From Takakia lepidozioides (lineage: Eukaryota > Plantae > Bryophyta): a DNA stretch of 64,000 nt. The notes under the pieces are model-generated. The model saw only the letters and a program-made list of their open reading frames with translations, made no database searches and had not been told where the DNA came from. Both the position numbers and the translations under genes were made by a program. Positions 1-64,000 of this stretch are shown in pieces; the first letter of the stretch is position 1; the number at the start of each line of letters is the position of its first letter. The stretch covers positions 17,050,001-17,114,000 of the forward strand of contig CM060731.1 of the NCBI GenBank assembly GCA_030704615.1, in the 5' to 3' direction.

Positions 1-2756
1 ACCTCACAAGTCAAAGCAACAATTATCACGATGAATTTGCAGCTTTTAATTCTAGGGATTGGTATGTTTGTTAGCTACCTTATCGCTTGTGGGTTTGTTA
101 GAGTCGCAGAGGTACTTCATTACTTGTGAGAGGGGTAGGGAGCCAACAGGTGTGTGAATAATTAACCAAGGGGAAGGAGAAGCTTAGCAGCCACAGCCTC
201 TTTGCAATGGAAGGAGGGCTTCATGAGCTACGGTACAAATCTGCCAAGGGTAAAGCAGCCTCTGAAATTGTGAAACTACACCAACTGTGTTGTAATGATG
301 GGGTGGTGTGTTGAACTTACACTTGGAAGATGTTGAGGTTAGGCCTTTGTAAAACATGTGCAATGTCATCAATTTAGGGCTGGGTTTGGTGGCCATCCCT
401 TCTGGATACAGACTTACTCTTATGGAAAGTGCACTGGTTAGGTTTTGATTCTCTGTAGCGTTGTGACTATAGAGCCCGCGCCCAGTCTGGAGGGAGAAGA
501 TATGGGGGACAAACGGAAATATCCAGAATTGCCTGAGCTCAGACAGTAGGGAGTTCTCAATGCAGCAATGGAGCCCACTTGCCAATCCTTTCAGTATGAG
601 GTTGATCCTGGCCTGCTGATTTTCTCAAGAGAGCTGTATTCCATAGCATCAGTCTGACGTGACAATTTTGGAGCCGCGACTTGTAGGCTTGCGCTTCTTG
701 AACCCGGTAAGTTGCAGTGACAGTTTGGATGCTGCAAAGAGCACCTCAAGACATTCAGAAGAACACTCGTGAAAAATTCAGCAGAACATGTTTCCCACTC
801 ACATCAGCATTCAAAGATTATTTGTTTCCAGCTGGGTTCTGTATGGTGTGGTGAAGCTTAGGATGTGGATGGAGGCAGACATTATTCTTGGTATGATGCA
901 GGTTCAGGACCATTTTATATTGTATCAGAGGCAGCTGTAGGTCGCAATTGTTTGCCAGATTCAGTAGGAAAAGTCTTCCAGCACAGCATGGCTGAGAAAT
1001 TCTGCCTGCCAGTTTCATGAGTATACAAAAGAATTAGTGGTGTACTTCTCAACCTACTCAGCCGCAGCTTTGTGATCATTCATTGAAATTCTGAAGGACA
1101 GTTTGCAATGGCCACCTGGGATGTGAAAATTTGACATGCAAGCATTTCATTCTCTCCAGGGTTTGCAACCCAAGTGACTGGGAAGTGTCTCTGAAAATCC
1201 ATGCAATGGAAAACTCAGAAGAAACTTCAGTTACTGTGAGAATCCACTCGCAAATGGACTTGTGGCTTCTGTGTAAAGGTTTTCTTTGTTCACACTTTCA
1301 AGTGAACAAGGACTGGATGGTCAGGAGGTCAGCTCTATTCAAGGGCTAAGATGACTCTTGTGTCTTGACTGTCTGAGTCGTTGTTACAGTATGTCAAGTC
1401 TATATCTGTCTTCCTGAACAAAACCCCTAAAGCATGAATGTTAAGGTGGACTAAAAACCATTACAATGAGCCAGCGATCTTCCCTGTCACTCCAGGTAGC
1501 ACACACCAAGCTCCATACACCAGACAATCTCTGCATGTGGTTCACCAAAGTCAAGCGCGCATTCATCACTGGAGACACACCAAATTATCTAACAGAAGTC
1601 TGTCAGGGCCCCTGACCTGGCCCTCACTCTATGCCACAGACCAAACACACATGTTACAAAATAAAGGAACTCAAATGGGTACAAAATCATATTGATACAA
1701 AGAAAATTCTTACTTCACACAATGTCAGTTCAAAGACCAATTCAACCATATGAGACTGTCCAAACTAAGTCTATCCAATAGTGCATTGCCATCATTTGTA
1801 CACCTACACTCTCTTTCCTTTACAAATCATAACCGCTCTAAGCTGGCTGCACCAGTAAGCGCAGGTGCAACGCATTCTACAGCGCTTTATGTCCTGCCTA
1901 CTGTGATCACCTACTCTTTGTAGGAACAATGAAGGGCTTGCTCCAACGGCTTGAGGCAATATCTTCTCAGCTTCACAATCTCTATGTAGCCTTGGCAGTC
2001 AAAGGCCTCTGCTTTCTGCATTCACATAGCAAAGACAATCTCAGTCATTATTCAGAACACAAAACACCACAGGTACGCCAGAAGACACAAGTTTATCAGA
2101 CCGAATGCTTCACCACCATCTGGAAATATCTAACTCAGATCTGAAGGGCATATTTTCCACCCTACAAAAACAAAGTAACACGACCCAGCCTTCTTGTGAA
2201 TCTGTGAAGATTAGAAGGTTTTATATACGTCCAGATTTTCTACCTGCAGCAGTACAAAAACGACCCTCCGCAGCAGTTCCACGTGTTTACTGGACCAGAG
2301 CAATACGCACCTCTGCGACAATTTGATTATGTACGGACATATCCCGTAAGGTCTCCGCTTGGAGACGTAGAAAGCACTCTCCATCTAAACACCATGGACC
2401 AGACATTGCGATTGAATAGAACTATATCCACTCCAAACAGCAGTTGCCCATTGCTGCTTCTATTATCCACATTAGGATACACGGAAGTAATGAATAAACC
2501 TTTTCAGCAGTATCTTTTGTTGCATGCCTCCACCTCAGTACTGTCAAAAAGGTACTTAAATATATGCACACAATCTCTAATTCGAATTTATGACGAAAGT
2601 GCTGCACTGATCTGGACTTCTAGCCAAGGGCTGTCTATAGCAATCGTTAACTCAAACAATGGCTGCAGCCGGTCTCTACCCCAGGCAGTTGAGTCCTTAT
2701 TTATCCACAGTCTACCTGCTGATAATATAAATAGCCACAACCATAGATTTGACATA

Positions 2757-5700
2757 TTAGACCTGCACTTGCACATGTGACTGTGCATGTGTAGGTCCTT
2801 GAGACTGACCCTGTGCCTTTGGATGTATTGCTGCTGCCATAACCCGCAGTTCACTTGCAATCTCTGAAAAGGAAGGTCTTGACCCCTGGTCTGCTGACCA
2901 GCATCGCTCCATCAGTGATCTCCAAGCTGGGTCACACCAGCTAGGGATCGGAGGGCGTAATGTGTTGTTAACAATGCCTCCTGCATGCTTCCAGTTGTCA
3001 GCACACAACATATTCATTCTCACTCATTGCAAAACCAATGGTTTCAATAAATCTCCAAACATGAATGCTAAGGCTATCGTATTGGTGGGACATACAAGCC
3101 ACCCATCATTGCGATAGCGCATAACTAAAACTTTAGACCTTAACAGAAACAGCTACAAATGAAGTTCTTCACCAACAAATATCAACCCACCTATGATGGC
3201 CCCGTAGTGCATGTTTGCGTATGGTTCCTCCCCTGTAAGAAGCTCCCACATAACTATCCCAAAAGAGAAGACATCAACCTGTGGATCAGTACCAACCACA
3301 AGTAGATTAAGGGCAATAACTTTGGATACAAGTGTGATGCACCATTTTGACAATAATCCTATTGTATGCTTGCATCAACTAATCTTTGTACATCCACTTA
3401 GGGTTACAAAACTTTGTTCTTGCTCTACACCTTCTTGGCCTGTTCCAAGCACTGAAGCTCATACACTTGCCTTCTCTGTGACCATACTGCTGCTACCATT
3501 CAACAGTTCAGGGGCCATCCATGGAAGGGTTCCACGTACACCACCCGACACCATGGTTTGATGTTTCACTTTTGAAAGGCCCAGATCGCCAACCTATAAA
3601 ACAATATCCTTAGTGTCAAGACAAGTGTTGCATAGGAAAATTGTATGCTAAGAAACGGGTATTGCTTCATGCTAGCTTAAAGAATCAAATCATCTGCATG
3701 CCCATTAAGTATGAGATGGCCTGCGACGCCTCTGACTACTTGGATGTCTCAACAAATAGGTATGAGCTAGAGGAACACCAATAACCATAAACACTTAAGT
3801 CAGACTGCACTTCAACATCAGGCTATAAAAAGATAAGGCAGCAGGAGCAATAAAAAAAACCAGAGGCCAATGACAGAATAACCCTCTGAAGACCGGCGGG
3901 TTAACTTAGCCCCTTTGTATGAACAATGACAGAGTCAACCATGCCCAACCCAGATTGCAAATATATCAGAAAAAAATCTAACAAGCAGAAAGTCAGAAAA
4001 TGTACGGCTAGTCAAGTGCATAAGACACCTTGCATATAGGTCGATGTGGATCTCGCATGTTTACGAGCAAATTCTCACACTTCAAGTCAAAATGCACAAT
4101 ATTCTTTCCATGCAAGTACTCCATCCCAAAAGCTGCATCCATTGCTATGAGCAATCGCTTGCGACGGTCGATTGTCCTGTACATGCCAACATATTTCAGC
4201 AAAGTAGTAAGAACAAAGTAGCAGACAACAGTCCTCATACAAAGGCCAAATATGAAAGATAACGGAGAAACTTTTGTGACAGCCTCTCATCTTCAAAATC
4301 TAATTTATGATTCTTCTCAATTATCACTGTCACTCTCCCACAGGGCACTAACAGTAGTCTAGCAACTTCTATGTGTGAGCACACCTGTCTTTCTTCTGCA
4401 AAACCTGCTTCAGAGATCCATTCACCATATACTCGGTCACAGTTGCTAATGTTCCACCAGGCCCATCACGTACTACACCATAAAATGCCACGACATTTGG
4501 GTGATGCAACTGGCCAAGAGTGCAGGCCTCCTTCCAGAAATCAGCTATCTGTTCACAGAACCCACAACGGCTCAGCTTCCAGGCTTTGCAAAACATGTCA
4601 ACATGTCCACCTCCCAATCAGTTTGAAAACTACGAAAGAAATGGTTAAAAGGTGAACATACCAGGCGCTCTTGCTCCGATGGTCGTCCAGCAAAGCAGCT
4701 TGCTTTGATCCGCTTGATGGCAACATCTGAGCCTCGCCACTTTCCATGATACACAGTTCCAAAAGTACCCGAACCCAGCTCCCGCATTTCTTCGAGATCG
4801 GCGTTTTTAATAGTCTGCAAAACCCTCCATGATTAAGGCTTCTTGAAACCTGGTGCATTATTTCCAACAAGATAACCTAGACATACCACTTAGCCTGAAG
4901 TGCTTGCATGTGAAGTAGAAAAGTCAATTAGCCAATCACCTGCAAACCACGAGAAATAGCTTCTGCTTCAGCATCAGAGGCAGTCATCCCAGAATTGCTG
5001 CCCTTCTTGACCTCCTCATTGGGAGAATCGTCAACTCCATTGTTCACATCCTGCATTACAAAGCACAGAATTTAAGAAGTCTGCCCAGCACAAGATACTG
5101 TGACTTGTCACGAGTTGAATGCATCACTTATACGTACAAATATAAGCAGCCTTACCTCAGTTGCAGTTTCGATTGTCAGTATCTCCTCCATGGCTTCCCT
5201 TGGTGGATCTGCTCCTGAATCCTTCTCCTTGGAAAGAGATTCGTGAACAGCAACTTCCTCTTCACCTGCCTTCATGTCAGTAAGGTCCGTCTCCCAATTT
5301 GTCATGCCAAAAGTGGGTGCCGACACAAGTGGAGGGTGAGAGATAGAGGTGCTCACACCCTGGGAAACACGCTTCCATTCTTCCTTCTCATCCTCCTTCA
5401 TCTCACTGTGTGTCTTCTCCATTCCACTTAGATCCTGTGAAGCATTTCCAAGAACTGAAGAAGCCATGTCCTCAGCAAGGTGACCAGTTGCAGAAAGCTG
5501 TGATAACAATTTACTATTATTCTCAACATTAACTGAGGTAGCCTGCCTACCAGCCGATCCAGTGTTCTCCCCCTCCAGACTTGATATCGTTGCTCCGGAG
5601 GTCCGTTGCACTGCAGTTGCCGGCTTGAACACAGATAAATGCTCAGAGGATGTTGAAACAGCAGTTGTGCTTGTGTACAAGCTGGAAGGGGGCATGGTGG

Positions 5701-8700
5701 ATGAGAGAGTACATGATCCAGTGGACACCTTGGACAAGGGAGTAACAATCATACTTGGAATCCCTTTACTTGAAGCCTGTCCATGACCTGTTGGCAGTGA
5801 AAGTTGACTGCTGCTGGGTTGTCCATCGTTCAGTAGCATGCTCTGGAGAGCATAAACAGTTGGGCTGATATCCCCATCGGTCATGCTGTCCATTTCGTGC
5901 GTGCCAATTGAACCTGTATGTAAACCATGCATTCCATTGAGTGCCTCCTCCTCCTGAGCGACAATATTATTCCCACTTGAAGGCCTACTCAGATTGCCCT
6001 TTCCCACACTTGAAAAATTCTGAATACGCTCTGAGCTCCCAAACAGATCCCGGACCTGCCCAATTCCCTCAACCCTCGCATCATCTGAACCAATTACCCC
6101 ACTCCAGCGTAAATCTGCACTGCTGGGAAGCTCAGCATTTCCCACTCTCATGCCAGGTGCATATGAAGGCATTTGAGAAGCCATTTGATTGAAGGCACCG
6201 GTTGCTGCCCTATCTTCCATGAGGCGTTGCGTTCCAGAAGACAATTGAGTACTTGCATTCATAACAGAAGACATGGTGTGCACACCAGGATCTAGGAACG
6301 TTGCGGTCCTCAAATCCTGTGAATTTGCTCCAGATCTTGAAGCAGGCACCGGTGTAAAGTAGTCCACTTCATTTGACCTTCCCATGTACTGGGGGCCCTT
6401 AGAGCCATCCACAATTGGTCTACCAAGAGCCGATGAGTACCCCGCTAAAGTAGTGGACTGGGGTATACTAGGTCTCAGATGATGACTGCTATTTCCCAAT
6501 GAATCAAGCCACTCACCCTTTCGATGCAAGAAAGTCTCTCCTAAGCTTGAAGCAAGAAGGGCATCTGAATCTTCTGGCAGGTGAGGATAGCTCCCAGCTG
6601 GTGCTTCCAAGTGGTGGGTGGCACCCAACTCACCACTCGTGTCATTGTCTAGGTGCTCAGGCTGCCCTGGCCTTCCTCTCCCAATCCTTCCGTCCTCCCC
6701 ATCACGCCCCCGCTGTTGCAAAACCCAATCTGTCACTTTCTCTTGCCTCTCTTGATAACGAGAATGTACTGACAGCTGCTCAATAGGAGGCATCAACTGG
6801 TCCTGATATTCTGACCTAAAATTGAAATGCTGAGGATGGAAATGCCCGGCCTTTAGCTGGGTATCCTTCCCCTGCTGCAACGGGTGGCGTCTTCCTTCAG
6901 AACCATCATGATGATCCTGATATCCAATGATGCCCTCCTGAAATGGATTTAGGCCCATGTACTGAGGTAGCTGAGACCTTGTCCCACTTTCCGCGTACTG
7001 ATTTTGAGGGAGTGAACTTGCCTCATACATGACTTGTTCGTGTAACAAAGGATCTGAACTTGCAAGAGTCTGCAGCTGTGGTCGCATCAATCTCTCTTCC
7101 ATGTGAGGCAGATGATCACGATACCGAGGAGGAGAGTTAGACGGCCGGAAAGACCTACTTGGTGGATCACTGTAAGGCACTCTTCTTCCATACGGCTGGT
7201 CCAAATATGTTGGTCCAGTGTAACCCCGATGCACTTGCACCTGTTGCTGCCCTCCCAAATGTCTTCCTGACATATCCCTGTAGCTCAACCTTGGAGAGGA
7301 TGGGGCAGAACCAGCACCACTATGATATGAGGCAGCCTGTGCAGAACCAATCTGAGGTGCGATTGTATGAGCCGATACCGATCGATGCATGAACTGTGAA
7401 CTGCCAAAAGCCTCCTCTTGAAGCTGCTGCTGCTCAGCTTGCCGATAAACCGCCTCATGGCCACTAGCTGCCTGTGAGGGCCCAGTTCGGAAATGTAGAG
7501 GCTGGGGCTGCTGCTGAAAGGTCTGCTGCTGCTGTGCAACTCCTGCAGGCTGGAGCACCAGATCGGAGGAAGGCTGCAACAGCAGATCTACCCTTCTGTA
7601 GCCATCTGGCTGCGTTTCCAGGGAGTGCTGCCAACCAGACTGTGGCAGTTGCTGCTGAAGAACAAGTCGCTTTGGAAGATCCAGCTGGGGCAGCCCTAAA
7701 TCTGGCACCTGCTGGGTGTCTGGCCTGGTCGATGTACTGTCCATGAGTTGATCTGGCAGCCGTATGAGCTTGCCGTGTGAGTGCACACGGGGCATCCTCC
7801 CCTCAGCCGGGCGCCACGGTTCATCCCGTAGAGCGTGTTCCTGATGACTGACTAATGGCACTCCCTCATGTTGGGCCTTTGAAGGAGAATCTGGAGCCCT
7901 CCTGGGCTCATTGCTTCGATAAAGAAGCTCATGCTGTTGATTAATGGAAGCTGACACAGGAGCCCCATAGTTGTCCACATCTTGATACGTCCCCTCCGAG
8001 TGGATTACATTGTACGAGTGTCCACTCCCGTGTCCACTCACCTTGCCATGCTGATCTTGGAGAAACTGAAGGTGAAGCTCAGGCACAATTGCCTGCTTTG
8101 CAGGTCGTGGAAGGAGAGGAGGAGATGAAGGAGCAGATGATGGGGCCGAGGGCATGTTGGACTTTGTTTGAATAGAAGGCACAACTAAAGGGATTGAGGA
8201 TACAGGTAAAGCAACTGGCACATGTTGTATCAAAGACGCAACATCCTGAGATATCTGAGGCGCCAACAATGCAACAGGTACTGAATCTTGGACTCGAGGG
8301 GTGCCCCACTGATCCACCATGTCAAGCCCAATCAAATTGTCCAGATGCAATGGCGCAAGACCAACTCCTCCAATCTCAGACTGCTTCCTCGACCCTGTCT
8401 CTGGGATACCATTCACAGCGTCCACATATCGCTGCTCAGAATTCCTCTGGTCTCCTACAGAATCATTCAGGTGGGTAACATCGTACTCCACAGCAGAAAA
8501 GAGAAAGACTCGAAGCCTTGAGGAGCCATCACATGCTTCAAGCTTGTCATATTCCTCCATCATGTTCTCTAGGTCCTCATCTGATGAAACAGAAACCAAG
8601 GCATCAAGATCCTCATCGGGCAGCTGGTACTTGATGGTAAGGGCTTGCCCATAGAATTCTGTCATTTTGTACATGAGCTCGGAGTAGTGGATGTATCGAT

Positions 8701-9519
8701 TAACCGTAATTATGCGGGTCTCGCCCCCAACATACCGCAGCCTGCCATCACCTGGCCTTGGCAGAATCTTACCACCATAGCTGCACATAAACTTCACCCG
8801 AGGACAGGGGAAATCTTCGGATGGGGTGGACATGTGATCTGGAGGCACTGATCCCATCCCGCACAGGAAACAGCCCAATGAGAAACTGACTAGCATAAAA
8901 CAATAGATGCTAAACAGGAATCACAGAACACACATAAAAGAAGTTTGCTTTGGACATACGTTTAGGCTGTCTACACCCATGGGCTATCTAGCCCACACGG
9001 CCTACATCCAACAGACGACATGGTATTGAGATAAAACTGCACCACCTCCAAGACTTTGGCTCAAACATCTCTGTGTCTATCAGGGCTGCCCTCACCTTCG
9101 TCCATGCTCACCGGCCCCGCTGCCATTGACTGCCCAACTGAAGCTCCTCCCAGCGTCCTCCGCTTTGAATGTGTAACGGGTGATCCCTCCTGGATTAAAT
9201 CTGGCACATTCTCATCATCTGACAATACAAGTGACTCCGACACATGGATTCCCGTTCTCAACTTTTGGAAGAAGGGATGTACATCTGACGGTGGATGCGA
9301 GGAGTCTCCACCAGACAAACTCTCAATTGATGACAAAGATCCTTCGGAAGTACACTGCCATGCTATGACTGGATGGCGACTCTGGGGTCCGTTCTCAAAC
9401 ACACTCTTTGCCTTCTGCTCCATTGATGAAGACCTCAGGTAGAGATCCCCGGAAATTTCAAGGATATCCCCTCCTGGACGAGCATTTACTCCTCCCTGAA
9501 CAATTGCGGGAACTATCAT
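2757..9519 (-). CDS. PB1-domain Raf-like MAPKKK (B4 RAF group), multi-exon
   Basis: Inferred exons (-): 9519-9096 (tentative), 8889-5156, 5050-4940, 4814-4662, 4548-4385, 4176-4029, 3593-3471, 3278-3191, 2980-2757. PB1 motif ([29 protein letters not shown]...[14 protein letters not shown]), a long Q/S-rich linker, then kinase motifs [42 protein letters not shown]. Splice phases are compatible. The 5' end is uncertain (alternative ATG at 8857). Confidence 0.93.
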
Positions 9520-10398
9520 TGCTGGTTTATAATCATCCCAAAACTCTTCTGTATAACAGCTCTACGATTTCCACGGCCGCCTATATTGTTGTACCTTCCC
9601 CTCCACCAGCCAGAACCTTTCCAAATTCGAGCATCTCCCTAGCGCAAAATCCAATACGAGTGGTAAAGACCCGGGCTATCGGGATAGTCCGAGACAGAAG
9701 ATCGTCATTATCCAGTCAAAAATTACAAAATGGTAGTCGCTCGGCGGGTGAAAAGGGGGAAAAAAAAAAAATCAAGTCCCCAGACAAGTGCAACGCCTGA
9801 ATGATCAAACCCTGAAATGCTGCCAAATTTCCGTGTGCTATATAAAAACGAAAGCAATCACGTGGATAACCATAGCTGAAGAATCAAAATCCGAGAAGGC
9901 ACTCTCCACAACTACAGACAACTCCAGGCACACAACCTCTAAGATCACCAACAAAAAAAGTTCGATCTGTGCCCCCTACAAGATACACCTGCAGAAAAGA
10001 AGATAAAAACAAAACACAAACTTTCAAGCCAGGCACCAATTCCTCACACTCCCCTCTCTACATCCATCTCAACACAAAAAACTCAGATACTAATTCCCCC
10101 AAACGCCTCCCAACCCGCGCCACAAAAAGATAGAACACGCACACACCACACTTGCCACCCAAGGTTCGCAAGGTTAATCACAGGAGAGGATAGAGACGGG
10201 GATTCCAAAACCACGGCTCCACTCAACGACGCAAGCGCTTCTGATTGAAGGAGCTCGTCAGTGGTCACACCCTAAATTTTACCACGCACTCTAGCGCGCG
10301 TATGCAAGATCAAGCGGGCCCGACACATTTGGCCCACACCAATGTCATCACCCCCGCCGACCCCCTAGAATATGCCACCCCTTCCATCCCCTCCCCCT

Positions 10399-10414
10399 TT
10401 CTTTACTCCCTTTA

Positions 10415-10447
<33 letters not shown>
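10399..10447. repeat. (CT)n microsatellite upstream of the RAF kinase gene
   Basis: About 24 uninterrupted CT dinucleotides. Confidence 0.95.
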
Positions 10448-10451
<4 letters not shown>

Positions 10452-11616
10452 CTTGTCTCGTTCTCCTGGCTATCCCTCTCACCGCCTCCCTCTCTCCCTG
10501 TCTCGCAGGGCCTTGCTTGCCCTGCCTCTCATGCAGTGCGAGGCAGGCACGGCACGGGTGCGTGGCGCCCCCGCCCCGCTCTGCCTCCCTCCGTCTCCCT
10601 CGCTCGCTCCACATCCCCGCAATCCACTTGCTCCGTTCATTCCCGCCCTCCCACACGTGTGCGCTCTTTTCACGTCAGGCGGAATTTCCTCCTCTTCGGT
10701 TTCTTTTGTGGATGAACGTGGGATGATATCGAGTACCGAAACCGGGTCGGAAAACTGCGGCGAGCCGCCCGCCGCATCGACGACAGTGGCATCTCCAGGA
10801 GAATGAGAACAGGATCTTCAGATAAAGGAACAATAACAGTTAATGAATATTAGTAATTATAGCATGATATTCTTTTGTCTCTGGAACTGGCAGCCCTAAA
10901 GTGCCAGCTACTGCAGAACGGTTTCCGTGACTTGGCAGGCGGGGTGGGCGGCATCTGGGGGGGGGCACCGTTGGGTGCGATACCGACCCTAGAATGGTGG
11001 CAGGAAACCCTAATAAAGCAGTTGGTGCTGTCGGGACTAAGGGACTGTGCAGCGGCTAAGTTACTGCACAGTTGCTTTATGGTTGTGCGAGAAGTCTGGA
11101 GGGACAAGAGGAGTTTGGAGCGCAATCACGCAGGGGCGGTAGCGTGCGCTTCGGTTGTCTCTGGCGTGATTTCGACGATGCTCGCTTCATGCGGAGGGAA
11201 TTTGACTGGCATTTAATTGGAGTTGCAAGCTGCTCCTTGGGGTAGGTAGTGCGTTCTGTGTGTTGAAGTAAGTGGGACGTAGTGATGACAATGTTCGTGG
11301 CTCTGATGTTTTTGTTGTGGATTGGTGGAAGGATCTACGTGACATGTACCTCAGCTCCTCGCAAGTGGTAGATGAAAAGCGTTCTCTGTATACGGACCGG
11401 AGGAGACGTAGGTATATCGTCTTCGCACTCGGCGTGTAATGCCGTATACTTCTTGCCAGCAGTGTTTGTGTGTTTGGTTTCTTGCCTGCCCTAGCTATTA
11501 GGAAGTTGCGGCCGGTTGAGTATCCCTTGGACGCCTTGCAAGAGCGGCAGCGTAATTGTTCGTAATTGTTCGTCTACTGTTTGTCAGGGCCGTGCTTGTC
11601 AGGGTCCTGCCTTGCT

Positions 11617-11875
11617 GAGTGCCTAACTTTGATTCAAAGATCACCGATTCAGGAACTGGACTGCCAACACAAAATTAGATTCCTCACCAACTAGATTCCA
11701 AGTGCCTAACTTTGATTCAAACAGTTGTCATTTGGCTAAAGATCACCGATTCAGGAACTGGACCACCAACTAGATTCCAAGTGCCTAACTTTGATTCAAA
11801 CAGTTGTCAATTGGCTAAAGATCACCGATTCAGGAACTGGACTGCCAAAACAAAATTAGATTCCTCACCAACTAA
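11617..11875. repeat. Imperfect tandem repeat, three shuffled ~80-95 bp units
   Basis: AGTGCCTAACTTTGATTCAAA and AAAGATCACCGATTCAGGAACTGGAC each occur three times. ACAAAATTAGATTCCTCACCAACTA occurs twice. Confidence 0.9.
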
Positions 11876-11876
11876 C

Positions 11877-12487
11877 CACATGAAAACAGATGTTTTATTA
11901 CAGTCTCAACATTTTGACATAAGACATGAAAACATGAACTTGTCTGCACTTTTCTGCGATCTAGATCAGCCAGAATCTGTTGAGATATGCAGACTAGCAT
12001 CACATAGCACAAATTCCCTCTCATTGATGCCACGCCACTCCCAAAAGCTGCTGATACACCCAACATAGACAAACATCAATCAGCACTATCATACCAGCTT
12101 AAACGGTGTTGAAATATGTGACCTTGTCCTCCTTGAGTTGCAGCAAAGGACATCCTGCTTGTATATCTCACAAAACGCTTTGGGCATCATTCCCAATTAC
12201 ATTCTCATCAAATTTGTGCATCTGCAGCTTAGTGCACTCTACCAGAGTAGACTAACATCCTCTTGAGGTGCCCTAGACATGAAGCATCCATCATGTCTGG
12301 GTAAAAGCAATGTTAATACTTTACACTAGAGAATTATGCATGGAGAGCAGGTAAAAGACAGAAGCCCCATACCTAAGTTGCTGACAGAAGCAAACCAAAG
12401 AATTAGATCCAGTCCTGAGAGCAACATCTTCAATGCCCACTCCACTTGCAAATGTAACAGAGTCAGCCAATTTCAGCTCACAGAGCT
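11877..12487 (-). pseudogene. Duplicated 3' fragment of the RCC1-repeat gene (copy of ~21644-22382)
   Basis: Collinear similarity. It encodes LCELKLADSVTFASGVGIEDVALRTGSNSLVCFCQQLR versus LCELKLADSVTFASAVAVEDVALRTGSDSLARFCQQLR, and retains the GTATGG donor, intron and downstream sequence. Confidence 0.88.
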
Positions 12488-12810
12488 ACACTGCGGCACT
12501 GTGGCTGCATAGTGGACCTTCTTGATTGTGCCCCGCACTTGGATGACCTATAGAACTGAACTTGTAACTTATCTTTTTATTTAAAGGGGAACGGAGACCC
12601 GTTAATAAAATGACGCGAGGAAAAACTAACCTTGCAAGAGCCATGAGCATAGAGAGGGGGGGTGGGGGGGACACCACCCAAGGCCATACCCGGCTGGCAA
12701 CACGGAGTATTATTTACAACACCATCAAAATCAACACTATCAAAAATAGAATTGTGTGGTGTCCATGAAGCATCAACATGGATCACTCGCGCTCAATGCA
12801 ATAACTTCTC

Positions 12811-15370
12811 TCATGCTGTACTGGGCTGCCTCGATGCCATACACTTTGCCCTTTTGTTCTGTGTATTGTGAAAGTTTGGCTCCTTTGGCACCGTCAGCCG
12901 CTTTGATGATCTGCACAGGCAGTGACATCACAGAGTGAGGCTTCATGGCAAAGTCACACACGCTCATGTGACAGCAACTGAGTCAAGAAGAAAGGAATAC
13001 CTGCGTGGCATGAAGGGCCGATCAAAGTAGGGCATGAGCTGTGCACGAGGCACCATCTCCCTCCTCAGTCTCTTTACTTCTTCCTCCTCTGCTATCTGTG
13101 TGGTCACAACAATTCTGTAAGTATGCTGTGCACAGATTGCATTACATAGACATGGTTGATGGACATACCACAGCCAGGTGGAGGTATCAAACTGCCTGCC
13201 AGCAGAAAGGATGGAGTCAACCAAGCAGAATAAAATGATGTTGAAATCCTTCAACAGCTACCACAAAATAACTTGTAACAAACCTGACGTAATCTCTCTT
13301 CTTCTTGTCGCTGTAGCTCAAGGTAAATGCTCCGTTCAGCAACCTGTTTACTCACACACAATTTTAGGGTAAGTAGGAAAGGTCAGGGTGGTGGGGGCAT
13401 TGGGACATAGACACCCCAAATGCAAAGGGAAAATTCATCAAGATCACAACATGACTGAATATTTCCCCTAGAAAAAAGTTTGGAGACATACATATTGGTC
13501 AAACTCCGCACGCTCAAGGGCCCTGAAATGAGTCAGAAGCCTGAATTCCATTGGTCTGGTCTGCCCCTTGGTAGCAGGCTTGGGTAGCACCTGCATGTTT
13601 GCACGTAAGTTGAGTTTCAAATGTGTTGTGTTGCAGCAGCATGAGAAGATGACATAAAATCGACCTACAATAGTATGCAAGGGGTTGAGAGAAAATACAT
13701 GAGGTTCATCGGTGGTCCAGGGTAATCCCTGTGCAATAGGAATGCGAAGCCGTTGTTCCTGATTCCACATCTCCTCTAATCTCTTGGAGAAGTTACACTG
13801 CTTCACTGCTCCCCTTTCCTGCTCAAATCCCTCCCTCATCACATCTCCATTAAATGTTTACAGAAGATGGTCACCCCAGTCATAGAGGATATTCAAATTC
13901 AGAAGCCTGCTCTATCCTCTCCCCAACTCCTAGACTAGCTCACCTTCCTACCTCAAATAATCATCTCAAGCCCCCAGAACCCTAAAAATGTCTCTACCTC
14001 TGTGCGGAGTTTGAAAGGTTGTGATGAATTGCGGCGGTCATGCTGGTTGCGAGCTCCAACCCTTGTCTGACTCTTAGTCAGGTGTGTCAAAGTGGACATC
14101 TGGGACCTTGATGCTCCATCCTCACTGCTTAACTGTGCATCCCACATTTCCCCCATTGATGACAGTTTGTGAGAGAGGAGAGAGGGAGAAAGAGAAGAAA
14201 ACATGAGATAAATTGGTACATTATAACATCCGCCAGATATGAGGACCAAAGGACCAAACAGGAAGATAGAGAGAGCAAAGCAGAATTGGTTTGCACCGGA
14301 CTGAGAAAAGACTTCTGTAAAATGCCCGAGAAAGAACTGTACAGAAATAGACTGAACAACAACTCACTTCATCATCCAGCTTGGTGGTTGCCTGCGTAGC
14401 AGAGTGCACTGCTCCCCCCCACATTAAGCCATCCGGTGACTCTTTATGGCTGCATAGGCGCCATCATATCAGTGGTTGACTTGGGCCTGAATCAGGGAGT
14501 GTAATAAGAACGGAAGGGATGACCTGCATAGGGATAAGAAAAGAAGGAGAAAAAGTGGAGGAGACCTAAATAGAAAGTATCACAGTAACAAAACTCTTTC
14601 CGAGTTATTGCAGAGTGCGAAAATCACCTCTCAAAGTGAGAAATTTTAGGTTGTGGAGTGGTCTCAGTGGTCTTAGTGTTCTGGTCGCCAATTCTTGGGA
14701 ATTCTTGGACATCATGATCACTAGTGGGGGACCTCATCAGGGGTGCAACTCCATCAGCTTGTTCCTTCTGGCAACCATCCTTCACATAGCAGGGCGCAAT
14801 TGAGTCATTCCAAGCCCAAACCTTGTCAAATGAATGCATATCAGCTATCCTCCCTGACTCACCACCACACATCGTGGAGCCCTGCGGAATGGTCACATCA
14901 TCAACACCTGACCTAGCCGCAACCACAGTTGGGGCATGCTTGGCTTCTTGTGCTTCACAGTCCGAGAGCATAACACTTTCAAACGCTTGTACCAGAATAT
15001 TAACACCACCTTCTCCCAACGGAGCAAGCCGATTCACTGCTTCTTTAACCAAAGTGTCCGACATCCACTCTTCCGGCTGCTTCCTCTCGGCGATTGCCTG
15101 CTTCCTGAGAAAAGCAGCTGTCTGGCCCTCTTCCCTTCGTCCCTCTTCCGGATCACAAGATGAGCCCATTCTTGACTTTCCAGATTGTACACCACTCTTG
15201 CCAGGAGTTGTCGGACAGTCTTGGTGCAGATTGGGGTCACAATTCTCGGCGGACGACGCATCCTTCCCATCCTTCACGAATTCCTCCGTCACCTGCGCAT
15301 TACCACCACACCTGCCTCCGATGACCTGATCACAGTTGTAAAGCTGTAAAGGGGACTTAGCCTTATGCAT
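12811..15370 (-). CDS. TPX2-domain microtubule-associated protein (TPX2-like family) with an N-terminal calmodulin-binding-like motif
   Basis: Approximate exons: 15370-14628, ~14125-13999 (QPFKLRTE), ~13820-13700 (RIPIAQGLPWTTDEP), ~13590-13492 (RALERAEFDQ), ~13343-13284 (VAERSIYLELQRQEEERLRQ), ~13095-13001 (EVKRLRREMVPRAQLMPYFDRPF), 12910-12811 (RSSKRLTVPKEPNFH...TGA). These motifs are typical of the plant TPX2 C-terminal domain. Confidence 0.88.
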
Positions 15371-15869
15371 GGTTGGTGCTGAAGTAAGACCTTCAGTACT
15401 ACAACCACATACCCCCAACACTCACTCCTCTCCCCTCCTGCATGCAACACCAAACCAACGTACGCTTGCTAAGTTACTCCAAGCAATCAAGAAACGCGAG
15501 ATCGCACAGACAGATTGCGATGTGTGATGATGCCAAGGAAGAACGAGCGAAGAGAGAGAAAGAGAGAGAGTCGCGATAGGCTGCTGCCTCCAACGTCTCG
15601 CACAACGGCTCAATTTCCACCGGCTACAGCCGGTGCCGTGACGGCTTCAACGGTCACAGCCTACGACCCCGACTATCCATCCACTCATTTTGTCCCCATC
15701 CATCCATCCCTTTCTCGGGTTGCGCAAATGACTAAAATAGCGACAATTACTCCATCCGACGGCCATCCGTCAAACAAATATGAAGCGCTTGTCAACTGCG
15801 TTACGTCTCCTTTACGGCCGCATGTTGAATGTTTCCACAATTACGTCTGTTGCCGCAAAAGAAGCATTA

Positions 15870-15962
15870 TGACTACTGCTTTCCGGCCGGAAGGTGAACA
15901 CTGGACACCTTTGTGACACCAACTGGTGGATTGAACCCGCAACCACTTCCGACAACTTGGTT
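15870..15962 (-). mobile_element. Degenerate partial copy of the tRNA-derived SINE at 35088-35263
   Basis: CTACTGCTTTCCGGCCGGAAGGTG...GGACACCTT...TTGAACCCGCAACCAC aligns by eye to CTACTACCTTCCAGCCGAAAGGTGGACACCTT...TTGAACCCACAACCAC. Confidence 0.55.
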
Positions 15963-16479
15963 GTCCGTTGCGGAAAATATTATCCCATGTCCAATTGTGT
16001 TACGTACCCTAGAATTCCATGACACGTTGTCGAGGGGGAATACTGGATGTACGAAGGGCAGCTACATCCCGTAATTCCCCCTCCTACTCTATCGGACATA
16101 GTCTGTCATGAGAAGTGCACTTCACATCCAGATTTGGCTACTTTGCATCCATATATGTCACATCACATCCAAAAAATGTGGAGCCCTCACTATCAAATAC
16201 AGCGCTCGTGCGCAAAACTAATAGAATTTCGCCACGTCACCCAAAGAGATCTTCATGCGGACTATGGACTACGCGGAGCGAACGTTGTAAGGCGGACACG
16301 CGGCGCGATAATGATTTTTGATGCTTAGTTGCCATGTGTCAGCATTTTATAAAAACAGCAAAGCAAAAATGGCGCAATGAAGACCATAATAGGCATCTAC
16401 AACGTTACGTCCATTATGTGCAGGCTGACGTGGACAGAGAAAGAATCAACATATAACAAATATAATTAGTCTAAAGCTT

Positions 16480-17140
16480 GACATAATAAGCACCCAAAAT
16501 CTTTAATGACTTGTTTGCGGTGCGGCTGCAAATTGAATGTTTTCACAATTACGGCATTTTTTAAACACCGAGAAAAGACAAAACATCCTCCGACGGCTGT
16601 TGTACAGATATATATTTTATCAATATCAAACGCATGCCGATTGTTAACGGCTACAAGTTGCATGGTTTCACAATCACACCGTTTCTTAAACGAGAAAACA
16701 TCCTTGGACGGTTGTTCTACTAATATATTTTAGCAAATATTAGACCCATGATGTATCTCCTTTACGGTGAAAGTTGATTGTTTCCTTAGTACACGACGGC
16801 TTTCGCAGGAAATATTAAGCGCTTGTCGACTGTGTTATGACTCCTTTACGGCTGCAATCTGAATGTATTTCTTCACTAATCCTTCGACGGCTGTTGAAAC
16901 AAATACGAAACGTGTCAAGTGTCAACTGTGTTATGTCTCCTTTACAGCGCAAGTTGATGTCTTTTGCAGGAAATATTAGGCGCTTGTCCATTGTGTTAGG
17001 ACTGCAAACTGAATGTTCTTGTCACAATTACATCACTCGACGGCTGTTGCTACAAATCTTAAACCCATGTCGACTATTACGACTACTTTACCACCGCGAC
17101 GGCTCGCTTGCCATAATCTCCTGGGTTTATGGCAACTAAA
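16480..17140. repeat. Degenerate direct-repeat array, probably transposon subterminal repeats
   Basis: Recurring motifs CTCCTTTACGGCTGCAA, CGACGGCTGTTG and GCAGGAAATATTA(A/G)GCGCTTGTC..TGTGTTA. A related unit occurs near 15780-15830. Confidence 0.65.
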
Positions 17141-17319
17141 CACTGTCACCAACTCCACAAGCACACTCCGGATACGAGTCCGCATCCATTATATGGATTA
17201 ATATAGGATCGGTGATGCGAAAATGTCTTCCGCGCATCTACCAACTGGATACAACACCTCCATCCCAATCAAGGGAGGTGAGAAAAAAAAAAATCACAAA
17301 TGTTAATGATTAATTAGCT

Positions 17320-17960
17320 AAGAGGTTGGAAGGGCTAGTTATCCAAGCTGGACTTTAGTTAGCCACATTTGGAAAAACTTAGTCTGCCAAAGGCAGGTTA
17401 GTTAGTTAGCTAGTTACAAGGTTGGCAACGAGGTAGGGATAGGGTTAGTTATGCAAGCGGGGTTAGTTAGCTACAAATATGGGTTAGTTTGTCAGCTACA
17501 AAATATGGCACTCACATGAACACTACCTACCTCTCCCACACGTGTCATCAACCTTTATAGCTAACTAAATCCAGTTGCCCATTTACATTTAACCTTCCTC
17601 AGTTAACTAAGCACCAAAAGAAAAAGAAAAAAACTAAGCTGGAATGAAAGAGGAATAATTAGTTAGGCAAGCCGGGTTAGTTAGCCACAAGGTTGGTCAG
17701 TTAGCTACAAGAAGGCTAACTAACCGAGCTCCATCCCCCCACCCAAGTAGGGTTAGTTAGCCACAAGGTTGGGCAGTTAGCTACAAAATGGCTAACTAAC
17801 CGAGCTCCATTCCCCACCCAAGCTGGGTTAGTTAGCCACGAGGTTGGTCAGTTATACAAGCTGTGTCAGTTAGCTACAAAATGGCTAACTAACCCCACCC
17901 AAGCTGTGTTAGTTAGAGGGAAGGGAAAAGTTGGTTAGTTAGGCTAAGTGGTTGGTTAGG
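17320..17960. repeat. GTTAGTTAGC-rich array with three hairpin-forming ~75 bp units
   Basis: Units at ~17672, ~17748 and ~17823, each reading GGTTAGTTAGCC...GGCTAACTAACC...CCCACCCAAG. Confidence 0.85.
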
Positions 17961-18171
17961 CAGAAGGTTGGCGGAGGGTTAGGGGGAGTGGAGTTACGGT
18001 TGGGCGGCGGCTGTGCAGAGCTGCCGTTATTGCGCTTGTCTCTTCACACTGCCGGGGCATCGCTGCTGCCCTCTCTCATTCTTCATGTACCGAGCTGTGG
18101 AGGGGGCGACCCTGCTAATTTGCACACCCACAAGCTTCACCAAACACAACTCATCTGTACTTTCAGACACT

Positions 18172-20450
18172 ATGAGGTGATCCCATGTCTTCCCCGTGTG
18201 CACAAAATTGCTACTTGTTCATGCTTTTGGTCCCCCAACTCAGTTTTTGTTGTTGAATCCAGGAAATGTACAGAATGAATGTCACTGAGGTTGATCCTAT
18301 CTGAGCTTAGCGCAATCCTGTTTTCTAGTATGAGATTGAATTGGGATGGAGCGGTGTTTGTTTTGGGATGGCACTGTTTTTTGAAACTGGGTATAACCGA
18401 TGGATCGGATGCAGCGATGGCGCATTACGGAATTTTGTATACTAAGGTGCTCTTGAATTCACTCCGTTTTCCTTGGTTTGTGAGTATAGGGCGCGGCAGG
18501 ACCTTGACGTTTCACGGTGCTGTGTATGGGTGAATTGCAGCCGCCATCCGGAGATTCGGTGGGCACAACGGTCGGACAAAGTGTTCTTGACTGTTGAGTT
18601 ACCCGATGCAAAGGAGCCGAGTGTGAAGCTTGATCCGGAGGGGAGGTTCACGTTTGCTGCCTTGGCAGGACCTGATGATCATTCTTTCGAGTCAGATTTG
18701 GAGCTTTTTGGGAAAGTGAATGTGAAGGTTAGAGCACTTCCGTTTGTGGATTGCGAACATAGTTTTTCCTTGAAGAAAGGGTCTACAAACCCGACTTGTT
18801 ACTGGATTTTGAACGTAGTAAACCTTGGAAAAGGTGCCCTTCGAAATGCGTGGGCTGTTCTTCGAGGCCTTCCAGTCCTCAGATGCGTCTCAAATTATCT
18901 GGCAGGGCCCTGTTGGAAGGAGGTTGAAATGTTCCCTGGCAACTGAAAGTGTTACTGAAGTGCTCAGTTTCAATATCGGCGTCCTGTCGAGACGGGAGTA
19001 TAGATCATAATCTGCCGAAATCTGGCTCTACATGATGTGCTCGGACCTTCTGCATATATGACTTGTTTAGGGATGTTCGTACTGAGCTGATTTATGGCAA
19101 ACTTTTGCTTTCTGTCGTAAACACTGTATGTGAACATTCTCGGAGCAGACATTTGTGATCTAACTAGTGTAGATCCAGTGTGATCTTGCTTCTTTATGCG
19201 GCTACATGACTGTCTACTGGTAATGCAATTTACAATAGCGCGCAAGCAAGAGGCAATGTACGCCCCAGGACACTTGAGAAGGATTGTACAGTCCACCTAG
19301 GCATTTGTTCTGGATTTTACTTCAGATTCAAATGATCAAATTGATCCTGTAGATGTTTACCTCTCACGAGCTTGAGTAATTTAGTTGTGGTTGACAAGTT
19401 TCTGTCATGCAGGATAGCAAGATCAGTGTTGGATTGCGACACACTTTGTGTGTGATTGAGAAGGAAGAGAAGGGGTGGTGGAAGAGATTGCTCAAGCCAA
19501 ATGGGAAGTCTCCGGCTTATGTGAAGGTTGACTGGAACAAGTGGGTTGATGAGGATGACGAAATGGATGCCCCAAGATGTGAGTTGGCAATCCAATTGGT
19601 GGTGAAATGTGTTGGATTAGTATTTCTGACACTCTGACTTGGTATATTGTTTGCAGTTGTGTTTCCACTGTAAAATTCTCTATAGCTGTGTGTGATGTTG
19701 GCTGAGGAACCTTTTAGTTCCCTTGAATGTGATTAGACTTTATCTGGAACACACACAGTGCTCAATGTCTTCTGTTTGCTGGAACAACAATTGTAAAGGA
19801 TCTGAGCCATCTGGGTTCCATCTGATAGAATGCAGGTCAAAACCCCTAATGAAATGAACATGGGTTGTGTGCATGTGGGTGCAGTGGAGAATTTTAATCT
19901 CGGTGGAACGGACAATTTCTCGGTATGCAATGTTTGAAGGAAGAGTTTGAGGTGTTTCAAACCCAGCTTTGTGTTTTATTTTGACAATGGAAATCTCAAA
20001 GTGAGCTTGCTTGTCTGTTCTGTTTGTGTATGTTTCTAACAGAAGTCACTTGCTACATGGACTTATTTTGCAGAATTATAACATGGAAGATGATGAAACA
20101 GATAGTGAGGATGAAGGTATGCTCTGTAAGTTTTCTATCTGAAACTTATACCCCCAATTTGAATTTCAGAGTCAAGACAGTAATGTCATGATTTACGTGA
20201 GGTTGGAATAAATAAATGCAGCAGTCACAAGTGCCTGAGCTTTGGGACGCATACATGATGGAAGCCCCAACCCTATTTGACTAGGAACCTGCATCTGGTA
20301 ATTTGCCTCCGCTGCCCAATGTGCTAGTGTGAGCTGGAAATGTCTGTTCCTTGTTTGGTTCCAATTTTTCGGAGGAGTTTGGGCCAGACGATGTTAAGAT
20401 TATGGTTTGTTGGAACAATGTCAGACCTTCCAGAGCTAGCAAAGGCCTAA
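18172..20450 (+). CDS. p23: Hsp90 co-chaperone p23 (CS domain)
   Basis: Exons 18172-18176 (ATGAG), 18541-18727, 19413-19578, 19885-19922, 20074-20116 and 20425-20450 (last exon tentative). Spliced protein: MSRHPEIRWAQRSDKVFLTVELPDAK...WWKRLLK...YVKVDWNKWVDEDDE...acidic tail DSEDEDLPELAKA*. Confidence 0.92.
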
Positions 20451-21917
20451 GCTGAGCATGAGTGGACAGTACAAGCTGGACATATGCGGACCAAAGGCAG
20501 TCGAAGATGCAGTAATTCACAAAGCAGCGGAGCAGGGCCCGTTCATTGCCATCAATTCAGGGATTTTTAACTGCTGCACATACTTTATCTTCGCTCCTTG
20601 CTAACTGCAAGGGGTAGTAGACGAGGCAAAAGGCATTACTTCTTTCTTCTGGGACATACGGCCCAGTTCAATATTCTCCTACTGCAAGTTACTCTCCTAC
20701 TGCAGGTTCTAAGACTAGGAAATACATCCCTTGTTAGGGCTTTATGAATTTACATATCACTTGTCGATAAGCACTTCGCTTATGTATCTTGAGAAGATGG
20801 ATTTAGCTTCTGGACGCAGTTAGTTAGGCTATTCTTGATGTGCTTGATGTTCTACATCGGCACACTGTTTCCACTTCTCCAGCTTACCATCTCAACTGTA
20901 TGTACAAATCATTTTGTAAGTAAATGTTGATATCAACAACTCCAATGTAGGTCCATGTATGCAAACAATCTCTTTCAGTAGTGCCATGCAATGGTCAAGG
21001 TTTTGCTGTCAATTGCATCTGGTTAACATCAACCAGGCTTGCATAAGAAAGAGTCTCGAGATAGAAGCATTGCATGAAGTTGTCGCATACAGGAAATAGT
21101 GCAGTGTTTCTTTCACTTGGAGCTCAATAGGTGGACTGTCTCACAGCACCCCTGACCTCTAAGCCTGACCTCTTGATGCTGTCGACATGTACCATAAGGG
21201 GTGCATTTAGCTTAGCTAAAAGAACAGAGGTAGAGCCATTGTTAGCCCTCTAGAAAAGGAACCTCATCATACACAGTGCCCACTTCCATTGAGATTACAA
21301 CTAAGCTTTCCTGGTTTGCATTCAGGCCTGAAAAATGTTTACACAGGCAGCTCCAGGATGTGCACATGTATCAACAGCCAGTCTTTTGAGCTATTGAGGA
21401 CCAAAACACCTAGCACTTTCTCTGACAGCTAAAATAAGTACTCCAAAATGTTCCTGCTGGTAGTAAACTTACAGCCGGAAAGAGAACCATAGAGACCAAA
21501 AAAGTTCTTTACAAGCTCATGTACTCAAGGACAACGCCATCAAGAAAAAATCCACAGCTTAGTCAATGTATATAGTCAATGTATAATGCTGGCCTACTTA
21601 TATTCCAACACAGATTAAGATCACAATGTCTGGATCAAATACTCACATGAGAACATGTGTTCTATTACAGTCTGAAATCTTCTACATAAGAATCATAATC
21701 AATGAATCAAGCTGCAATGTGCAATGCCAACATGAATTAGTAGTAGTCTGAGATTTTCTGCATCAGAATATAGGCTTGAGCCAACATCAGCTATGCCTTT
21801 GCTGGCAACTGCTGATACACGCAGGCTAGCATCACATAGCACAAATTATCTCTCATTGGCGCCATGCTTCTCCCAACAGCTGCTGATACACGCATCTTGT
21901 CCCAACATAGACAACCA

Positions 21918-24900
21918 TCAGTCATCACTATCATGCCTGCATAAGCAGGTGTTGAAATGTGTGAGCTTAGGTTCTGAACAAGAGAACGATGTGAGTTTCT
22001 CCTTGAATTGCAGCGAAGGACATGCTAACAACCTTCTCATCTATCTCATAAAACGCCTTCTGCATCATTCCAGCTACAATTCTCATCATTTTGTGCATCT
22101 GCAACTTAGCACTCTACCAGATTAAACACCTAGACTAACATCCTCTTGAGCTGCACTAGGGTATGTATGACACCATGTCTGGGTAAAAACAATGTTATGG
22201 ATAATATTTTACAATAGAGAAAACTAGTCTCATACACTGAGAGCGAATAGAAAACACAAGCCCATACCTAAGTTGCTGACAGAAGCGAGCCAAAGAATCA
22301 GATCCAGTCCTGAGAGCAACATCTTCAACGGCTACTGCGCTTGCAAACGTAACAGAGTCGGCCAACTTCAGCTCACAGAGCTCTTTGAGTGAGCATGCCT
22401 GAGTAAGCACCGCTGAATGACCCCCACCAGCTGCGAGTTGCCTGACTTCTCCTACACACCTATTCCACCATCCCACAAGAATTTGATATTACGCAGACAG
22501 TGTGTCCCTTCCCGACTGAATTGCGGAATAGGATCTGATGCTTGTGGGTTAGGATGCAATTCAATGGTACCATAGCCAAGCATCCCCTGTTCTTGATTGC
22601 AGCAGAGAAAGTTGCTTACCAGTCAATGGGAGAGGGATTCCACATGTACACAGTGCTGCCAGTAGCAGCCTGACCACAGCTGTTGTAACCCCACCCGAGC
22701 AAGCGGCCATCACGCATGGCTGCCAGCACGTGTGCCTGCCCACATGTCACCCGTGCCACGCCTTTCGGCATGAGCATCACTGGAACGCGTTGCATGGGGA
22801 AATCAAGGGCTGAAGCACCTCCCACTGAAAACTTCTTGTTAGGGCCCAACCCCAACTGCCCATCCCGACCTGCGCCCCACAAGAAGAGTGCTCCAGAGCA
22901 TGACACTGCGCATGTGTGGGCACCACCACACGAAATCTGGCAAATAGGAACCCCCTCCAAGGATACCACCCTCCTAGGCAGCACTTCTTTGTGTGGTGAC
23001 TGCAGACTGCGATGGCCCAGTTGGCCCATGGACCCCAAACCCCATGTATATCTGGCATGTGGCAAGCCACATTTGCATGAGAGGATAATAAGCATGAGTT
23101 TGAGTAACGAAGATAGAACACCAGAGACCTTAATCCTCAACTCTAGAACATTGCAGTATCTCCATCAGTGCACAAGTACCACAATGAATGATAACAGTCT
23201 GGTCAATCAAGAATTATGGCATGCGAGGACAAGGTAATGGATTTGGAGTGACACCTACACGTCACCCTTTTCAGCAATGGCTGCTGTGTGCTGTTCGCCA
23301 CAGGCAACCTGGGTGATTTTCACGAGTTCTGAATCTTCATCAAGAAATCTTACAAATGCAGTCACATTCCGTGCCTCCTGCCGCCCTTCACAACTGAAAC
23401 CCCTGCCCAATTGTCCATATTCATTGTATCCTGCGAGCATCGTCATTGCCCATCATCAGCAACAGCCCACTGCGTTCCATAGTTGAACCATTTTACAAAG
23501 TTCGGAATCTCCTTAGTTCCTCCAAGTACACTGTATTTGCAGTGTTTGACCACAACCAAATCAACGGCGTGGAATCAACATATGTCCCACAATACATAGT
23601 GTTGACCCTGCGGCCCTGACAACAGAAAAGGGTTGTTTCCTATAACCTCCATACACAAAGTCAAGCATGAGAAATGCAAGAGCCTAGAAAACTTGAACTC
23701 ACGCGAGGTGACCAAAATGAAATGAGATAGCCACATCCAAGGTAACGAAGAGCTCCCAAGAAAAACAAAGGATCAAGTAAACATCAAGGAAGTCACACAA
23801 GAAAAGAAACAATAAAAAGGATAAAGCATGCTGTCTCATCAGCTAGAGAGTCAATCTAAGAGTATGAGAACACTTGACAGTATCCTGTACAACAGTGACC
23901 AAGGGTTGTAATCTGGATAGCCAGTGAAGCCACACCACCTGAAGATTGTGATTAGATTAGTACTACCTGTTTAAACTATGGATGCTTGCGAAGACTCAGC
24001 CAAGATATAGTATGAGCATTGGAATCATAGAAAAACTAGACTTCAACAGAAAATGTACTCATGCCTTCCCTGCAAACCTTGGCTTGCCATAGCCTTACAG
24101 CTATTGACTCCACACGAAACTAACCCTCCCGGAGCCTTTTGTGGGTTCGAACCCCCCAGGGTTTTAGACTTCAATACAGAATATAATCATAAGACGTTGT
24201 TTGCCGTAGCCTTGTGGCCATTTGACCCCGCGCCCAGTTTGAGCGGAACACAAAGGGACAGAACCTACCTTTGTCAGGGCTTGATGTCGGTAGTAAGACT
24301 TACCTTGGAATAAAAAATTGATCCAGGTTCTCTAGAAATCCCTTCACAGAAGCATCAATCTGCTGTGTGTGGTTTGTAACTAGGCTCTAAAAGGGCCTGG
24401 GCTTTTGGCTCAGCCTCGAGACTTTCAAAGTTGGTAACCAGAGGTACAGGCACAATTCCCTTGATAGATTTGAGGAGAGCGTCTCTCTGGTGAGAGAACC
24501 CCAGACAGTATCAGAAAATGAATATTGTCTTCAGGTTGCCCACACAACGGGCAATTGCACTCTCCCTTTCCTCTCTGCTTCTGTTTGCTGTTCAAAGGTA
24601 GGCTTCCCGCCCTGAGTTTATATTTCAGTCTAGTGCCGAGAGTGGGACCCTTGAGGTCATCCATGATGTCCTCCCCCATGTCACAGACTGGAAACAAGTT
24701 CAGTGAAGTTTTCTGCCTAACTTCATTTTCATCAGACAATTTCCAGGCAACAGACATGGCTTTGGACACTACAGCCTCTAAGACAGATGTATCCAGCAGG
24801 GTCAAATTCTTGCGGATTCAGATTCAGATCCTTGGGAATCTCTTCTACTCTCTTCTTCCAGGACTTAGCCTGTTTGACAAGCCTGTTTGACAGGGCGATC

Positions 24901-26841
24901 CTGTTTCCAAGATATAGAGTCGATTAACTTAGGATATCTGATGTTGGACATATGGTGCAGCTGACCCCCATCTGACCTTGAATTTATCTCGTTGGGAGCT
25001 TAAGGAAGGGATGCCAAACTCACCCCGAACAGCCACATTGGCTGTTTTGGAGCATGCTGACATGCACTCCTTAAGCACCCCCACTGCAGGCGCTAGGATG
25101 AAAATAGATGGAAGAACCTTACCCCACATCTGCAAAAGCCCATCTGCTGAAAGGGCTGCCACATGCGCAGACCCACAAGCAACTTGCATTATTACCTGAA
25201 CCCCAAAACCAGAAAATCCGTTTCATGTGAGAACAGCTTAAATGACATGCCCTCTCCACTACAGTGAAATAGACATCCAACCATTTCATACCACTGTTAG
25301 TACATTAGTTATCTGCCAAGGCATCTAAACCAAAAGGCCTGTACAGCATTGGAATGAAATTGATTCAGAGTGACAATATAGGGCATTCAACAGCATACTG
25401 TGTTTGGAAGAAATGCGCCTCGGAATAGACGTGGATAATTTGAACCCTGTAGCAGGAGAAAATTTATCAGTAAGTCCTGACATTTAGAGTCTTCAATGAC
25501 CACCATTGCTCCCTTAAATGAAGTTCTTAGAAAAAAATAACCACAACATAGATGCCCTCTCTATAGAGGAGAATGAAAACCTGGTTTTGCCCCCAAACCA
25601 AAAGTTGACTGACACCAGAAGAGTTGCCATCCACGCCCAAAGAGCGTGGATGGGAGAGGGCAGCAGTGCAGTGAGCCCCACATGCCACTGCAGTTACAAA
25701 CTCATCCTGCAACGCCTCCACTCTTTGTGGTTCTTCGCGGTCTTCCTCTCCCCCATCTCCGAGCTGACCAAACTCATTAGAACCTGCACCAGTGTGTTGG
25801 GTACCGAGACGGTTAAGAACACTCAAAAGTCCAGATCTAAAAAGCCCTTTGAAATAATCTTGTGTCATATCACAATGGCCTTGGAGGGTTCTCTCCTTTG
25901 AATTCGACCAACTCGGACACAACTCATGCATATAAATCCTTTCCCAAGGACAAGCAAAGGGATCCTCTTCCCAGGGACTGCAAGGACGAAACATTCATGT
26001 CTTTATTTCATGTATGACCACTAAATGACAACCACGAGAAACTGGGGTCAGGTCACAGTCAGATGGAAAACTCCACCTGCCCTGGCTTGAAAAATGAAGG
26101 ACATTTTCTTGTGCTTCAACATAATCTTCATATATGTAAGTACAGAGTAACAACTCCAGACAGACACTAAAGGTAACCAATACAGTTGTTGCCAGTCCAA
26201 GCTAAAACCTAAACCGTCAAGAGTGAAGTCTTGACAGTGTGTTCAATCACCAAAACATAGAATTCATCATCATGTGTGGTAGTGACAAGCTGCCACCACT
26301 CCCCACAGCTCCCAGCAGTGGGTGTAGAGCAGAAATTATCATATTGTCCAAAAACTTGCAGACACGCATGTAACAAAGCGGAAAACACACAATGCTCGGG
26401 ACCGACCAGACCCACAGGTGCAGAAGCCTCATAAATACTCGATAATCTGACGTTAGCTTGTATATAAAATTGAAGTCGATGTACAGCAGGCACGATTCAA
26501 GTTAAAACCCTTTCAATTACTAAAATGGGGAACCCTACCACAGAAACATTGCGAATTGTGAGGTAACTTCCAAACCAACCGTCCGGCCTTCATCATCATT
26601 CAATTAAAGTAGATTCTCAAGACATACCCCAGGTGAATAATGTTCCATCCGATGCAACAGCGGCAGTATGTTGAAGGCCGCAGGCAATGTCCGACAAACG
26701 CAGAGAGATATCTCCTGTTGTCGCCTTGAAATGGTGCGGCGGCACGCGCTCAGGCTCTCTGCGAATTCTTCCCCCGGCATGGTAACCCCATACGTAGAGC
26801 GCACTTCCGCGGTGAGCTTCCCTGCCTGCCGTGCCCTCCAT
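21918..26841 (-). CDS. RCC1-repeat (RCC1/UVR8 superfamily) beta-propeller protein
   Basis: Approximate exons: 26841-26628, 25783-25581, 25446-25399, 25195-25122, 23429-23260, 23051-22620, ~22460-22270, and a tentative last exon 21936-21918. Repeats include ACGLQHT, WGSNEFGQLG, ACGAHCT, ACGSAHV, GYNEYGQLG, SCGGAHT, WGAGRDGQLG. No UVR8 GWRHT motifs, so it is not UVR8 itself. Confidence 0.9.
24185..25087 (-). mobile_element. 5'-truncated RTE/RTEX-like LINE fragment in an RCC1 intron
   Basis: Reverse-strand match to 58716-59600 (GVLKECMSACSKTANVAVRGEFG; CPLCGQPEDNIHFL; 3' end GGGTCAAATGGCCACAAGGCTACGGCAAACAACGTCTTATGA). No TSD found. Confidence 0.9.
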
Positions 26842-27714
26842 GCACCCCTCGCAGCGCTGCCCTCACCCGTCTCGCACCTCGCCCTCGTGCACCCTCGGAA
26901 CCTACGTTGCTTCGCGCTTCCCGCTGAAGAACATACCCTCACAGAGGTAATTCTGAGCTTCCGTTACGGGCTCACCTAGCGCTTGGTGTCTTTTGTCAGG
27001 GAATATTATACTACAATGAGATATTATATACATTCCCGGCGTTTTTTTTTCAAATTTGGAAAAGAAAGAGCAGAAGTGGCTACTGAGTTTTGCAGGAAAT
27101 AGCCATATTTTCTGCTCATCCACTGAAATTTGGACAGAATCATCCTCCTCTGTACATTCATCCATGTATATCATCCATATTTGGCGAATTCATCCATGAG
27201 AAAATAGGGAATTTACGACAGAATATTCTATTTTGATTTTTGAGGTCGAAAAAGTTGGACCAAGCTGCTCAATGATTTTCTCCAGTCCCGGGGGAAAATG
27301 GCACAGTCGGCACCAGCCTTCCCTCTTTGTGTTTCTGCTGGCATGGCACTATCCCCACGGACTGGGAGGTCTCCTGGTGATGGGGATGACGCTGACTTTA
27401 ATTGGAGACATAAGAAGGCTCCCGTTACAAAGTCCCGAACTCAGCTTCGATTTTAGCTCTTTTACGTGTGCTTCATAGGATATTCCCTGCTGGCTTAAAC
27501 AGGGGCTCCTATTGGAAGCGCATAAGTGCTTCAATGACGTGCTTCAGTGACATGGCTTTGATCTCCATTGCTGATTCGGGGCACACCTAATTTGCCTCTG
27601 TCAAGCAGGTAGAATGCAGGCAGCCCGCTCTCGCTGCCCCCTTTGGAACAATAATCCAGCATGCTCGTTCTTACCTTCTAGCTACCAACAATCTTCCCCA
27701 TAAATTAACATTAA

Positions 27715-28230
27715 AATTAGAGAAAAGGAGATGGAGGGCAGCTGTAGAAAGGACGAGAGAGAATACCATAGCAACTTTGCTAGAGGCGCAGGAAAAGGAT
27801 TTTAATCCAAGAAAGGAATGGGCCATTCATTCCTATTTTTCCTAGAGTGCACCCAACAAGAAGTCTTAGTCTACACAATCAAAATTATGGTAATATAACA
27901 TGATAAGAGCAAGAGAGTGGTTAGATCCAAATTCAGGAGTGGGGTAGAGCCTCAGCGGTGAAAAGGGGGCATTGTCCATAACCATTTAAGATTTCATGAA
28001 ACCTGATTCCTCAGAACGAATGATTTTTGGAAGGAGAGATTGCAAAATAGCAATGGTCTTTAGCAGGCTATTTCTTGCGAGTAGAGTTAATAAAGTGATT
28101 GGACGCTAGTTTAGAGTTATGCCTCTGAAGATAAGTGTGATAATTCCCTGGGAAAGCTAAGAGGGCATATTATGTTTAGACAGAATGTCATTGGCCATTA
28201 GACTCCCATTAGAACGAAGTCTTCCAGGCA
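27715..28230 (+). pseudogene. Degenerate coding remnant, probably transposon-derived
   Basis: One frame reads as protein-like with scattered stops (EKRRWRAAVERTRENTIATLLEAQEKDFNPRKEW...MIRAREWLDPNSG...DFMKPDSSERMIFG). Family not recognised. Confidence 0.3.
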
Positions 28231-31200
28231 AATACCTTTGATAATTGATAAGAAAATGTATCTTATATTGTATTATAACGTCATTGATGTGAGTCTTGTA
28301 AATTCTATTGTACATGTAGACAAATGTTGTACTGGTATTGCAGGTCTTCCCGGGTAACAATAGTAGGTATCAACAGGTTCTTTGAGAACCTACCAGTCGG
28401 GTAGGTGGGATTACGGTTTGGGGCTCTTATTTCATATCAGGCTATTACCATTATTGTGTGACTATGAAAGCTTACTATTCATACTACGGGCATGGATCGT
28501 TGGAGATTTGGTTGTGCATCCTGGGTAGGATCTTGCCGACACTAAAGGCACATAATGGGGGTGACGACTCCGTATGATGTCTCTTTTGTTGGACGTCAAT
28601 GGAGATTTGGTTGGTTGTCGGGGGGAGTTTTTTTTGGCAACTACGATTACAGCTTGAGCGGGAGCGCACATGCTAAGTTTCTCCTTAATGTTTCCACTCT
28701 CACTTGTCTTATTCATATTTTTGAATGGGGATATAGTTTGCATTGCCCAAAACAGAGTTCAGCAATGAAATATGTGTTCAGTTTGGTGCATTTTGAATAT
28801 ACTTGATGGTGGTGAAAAGTATTGATACTCGTATTGATATTCAACTGATATTAAAAAAAAATGAACCCATAGTACTATTGATACCATATATTGTACATAT
28901 ATAAGGGAAATACTTATACCAATATACTATTTGCAAATTCGTCATTCTGCAATACTTAGAATGATACTAGAGTTCAAAAACAAAGCATAATGATTGTACA
29001 TATCTAAGGGGAAGTAACTGTTCAACAAACTTTACTTTGTCAGCTTGTGCATGTGCAATCAGTTTGGGATAGCCATGGTGCACCTATACAACTACAGGAA
29101 TTGATATTGGAACAACTCTTTGGAGGTAGAGCTCAAGCTCATTTGGAGAAGCAACCTCTCGGGCTTTTGATGTAAGCTACCAGAGGATTGAAACAAAGAT
29201 CTTGGTGGATTTCAAGCACCCACATCTTGGAGGTAGCTGATGAACACCTACGATCAATTCGGGATGGTCACACTTGAGAGATGGCGCATGTGCGTTGGCA
29301 CGACGGCACTTGTGTTTCCTCCGAGCAATAAGGACTGCTGCAAAATTGGGACGTTCAACAATGCCAATGTGGGATCCACAAACGGGATTGCGACCAATGC
29401 GCCGAGCGATGTCCAAAATGTCATATGTTGCGGAAAAGCATGGTGGCATTTGACTACCTGCCAGTTGCGCCACAACTTTCCATGATCATGAAGTCAAGGT
29501 CTTTCTATGATGACATCCTTAGGGACCGAACCCTGATGTGGCAGCCGGTTCTCTTGTGTCTCGATGTCATCCGCAGCAATCTGCCCCCTCACGCAAATTA
29601 GACGATCTGATGATCTTGCCTCTGCATACCTCTGCATATGTGTTGTAACAGTTGTTGCTAAGACCATTCTTCCACCTACAACAATGCAGATCTTGCATGG
29701 GCATTCAACTCTTCGATCTCCTCTCCTTACCCTTCCTACTCCAGGACGAAAGGATATTTGAGCTTGTGCATTTCAGGGTCCTGAAGCTACTGAGGTTAAC
29801 AAGTTTGTTTGCTAGAGTGCACCTCGAGATGACATGACTCCGTGAAATCACCTTCTTGAAGGCTCCTGAACACCAACCTAACGATATGACTTCACTTCCC
29901 TGCCATTCCTAGACTTCTTGCCAACAATAAGCCAAAACTGAAGTGAGAACGGAAGGCCCCCTCCCCTGTCCAATAAGCTCTTCTCAAGAGCTTTCCGTGG
30001 ATGTTTTAAAGTATCATTTCACATGATAGCTGAGAGTCAATTCTTCTTCCCCCGTTTTATTTGACATTGACCTTCAAACCCTTTCTCTTCTATCCCCTTG
30101 CAAGAGGTAAAATCAAGCCTTGGAGACCATACCATCTCTTAAGCCTTGGCTTGGATGGAAGTACACTTCACGAATTCTTCATATCAACTAAATTTTAATA
30201 GTAATTTGGATTTTTGCCTTAAATCTAGACCAAACTTGAATAGTGCAAGATTACAATATTTGATATTTAATTAGTTAAATATGTTGCAAGTTATGTCTTA
30301 GATTATCAACAACTACCTAGTCAACATAGTAGACATAGTTGCCATACATTGATAAACACTGTGACAAATTGTAGCATGTTGATGGAATAGTTAGCGTTTC
30401 AAGAGTCCTAAATCTTAAATGACATCATACGAATAAACTTCAAAACAGACTTGACATAATAATATTATGATATGGACAATCATGATTTTTTTTGGGTGAT
30501 ATGTAAATTAAAATAAAAACTATCACATGCTAAATACTATTACCCAATTAAAAAGAATGTCTATACTAGTGTTGTGCGGGTATCGGCATTTTAATATACC
30601 AAGCGTGGTAGGTTCTATTTCCTTGGGACGAAAGAACAAAATTATTCCAATGGAGTCCTGATGCAACGCAATAGAGGAGACATCTTGACATTGTTTAGCC
30701 TTGAGAAAGAAATATCTACTCATTTTCTCCCCCCTTAACTATTGATACATATTAGATATAAGACAATAATGGTTGACAGTGAATATTTTATTTAGACATG
30801 CGATTACCACAAGAAACAAGAAACTACGTTTACAAATATTATGAAACCATACATAACAAGAACAATTAACTAGAAAAACTACTAAATACTTGCACAAATT
30901 CAACTTACAATTAGGAATTAGGCGAGAACCACATTCACACCGATGTAACATGTGTCCATATGGTAATCATCAATTTAGTTCACATGGATCAACCTACGTG
31001 GCAATAGCTGTGTTTAGTGAATGACTTGTACTGATTGATTTTACATTCACACTATGACACATTCATACTAGGACACACAATTAGATATTTTAATAGAAAT
31101 TTAGATTTCACAATACTCCCACTACTTGGTAAAATACTACATATATACTTCCCACTGCATCTAACATATTGAAAGAAGCAATATTTGCTCCCACTGCTTA

Positions 31201-31287
31201 TGGTATAAAATCTAGACATTGTATGTACTTAATTGTCAGTCAGATACACATACACAAGTCAATACTAGACTCAAGAATAGAGAATAC

Positions 31288-31620
31288 AAACATGTCAAGG
31301 ATCTGTTGTATGTATTAGGGTTGAGGAAGAATCTGATTTAGTGATCAGCAAAGTTCTTGACTTTGGATACAGTCTCGTGTTTACGAGGCAGTGTTGTCTG
31401 TTCCAATGTCGTCAAAATAATAAATATTTCATTATGCCATGGTGTAAGTGAAAGAAATTTATACTGATTAGGGACTTCATTGATAGCCAAAGAAGGAATA
31501 CACTCTACTCAATACATAAGTCTTTCAACAAATGTCAATTACTACATAGTCTGCTACTAGTGAGGTAGACTTATGGTATCGGAAACTTGGACACATTGAT
31601 ATAGAGAAAATGATTGTTTT
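31288..31620 (+). mobile_element. Ty1/copia pol remnant (post-protease and GAG-pre-integrase region)
   Basis: HVKDLLYVLGLRKNLI resembles copia LKDVLYVPGLKKNLLS. DLWYRKLGHIDIEKM resembles LWHRRLGH. Confidence 0.75.
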
Positions 31621-32045
31621 GCTCATTCTTCAACCATTTCTGGATTTTCTCCTCACAAAATTTCTTCCAATTGTCAAGTTATGAGTAAAAAATAGAATTA
31701 ACTCCATTGTAAAAAAAAATGAATGGTAAGTTAGTACCAAGACATTGTTATATGTCTAAGCATCGTGCCACGAATTTCCATACCTGGGCAATCTCAAATG
31801 TGGCATTTTAACCCCTGATTAAGAACAATATAGGCAACAAATCACGCCATACGTCATTTAAACTGCAAATAAAACCTTCAATGGAGTGTTGCAATCCTAG
31901 AAGATTATGCCACAATGATAAGAGATAAGAAATGAAAGACAATTAAAACACTCCAAACATGAAAATAGTCACACTAGGAGTATCTCCTGCAACACGGTAA
32001 AAACATCGGCCAATGCCAATGTAGTCTCGCCGCAAAAGGTGGGGC

Positions 32046-32379
32046 CCAAATTAAACCCCGACGGTGCAATAACGCCAAATAATTTGTGGTGGGATCGCTC
32101 AAATTTGCATTTCTCCCGCTAGATTTCGCCTATATACTGGGCTCCAAACCTGGCTCGCCAATATGTTTGGATCCTTTTTCTGACTTGGATACGGATTTGC
32201 AACCCAGCCAGGTCCAAATTAAACCCCGACGGTGCAATTACGCCAAATGATTTGTGGCGGGATCGCTCAAATTTGCATTTCCCCCGCTAGATTGCGCCTA
32301 TATACCGGGCTCCAAACCTGGCTCGCCAGTATGTTTGGATCTTTTTTCTGACTTACATACGGATCTGCGACCCAGCCAG
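32046..32379. repeat. Two-copy direct tandem duplication, 168 bp period
   Basis: 32046-32211 and 32214-32379 both run CCAAATTAAACCCCGACGGTGCAAT...CCCAGCCAG, with about a dozen substitutions. Confidence 0.95.
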
Positions 32380-32909
32380 TGGGGCTACTGCACGCACGTT
32401 GCAATGGCAGCGACTCCACCCCAAGCTAAAGTAACGAGAATACCCGCTTGCAAAAACGAAGATCAAGAGGTTGAGATGTGGCTGTGCCTCTAAATGACTA
32501 CAACTTACTGGGGCTGGTGGAGGGGGTGGGGGTGATGGGGTTCAGATAACTGTGGCGGAGGAAGTTGTGGGTGGAAATGGTGGCAGGCCAGTGGATGGCA
32601 GAGAGTTTCTTTTGGCTGATGGAGGGTGGGAGGAAGGTGTTGCACCTTGGGGGAAGCTTGGGCAATTCCGTATCGGTTTCGATGTGCCCTTGGTCACTAA
32701 ATCGTCTGGTTCAGATTTCGACTCAGACTCCGAGACGGAAGACAACATTTCAATCCCGGAATTTGTGCTAGGGATACTGCGTCTTGGTGATCTTACCTAC
32801 TCCTATGCTATCTTGAAAATTGGCCCCGCCAAGCGGACCGGTATACTGCATTTGGCTTGCAGTACCGCAGGAGATCCTCTAAGAGCAAGCTGCAAACCCA
32901 ACTTCTTTT

Positions 32910-33425
32910 AAGTGGAAATCCACTCTATTACATAAACTAAGCTAAGCTTTTATAACTCCATTCACCTTCGTTGAAACAAGTTAAAACAAGTTACGTTTAT
33001 GTTTAGATTAACTGGCAAAAGAATAGTATGGTCCAACATTGCTTCAGTGAGGTAGCACAAAGGCTGATCGACTAACAAGCCCTACAAAAAAAATAGGTAT
33101 ATTGATAAGAAGATATAAAACCTCGACGGAGTGTGTGAGATGTATGCTACAACATTTACATATGGTGAACATTTAATGGACTAAAGCAATAGTGAGAGCA
33201 ACATATCTTCAAAACATAATAGCAATTATGGTCGTCCATGATATAACACCAAATGAAGCGTGGACTGGTATAAAATCAAGTGTAAGTCACTTTGAGAATT
33301 TTAGGGTGTTATAATGCTCATGCACATATTCCAAAAGAAAATATAAGAAGTATGATTCAAAAACTAAAGAATATATCTTTAGTGAATACAACGAGAATAC
33401 CAACTGGTACAACTCTATGATGTTG
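32910..33425 (+). mobile_element. Ty1/copia integrase remnant
   Basis: Degenerate translation ECVRCMLQH..WTKAIVRATYLQN..ITPNEAWTGIKSSVSH..GC..HAHIPKE..KYDSKTKEYIF..LYD matches the copia integrase consensus (ARCML..WAEAV.TA.YL.NR..TP.EAW.G.KP.VSHLR.FGC). Confidence 0.85.
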
Positions 33426-35087
33426 ATACTAAGTCTGTGGTTAATAATAGAGATGATGTTGCCAATGACACACTAAAATGATATCATTGTCATTCATTCT
33501 TGTTCATTGATGTTCAAAGATGATTGTTCATTTAATAATTTATTTTCAGCTTTTATTGGCGTCCTAACGGTTTTACTTCACTCCGTATCAAATATTTCAG
33601 TATAATCTCAATATACTTTTGCTGATTCATAAAAATTGTTTTCAAGCTTCTATCTCTTTGACAAGTTCATAATGCAGATAATGGCCCATGTATGTCATCT
33701 CAAATTCATTATTTAATTGATGTTTTGTATTGAAGAGCAAACTTACAGACTTGTTACTTGCGAATGAAAATATCGTCTATATAGAATGTGCTCAAAGATA
33801 ACCAAGTCATCACCTTATTGTTTAACACAAATGTTCGAATTAGCAAGGCTGTCATGGTTTTACTCAAGAAATGATTTATCTCTAGTTAATTATGACATCA
33901 TACATCTATAGTTATACTTTGTTGGCATTGGAACTTCATTTGGTGTGTCAAATGAGGTGACAAATCTCACTTAAGACATGTTATCTCCACATGAGGCTCT
34001 GAAAGCTCGTCTTCTCTAAGTTAAGCTTCCATGAGGCTCTCTCCTTTGATCCATAGTTCTAAGTATTGAGAATTAGGTGTGTGTTGAGAACTTTGTACTA
34101 ATGGATTCCCTTAACAAAGGTGCAATGGGAGTAATATAATGTCTTGAGCAATACTTCTCAAATCTGGACCTATTAACCGTAACCGGATGGAAAGGTTCAT
34201 TTACAAATGCTATAATGTTCTTCCCATATCTTCTTTCTCTAAAGCAGTCATAGAAAATTTGACCAGTCCATGACATGTAAAATATATGATGGGTATTAAA
34301 GCTCGCTACCATTGTCGTCAGATAGGTACTACGCAAGGAAGGTGAAGGTTTGTCCCTAGGAATGAGTCAATAGGCATGAAATTTAAAAGTATATGGTGGA
34401 GCTCTCTACTGCAATTGGGTATTGACTGGTGACCAATCAGGTAGGTAACCAGTATAAAAAAATGTAAGAAGAAGTCAATAAAGGTGTAAGATACTACAAG
34501 AGGGCATGATGGTTAAGCTGGCTATGCCGTGATATTTACATAAAAACTACTATAATAACATGTGTGTGTATATGACTAGATACCTTCTATAGGCATGTCT
34601 GGAAGACTAAGGTCCAAGCTACTCTTAGCATGTACTTGTAGATCCCAAGTGCTCACAAATCGAATTAGTTTCATGGCAATGGACAAACCTCAATGGCTTT
34701 AAAAATATTGATCAAAGTAAAGTTGTTATCCATTCCATGCTTAGTCTTTGCCTCAAGCATGGCCCAATAAATAATAACTAAGTTACCATCGATAGCTTAG
34801 CAATGCACTTTGTGCCACCCATGTAATTGTGGCCTAAAATCCTGTTAACTATTGTGTGTGATGTTCTATTGGGTCGTGCCACTGATACTTGTGTTTGGTG
34901 TTTGGTTACTTGGAAAGAGGATACTTTCTCCTCTCACTCTAATTAAGGGGCTCGAATTGTCCCGATGTTTGCTCTAAGAAAAATTCAATTCAATCCAAAT
35001 CAATTGTGTCACTGACTGCCATTGTGTAATTCAATTGAATTGCATATAGGAATTGGCACCACTTTTTTTAGGGCCACAATTGAGGCC

Positions 35088-35263
35088 AAAAAAAAAGTAT
35101 GACGCCTCCTGAAGGGAGCGTAACTTATGGTGTCTCCTCACCACAAGGGCTACTACCTTCCAGCCGAAAGGTGGACACCTTCATGATGCATCAGACCGTG
35201 GTTTGAACCCACAACCACATCCAACATGGTATGTGCCCATTACCACTGGGCTACATGCTGGCC
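35088..35263 (-). mobile_element. tRNA-derived SINE
   Basis: On the minus strand: A box TAGCCCAGTGG, B box GGTTCAAACC at tRNA-like spacing, ~100 nt body, T9 tail. No clean cloverleaf. Confidence 0.7.
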
Positions 35264-35523
35264 ACATTCTTATAGATTACTGAGAGAGAAAATAACCTCT
35301 TTCAGAGTAATCTCGCCATGAGTACAATATGTAGAGCAGTTTCATTCGGCGCGCTGATTCTAGAGTGGTCCAGGAGTTAAAAGAGGGGGCCAATGCATGA
35401 AGGCCACCTGTATTAATTAACGAAATGACTGGTCCAAAAATTAAGGATTTACTTTCTAGCGTTGGCTTTCTAGATAGTTCTAGTTCTAGTTGACTTTCCA
35501 GTTTCTAGATACTTCTACTAATA

Positions 35524-35954
35524 TGTCGGTCCGGTGAGAAGCAACTGACTAGTTGCTTGTAACTTGTGTCTTCAATATGCTGGCACATGCACTAGTATAG
35601 CGTGTGTCACTAGTGGTTTGAGAGCCAGAGCGAGCATGAGTAGTTCTTTGCTATGTTGGGGGTCAGGCCAGGTATGGCAGGTAGGATCAAAGTGGCTGCA
35701 AGAGGAGAAGGCAAGGTGGCAGAGGCTGCAAGAGGGAAAGACAAGGGTGCAGAGAAGTTCATAGAGGCAAGTGTTACTATCGGTCCCCTTTATTCCACTT
35801 GATTTAGTGACACTCACCATGCATTTTAGTGACTGGTGGCTTCTAGCAACTGCAGTAGGTTGACTCTCGGTTCTCATTTCTGCAACTCTTGCGTTCCCCA
35901 CTTTTCAAACTTTCTATACTTTATTAATAAACTTTGACGCTCGACCATCCAACA
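35524..35954 (+). mobile_element. Possible solo LTR
   Basis: Begins TGTCGG and ends CCAACA (imperfect terminal inverted repeat, TG...CA), with AATAAA ~25 nt before the end. No clean TSD. Confidence 0.35.
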
Positions 35955-36207
35955 ATTAAAAGAAATCTCAATATGTAGTAAGGGATACATGCCAAGTGAG
36001 AAGTTCTACACTAGGAGTAGATAGGCCTATTTATGGTGGTGTTCTTATGGTGCTGTCATTAAAGTTTTGATACCTTTCAGTGTTCACAGCAGCATTGGCT
36101 ATTCATAGCCCTAACATCACAGTCATGGGCTCATTCAACAAGTTCTAAGAAATACTTATACAAACTAGTAGGTTTTATTTAAAGTTTACAGTGTCCTGTT
36201 CATGAAC

Positions 36208-36400
36208 GGCTAGGAGCTCAGTTGGATAAGTGCACTGTATGTCACCCTGGTGGTTTAGGGTTCAGATCCTGCTACTCTGCCTTTGTGGGTATGAGTTGTT
36301 TCATGACCAGTTGGTCTGGGGGTGACCTTTATCCTCAAGGGGGTTAAGCCCCCCCACCCCCCTCCACAAGGGGAAATAACCTTGGAAAAGCCACATTAAG
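36208..36400 (+). mobile_element. tRNA-derived SINE-like element (second family)
   Basis: A-box-like AGCTCAGTTGG and B-box-like GGTTCAGATCC with tRNA spacing. The 3' boundary is unclear. Confidence 0.5.
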
Positions 36401-37897
36401 CAAAGGTAAAACATTCCCCAGCAGTCACCAAGGGGAGCTATCACAGACACTAGATCCACCGACAGATCCAATTTGCAGATGAACTCAGGGATTGTGCTTG
36501 CTAAATTGAACTGAGTCCCAATCTAGGAGGTATGCCTCATCAGGGCCCGCTTCCTCTAAAAGTTATTTTCTTTCATCTCTGAATCCACGGCCTCAGCCCC
36601 TTTTTCTTAGAAAAAGCTATAGACTGTGCTGGTACTAATGCCCAGTACATACATGATGATACAGCCATTTGACATAGGGAGCTATGTACCTCACTCTGGT
36701 GGCCCCCGCCCTCCCACTTTATTCTCTCTTCAATCCCTCACTCCACTGCTGAGTGGACCTCTGCACTCATGTCTCTAGCACCACATGTTTGTACAGTGTA
36801 AAGCACCTTCCCAGGATCCTCCACAGTCCGATGAGGACCCGTCGGAAGGCGGGAGCCCCTAGGGAAGGTCCCAACATCTTGGAACCCAACTGATGTTTAC
36901 TTTTTCTTCATTGAAACTTGCCATGGAACACTGTTATGTTCAATCTCTTGCAACCTGCTGCTCCATCTCCTGCCCAGGGCAACTGTTCCTTTTGTAAGAA
37001 GACAGCATAAAGATTAGCCTTTTTACTTGCAGTTAGGTGTTGTGGGCTCTATGTAAATTGCAAGGAATGATAGTGGAATTGGCAAGAGCTGCCATTTGTT
37101 TATCACACTGTCAGCAACAACCCACCACAAAACCATTGCTTGTCTGAAAATTTCACAAGGTGTACCAGAACAGAGCTCACACATAGCCCCACTTTTGTGG
37201 TCTTGTATGTGAGTTCACTGGTTGTTCGATGGGCATGAGTATGCAACATTCTGTGATGAGGGAGAGGTGTGTGTAGGTAAGTTGATGGTGTAGCTGAGGA
37301 GAAGGCACGGAAGGGATTGGGATGGTCGGCGAGGTTGGGGGAACATACCGGGAGCCCGTGAAGCGGCATTTTTGGTGCGAGCAACTACCCATGGCGGGCT
37401 TTTCCAGGAATCCAGCATCCGCTTCAAGGACAATGGCAGAGACAATTTCTCTGGACGGAGAGGGATGGGGCCCATGGGGGGAGTTGGGTTCCGTGGTCGG
37501 AGAGGGGATGGTGGTGGTCCCTCTCACCTGTCCTGGTCCCGGTGTGTCAGAACACGTGCTATATTCAATCATAACAGAATTTATGAGCTCTCTCTCTCCC
37601 TCTCTCTCCCTGCAACCGATAGGTATTGTGCAGCTCTCAAGAGACACACAGCAATAGTCAATAACACGTGGGTCTTGAAGCTGTTTGCTTTTCGGAGTCT
37701 ATATAGTATATATGCCAGCTATGGGCAGTTCGTCATAACATTCTGTCGGAGTGGATTGAGTTGTGCTGCACACAGCTTCTCTCCCTCAGCTTGGAGTTGT
37801 CTTTCTTCAGGTGCTTTAGGCATTATCGTATCTTTCCTCATGCTCACACCTCCTGTAGCATTAGATCATGTGCATTTGATTCATCCTATTCAATTCA

Positions 37898-40800
37898 ATG
37901 ATGGGGGAGCCATGGCGTACATGGCATCCTTGGATGCTGCAGCTGGTGGTGGTGTCGTGTCTGTGCTGCGCTCTCAAGTTACCGTGTGCGAATGCTGCAA
38001 ATCAGTCTACTCCTACATCGCTGGGCATTGGAGCGCTATTGGCTTTTAACTCCACTATTGGCAGAGCTGCCAAGGCTGCCTTGGAGCTCGCTGTGCAGGA
38101 TGTGAACGCTGCAAAATTGCTGCCGAACACACAGCTCGTGTTGCAACTTTCGAATACCAACTGCAGTGCTTTCCAGGGTGCTGCTGCTGGTATTCTCTTT
38201 CACCTCCACTCCTTCCATACCAGCATCCTGCGTCAACACAGCAGTCGGGACAACGACAGTTCCAGCTTGGTCTCAGCTGAAAAATCATATTCCACAACAT
38301 GTGAATTGGAAATCTGTGCTGCTAGCAGTGTCTGAAATAGACGGGAATTGCGGCGCGAATCCCATTGTTCCAGCGACTGTGGCAACTAACAAGTAGTTTT
38401 TTACAGATAATCGTTGGTTCTACAGCTACAGCAGCTCAATTATTTCGGATTCCTTGAATGAGTGGACGTGTACTTAAAGCGCCTCTACTTACCGAAGTCT
38501 CTGCTTGGCCCGTTAAAAACGATAGCCATTCAGCACTATCTGTACCGGATTTGTCTAGCCCCTCTACCTCGGCCAGCCAGCCCGCGCGCTAGCTTTGTTC
38601 ACCAGTTTGCCTCTAAATTTCAGTTCACATGGCTCCATTCGTTTCATACATATACTACATCGCATTACATGTACCATCTTCAGGTCAAGGCTGTTCACAT
38701 AAATTATGCAAGAGTCCGAATCGCAACATAGGGGCAAACCGCGCCAACTGTTCCCTTCTGTTGTTTCTATTCCAGGCAGAAAGGAAGGGTTTATGCTTCG
38801 GCAGACTGGAATGATGAGAATTCATTGCCTTTACTGGAGGTGGGCATATGAAGCCCCGCAATCACTGAGCCACACCTGTCCTGAATGAACCTGTTCCTTG
38901 TGTGCATAGACTCCAGCAGGGCCCCCTATTTAGTAGGTCCACGTTGAACCTTGCCGGATTGTTCTTATTAGAGCTGAGAGTAGGTCATGCCCAAGCACCT
39001 TCAGACTGAGAGCTAAAAATTTGCAGCTGGTTGTCGGGGCCAGTGCTTGGACCACCACCTGGTGAAAGGAGTGTTCACTACAGAGTCCCCAGGCAGCTCC
39101 CACTGAACTTGGTTTGTTAATGACAGGGCTGATCACAAAAAGACCTTTGTGGGTTTGGTTGGTCGTAGCCATGGAAAGGTCTCCAGATCTTTTGTGTGCA
39201 GAACTAGTGCCCAGTGGCAGTTTTGTCAATTTCTGAATTTGATCATGTTTTTCCTTGGATTGGAGTGCAAGAAGAAGAGTGAGAGTCACTGAAACACATA
39301 CGTATACATGCCTGAACAATAAGGTCCTTCAATGGAGTAAGGGATACAGACAGACTGAAAAGCATATGGATGGGGGGAGAGGGGATGTGGTGGGAACAGT
39401 GGATGTCCATTGGAGATGACACTAACAGCAGTAAGAACTAAGAAATCAAGATGAAAGCACATGATTCATGATTCACACGACTCCTGCAGCACAGGCAACA
39501 GGCTGTACAGACGACGGGTTTGGATTTGCAGGTGTGGAAGCATATTCCAGTGGAAAGCTTGACGTAGGGTCTGGCTAATGAATGCAATATCTGTGTTGAC
39601 ACAGCCATGAACCTGCTCAAGACGGAGGTAATTGCCATAGCCGGGCCACAGACATCCAAGGTGTCTCACTTCGTGTCACACATGGGGACTGCCACAAGTG
39701 TCCCTCTGGTCTCATTCTCTGCAACCGATCCTTCGCTGTCTGAAGACCAGTATCCTTACTTTGTGCGCATGACACACAGTGATGCTGTGCAAATGGCTGC
39801 CATCGCAGGTAGATTTACACCTTCACTCTTTTCCTATGTAGCTACCTTGGTTGCTCTCATGTTCCAAACGAAATGTTTCACATTTGAAGGGTCAGTATGC
39901 AGTGCATTCAGGCGAGCTTCCAGATGACTGCTGCACAATGGTGCCTGGCTTGTCAAGGCTGTATTTCCGCTGTAGCTTGTAGCAGGGCATCTCCCATACA
40001 TCACAAGATTTACCAAACCTTGATGAGCCTGACACTGGCCCTCTATTGAGATGTACTGATTCTCAGCTTATGGGTTCAAGATGAATCTGTGTTTGTTGTT
40101 TTGTTTCTCTCTTTCCTATTTTGTTCTAGCTTCTTGTTCTTTCTTGTCTTCTTTTCTTTGCTGTTTGTTTCTGGTTCTGAAAGTCCCTCTAACATTAGAC
40201 CAGATCTTCTCAGTACATCTTTTCTGGCTACCTTTAATTGTAACTATGGAGATATCTCAATATTCATAAGGATAGTCTATTGAGATGTACTCCCTATTGC
40301 TTTGGTTTGTTTTCACGCACGACCTTGGCCTTTGCAGGCATTGTGGGCTACTATGGGTGGAGAGAAGTTATCGCAGTTTACACTGATGACGACTTCGGAA
40401 ATAATGGAATTAATTCACTAAGTGATGCTTTGGTCACTGTTGGGGCCACAATTGTTTATAAAGCCCCATTAGATCCTAGTATTGACAAGGATGGTATAGG
40501 AAATATATTGACACAATTGGCACAATTGGAGTCACGAGTGTTTGTGGTGCACATGGAGCCCAATGTAGCCCGAATGCTTTTCACCATGGCCAACTGGCTC
40601 AAAATGATGACTACTGGCTATGTTTGGATTGCTACGGAGGCCATTGCTAGTGTCCTGGACTACATCGAGTCGGACTCCCAGTTTCTACTGGCAACACAGG
40701 GCGTCATAGCAACGCGCAGCTACATCCCTCAGTCACAACAACTGGAAGGCTTCAAGGAGAGGTGGATGCAGCAAAAACATGATGCATCTGTCGGGACTGC

Positions 40801-43800
40801 TGAGATGAATAATGTGTATGGATGGTATGCATATGATACAATATGGGTGATTGCGCATGCCATCAAGGCTTTCCTTGGCCAGGGTGGGGATTTTGCATTT
40901 GTTGCACCCCCTGTCTTTCCAGATGATGCAGGAGGCAAGTCAGAGCTTGCAGAGTTAAAGGTGTTTCAGAAAGGTCCGCTATTTCTGAAAAACATTCTTG
41001 GATCAAATTTCACTGGTATCACTGGGAAAGTCCAGATTGATCAAAGAGGGGATTTTGTGGGCTCTGCTTTTGAAATTGTGAATATGGTGGGCAAGGGGTT
41101 GCGGGTAGTGGGTTATTGGACCAATGAGACCGGGTGCGTGGCGCTGCCCCCAGATGTGAGTGGAACTGGCACATCAGCTTCCACAAAACTTCTGGCACGG
41201 CCCTCAAAATCCTCGGTAAGCTTTTGTGGTACTGAGTAGACTGACAGCTTTTCTCCAAACCATTCTATGACCACTGTGCCAGATATGAAAAAGCCAATTC
41301 GCAGGCTTGCATGTGCTTAAGAGAGCACTAGTGGTGGTAGTAGTAGTAGTTCGATAACAGTTGGAATGAGTATTAAATATGAATGAACAACGGATACTGA
41401 AAGCAGTTGTGGATCAACAACTGAGTCATGTTCTTTTCATATGTATGACCACAGGTGCAAGATGTCATTTGGCCAGGTGGCAGTGCTAGCATTCCACGGG
41501 GATGGGTGGTGCCTAAGGATGGACGGCCTCTTGTCATCGGTGTGCCCAATAAGCTTGGCTATAAGGAATTTGTAAGCACAGCAGTGGATTCAGACAACCA
41601 GACTACCTTTCATGGATTTTGCATTGATGTGTTTGAGAAAGCTCTCGCATTCCTTCCTTACTCTGTCTCCTACAATTTCGTCAAATTTGGCAATGGGAGT
41701 TCCACCCCAAACTACGATGCTCTTGTTGGTCAAGTGTTCAACAAGGTACGCTCCCTCACTCTGCCGTATTATGCAGGGACACCTTTCACATGTAAGCATA
41801 TAATTGTCTGTTAAGAGGGTGAAGAAGCAGAAGAAATGTATGACGTCCATGTAGTCCCAGAGGGCCTATGCAACACAGTGGACAGAGAGAAAGAATGAAT
41901 GTCATGGGGTCCCAAAGGCCCATGGAGCGAAGTAAAAATGACATAAATAGATTCCAAATTCCTAGGAAGGCGAATGTCTTTACGGAGGTAGCTGCCTAGG
42001 CACTACTGGTGCTCAAAGCTGAAGGCCTCAGCCAAAGATTGCGAGCAAGGGAGGGATAGAGGGTGGTTGGGGAGGGCTCGCTCCAGTAGGGGGATTTATT
42101 TGATAAAATAAAAGTGGTTTGGGCCGTCCGACATCGAAAAATCAGCATCTTAATCTTCACCCGGATGCCCACTGTCCATGTAGAAGTTTGTCTCACTCTC
42201 CACTATTGAAAGTATGGTCTGTGGGATACTCCCTCTTGGACCCGTTTGTGAGAGCCACGATGAATGTAACCTGGCAACACATCATGTGAAGAAGGCACAT
42301 GGATTGACAGAAAGACCAGCTCCACCCCTCTAAGCAAGTTGTGATGTTAGGTTATATACTGTGGTATGATGGAGAGGCCTTGAGACTTTCGGCTTTTCTG
42401 TAGGGCTGTGAGAAGGTAGGGGAACAAACTGAGAGCTGTAAGTGAAAGACAATTAAATTGTCTGAACAAGGATATACAGTTTATCTCCAGTCTTTTCTGG
42501 TGTGTCTATTGCTAGTTATATTGGTGGTATGCACAGGAGTTTGACGCGGTAGTGGGAGATGTCACGATTACAACCAAGCGTTCTCTGATTGTGGACTTCA
42601 CCCAGCCATACACGGCATCAGGTCTAGTAGTGGTAGTCCCGTTGAGGCCAGGTGGGTCTGGCCATGCATGGGCTTTCCTGCGGCCCTTTACACCGCTCAT
42701 GTGGTGTACCACAGGTGCCTTCTTCTTCTTCACCGGTCTGGTGATGTGGCTGCTGGAGCACAAGAAAAATCGTGACTTCCGGGGTCGACCCAAGAAGCAA
42801 CTGGTCACTGTTCTCTGGTTTGTGCTCTCTGCTCTGGCAGCAAATGCTTACTGGAACAGCCTAGTATGTGGATAGTCCCTTTGGTTCTCAGCGAAAGTGT
42901 TCCAATTTTCTTAGATTTCTGTGACAATGTACACTCAGTAGCCCAAAGATATATAGATTTCTCTTGAAGCAATTCCTCATGAAAGGATGGTTAAGTGATT
43001 GGATGTAGCATATGGATGTTTGATAACGGAAGAGGACTGGCTTTCCTCTGATGCAGGTTCATCTTCTCGACTCTGTTCTTTTCCCAAAGTAAGGAAACTT
43101 AACCTTGATTGTGCTACGTATTGGGTTGTCCTTCTATATTGCAACACATTTACAGTATCATGTTGTGTGACTTATGATGTGACAAGGGATGATACTGTAA
43201 TGCTCAAGGATGGGTTGACTTTGGTGCTATTAAATATAATTCACTGGGCCCTCCACAGTCTGAGGTTATGCATTGGCAAATTTTTGTGTGAGGGCTGGCA
43301 AAGAGGGTAAATGAATGGTTGAATTTTGAGAATGCACGTTGTCCTTGCACCATGCATCTTACCTGGTTTTATTACAGATTCATCCTCTTCACATTAGGTA
43401 CACATTTATTCTCCATGCTTATGAGTTTACCAAAAGACGTGTGCTGATGCATGGTCAATAATCTTGTTATGTTAGACAATGCCTGTACCTCCACTTGTGC
43501 TTGCTATTCTGCTCGTGGCAATGGCACACTATTCTTCGGTCCAGTTTAGAGGGTTGTGGTCACCTCCTTCACCTTCATGCTGACACAAAAGTGTTGAAAC
43601 TGACAAAACACGTCAACAGGTAAAATACGAGGCAATCTGCATTTTTCCAGTTTTGAATGAGATTTTTGGGGTCACTTTTACAGAGGATTTGCGTATAAGA
43701 CACCGGCTTACTCCCCAAGAAAACCTGATGTGTGGTGTGACTGGTTGACTGGGGAGGGCACAGGGGAGAAGGTGAAGAGCACAATGGGAAGGGCAGTGCT

Positions 43801-45466
43801 GATCATATGGTTGTTTGTGGTACTTATTATCATCAGCAGCTACACAGCCAGTCTGACCTCCTTGCTTACAGTGCAGCAGTTGCTTCCTACCATTCAGGGC
43901 ATCTCCAGTTTGCTATCGAGTAATGTTCGAATTGGTTATCAGACAGGCTCATTTGTAAGGGATTACTTGATGCAACTCAATGTAGCTGAAGAGAGGCTTG
44001 TACCGCTCGACACCCTGGCTAGTTATGCTCAGGCGTTGCGCAAGGGTTCTGCCAGGGGAGGTGTAGGTGCCATTGTGGATGAACTTCCCTATGTACAGTT
44101 GTTTCTGTCTTCCGAATGTGACTTCACAATCGCGGGTCAAGAGTTTACTAAAAGTGGGTGGGGCTTTGTATGTGACACTCTCACCTACTTATCCAGTACA
44201 GTCACTGCCTATGGAAATTCACAGTGCCAATGCTAGAGTTTTCAAACATGTGGTACAATACTGTTCATTTGCAGGTAGAATAAGCCCTGAAATTCTGCAT
44301 ATCCACACATAATGCTCTGTCCTCATGGCTGTTTTGAGGATTGTGGCTTGCAATGGGTGCCCTCCATAGTGCTCTGCAATGCCACATTTGACTCACCACC
44401 AGAGGCCAATTTGAGTAAAACTATAACCTCTCTCTTTGTGGTCAGTGCAAAATGATAATATTGTGTGGTCAATATCTGTAAATGTAATAATCTCTCCTTA
44501 ATGGTTGGTGCAAAATGATAACATGTTGAGCACCCGTTTAGGAATTGTGAATGCTTCATTAAAATTTTATCAGGAACATGCTTAGAGCTATTATGAGTCT
44601 ATAAATCGTTCTAAATGGCTGTTGGCTTCTTTGCAGGCCTTTCCTAAGGGGTCACTGTTAGCCATAGATTTTTCGACAGCAATCTTAACACTTGCTGAAA
44701 ATGGAGAGCTGCAGCGCATTCACGACTTGTGGCTGAGTGGGCAAGACTGCAGTACCTCCGTGGTGACAACCTCCAATCAGCTGGGCCTTAGCACTTTCTG
44801 GGGTCTTTTTCTCATAACAGGGGTTGCATCTGTGCTGTGCTGCATTGCATATTGCGTGCGCATGATTTTGCAGCACCGGCAGACGTATCGTGCTGACTTT
44901 GAGTCAGAGGTATGCTTCACAATACTCTTATCAGTTCTGTTAGTGTATGCTGTACTTTGAAACAGAAGGAAACAGTTGTGATGCTGCTTTTGGCTATTAT
45001 ATTCAAATGGTTAGGCTGGCCTCTGATGCAAAGCCCCTTTTCTAGAAATGGGTGCTGGTATTGAAGCAGCAACTCCATGCTGGTCCTAACAGGCAGACCT
45101 TCTAGGATTGCTGCTTTTGGTGAGATGGTCTGCCTTTTCTTGACAATCCATATTGTGCAACCCTGGTTGCAGGGGGAAATGTCAAGAGTTTCTCGAGGCA
45201 CCAGTTTTTTGCGGTCCTTGGTCACATATATCGAAGAAGAGGAAGTGGAGTCATCCCAAAGGCCTTCAAAACGGAGAGGGAAACAAGGAAGTTTGAGGAA
45301 GGATAGATCACCAGAGGTTGGTGACGCCTCAACCCGTTCAGAAGCTCCCACAAATGGAGTGATGCAGGTTTCTCTAGAACCTCCAGTGTCAGCATTTGAA
45401 GTTGGGTCGCCAAGAAAGTTGCCCTCAGTTGCCGTTTCTGAACCAACAGTTGACCAGGGCTTGTAA
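37898..45466 (+). CDS. GLR: Glutamate receptor-like ligand-gated channel
   Basis: Exons 37898-38189, 39605-39808, 40338-41215, 41455-41745, 42537-42817, 43057-43088, 43764-44167, 44637-44909, 45173-45466, all GT-AG and phase-compatible. Signal peptide, ATD (IAGPQTS; YPYFVR), S1 (GFCIDVF; [10 protein letters not shown]; DFTQPY), M2 ([13 protein letters not shown]), M3 (SYTASLTS), S2 (GYQTGSF; AIVDELPY; GWGFAFPKGS) and M4 are all present. Confidence 0.96.
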
Positions 45467-47909
45467 CCACTAGTGAGTTGAGCTGAGTGAGAAGACGCTG
45501 CCTTGCTTCATATCCTTGCAAAGCAGTGGGAAATCAATGTTCACCTAAATTGCAAGGCCTAAGATCCTTGCACCGGAAGCGTCAGGCAGATTGGCCTTGG
45601 GCATCTCACCTCCTGGTTAACATCCACTTAGACCTGCGCTGGAGTCTATAGTTGACCCAACTGTGACTGGGTTAAGTCATCACCTCTGCTGTAAGTATGC
45701 TGATTGACAGCCTTCCCCCGGGTCACATCTGCACGTTGATTGTGCCTGGAGAAGTAGGACTGTGTGTGAGCAACTGGGAATCAGGAATTCCCAAAATCTA
45801 ATACCATGAAGGTGTCTGAATTTTTACTTAGAATGTGTCCTAGCCTTTGGGCTAAGTCCATTGACGTGTTTGTTGGAGGTATCTAGTCGACCCAGCCACA
45901 AGAGCAGTCACCACTTTGACTCATTTTCCGCTCACTATGCAGTGGCTCGGCATCCCGGGTGACAAGGTCTGCAGGATGACCCTTCCTGTGGGGACAGTAG
46001 ATATCTGAACAAGTGGAATCGGGACTTGCCAGTAGAGACCTGAACACGTTGAAGGTTCCTGTATTGCTATCCTAGACCCTGGGGTAAAGGGATTCATAGT
46101 GGATGCCTTTCTAACATACAAACCCCAAGTCAATCCTTTACCTTTTGTCTTCCAACTACACAGTTGAGCAAACCTGTACCTCGAGCTTTTGGAGATAAAG
46201 AGTTTGACTTTGTGCAAGTTGGACTAGGTAGAACTGCACCTTGTTGCTTGATGGGTGCTGGAGGTGCCTCCATGTCTTGGCTATCTACCTTCTCCCTGTG
46301 AGTTGGTCACCGCAAGTGGCTGTACGTAGGCAAATACCCAGTTCTTTGATTTCAACATCAAGCAGAGCATTGTAATTAATTCTATCCATTATTTAATCTC
46401 TTGTACCTCTGTCTTCTGCTGCTGCTGTGAACTGCTTGCAACAAGGGCGATACTTATACACCATTAACCAGCTTCAACTTGGCAACTCAAGAGGTGTCTT
46501 AAGTATGTTGGTCTTCCTGTTATGGCCAACATGCCTGAAGCAGAGGAGATGAGCTTCTCACTTTTCTTTCAATCACTTGTCATACCTTGTATTTTCTGTC
46601 TTGTGGGCACGGTGGAGTTGCAAGAGACGTTCTTCATGAAGTGCTTATTTCCCAAGTGCCTGCCATCACAGTCAGGGTTATTCAGTCTTCAAGCAATAAA
46701 TCAATCTGCAAAAGTCTCTCACTGGTCAGTAAAACTGCTGCTTCTTTGGCGAAACAAATGTTCAACAAATTCCTTCACCGCTTCTTTGACCGCATCCCCT
46801 GTTGTTGTTTCGGGAATGTGTTCCCAAATCCTCCCCCATGTTCATTTACAGTCAAGCCCGAAAGAAGCACTCTCTTGCATTCATCCCGGAGGCCTATTCA
46901 TTGTAACAGAATCGTCCAACAAATCTGTCACAAGGTTATAACGATATCGGGCTATTCTGATTCTATATGAAGCGGTTAGCGTTTTGAAGTTGGGAGGCAA
47001 ATGGTGGGTAGTAGTTGGCAACTGTGAAATGAGGAGAGTTCGGTGAGTGGTATGAAGAAAAGAGACCTAAGCATTTGAAAGAAAATCAAGGAGTGAGAGA
47101 AGAAGATTGAAGCAAGTCGGCAAAGAAGAAGCTGTTGGTTGTGACAATCAACAAAGGGACTTAGAGCACAGATGCACCCGACACTTGGACGAGGTAGAAG
47201 CATCGCTTTGGTGCTTGCAGTTGGCATCCGCCTCTTCTTTGTCAGGTAAAATTTTGAGAGTTGTAGTCAAGAAATGAATGTTGGTTCTTGGAGCTTGGAA
47301 GTTGGTGCGGAGGAACCATTAGCAGGTAGCTGCTTATTGACATCGTCAGAGGGGGGGCCCTTGTGCCCTGAGAGGCCTTGAATTCGGCGAGGAGAGAATT
47401 TGTGTTGATCTTGTGGCGCTATAAATAGACCGCCAGCTTTTCTTTAGTTTCAACGAAGAGATTACAGACGGTGATGCTTTTAGTCATGGTGGGACTGGGC
47501 ATGTCTCTAGAGAAAATGGTAATCCGCATGCTGGATATGCAAGACCCTGGGATTTTGAGGAGTTGTATCCATGTTTTCTAGGAAACAGTAGGGGGAAGCT
47601 ACGACGGGTTGCTATTGTTGATAACACTGATGCACTGGGCCCACATTTTCCAAAGTGACCCGCAGTACTCCTAAGAAATAGGTTCTTCTGTATTCTCTTC
47701 TGGGAGTTGCCTACAGGTAAGGTTGGTTTGTTGTATATCCCTGGGACCTATATTTGGGGCTTTCCTGGGCCCGTGCTCTTCCTTCTGTTATACACTTTCT
47801 CACATTGCTTGTGGGGGCATTGACATAGTACCTTCCATCCTTGTCTTTCATACGCCCACCTCACGCTTCCTTCTGATGGTCAATTGATACTAGGTAGTTG
47901 CTCGCAGCA

Positions 47910-50900
47910 ATGTCGACTCCCATGGCAGCCCTGGGGAACAGAACTCCAGAGCAGTTGAAGGTGGCTGAACTGAGGGAGGAGCTGAAGAAACGGGGTGTTC
48001 AAATTAAGGGTTTGAAAAAAGACCTAGTGGATCGGCTGGAAGAAGTACTTCGCCAAGAAGAAGAAGAACAAATTGCTTTGGAGGCTGCCACATCTGAGGG
48101 TGCTCCTGCATCATCTGAACTTGGGGAGCCCGAGCTCAAATCTCTGGTGCCAGAAAATAAGCTTGAGGAGCCAGAGACAGTATCCAACTCCACGGTACTT
48201 CCTGAGAGCCTACATGATGATAGCATTGTCAGGACGCTTTTTATGTCGGAGGGCAATGGAGAATCTGAGGCTGATCTCAAGCTGGCCAATCCTGCTCTCA
48301 AACACAGGATGGAGGCAGATCCAGAGACTGATGATCAGTCGAACAATGGGAATGGCTTGTCTGAGTTCCATGATAAACCTGGGGTTCAGGACATCCCCAA
48401 ACAGGAACTGGAGCCTGGGGTGGTTCCAGGTCTGGATTCTGGGGAGGTCAAGTCTGTTGAACCTGCACAGGAACCAATCTCCCAGTTTGAGTCATTGTCT
48501 GAACCTGTTTCCTCGCCTGCTATCACTTCAGAAATCAAAGTTACCCCTGTCGAGCTGCCAGAACTTGAGGTAATTCCAGCATCAGTTAATTTAGGTCTTG
48601 AGGAGAGGATAGATGAAGACGGGGATCTACCCCTTAAAGTCGAAGAAAGTCCCTCTGCTGTAGTGGAAACTGGAACTGGACAAGATGAGGTTATGGAATG
48701 TTTGAAGCGAGATGTGAGCAAAGTTCACGAGGAGGAAGGGTTAATAAACGAGATTGAATGTGAAGAGGAAAAGGTGCTAATCGAAATTGAACCTATGGTG
48801 GAAGAAACGGCCAAGTTAGATGCCCCTAGAGAGGGGCCTGTCAAAAGCAAGCCTATGGTGGAAGATAGGGTCAAGGAAGAAGTTCCAACGGAAGGACCGG
48901 GGGAAAGTGAACCTGTGGTGGAAGAGAGTGTCGTGGAAGACATCCCAATAGAGGGGCCAACGGAAATCAAACCTGCCAAGGCAGATACCCCAATGGAGGG
49001 GGAGAGAAGGGAAGAAGTAATGGACGTTGTGATGGATCCTCTGGATGTTGAGGAGTGGAAGGTCAAAGCCATACAGCCCATGGAGCTCGATGCCGACCTA
49101 TTGGCTGGGTCAAAAAGGAAAGATGCAGGTGCATTGTCTCAAACTTTTCTCTCCAGATCTGTGTGGTTGTTTTTGCTTAGGCTGTTAGTTTTTCAACCAT
49201 GGAAAATATAGCAGATGCCCAAGAAGATATCAGTGACGTAAAATGCTTACAAGATATTAAGGATGTGTAAGAAAATTAAGTGTTACTAGATGTTGGTGCT
49301 ACAAGGATAGTTGAAGAGTGTGGGGATTTGTGAACAAGGTCCAGATATAACTCCTTTGGTAACGTTTCACCTCACCGACTTAGAGTTGTGCTTTTTGACA
49401 AAACATTTTGATAAGAAATGTTGAATTTTCTGTGAGATGCTGATGTGTATGTAGTTATCATCAGAGAGAGATGTACTCATAAGACTTTGTTTGCCGTAGC
49501 CTTGTGGCCATAGACCCCACACTGAGTTTGGGTGAAACAAAAGGGACCAGAAACTACCTTTGTGAGAAGCTCACTCCGGTAGTATGAGTTACCTTGATAC
49601 AAAAAATTAGTTTGGGCTTTCCAAATTACTCTAGGAAGCCCTTCCCACAAGCATCAATCTGCTGTGTGTGAGCAGCTCAAAATTTAGACCCCCCAACAGG
49701 GCGGTAAGGGCTTTAGGCTCAGCCTCAAGATTTGAAAGTTGGTGAACAGAGGAGCCGAGACAATGTTCTTGATTGTTCTGAAGAGGGTCACTCTCTGGTG
49801 AGAATATCCCGGACAATGTATCAGACAATGGATATTGTCTTCAGGTTGCCTGCACATCGGACAATTACAATCTCCTCTTCCTCTCTGCGTCTGTTTATGG
49901 TTCAAAGGTACCCGCCCTGAGTTTAAATTTCAGTCTAGTGCCAAGGGTAGGTAGGCCCTTGAGATCATCCTTAAGGACCTTGCCCATGTCACAGATTGGA
50001 AACGAGTTCAGGGAAGTTTTATGCCTAACTTAATTGTCATTGGACAGTCTTTGTGCATGAGACATGGCTTTGGACACAACCCCCTCCAGATCAGCTTCAT
50101 CCAGTAGGGTCAATTCATCAGGACTGATATTCAGATATTTAAGATCTGGCTTGTTTAACAGGACAGTCTTGCTTCCAAGAAATAGATTCGATTATCTTAG
50201 GGTATCTGGTATTAGGCATGCGATTCAACTGACCCCACCATCTGACCTTGAATTCATAACGTCGAGAGCTTAAGGGAGGTATGCCAAACTCACCCCGAAC
50301 AGCCATATCAGCGTTCTAGAACAAGCCGACAAGCTTTTTTTGAGCACTGTGGCCTGAATGGATTCTACGACTTTCGCATGGATGGAGTTGTTGACCCACA
50401 CAACAGATGTGTACTCAAATGCCAGCTGTGTAACATTACAAAGCTTGGTCCTTTTAACTACAGTGTTGAGTCCTCTGCAGTGGAAAAATTTAGTGAGACC
50501 CAAAGCTTCGCGTTTAGCTGATCAAATCACTCTTTGTATATGCGCATCCCAGTTACAGTTGGAGGAAAACTCAACACCAAGATAAAGTGTAGGAAGGGAG
50601 TACTGGAATCTCTTCGTCACCCCATTTGCATTTGAGATCCCCTCCTCCCTCCCCACAGTCGTTGAATGCCACCACTGCACATTTACTAACATTAGCTTGT
50701 AGCCTCCACAGGTCAAAGAACCTCTTCGCAGAATCAATCAGCTCCTGGAGATTGGATGGGGTATGTGAAGTCATTTGCTAACACAAGAGCTGGTATGGTG
50801 GCATCACCCACCTTTAGCCCAAACCCCTCACTTTCCACGTCTTCAAGAAGCTGATCAATGAAAACATTGAAGAGCAGCGGGGAAAGGGTACAACCTTGTG

Positions 50901-53900
50901 CTACACCTTGGTCAATATCAAAGAAGTTAGACTTCTGTCCATTGACCATAACACAACTTTTGGTAAGGTTGTGGACCATCCTCCACGTCTTTCCCCTGAT
51001 CCAAGAAGACCAATGCCGGAGGCATTGCCCGTCATGCCATGCTGTATCATAAGCCTTGTTGACATCCAGGAAGAAGACAAAATTGGGCTTTCAGAGGCTG
51101 AAGCCAGCTCAAATGGAGTTATCATCATAATCGTATTTTTCTCTAGTGATACTGGATTAAATGTTTGAAGATCTCAAAAGGCACAAACACACTACATGGG
51201 TGGAATCACATCTAGGGTGAAAATGGAGTATGCACAGTTACAGAAGGCAACAATATATAGTCTGTTCATCCACTGTCAGACCTGATTTTTCACGTACATG
51301 CTTATCATATTGCAGCCCTAGTGACTACAAGTCTTCATGAAAGCCGTTGTAAGTATTTATCAATTTAGCATGCGTCAGGACATCGATCCTGAATTTTTCT
51401 TTGTCTTCAGCTTGCAATTGCGACTAGAAATACAGTGCATACATAATGGTGAAGATCATGATATTCATCTTAGCCTTTTACTGTTTGTTTGATGCTTATT
51501 TTCCTTGAAGGTACCCAAGGATACTGGATGGATCCATTTGTTCATGCAGTTAAAGCTTATTCGACCATTTACTCTTCTGCTTGGGTTTTTATATCAGATG
51601 CAGAGTCAAGGTCGCAGGAGCTCACCAAGAGACAACGCCGATGGAATACTGGGAAGAGTCTGGGAAGCGAGAATGATGCGAGACCCCTGCCCAAAATAGT
51701 GACCACAGATTGTCCAAAAGAGACCGTTGCTCAGGAACCAAAAGAGATGGCCCCATCACCAATTGCTCCCTCTGCATCTGCAGCAGCTTCACCAAGGAGT
51801 GGGCATGCAGGTGGGGTAGAGAGGGTGACCATTTCCAGGCCTTCATTGTCAAGGACAGACACAGCAGTCAATGGGGAAACTGACAAGGCGCTTTTTGGTG
51901 AGTTTTCTGCGAGATATTAAAATTTGGTCTGATGTTCTGAAGTTTCTGGGTTGTGTGATGTAAAGGACGCTGAGTTTGGACGATAATTTGGGCCCTTAAC
52001 CTTCCAGATGTAGAACAAAAGTCCAAAGTTTCACAAAACAGGTTGCTGTATAAAGTCAGACATGAGTTTGCTCTGGCAGGGTTAGACAGAAGTAGTTTTA
52101 ATCTATGTATCTTGATGTATCACAGCTCGTCTTCCTAACAAACGTTGCAGATTTCTGCTTAGGTTGGGGTTCCCATCTGTTCATTATTGAATTCGGTCAG
52201 ACCTAGTGTCGGGTTTTTTGGTTCGATCAATGTTCCGAGCAGTATTCCAGCACCAGAAACTGAAGGGTTGGCCAAACCAGGTAGATGAAACCCAGTCACG
52301 TAAGAAAAGGTTGACATCACAAGTTCTTGGCATATCTGTCTGCTAACAAAATCCTTAAAGATTGATGGTCTTGGCATATTTGTCTGTGCAGTTCCCCCGT
52401 CTCTCAAGGTACCAACAACATCCCTAAAGATTGATAGATTTCTACGTCCTTTTACATTCAAGGCAGTGAAGGAGCTGCTGGCACAGACTGGCTCAGTCCA
52501 ACACATGTGGATGGACCAGATTAAAACTCACTGCTATGTTACGGTGCGCTTTCTGTGCTGGATATGTTTACTTGTTGGGGTTTTGTGTTGTCACTTGTGG
52601 ATTGATGTTGACTTAATAGATAGAGAGGGAAATGCTGGTGTCAAAGCCACAGCTTGCAGGATGTCGTGATCTTTATGTGGGTCCACTAGATTGACTTCTT
52701 TTTTTTTGTCTTGTTTCCACATTGTCATATGCACATTTCCCAGGTGGCTTTATCTTTATTACTTGTTTCCAGTCTGTGACATGGGGGAGGACATCTTGGA
52801 TGACCTCAAGGGTCTACCCACTCTCGGCACTAGACTGAAATTTAAACTCAGGGCAGGAAGCCTACCTTTGAACAGCAAACAGAAGCAGAGAGGAAAGGGA
52901 GAGTGCAATTGCCTGTTGTGTGGGCAATCTGAAGACAGTATTCATTTTCTGATACACTGTCCGGGGTTCTCTCACCAAAGAGACGCTCTCTTCAAATCTA
53001 TTAAGGGAATTGTGCCTGTACCCCTGTTTACCAACTTTGAAAGTCTCGAGGCTGAGCCAAAAGCCCAGGCCCTCCTGAGGCCTAGTTTTTGGGCAAATCA
53101 CACACAGCAGATTGATGCTTGTGTGAAGGGATTTCTAGAGGATATCTGGAAAACCCGGATTAATTCTTTATATGGAGGTAAGTCTTACTACCAACGTCAG
53201 CCCCTGACAGAGGTAGGTTCTGTCCCTTTTGTTCCCGCTCAAACTGGGCGCGGGGTCAATGGCCACAAGGCTTCGGCAAACAACGTCTTATGAGTACAAT
53301 CTTTATTACTCGTAATCATTTTATTTTCTTAAAAATTAATTTTTTGCTGCATTACTTTGTTCGATGAACTAACCACCATGTGGCACATTCCTTGTCTCCA
53401 TGATGTTCTCAGTATGCAACAGTCGATGAGGCAGTGGCTACACGCAATGCACTCTACAATTTGCAGTGGCCACCCCAGGGTGGACGCTTATTAACAGCGG
53501 AGTTTGTGGAACTGGAAGAGGTGAAGTCACGCTGTGAAGGTGAGAAAACTGTGGTCGCACCAGTCACTACCCATCATGGACTACCAGAGACAATCAGGGC
53601 CACCTCTGAAAGTGGCGGCCCAGTTCCTCAACCTGGCCATCCCCCTCCCTTGGCTCCAATACCAGTTTCGGCACTTCCTCCACCCCCTCCTCTGCCACCC
53701 CCACCAAGGGACAGGCCTCCTGTGCCAATCAAGCAAGGTAAGTAACTGTATTCTCTGATGTTTTCAGATAGGGTTTTTAGGTACCCTCAACTCACCTGAA
53801 GCTTGGAGTCCAAGTCCTTGTGAAAAGAAGGTTGTCCATGTATTGTTGGCATCAGACCCAGACTTCAAGGTGAATTGTTTTGGTTACTGACCTCCACATA

Positions 53901-54479
53901 ACACTTGAAGTTCAACCCAAACAGTTCTTTCCAGGTGATTTTCTGTGCTCTCTTGCAATGTGTGTAGCTATCGGGATTAGATGCTTGGATAGGTCAGGTT
54001 GACTACAAGTATGAGACAGGAAGAGAGGGGTAGAGATTGCTGGTATGCACATATGCTACAGCGATAGACGATTGAGCAAGCAGAGTAAAGATAGGAAATA
54101 GGAAGTACTGGGAGACTAGGGGATGGAAGACCAAAACTGGCAAATCAACTCATAATAAAAACAGTAATGGTACAGAGGGACATTACTGAGAGTAACGACT
54201 GTGCAAGAGAAATGACAGACAAGCAGAGAGACCAAGAGCCAGATTGACAAGGGGATGTGCACTTGTGGATTGTTAAAAAAGCATACAATAGTTAAGATTT
54301 GCAGTGCTGTGTTGGATTGGACAGACATGGAGCCTCAAAGTCCCACATTGGATGATCTATTCAAGAAGACTCGAACAAAACCGCATATTTACTATCTCCC
54401 TGTTACTGAACATGACATCGCAGAGAAGCTTTTGGCTAGGAGCCAGACACCCTTGGTGAAGCCGGTTCTCAAGGTTTAA
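47910..54479 (+). CDS. ACINUS: ACINUS-like splicing/EJC factor (SAP domain, RRM, RSB motif)
   Basis: Exons 47910-49128, 51598-51897, 52392-52543, 53413-53737, 54325-54479. SAP domain LKVAELREELKKRGVQIKGLKKDLVDRL, motif KRQRRWN, RRM IDRFLRPFTFKAVKELL..WMDQIKTHCYVTY..ATRNALYNLQWP, and RSB motif TLDDLFKKTRTKPHIYYLP. Confidence 0.94.
49464..51116 (-). mobile_element. RTE/RTEX-like LINE, 5'-truncated, in ACINUS intron 1, with 11-bp TSD
   Basis: RT core QGVAQGCTLSPLLFNVFID...VLANDF (decayed catalytic motif) and C-terminal CPMC..HC. TSD AGTTATCATCA at 49453-49463 and 51117-51127. (TC)n tail. Confidence 0.92.
52764..53298 (+). mobile_element. RTE/RTEX-like LINE 3' fragment in ACINUS intron 3, with 12-bp TSD
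   Basis: Near-identical to 59083-59600. TSD ATCTTTATTACT at 52752-52763 and 53299-53310. Confidence 0.94.
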
Positions 54480-55699
54480 GTAGTGGATGTTTAGTTGGAA
54501 TCTCAGAGAGCATTCCACATCAGCTCAGTAGGATGTTTGCACGTAAGTTGTAGCTTCCTTGCATCAATCTATGTTGTCTTCTGGATTAGAGAAATATCAT
54601 CCTAGGAGAGGTGAATAAGATTGCCTCTTAGTTGGATCGGAAGATAGACATTCGGAAGAGAGTTAGTCTGTTGCTCTTGGCTTTAAGCTCAAGACAATAT
54701 AGCCACAGATGATGTAGGGGGTAAAGACTGGTTCTTCTTTTCACTTTTTTTTAAAGCTTTCCTTATCTTCTCTAAGAGACTGCCGACACTCTTGTTAGCT
54801 GTCGATGTGTTAAGGATACTATCATCAAAACCTTCCCTCACATGTCGACATTTTTTACAGGTGTACTTGGAAGGTGTTCCCCTATTTTTTTAAAAGGTAG
54901 TCAGAGTGTCAGAGTGTAAGAAAGTCTAACCTGATTTGTCTGGCATGTGTGTGTGTGATATTCTAGACAAGGAGTCGCCAATGAACAAACTAGAGGGCAA
55001 AGATCATCTCAGCTGTTAGGTGCTCTTGGCAGCAAGATTGTCATCTGCTTGATTTTATGCCTATTGTGTGCTATGGTGATAGTTTTTCGGAAGGGTCGTA
55101 CATAAATACTTTTCAGCATTGATGAACACGTCGATTTATAACCCTCTCAATGCCCATGAGACTGTTTATGACATCCGAGTCCTCTGGAGGCCAAGTCATA
55201 GAGTTAATATCGGGCTTCCTATCCCATGGGGCGGTGGTCAATCCACTGAATTCTCGCCAAGAGCTCCTGGTGCAGAGGATGCCATGCTTGCCCAAGTGGT
55301 ATCAAAAGCGGTTAGAAGAGCAGCTCCCCTGCGTTCAGAGCATCTTGGAAGAGTTGCGACCAGCACCTCCAGGCCTTCCTTCCCTCCGTCATAAGATTTG
55401 ATAAAACAACATACATGTGAAGACTTTGGTTTGTAGGCTTGGTATGGCACCTGTACATGCGCCGCTGCGAAGTCATCCCTGTCACGGCCACCATCGTGGG
55501 TCCCACCGCTACTTGCCATATACTGCCCAGCAGCCATGCTCGGATCAGTGGAACCCACAAGTAAACTAAAGAGCTTCGCATTCCCTTTTCTTAAGATTCA
55601 AGTGTTCCATTTCTGTCAGTCTTTCTTTTCTGCAGGTAGGTAGGAGGTAGAATTTGGGTGCTCTTGTGCCCGCACTCATAAGCATAGGCATGGTAGCAT

Positions 55700-56226
55700 G
55701 CACCGGTGCTATTCTGAGCGCGCAGGTAGACGCCATACCTAGGGGCCTGTCTTCCCCTTGTTGTGAACGGACAGGAGGCCTCACATCATTGGCCTGGCCT
55801 CTGAGGTGCTCTCGGCGTACAACCGCTTCGCCGCTCAGCTTCAGGGTGTGGGGCTATCGGTTCAACCTCACAAGTGTGGTGCATGGTCTCCAGCCGCCCC
55901 CAAACTTTGTACCTCTCGCACATTTCATCACACTGTCTGACAACATTCGCGTCTTGGGCGTCCCCTTCGGTACCACCTCTTTCACTTCCTCTTTCTTGGA
56001 GAATGGCCTTGATCAAGATGTCATTCATTCCGACCTCCTTCCTCACCTTGGGGACCTACAGGTAGCCTATGGCATCCTAACGAAATGCTTTATCCAGTGG
56101 CCATCCGATCTTCTTAGGACTTCCTCCCTACTATTGAGTTTTTGCGGTTATTGTCAGGGTTTGATGCTACCATCATGAATATCTTTGGTCGTCTTATGAG
56201 ACCGGGGGCTTTGGATGGATCCGAGG
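55700..56226 (+). mobile_element. CRE-like (early-branching non-LTR) retrotransposon RT-thumb fragment
   Basis: IRVLGVPFGTTSFTSSFL..LLPHLGDLQVAYGILTKCFIQWPSDLLRT..FDATI resembles the CRE-clade pattern vLG.P.G...f....L.D.Q.a..ll..C......llR. Frameshifted. Confidence 0.6.
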
Positions 56227-56378
56227 CCCGGGGGGTGCACTCCTCATTAAATGTACCAGCCACGTGCGTGCACAGGAGGGGGTATTTTAAACCCCCCCCA
56301 TGTACAACATTATACATACAGAGGGGGGTTTAAAACACCTTAAATATAATTTTGCAGGAAGGGGTTGTTGAGTTTTTA

Positions 56379-56477
56379 GGGATAGTGTAGTGGTAAGAAT
56401 GGCGATTCCGCCGCGATGCATCCCGGGATCGAATCGTGGAATCGTCGTTTTGTATGTTTGTTTTTTTTTTTTTTTTT
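56379..56477 (+). ncRNA. Degenerate tRNA(Asp/His)-like Pol III unit followed by T17
   Basis: GGGATAGTGTAGTGGTAAGAAT (A box) ... CCCGGGATCGAATC (B-box-like) ... poly-T. The acceptor and anticodon stems do not pair, so it is not a functional tRNA. Confidence 0.5.
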
Positions 56478-56913
56478 CGCTCCACGATCTTTCTCCCCTG
56501 ACCTCCCGCGGCTTTCTCTTTTCTTTCTCCTCCTCTCCCGCGTTCGCCTTCCCTTCCGCGGGCTTTCTCTTTTTCCTCCTCTCCTCTCCCCTCCTCTCCA
56601 CAGGGCATGGTAGGACAATGTGGTGAGGGCACCAGAATGTGGTGAGGGCACTGACTTGGGAGAAGGTTTGAGGTTGTGATGTATGTAGAGGGCAGGAATG
56701 TAAGTGCGCGGGAATGTGGGGCAGGCCTGGGCTGATCGGTGATGATATGCGGGTGTGGTGGCGGATTGTTGTGCAGCAATGACAGGAGGACATGGGCATC
56801 AAGATTCCCAGTCATCAGAGGTAATGAGCACATTAGGCCTATTTTCTTTCCTAATAATGATTGGCGTGACACAATGGTTGTACTCACTGTATCAGGCCTA
56901 TTCTCATCCTTAT

Positions 56914-59601
56914 TGAATCCAAGCAGCCAGAGGGACAAGATGCCCCTAAGTGTACAGAACCTGAACGTCCTGAATCTGAAGGATTTGGTACTCAAGAGTT
57001 TACACAAGACGAGCAAAATCTACACATGGGGTAACTGTCCCCCCTTTGCAGAACGGTTGGGCGTCCAGGAGCAATCCCAAGCTACCTAGACGACAAACAA
57101 TTCACATGCAAAGGGCTGGCTTGCGGCTGGCCACTTTCAACTTCTCAGGGCTTACTAACCAAAGGAAACAACTCGAAGTGGGACAAGTCCTTCGGACTAA
57201 TGATATTCATATCTGTGCTGGGCAAGAAACATGGGAAACTTCGGATAAACTGGTTGGAGATGTCAATGGTTATAAATGGGCAGGTAGGATGTGTACTCTC
57301 AAGGCAGCCTCTGCCAAACGCGGTAAAAAAGGGGTTGGATTCTTTGTCCGTGATTTCTTGTTTGATAATTGTGAAATTATCAACAAGGGTTTGAGGTACG
57401 AACATAGTATCTGGCTAAAACTGAATCTGAAGGGCGGCATGAGTACGAAGGACCTCTTTGTGGGTTGTGTTTACATGCCCACAGAGGGGACCCTTAGTGC
57501 TGACGCAGACAAAGCCTTCGAAGATGTAAAGCTGGACTGTGCTTCGTTCCTTGCCAAAGGTCAGGTAGTGCTATTGGGTGACTTCAATGCCCGGGTGGGC
57601 AAAGGGCTCCATCAGGACGATATCATTGGGCCTTTTGGTGAGGACGAGCCCTCTATAAAGAGTGCTGCAATTTGAAAACCAACAGAGAATTGTGGGCGAG
57701 GTACTATCAGCTCCGGAAAGATATCAATCAGCTTGTTAGGTCTCAGAAGAAATTATACTGGGATAAGTTATACAGTGAAATAAACTCAAACCACCATGGT
57801 GGTAATGACAAGAAATTATGGTTGGCCCTTCAACGTTTGTACAAGCCTAAAAACGGTCAGCAAGTACAAGCGCTGAAGACTACTAAAGGTGCAGTGGTGA
57901 CTTCATCGGTTGACATTGTCAAAACCTTTGAAAATCACTACAGTATCCTTGGCAGAACTTCTAGGTCTAACAGTGAGGGGTCTTCTGCTGAATGGAGGGA
58001 CACAGTTGGAAAAATTGTTCCTATGATTCAAAACAGCCCTGATGAACTGGAGTATATTTCAATGGCTTATAACGCTCCCATTAGTTCTTCTGAGATTGTG
58101 GAAGCAATTGAACATTTAAATGGATATAAAGCTGGTGGACCTGATGGTATTGTCAACGAGCTTATCAAGCACGGTGGCGATCCCATGATAGAGGCCCTAG
58201 TTCTCCTCTTTAACCTTATCTGGAAGACTGAAATGATCCCCTTTCGCTGGCGACAGGGGGTCATTGTCAGTCTATACAAGAAGGGTGACAGAGAAGAACC
58301 GGGGAACTACCGTGGCATCACACTCAGGAGTTGATTAATTGCGCGAAGAGATACTTTGATCTTTGGGGGCTAGAGGCTAATGTCAGCAAATGTGCAGTGG
58401 TAGCATTCAACGACAGAGGAGAGGGAGGAAGTGATCTTAAGTGGCAGTGGGGTAGCCAAGAGATCCCGGTCCTCCCTTCCTACACTTACCTGGGCGTTGA
58501 GTTTTCCTCCAATTGTAATTGGGATGCACATATCCGGAAAGTTGTTCGAACTGGCAAGGGCAAAGCTCTGGGGCTCACTAAATTTTTCCACTGCAGAGGG
58601 GTCATCTCTGAGGTTAAGAAAACCATGCTTTGTCGCGTTATTAGACCTGCCTTGGAGTACGGATCTGCTATATGGGTTGATAACTCCAACCAGGCTAAGT
58701 CTCTAGAATCCATTCAAGTGGGGGTGCTTAAGGAGTGTATGTCAGCATGCTCCAAAACAGCCAATGTGGCTGTTCGGGGTGAGTTTGGCATTCCATCCTT
58801 AAGCTCCCGACGAGATGAATTCAAGGTCAGATGGTGGGGTCAGCTGCAACATATGCCCAACACCAGATATCCTAAGTTGATTGACTCTATATCTTGGAAA
58901 CAGGACCGCCCTGTCAGTCCTGGCAGAAGAGAGTAGAAAAGATTCTCAAGGACCTGGACCTGGATCCGCAAGTCTTGACCCTGCTGGATAAATCTGCCTT
59001 AGAGGCTGTAGTGTCTGAGGCCATGTCTGTTGCCATGAGATTGTCTGATGAAAATGAAGTTAGGCAGAGAACTTCCCTGAACTTGTTTCCAGTCAGTGAC
59101 ATGGGGGTGGACATCTTGGATGACCTCAAGGGTCTACCCACTCTCGGCACTAGACTGAAATTTAAACTCAGGGCAGGAAGCCTACCTTTGAACAGCAAAC
59201 AGAAGCAGAGAGGAAAGGGAGAGTGCAATTGTCCGTTGTGTGGGCAATCTGAAGACAGTATTCATTTTCTGATACGCTGTCCGGGTTCTCTCACCAAAGA
59301 GAGGCTCTCTTCAATTCTATCAAGGGAATTGTGCCTGTACCCCTGTTTACCAACTTTGAAAGTCTCGAGGCTGAGCCAAAAGCCCAGGCCCTCCTGAGGC
59401 CTAGTTTTTGGGCAAATCACACACAGCAGATTGATGCTTGTGTGAAGGGTTTTCTAGAGGATATCTGGAAAACCCGGATTAATTCCTTATACGATGGTAA
59501 GTCTTACTACCAACGTCAGCCCTGTTCCTTTTGTTCCCACTGAAACTGGGCGCGGGGTCAATGGCCACAAGGCTACGGCAAACAACGTCTTATGAGTACA
59601 A
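56914..59601 (+). mobile_element. RTE/RTEX-like LINE (probable ORF1 tail, APE endonuclease, RT, C-terminal zinc finger), internally deleted, with 12-bp TSD
   Basis: APE motifs ATFNFSGL, GQETW, CVYMP, LGDFNAR. RT start KAGGPDGI..LYKKGDREEPGNYRGITL, then YTYLG and CPLC..H...C. TSD TCTCATCCTTAT at 56902-56913 and 59602-59613. Deletions at ~57650 and ~58325. Confidence 0.94.
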
Positions 59602-60115
59602 TCTCATCCTTATCATCCCTCGCCTTTTGGAAAATTCCAGCCATAATTGAAGGGCAATTGGTTGTTGTACTTAACTGCACGAATGTTCCCCTTTCTGTTG
59701 GAATGAGCCGCACGTCCTTTCCATGCTGACATACCCTTTCTTCTTCCTGCAGGATCCTTTGCCCAGCCCTGTTATTTCTATCATTTGTGCCATCCTCTTG
59801 GCGTTTCCACAGCCTCCCCTCATTGCCAGTGAAGTGTTTCTTTCTCTTCCCTTTGTCTTTAAAGACACTCCAACTGTTAGCTGCAGTACCCTTCGCTGAT
59901 TTCTTATTGCCTTTGACCTCATGTATGTTTTCAATCATGTTTGAAGGGTGATCACTTGCTGCCATATGCATGACTGTGTCCTTGACTGCTTCTCTTGTCT
60001 CAGTATGATGTTTAATTGTTGTCATGTCAGGCTGTGCTCAGCTGCACCGTGGTGTCTTCAAATGGATCAATTTTTCAGACACGGTCTTGCCAACTGAATG
60101 ATGCAGGTTCACTTG

Positions 60116-60745
60116 GGAGAGTGCACTCCCCCTTTCCTCTCTGCTTCTGTTTCATGTTCAAAGGTAGGCTTCCTTCCCTGAGTTTAAATTTCAGTCTAGT
60201 GCCGAGAGTGGGTGGACCCTTGAGGTCATCCAAGATGTCCTCCCCCATGTCACTGACTAGAAACAAGTTCAGGGAAGTTTTATGCCTAACTTCATTTTCA
60301 TCAGACAATCTCATGGCAATAGACATGGCTTTGGACACTACAGCCTCTAAGTCTGATTTATCCAGCAGGGTCAAGACTTGCGGATCCAGGTCCAGGTCCT
60401 TGAGAATCTCTTCTACTCTGGCCTTGGGAAAACACCTTTTGATCTCAGTCCAGAAAGTGGTCAGAGGTACCAATATCAGTTCTGTCGATCAACACATTGG
60501 CACACTGGGGGAACAAATTTTTGTCCATTATGATATAGTCCACAATGGAACGTTCCCCAGTTTGGGATTTCTCACGAGTCCACTGCACTTGGTCACCTCT
60601 TGTCTTGTTAATCAAGGTCAAAAGCTGAAGCTCTTCCAGACAGTTAATTAACCGTCTGCCATTAGAATTCAGCTCGTCCTCACCAGAAGACCCAATGATA
60701 TCGTCCTGATGGAGCCCTTTGCCCACTTGGGCATTGAAGTCACCC
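60116..60745 (-). mobile_element. Same LINE family, rearranged fragment (endonuclease C-terminus joined to post-RT region)
   Basis: GDFNAQVGK..NSNGRRL..SIVDYII..TSDH is fused directly to VEEILKDLDLDPQ..KGEC. Confidence 0.9.
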
Positions 60746-60819
60746 TACAATAGCACCACAGAGATGAAGAGAAGCTTTGGAATGAGACACTTTTCTGACC
60801 CCAGTCAATGGTGGGACAA

Positions 60820-61585
60820 TGTGGGTGGATGGTCAACTGGAAACAGCAGCGGCAACAGCGCAATTGATAAAGCAAGGCACTGCTGATGAAAGGTACCTTC
60901 TTCAACGTATTTCAGCCTGAGGGCACCTTCTGGTTTGACCTGTTTCAGCCTGTTTTTCCCTCTCATCAGACTCAGCCCTGAAGCATATGTATTGAATTCT
61001 GTAAGTTAGCTCGTTGGGTGGATCTGCGGTGCTCTGGAGTGACTTTGCAAGTTGCTGCCGAGGTGGTAGCATGACAGTACCTAAAAAAAGATAATAGATA
61101 GAACAAGGGACTGCTAATGAAGGTACCTTCTTCAACACATTTCAGCCTGTTTTTCCCTATTATCAGAGTCGTCCCTAGATTTCCAGATGGCGGATTCCAA
61201 GCTCCAGATTACCTATGATTCCATGTGGAATGATAGCTACAAGAAACCTGGATGGGTAGATGGTCAACTGGAAGCCACAGTAGTAGCTGCAGAGGCATGA
61301 TGTACGCATTGTTAGTGTGGAGGGAGGGGTAGCTGTTGATGCAGGGAGAGGATCGTGGGTGCAAAATCATCCAAGAGGGCCAGATTTGGAGCAAGGAACA
61401 GCGCTGGCAGGAGTTCTATAAATTTGATCCACAGCGGTGGGACAATATTGTCAACAAGGTGAGCTTTCTTCATGCAACATCGTAGGGAGTTTGACAGAAC
61501 TTTGTATTTAAATATGTTAGTGTGGAGGGAGGGCTAGCCGCTGATGCAAGGATGGACTGTGGGTTCAGGATCACCCAAGAGGGCT
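60820..61585. repeat. Short dispersed direct repeats upstream of the transposase frame
   Basis: ACTGCT(G/A)ATGAA(A)GGTACCTTCTTCAAC at ~60879 and ~61110. TGTTAGTGTGGAGGGAGGG..CCAAGAGGGC at ~61310 and ~61515. GATGGTCAACTGGAA occurs twice. Confidence 0.75.
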
Positions 61586-61827
61586 ACCAGCAGTGGAAGT
61601 AGCAGCATTTGGTCAATAGCAGCAGCAAAAATTAACAACATCAAACTCATCAATCAGGTACTTGCTTCTGTATACATTTCATCCTCTTATGAACGTAGTT
61701 CCTACTTGGACAGCCTATAGGGTTGTATAAAACAGGACTTTGGAACCTTCCAACCCGGGTGCTTTGTTATTGGTCTATCAAGGTCTGATTTGAAATGTTT
61801 TCATTGCATTTTGCAGGTGAACTCATC

Positions 61828-64000
61828 ATGGAAGAAGAGTTGGAAGTAAAAGTCCTGCTTGTTGGAGGAGATGCATCACCAAACAGGCTTGGTTCTGTGT
61901 TCACTATGCAAGGTGTCACATACAAATGCATCCGAGCAGAAATTATAGGTGATGAGCTTGTCTCAGCAAAATTTCATTTCCTTTCCATGGGGGGTAGTGT
62001 CCTTTCAGCCAAGCAAGAAGAGAGGATGGTTCTGAAAGGGGATACTGTACACATTAAGATTTCAGACCAAAATGATGGGGACCAAGGATTGAAAAGACCT
62101 CTATCTTCCAGTGGTTCTACGATCTTGCATGAGGACAGACCAGGCGAGGACCCGGCACCAGTGTCTACCAAGATGAGGATGGACCCTGATACACCCTTTG
62201 CTGGCGATGGTGGAAATGAAGACCATGCACATGAGCATGCACTTCAGCAGAGATCTGGTAGATTGTGCAGCACGTTGGCTACATCCAACGATATTCAAAA
62301 ATGGCAGAAAGAGATTAGAGCCGTTGAAAGGAAAATCTCTGCAGAAGGACGATGTGACAAGTTTGAGCTGATGACAAAGGATCAACAAGGACAAGCAATG
62401 TTCCACATATGGTGTGTTGAGTGTGAGGATGTTTATGCACGGTCTGGGAAAAACAAACCATATGATGCATGTGCAAACTTTATGAGATCTCATTTGAGGA
62501 GTGAGGGGCATCGCATAGCCTATGAGAGGCGTCATGGGAAGGGTTCATCACAATGTGTCATCAGCCCTGTAAATGCAGATGAAGCATTAGACGCAAAGAA
62601 GAACAGGGTGAAGGAGGCATTAGAGGAAGTCGCTCGGTTTTGTGAGGACAATCCTGGAAACAGATTTGAGATTGTGGAAGCCACAATTGGAGACTATTCG
62701 CAGTTGGGTTCCATAAGGATTAGGTGCCCACTGGATTCGAAGTGGCTACTCTTGTTTCCAAGGACAGGTTCTTTGCAATCTTCTTTGACAGAGCATGTGA
62801 AAGGAAAAACTCATGTCGATGCAGAGATTTGCCAGAAGGTTGGAAGTAGTGAAGGACCTTGCAAAAAGAGAGGAAGGCCTCCAAAGCCTATGATTGCCAA
62901 AGATGTAAAGCAACGGGATCTAAGCTCTTTCTTGGTCAGTCAACCTGTGTTGCCGTCCCCACCACTTGACAATCCAATTGTGGCATCAACAATGGGAGCA
63001 TCCTCGTCACAAACTCCATACGCTTGTGTTGACGCTGCCCAACGGGGAGATCTGATCGAGGATTGACAATTACAGCAAAGGTCCCAATGCAACAAAGGAA
63101 GAGACAGTTTGTGTTGGGGCCTATGGGATGAATGGTGGGAGTACAACCAGCAGAGAATAAGTCTGAAACCATTCCTTCAAGATAGCAAGGGAGGAAAGAA
63201 GTGGTATGTCGAGCCGTTGACAAATGCAACCATCACTCTAAACAATCAAGAGCATAAGGTTGTTGGTACGTTTCGGCACGCGGATTGTTTTAGAGTGTCA
63301 TTGGATGGGGAGCCATTTCCAAACTTGAGATGTTCAGCATGTTCTTCCATTCCCTTGGAAAATGACTTCAGAATGAGGGTATATAGAGAAAGAGGTGCCA
63401 TGGAATGTAGAGGGGAGAGAGATACTGGCAAGGGAAGAAGGTTGTCATATCTTGGAAATGCGGAGATTGTCAAACAAGTTTACAAAAACAGACAGGAGTT
63501 GAGGCAGTTGAGGTTCAAATTGTGGGAGGCCAGGACCAAAGTGGCATCATTGTCTGTGCGATGTAGGAGTTTGAAGGAGTCTGGGATTGAGGCAATTGAA
63601 AGAGGAGATGTTCTCAAATTTTGTCGTGATATTGTTGATGCACATAGGAGGGGGGATTTTGAAGGAAAAGAAAGTTTGTGGGATTTTCTTGTTGATATGG
63701 GCAAGAATATTGACAGGTCTCCACAAGGGAAGAGGTATGGTACTAGCACAAAAACAATGTTTGAGACTGTGCAGCTTTGGGGGGGTCCGAGATTGCATCA
63801 TTTTTTGGCTTCAAATGTGGGGGGTCCTTCTATTGATACTACAAGACGGTCTTTGAGGAAAGGTTTGAAGTATAGAGCGGGAGAAACGGATGATATATTT
63901 CAGCATGTGGCTGGAATTTACAGAGATGTGATGGAAGATGCAAATATTCCATTGGGAAGCATCCCAGTGATGGTGGCCGAAGATGAAACTGTTGTGAAGC
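61828..64000 (+). mobile_element. Zinc-finger/AT-hook DDE-type transposase-like gene, P-element/THAP9-like, incomplete at window edge
   Basis: One frame is open from 61795 to 64000 except for a single TGA at 63064-63066. It contains WCVEC..HLRSEGH, RCPLD..HVKGKTH, KKRGRPPK, CWG, RCSAC, then RYGTSTKTMFETVQLWGGPRLHHFLASNVGGPSIDTTRR..G..VMVAEDETVVK. That last stretch resembles the helix-turn-helix-to-first-catalytic-Asp layout of P-type transposases. Confidence 0.6.

Follow-up and report, generated by a model that had tools for sequence, protein, structure and literature searches.

The right end of the window, by which we mean the whole stretch of 64,000 nucleotides of Takakia lepidozioides DNA that was analysed, holds the beginning of a transposase gene. 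Upstream of the gene lie a region with direct repeats and exon-like pieces, two LINE-derived sequences, the two halves of an antisense reading frame, and a hairpin followed by a unit that looks tRNA-derived and by a CT-rich tract (Table 1).

Table 1 Features upstream of and within the transposase gene, in window coordinates.
Feature	Position	Strand	Remarks
Left flank, broken frames	55651-56229	+	by eye resembles the region after a non-LTR reverse transcriptase
Candidate left terminus, GGGGGGTGCACTCCTC	56230-56245	+	near-palindromic around GTGCAC
Hairpin	56281-56339	.	arms 56281-56297 and 56323-56339, 17 nt, 94% complementary; 25-nt loop
Antisense stop-free frame, distal half	56333-56913	-	traverses the CT-rich tract, the T17 run and the tRNA-like unit
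tRNA-derived-looking unit	56383-56477	+	A-box-like, B-box-like, T17
CT-rich tract	about 56478-56603	+	ends in an AG
Motif GGTAGGACAATGTGG	56609-56623	+	recurs at 60810-60824 and, with 2 mismatches, at 61436-61450
Nested LINE	56914-59601	+	APE-type endonuclease; internal deletion; 12-bp target duplication
Antisense frame, proximal half	59614-60037	-	first ATG near 60025
Junction GGGAGAG-TGCA-CTCCCCC	60115-60131	.	compared with three other LINE copies
Second LINE fragment	60122-60759	-	5′-truncated, internally deleted, ~375 bp of the 3′ end gone
Region upstream of the gene	60760-61788	+	pairwise direct repeats; several exon-like pieces ending AG|GT (putative splice sites)
Transposase, N-terminal 425 codons	61789-63063	+	first in-frame ATG 61795, next 61828
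In-frame TGA	63064-63066	+	sits in a poorly conserved linker
Transposase, next 311 codons	63067-63999	+	runs off the window end

The coding sequence at 61789-63999 very probably encodes the first ~740 residues of a transposase whose family is large and unnamed. An earlier note on this DNA had described a transposase-like frame of more than 700 codons, and such a frame is present: 425 codons, one TGA, and then 311 codons to the end of the window. We treat the two pieces as one gene because the homologue P0005 spans both: it is 46% identical to the window piece over 301 residues and covers the upstream piece too, with a shorter linker. The N-termini of family members are homologous to residues ~170-384 of the first piece (P0012, E 3e-17; also P0005), the product of which carries zinc-finger-like CxxC...H...H modules and an AT-hook-like GRPPKP. 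The product of the second piece comprises, in order, a beta-rich domain in which three Cys are conserved, a long coiled-coil helix, a helix-turn-helix (HTH) of the P type and the first catalytic strand, AEDET, whose D is residue 306 of that piece and at which the window ends. The in-frame TGA and the LINE debris upstream show that this copy is inactive. In the region preceding the gene, the internal direct repeats that had been proposed are indeed found at 60822-61585. A tandem array was considered there and rejected: TRF reports none, and the repeats are pairwise and partial only. A tblastn search of 56000-61900 with all family proteins gave no match to upstream exons.

A profile built from the window piece and P0002 retrieved 1395 representatives at E≤1e-3 and 171 at E≤1e-30, and describes a eukaryotic family, for which a cluster look-up yielded neither names nor taxa. 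One of its members, P0004, matches the window piece with 32% identity over 287 residues (E 9e-38); the nearest relatives, P0001, P0002 and P0153, come from ENA contigs as long as 390 kb. Searches of Pfam, NCBIfam and PDB sequences returned nothing for the window protein or its full-length relatives. The curated P models (PF12017, PF21787-PF21789) likewise matched neither the window pieces nor any of eight full-length relatives, and PF21787 was touched by just 1 of 48 family members, at E 0.017. The family is invisible to Pfam and NCBIfam and is recognised solely through fold and language-model features; standard genome annotation would probably leave it unnamed.

The predicted model of P0004 (pLDDT 88.4) places the family next to the P element transposase. 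In Foldseek its best match is 6pe2/6p5a, at E 2.4e-10, followed by RAG1 at 1e-3. VIA aligned residues 185-687 of the model with residues 134-566 of the 6p5a chain (Z 24.7, rmsd 5.3, 412 aligned), the match taking in the HTH, the RNase H fold and the insertion domain; the next-best fold after the P element transposase is Transib, with Z 12.0. For the window's own 311-residue model (pLDDT 90), 6p5a is the sole match with Z≥5 among 48,161 chains, at Z 6.2 over 63 residues, all of them in the HTH. The fold evidence for the catalytic core comes from the 32%-identical homologue, because the window stops at the first catalytic strand. Among the language-model neighbours, the top named clusters bear PF21787, PF21788 and PF21789 (P/THAP9), with scores of 0.96-0.92. 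In the family alignment (A3, P0004 numbering), the catalytic columns hold D289 in 68 of 69 sequences, D409 in 63 of 65 and D411 in 62 of 65, together with D460-x-x-H463 and with E650 in 41 of 45. These D, D, DxxH and E positions are conserved family-wide, and the window holds the first D alone. Judged by these models, the enzyme belongs to the P superfamily. The fold and language-model evidence on the family therefore bears out the suggestion of a P-like transposase; the architecture, which the note did not recognise from the standard plant superfamilies, does not fall outside the known ones.

Kolobok elements, which have TTAA target duplications and RR...YY termini, offer a different placement for the enzyme. 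It could be a Kolobok transposase or a member of an undescribed sister superfamily, and its match to P in the PDB would then result solely from the lack of any Kolobok structure. The lack of matches to the Pfam P models would fit, and so would the THAP domain not having been found: Pfam gives no THAP match in the window pieces or the full-length relatives tested, and residues 20-110 of the window model, a part that is barely sampled, have no fold match and hold three conserved Cys instead. Kolobok also has a DxxH signature, and some of its families encode two proteins (PMC9587614). We nevertheless consider this placement very unlikely. The language-model neighbours are all clusters bearing P/THAP9 Pfam domains, and the match to P, with its Z of 24.7, spans the HTH, the RNase H fold and the insertion domain. 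Moreover, all Kolobok lineages but one have a zinc finger in the interval from DxxH to the catalytic E (PMC9587614), and this four-ligand finger is absent from the interval here, in which just scattered H503, C532 and C620/H621 are conserved.

The LINE at 56914-59601 is a clean later insertion. The 12-bp target duplication TCTCATCCTTAT lies on either side of it, at 56902-56913 and 59602-59613; the window holds three further copies of this LINE, and the 3′ ends of all four coincide. Two later LINE insertions had been proposed for this stretch, and the second, on the minus strand at 60122-60759, is not a clean one: its 3′ end is missing and it is internally deleted. A LINE piece without its 3′ end points to rearrangement, not to a simple insertion. 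At the junction at 60115-60131, the seven bases in front of the LINE-derived sequence recur, as their reverse complement, in the LINE bases behind them.

The idea of an antisense ORF split by a LINE was confirmed: when the LINE at 56914-59601 is excised in silico, the minus-strand frame rejoins and runs uninterrupted for 335 codons. In 2000 composition-matched Markov shuffles, the corresponding frame averages 99 codons and never exceeds 242. Low T content on the minus strand (19%) makes open frames more likely there. The two halves, searched separately, have no relatives, and the Pfam search found no domain in them.

The hairpin first noticed for its 17-bp arms holds up, with 94% complementarity between them and a DNA fold at z -3.9 that none of 200 shuffles equals. 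The adjoining unit, described as tRNA-like with A and B boxes and a T17 run, stands in part. An A-box-like TAGTGTAGTGG (56383-56393) and a B-box-like GGATCGAATC (56426-56435) are present at tRNA spacing, and the T17 run occupies 56461-56477; the box pattern, which was written after the site was seen, has 1 match against 0.01 expected. A cloverleaf is lacking: ARAGORN finds none at the unit, even with 80% thresholds, at which it makes 38 chance calls elsewhere in the window, and Rfam gives no tRNA match at the unit, even at E 10. Its RNA folds instead as a hairpin with a 16-bp stem. The CT-rich tract is present as described, and may be a pyrimidine-rich sequence of promoter or 5′UTR type on the plus strand.

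Cassandra-type TRIMs and tRNA-derived SINE heads likewise have internal A and B boxes and, after them, a T run; unlike those, the unit here showed no cloverleaf, target duplication or second LTR. Dada was considered for its link to tRNA, since Dada elements, which target tRNA and snRNA genes, have an association with Pol III genes, and are large, contain introns and show no clear TIRs (PMC3706591). It was ruled out on anatomy and motifs. Dada inserts inside a small-RNA gene and has the halves of that gene on both flanks, whereas here both boxes, A and B, are found on the same side, ~150 bp in from the proposed end. In a rough test, the strings EDET, SDGD, DRQN, GGPR, RRRK and DQD occur in no conserved Dada block of Dataset S1, being absent from it or confined to unaligned low-complexity parts.

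The frames to the left of the candidate terminus had been called CRE-like, an identity that was not confirmed: they have no Pfam or PDB sequence match, and their reverse-transcriptase-like look was judged by eye. The GTGCAC at 56235 lies 8 nt from the boundary that the earlier note had chosen on other grounds; the hexamer occurs 21 times in the 64 kb. The only site in the window similar to 56230-56245 is 60116-60131. The motif at 56609-56623 provides a second repeated sequence: in local alignment, 56607-56623 and 60808-60824 agree at 16 of 17 positions with a score of 29, against shuffles with a mean of 21.2, an sd of 2.3 and a maximum of 33, of which ~1-2 in 100 reach the observed score. Searches for domains, repeats and relatives revealed no other recognisable gene or repeat in 56230-56913 and 59614-60121.

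We tentatively prefer to read the stretch as the left part of a dead, intron-bearing, autonomous P-superfamily DNA transposon whose left arm reaches to the GTGCAC at 56230, a reading to which we give slightly less than an even chance. The order of such an element would be the terminus, the hairpin, the tRNA-derived box unit with T17 and the promoter- or 5′UTR-like CT-rich tract, and after these a first piece that is exon-like but non-coding, and a long first intron. Into the latter, one LINE would have inserted, with its 12-bp duplication, as well as a second LINE whose 3′ end was subsequently lost by deletion; the cargo would consist of the antisense frame and the Pol III-like unit. In favour of a single element are the LINE target duplication, the GTGCAC near an independently chosen boundary, the motif common to 56607-56623 and 60808-60824 upstream of the gene, which is the sole internal link, and the fact that nothing else was recognised in 56230-56913 or 59614-60121. 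Several observations go against it. The right end of the element would lie beyond the window, so there is neither a TIR pair nor a target duplication to close it. The 3′-truncated LINE at 60122 implies a deletion or rearrangement that newly joined 59614-60121 to the region upstream of the gene. The GTGCAC-bearing look-alike at 60116-60131 could be the end of another element, and the motif link is weak, as shuffles attain 33 against the observed 29. We are doubtful of the fullest form of the single-element reading, a land-plant P transposon of more than 8 kb that would carry, just inside a GTGCAC terminus, a hairpin and a Pol III-type cassette, tRNA-derived and equipped with a terminator of its own, plus a second, antisense gene; it would be a P-like element with an RNA module at one end. 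If the Pol III-like cassette proved to be regularly present in the element, that would be a hint that tRNA-processing or Pol III machinery is recruited by transposons here.

The same features can be divided between unrelated parts. In a mosaic, which seems to us rather unlikely, the left end of the P-like transposon would fall within 60760-61789, near the gene, and 56230-60121 would be debris without relation to it, made up of a decayed Pol III unit of tRNA origin (a SINE head, or the solo LTR of a tRNA-bearing TRIM), a low-complexity stretch whose open frame is favoured by chance, and a LINE. The 3′-truncated LINE at 60122 would then be the breakpoint at which the two parts meet; the lack of a cloverleaf in the tRNA-like unit is what one expects of a decayed repeat; and the antisense frame, which has neither relatives nor a domain, lies on a strand whose low T content (19%) favours open frames. 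This division does not account well for a 335-codon frame longer than those in all 2000 composition-matched shuffles, for the GTGCAC carried by an independently chosen boundary, or for the motif that the region upstream of the gene has in common with the left part. In addition, a check by eye around the unit showed neither an LTR pair nor a target duplication. The resemblance between 56230-56245 and 60116-60131 allows for yet another division, into two adjacent P-like elements, with 56230-60131 as a non-autonomous derivative, ~1.2 kb without the LINE, that has GTGCAC-bearing ends and adjoins, or is nested beside, the autonomous gene-carrying copy. The two sites agree at 13 of 16 positions on either strand, the sole such pair in the window, and, aligned in inverted orientation, they match at ~14 of 17 bases if one gap is allowed. 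However, the right-hand motif owes its outer half to LINE sequence, which all the other LINE copies also have. No combination of ends gave both an 8-bp duplication (at least 6 of 8) and a terminal inverted repeat (at least 9 of 14), nor was a clean TIR with an 8-bp duplication found around 56230-60131, and we regard two elements as improbable.

The P element uses GTP as a cofactor and has 31-bp TIRs and 8-bp target duplications. By homology, the moss enzyme would work by cut-and-paste, with the zinc modules and the HTH binding the ends, the coiled coil pairing subunits, and the DDE site cleaving and joining DNA. It resembles the Drosophila P element transposase and THAP9 in the order of its parts, namely an N-terminal zinc DNA-binding module, coiled coil, HTH and split RNase H with an all-helical insertion domain, and its family has the D, D, DxxH and E positions in common with them. 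The N-terminal zinc module stands where the fly enzyme has THAP, a domain that was not found in the moss enzyme and that is confined to animals (PMC7776569). Other differences from the P element are the spacing of the first two Asp (~120 residues in the family of the moss enzyme, 73 between D230 and D303 in the fly enzyme), a long extra N-terminus with C2H2-like fingers, and the putative introns of the gene.

Our literature search found no paper on P-type transposons in bryophytes or mosses. This copy is dead and incomplete in the window, and its value is that of a pointer. With an upstream region of several kilobases, it is a locus at which to ask what replaces the animal THAP, and it also raises the question of whether the family shares the GTP dependence and long staggered cuts of P. 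Among relatives from metagenomes (21 loci) no flanking inverted repeats were seen, but the copy-to-copy alignments reach the contig ends; none of these loci has a tRNA. The Atlas clusters nearest by language-model features, compared without alignment, consist of fungal, diatom and parabasalid proteins of similar length, and TNP-like (P/THAP9) Pfam domains occur in some of their members only. A Basidiomycota cluster scores 0.96, with 225 of 256 features shared.

The transposase of the window, a stretch of eukaryotic DNA, belongs to a large family that is related to the P element transposases at the level of fold. Searches of Pfam, NCBIfam and the PDB sequences gave no match to either piece of the frame or to any full-length relative, and a word search returned two unnamed ENA proteins that are 52-55% identical to it. 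One relative, P0002, reaches beyond the end of the window and there displays motifs resembling a DDE core. A family profile made from the window piece and P0002 was searched against 1.84 billion representatives and matched 1395 proteins (E<=1e-3), many of them 800-1200 residues long; none of these cluster representatives bears a name. Columns D, D, DxxH and E are almost invariant across the family.

The relative P0004 shares 32% identity with the window piece (E 9e-38), and its AlphaFold2 model has a pLDDT of 88.4. Foldseek ranks the Drosophila P element transposase top for this model (E 2.4e-10), with RAG1 next (1e-3). Alignment with VIA-align gives a structure match score (Z) of 24.7 over 412 residues, spanning the HTH, RNase H fold and insertion domain, compared with Z 12 for Transib, about 10 for RAG1 and about 8 for Hermes. 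For the fly enzyme, the order of domains and the catalytic residues follow PMC7776569. The window's own 311-residue piece gave a confident model (pLDDT 90) comprising a beta-rich domain, which has three conserved cysteines, as well as a long helix, a helical domain and the first catalytic strand; its sole match with Z>=5 among 48,161 chains is the HTH of the Drosophila enzyme (PDB code 6p5a; Z 6.2, 63 residues). The top named neighbours in an ESM Atlas feature search were only clusters with TNP-like Pfam domains (scores 0.96-0.92). Together, the fold match, the HTH match and these neighbours bear out the earlier note's description of the transposase as P-like. A THAP domain, described as confined to animals (PMC7776569), was looked for in the window transposase and not found. 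Kolobok, in which DxxH is present and a zinc finger is usual ahead of the catalytic E (PMC9587614), shares the DxxH with this family, but the alignment of the family lacks that finger, and the enzyme is very unlikely to be Kolobok or a sister group. Dada, suggested by the tRNA link because it targets tRNA genes (PMC3706591), was rejected for its poor agreement in both anatomy and motifs.

The relative P0005 aligns to the pieces both upstream (34% over 90 residues) and downstream (46% over 301 residues) of the in-frame TGA, and the upstream zinc-finger region is common to several members; the frame, which has the length of more than 700 codons claimed for it, is therefore one gene. The TGA falls in a variable linker, and may be a nonsense mutation or lie within a small unrecognised intron. 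The extra N-terminus displays two related CxxC...H...H modules (62400-62520 and 62700-62830) together with an AT-hook-like GRPPKP near 62870; a similar finger opens the relatives P0038 and P0046. A PTM/DIR17-like Tudor domain forms the C-terminus of P0028, a member of 1123 residues (residues 1066-1119, Pfam E 9.7e-10), and in other long members the catalytic core is followed by a conserved C-terminal block; these may be chromatin-reading tails.

Features located between window positions 55651 and 63999
Feature	Position	Strand	Remark
Broken frames	55651-56229	+	
Motif GGGGGGTGCACTCCTC	56230-56245		
Hairpin	56281-56339		
A-box/B-box unit	56383-56435		then T17
T17 run	56461-56477		
CT-rich tract	right edge about 56603		
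LINE	56914-59601	+	
Unique sequence	59614-60121		508 bp
LINE fragment	60122-60759	-	
Pairwise direct repeats	60760-61788		about 1 kb
Transposase frame	61789-63999		425 codons, TGA, 311 codons; open at window end

The hairpin, CT-rich tract and internal direct repeats that had been reported were all located. The A and B boxes and their spacing are consistent with a tRNA-type promoter, as proposed, and the T17 run begins 25 nt past the B box. A cloverleaf was looked for in the unit and not found; its RNA (56396-56451) instead folds into a 16-bp stem that includes several G-U pairs (-27.5 kcal/mol, z -2.2) and B-box-like bases near the apex. The unit is best called tRNA-derived. On the minus strand, removal of the + strand LINE leaves 335 open codons, in agreement with the antisense frame split by a LINE that had been described; none of the composition-matched shuffles was that long (mean 99, maximum 242). 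This frame passes through the CT-rich tract, T17 run and box unit, and its halves, searched separately, had no Pfam match and no relatives. It could represent a second gene, young or decayed, and the T-poor minus strand may account for part of its length.

Two later LINE insertions had been proposed, of which one holds. A perfect 12-bp duplication borders the + strand LINE, whose 3' end coincides with that of three other window copies; this LINE therefore inserted later, into sequence formerly joined as 56913|59614. These four copies of one APE-type family (24178-25085, 49468-50747, 52761-53302 and 56914-59601) are 75-94% alike and have in common a 3' end (GTCTTATGAGTACA...) without a poly(A) tail. 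Reverse transcription of a LINE starts from the 3' end. The minus-strand fragment lacks about 375 bp of this end and has lost the RT region, and is thus not a simple insertion. Its junction with the unique sequence (60115-60131) is palindromic, GGGAGAG-TGCA-CTCCCCC: the seven bases preceding the LINE-derived sequence match the adjoining LINE bases as their reverse complement. By its sequence the junction resembles the footprints that hairpin-opening (P-nucleotide) repair leaves behind. The fragment and junction indicate that the join of 59614-60121 to the region upstream of the gene was remade at some point.

Whether 56230-60121 and the transposase gene form one element is finely balanced, and we place this reading a little below even chance. 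In its favour, a GTGCAC lies 8 nt from the left boundary that the earlier note had picked from the frame break; with 21 such sites in 64 kb, the chance of such closeness is under 1 in 100. A motif with 16 of 17 positions in common also occurs in the same orientation at 56607-56623 and 60808-60824 (a third, weaker copy is at 61436), and the CT-rich tract, AG, roughly 216-bp non-coding piece and GT may represent a promoter plus first exon, lying on the strand of the transposase gene. Against a single element stand the rearrangement seen at 60122, a sequence at 60116-60131 that resembles the terminal motif, even though its outer half is LINE sequence, and a search for a TIR plus duplication around the 1.2-kb block, which found no valid pair. 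A mosaic in place of one element is rather unlikely, and two adjacent P-like elements distinctly more so.

Ends were not delimited in the 21 metagenome relatives examined for element termini. In one of them (L009), a hairpin whose 55-nt arms show 85% complementarity lies at 2550-2669, some 1.1 kb upstream of the transposase frame. In the window, the + strand at 53404-53742 holds an open frame that resembles an RRM-type exon and then a proline-rich tail, possibly part of a host gene adjoining the repeats.
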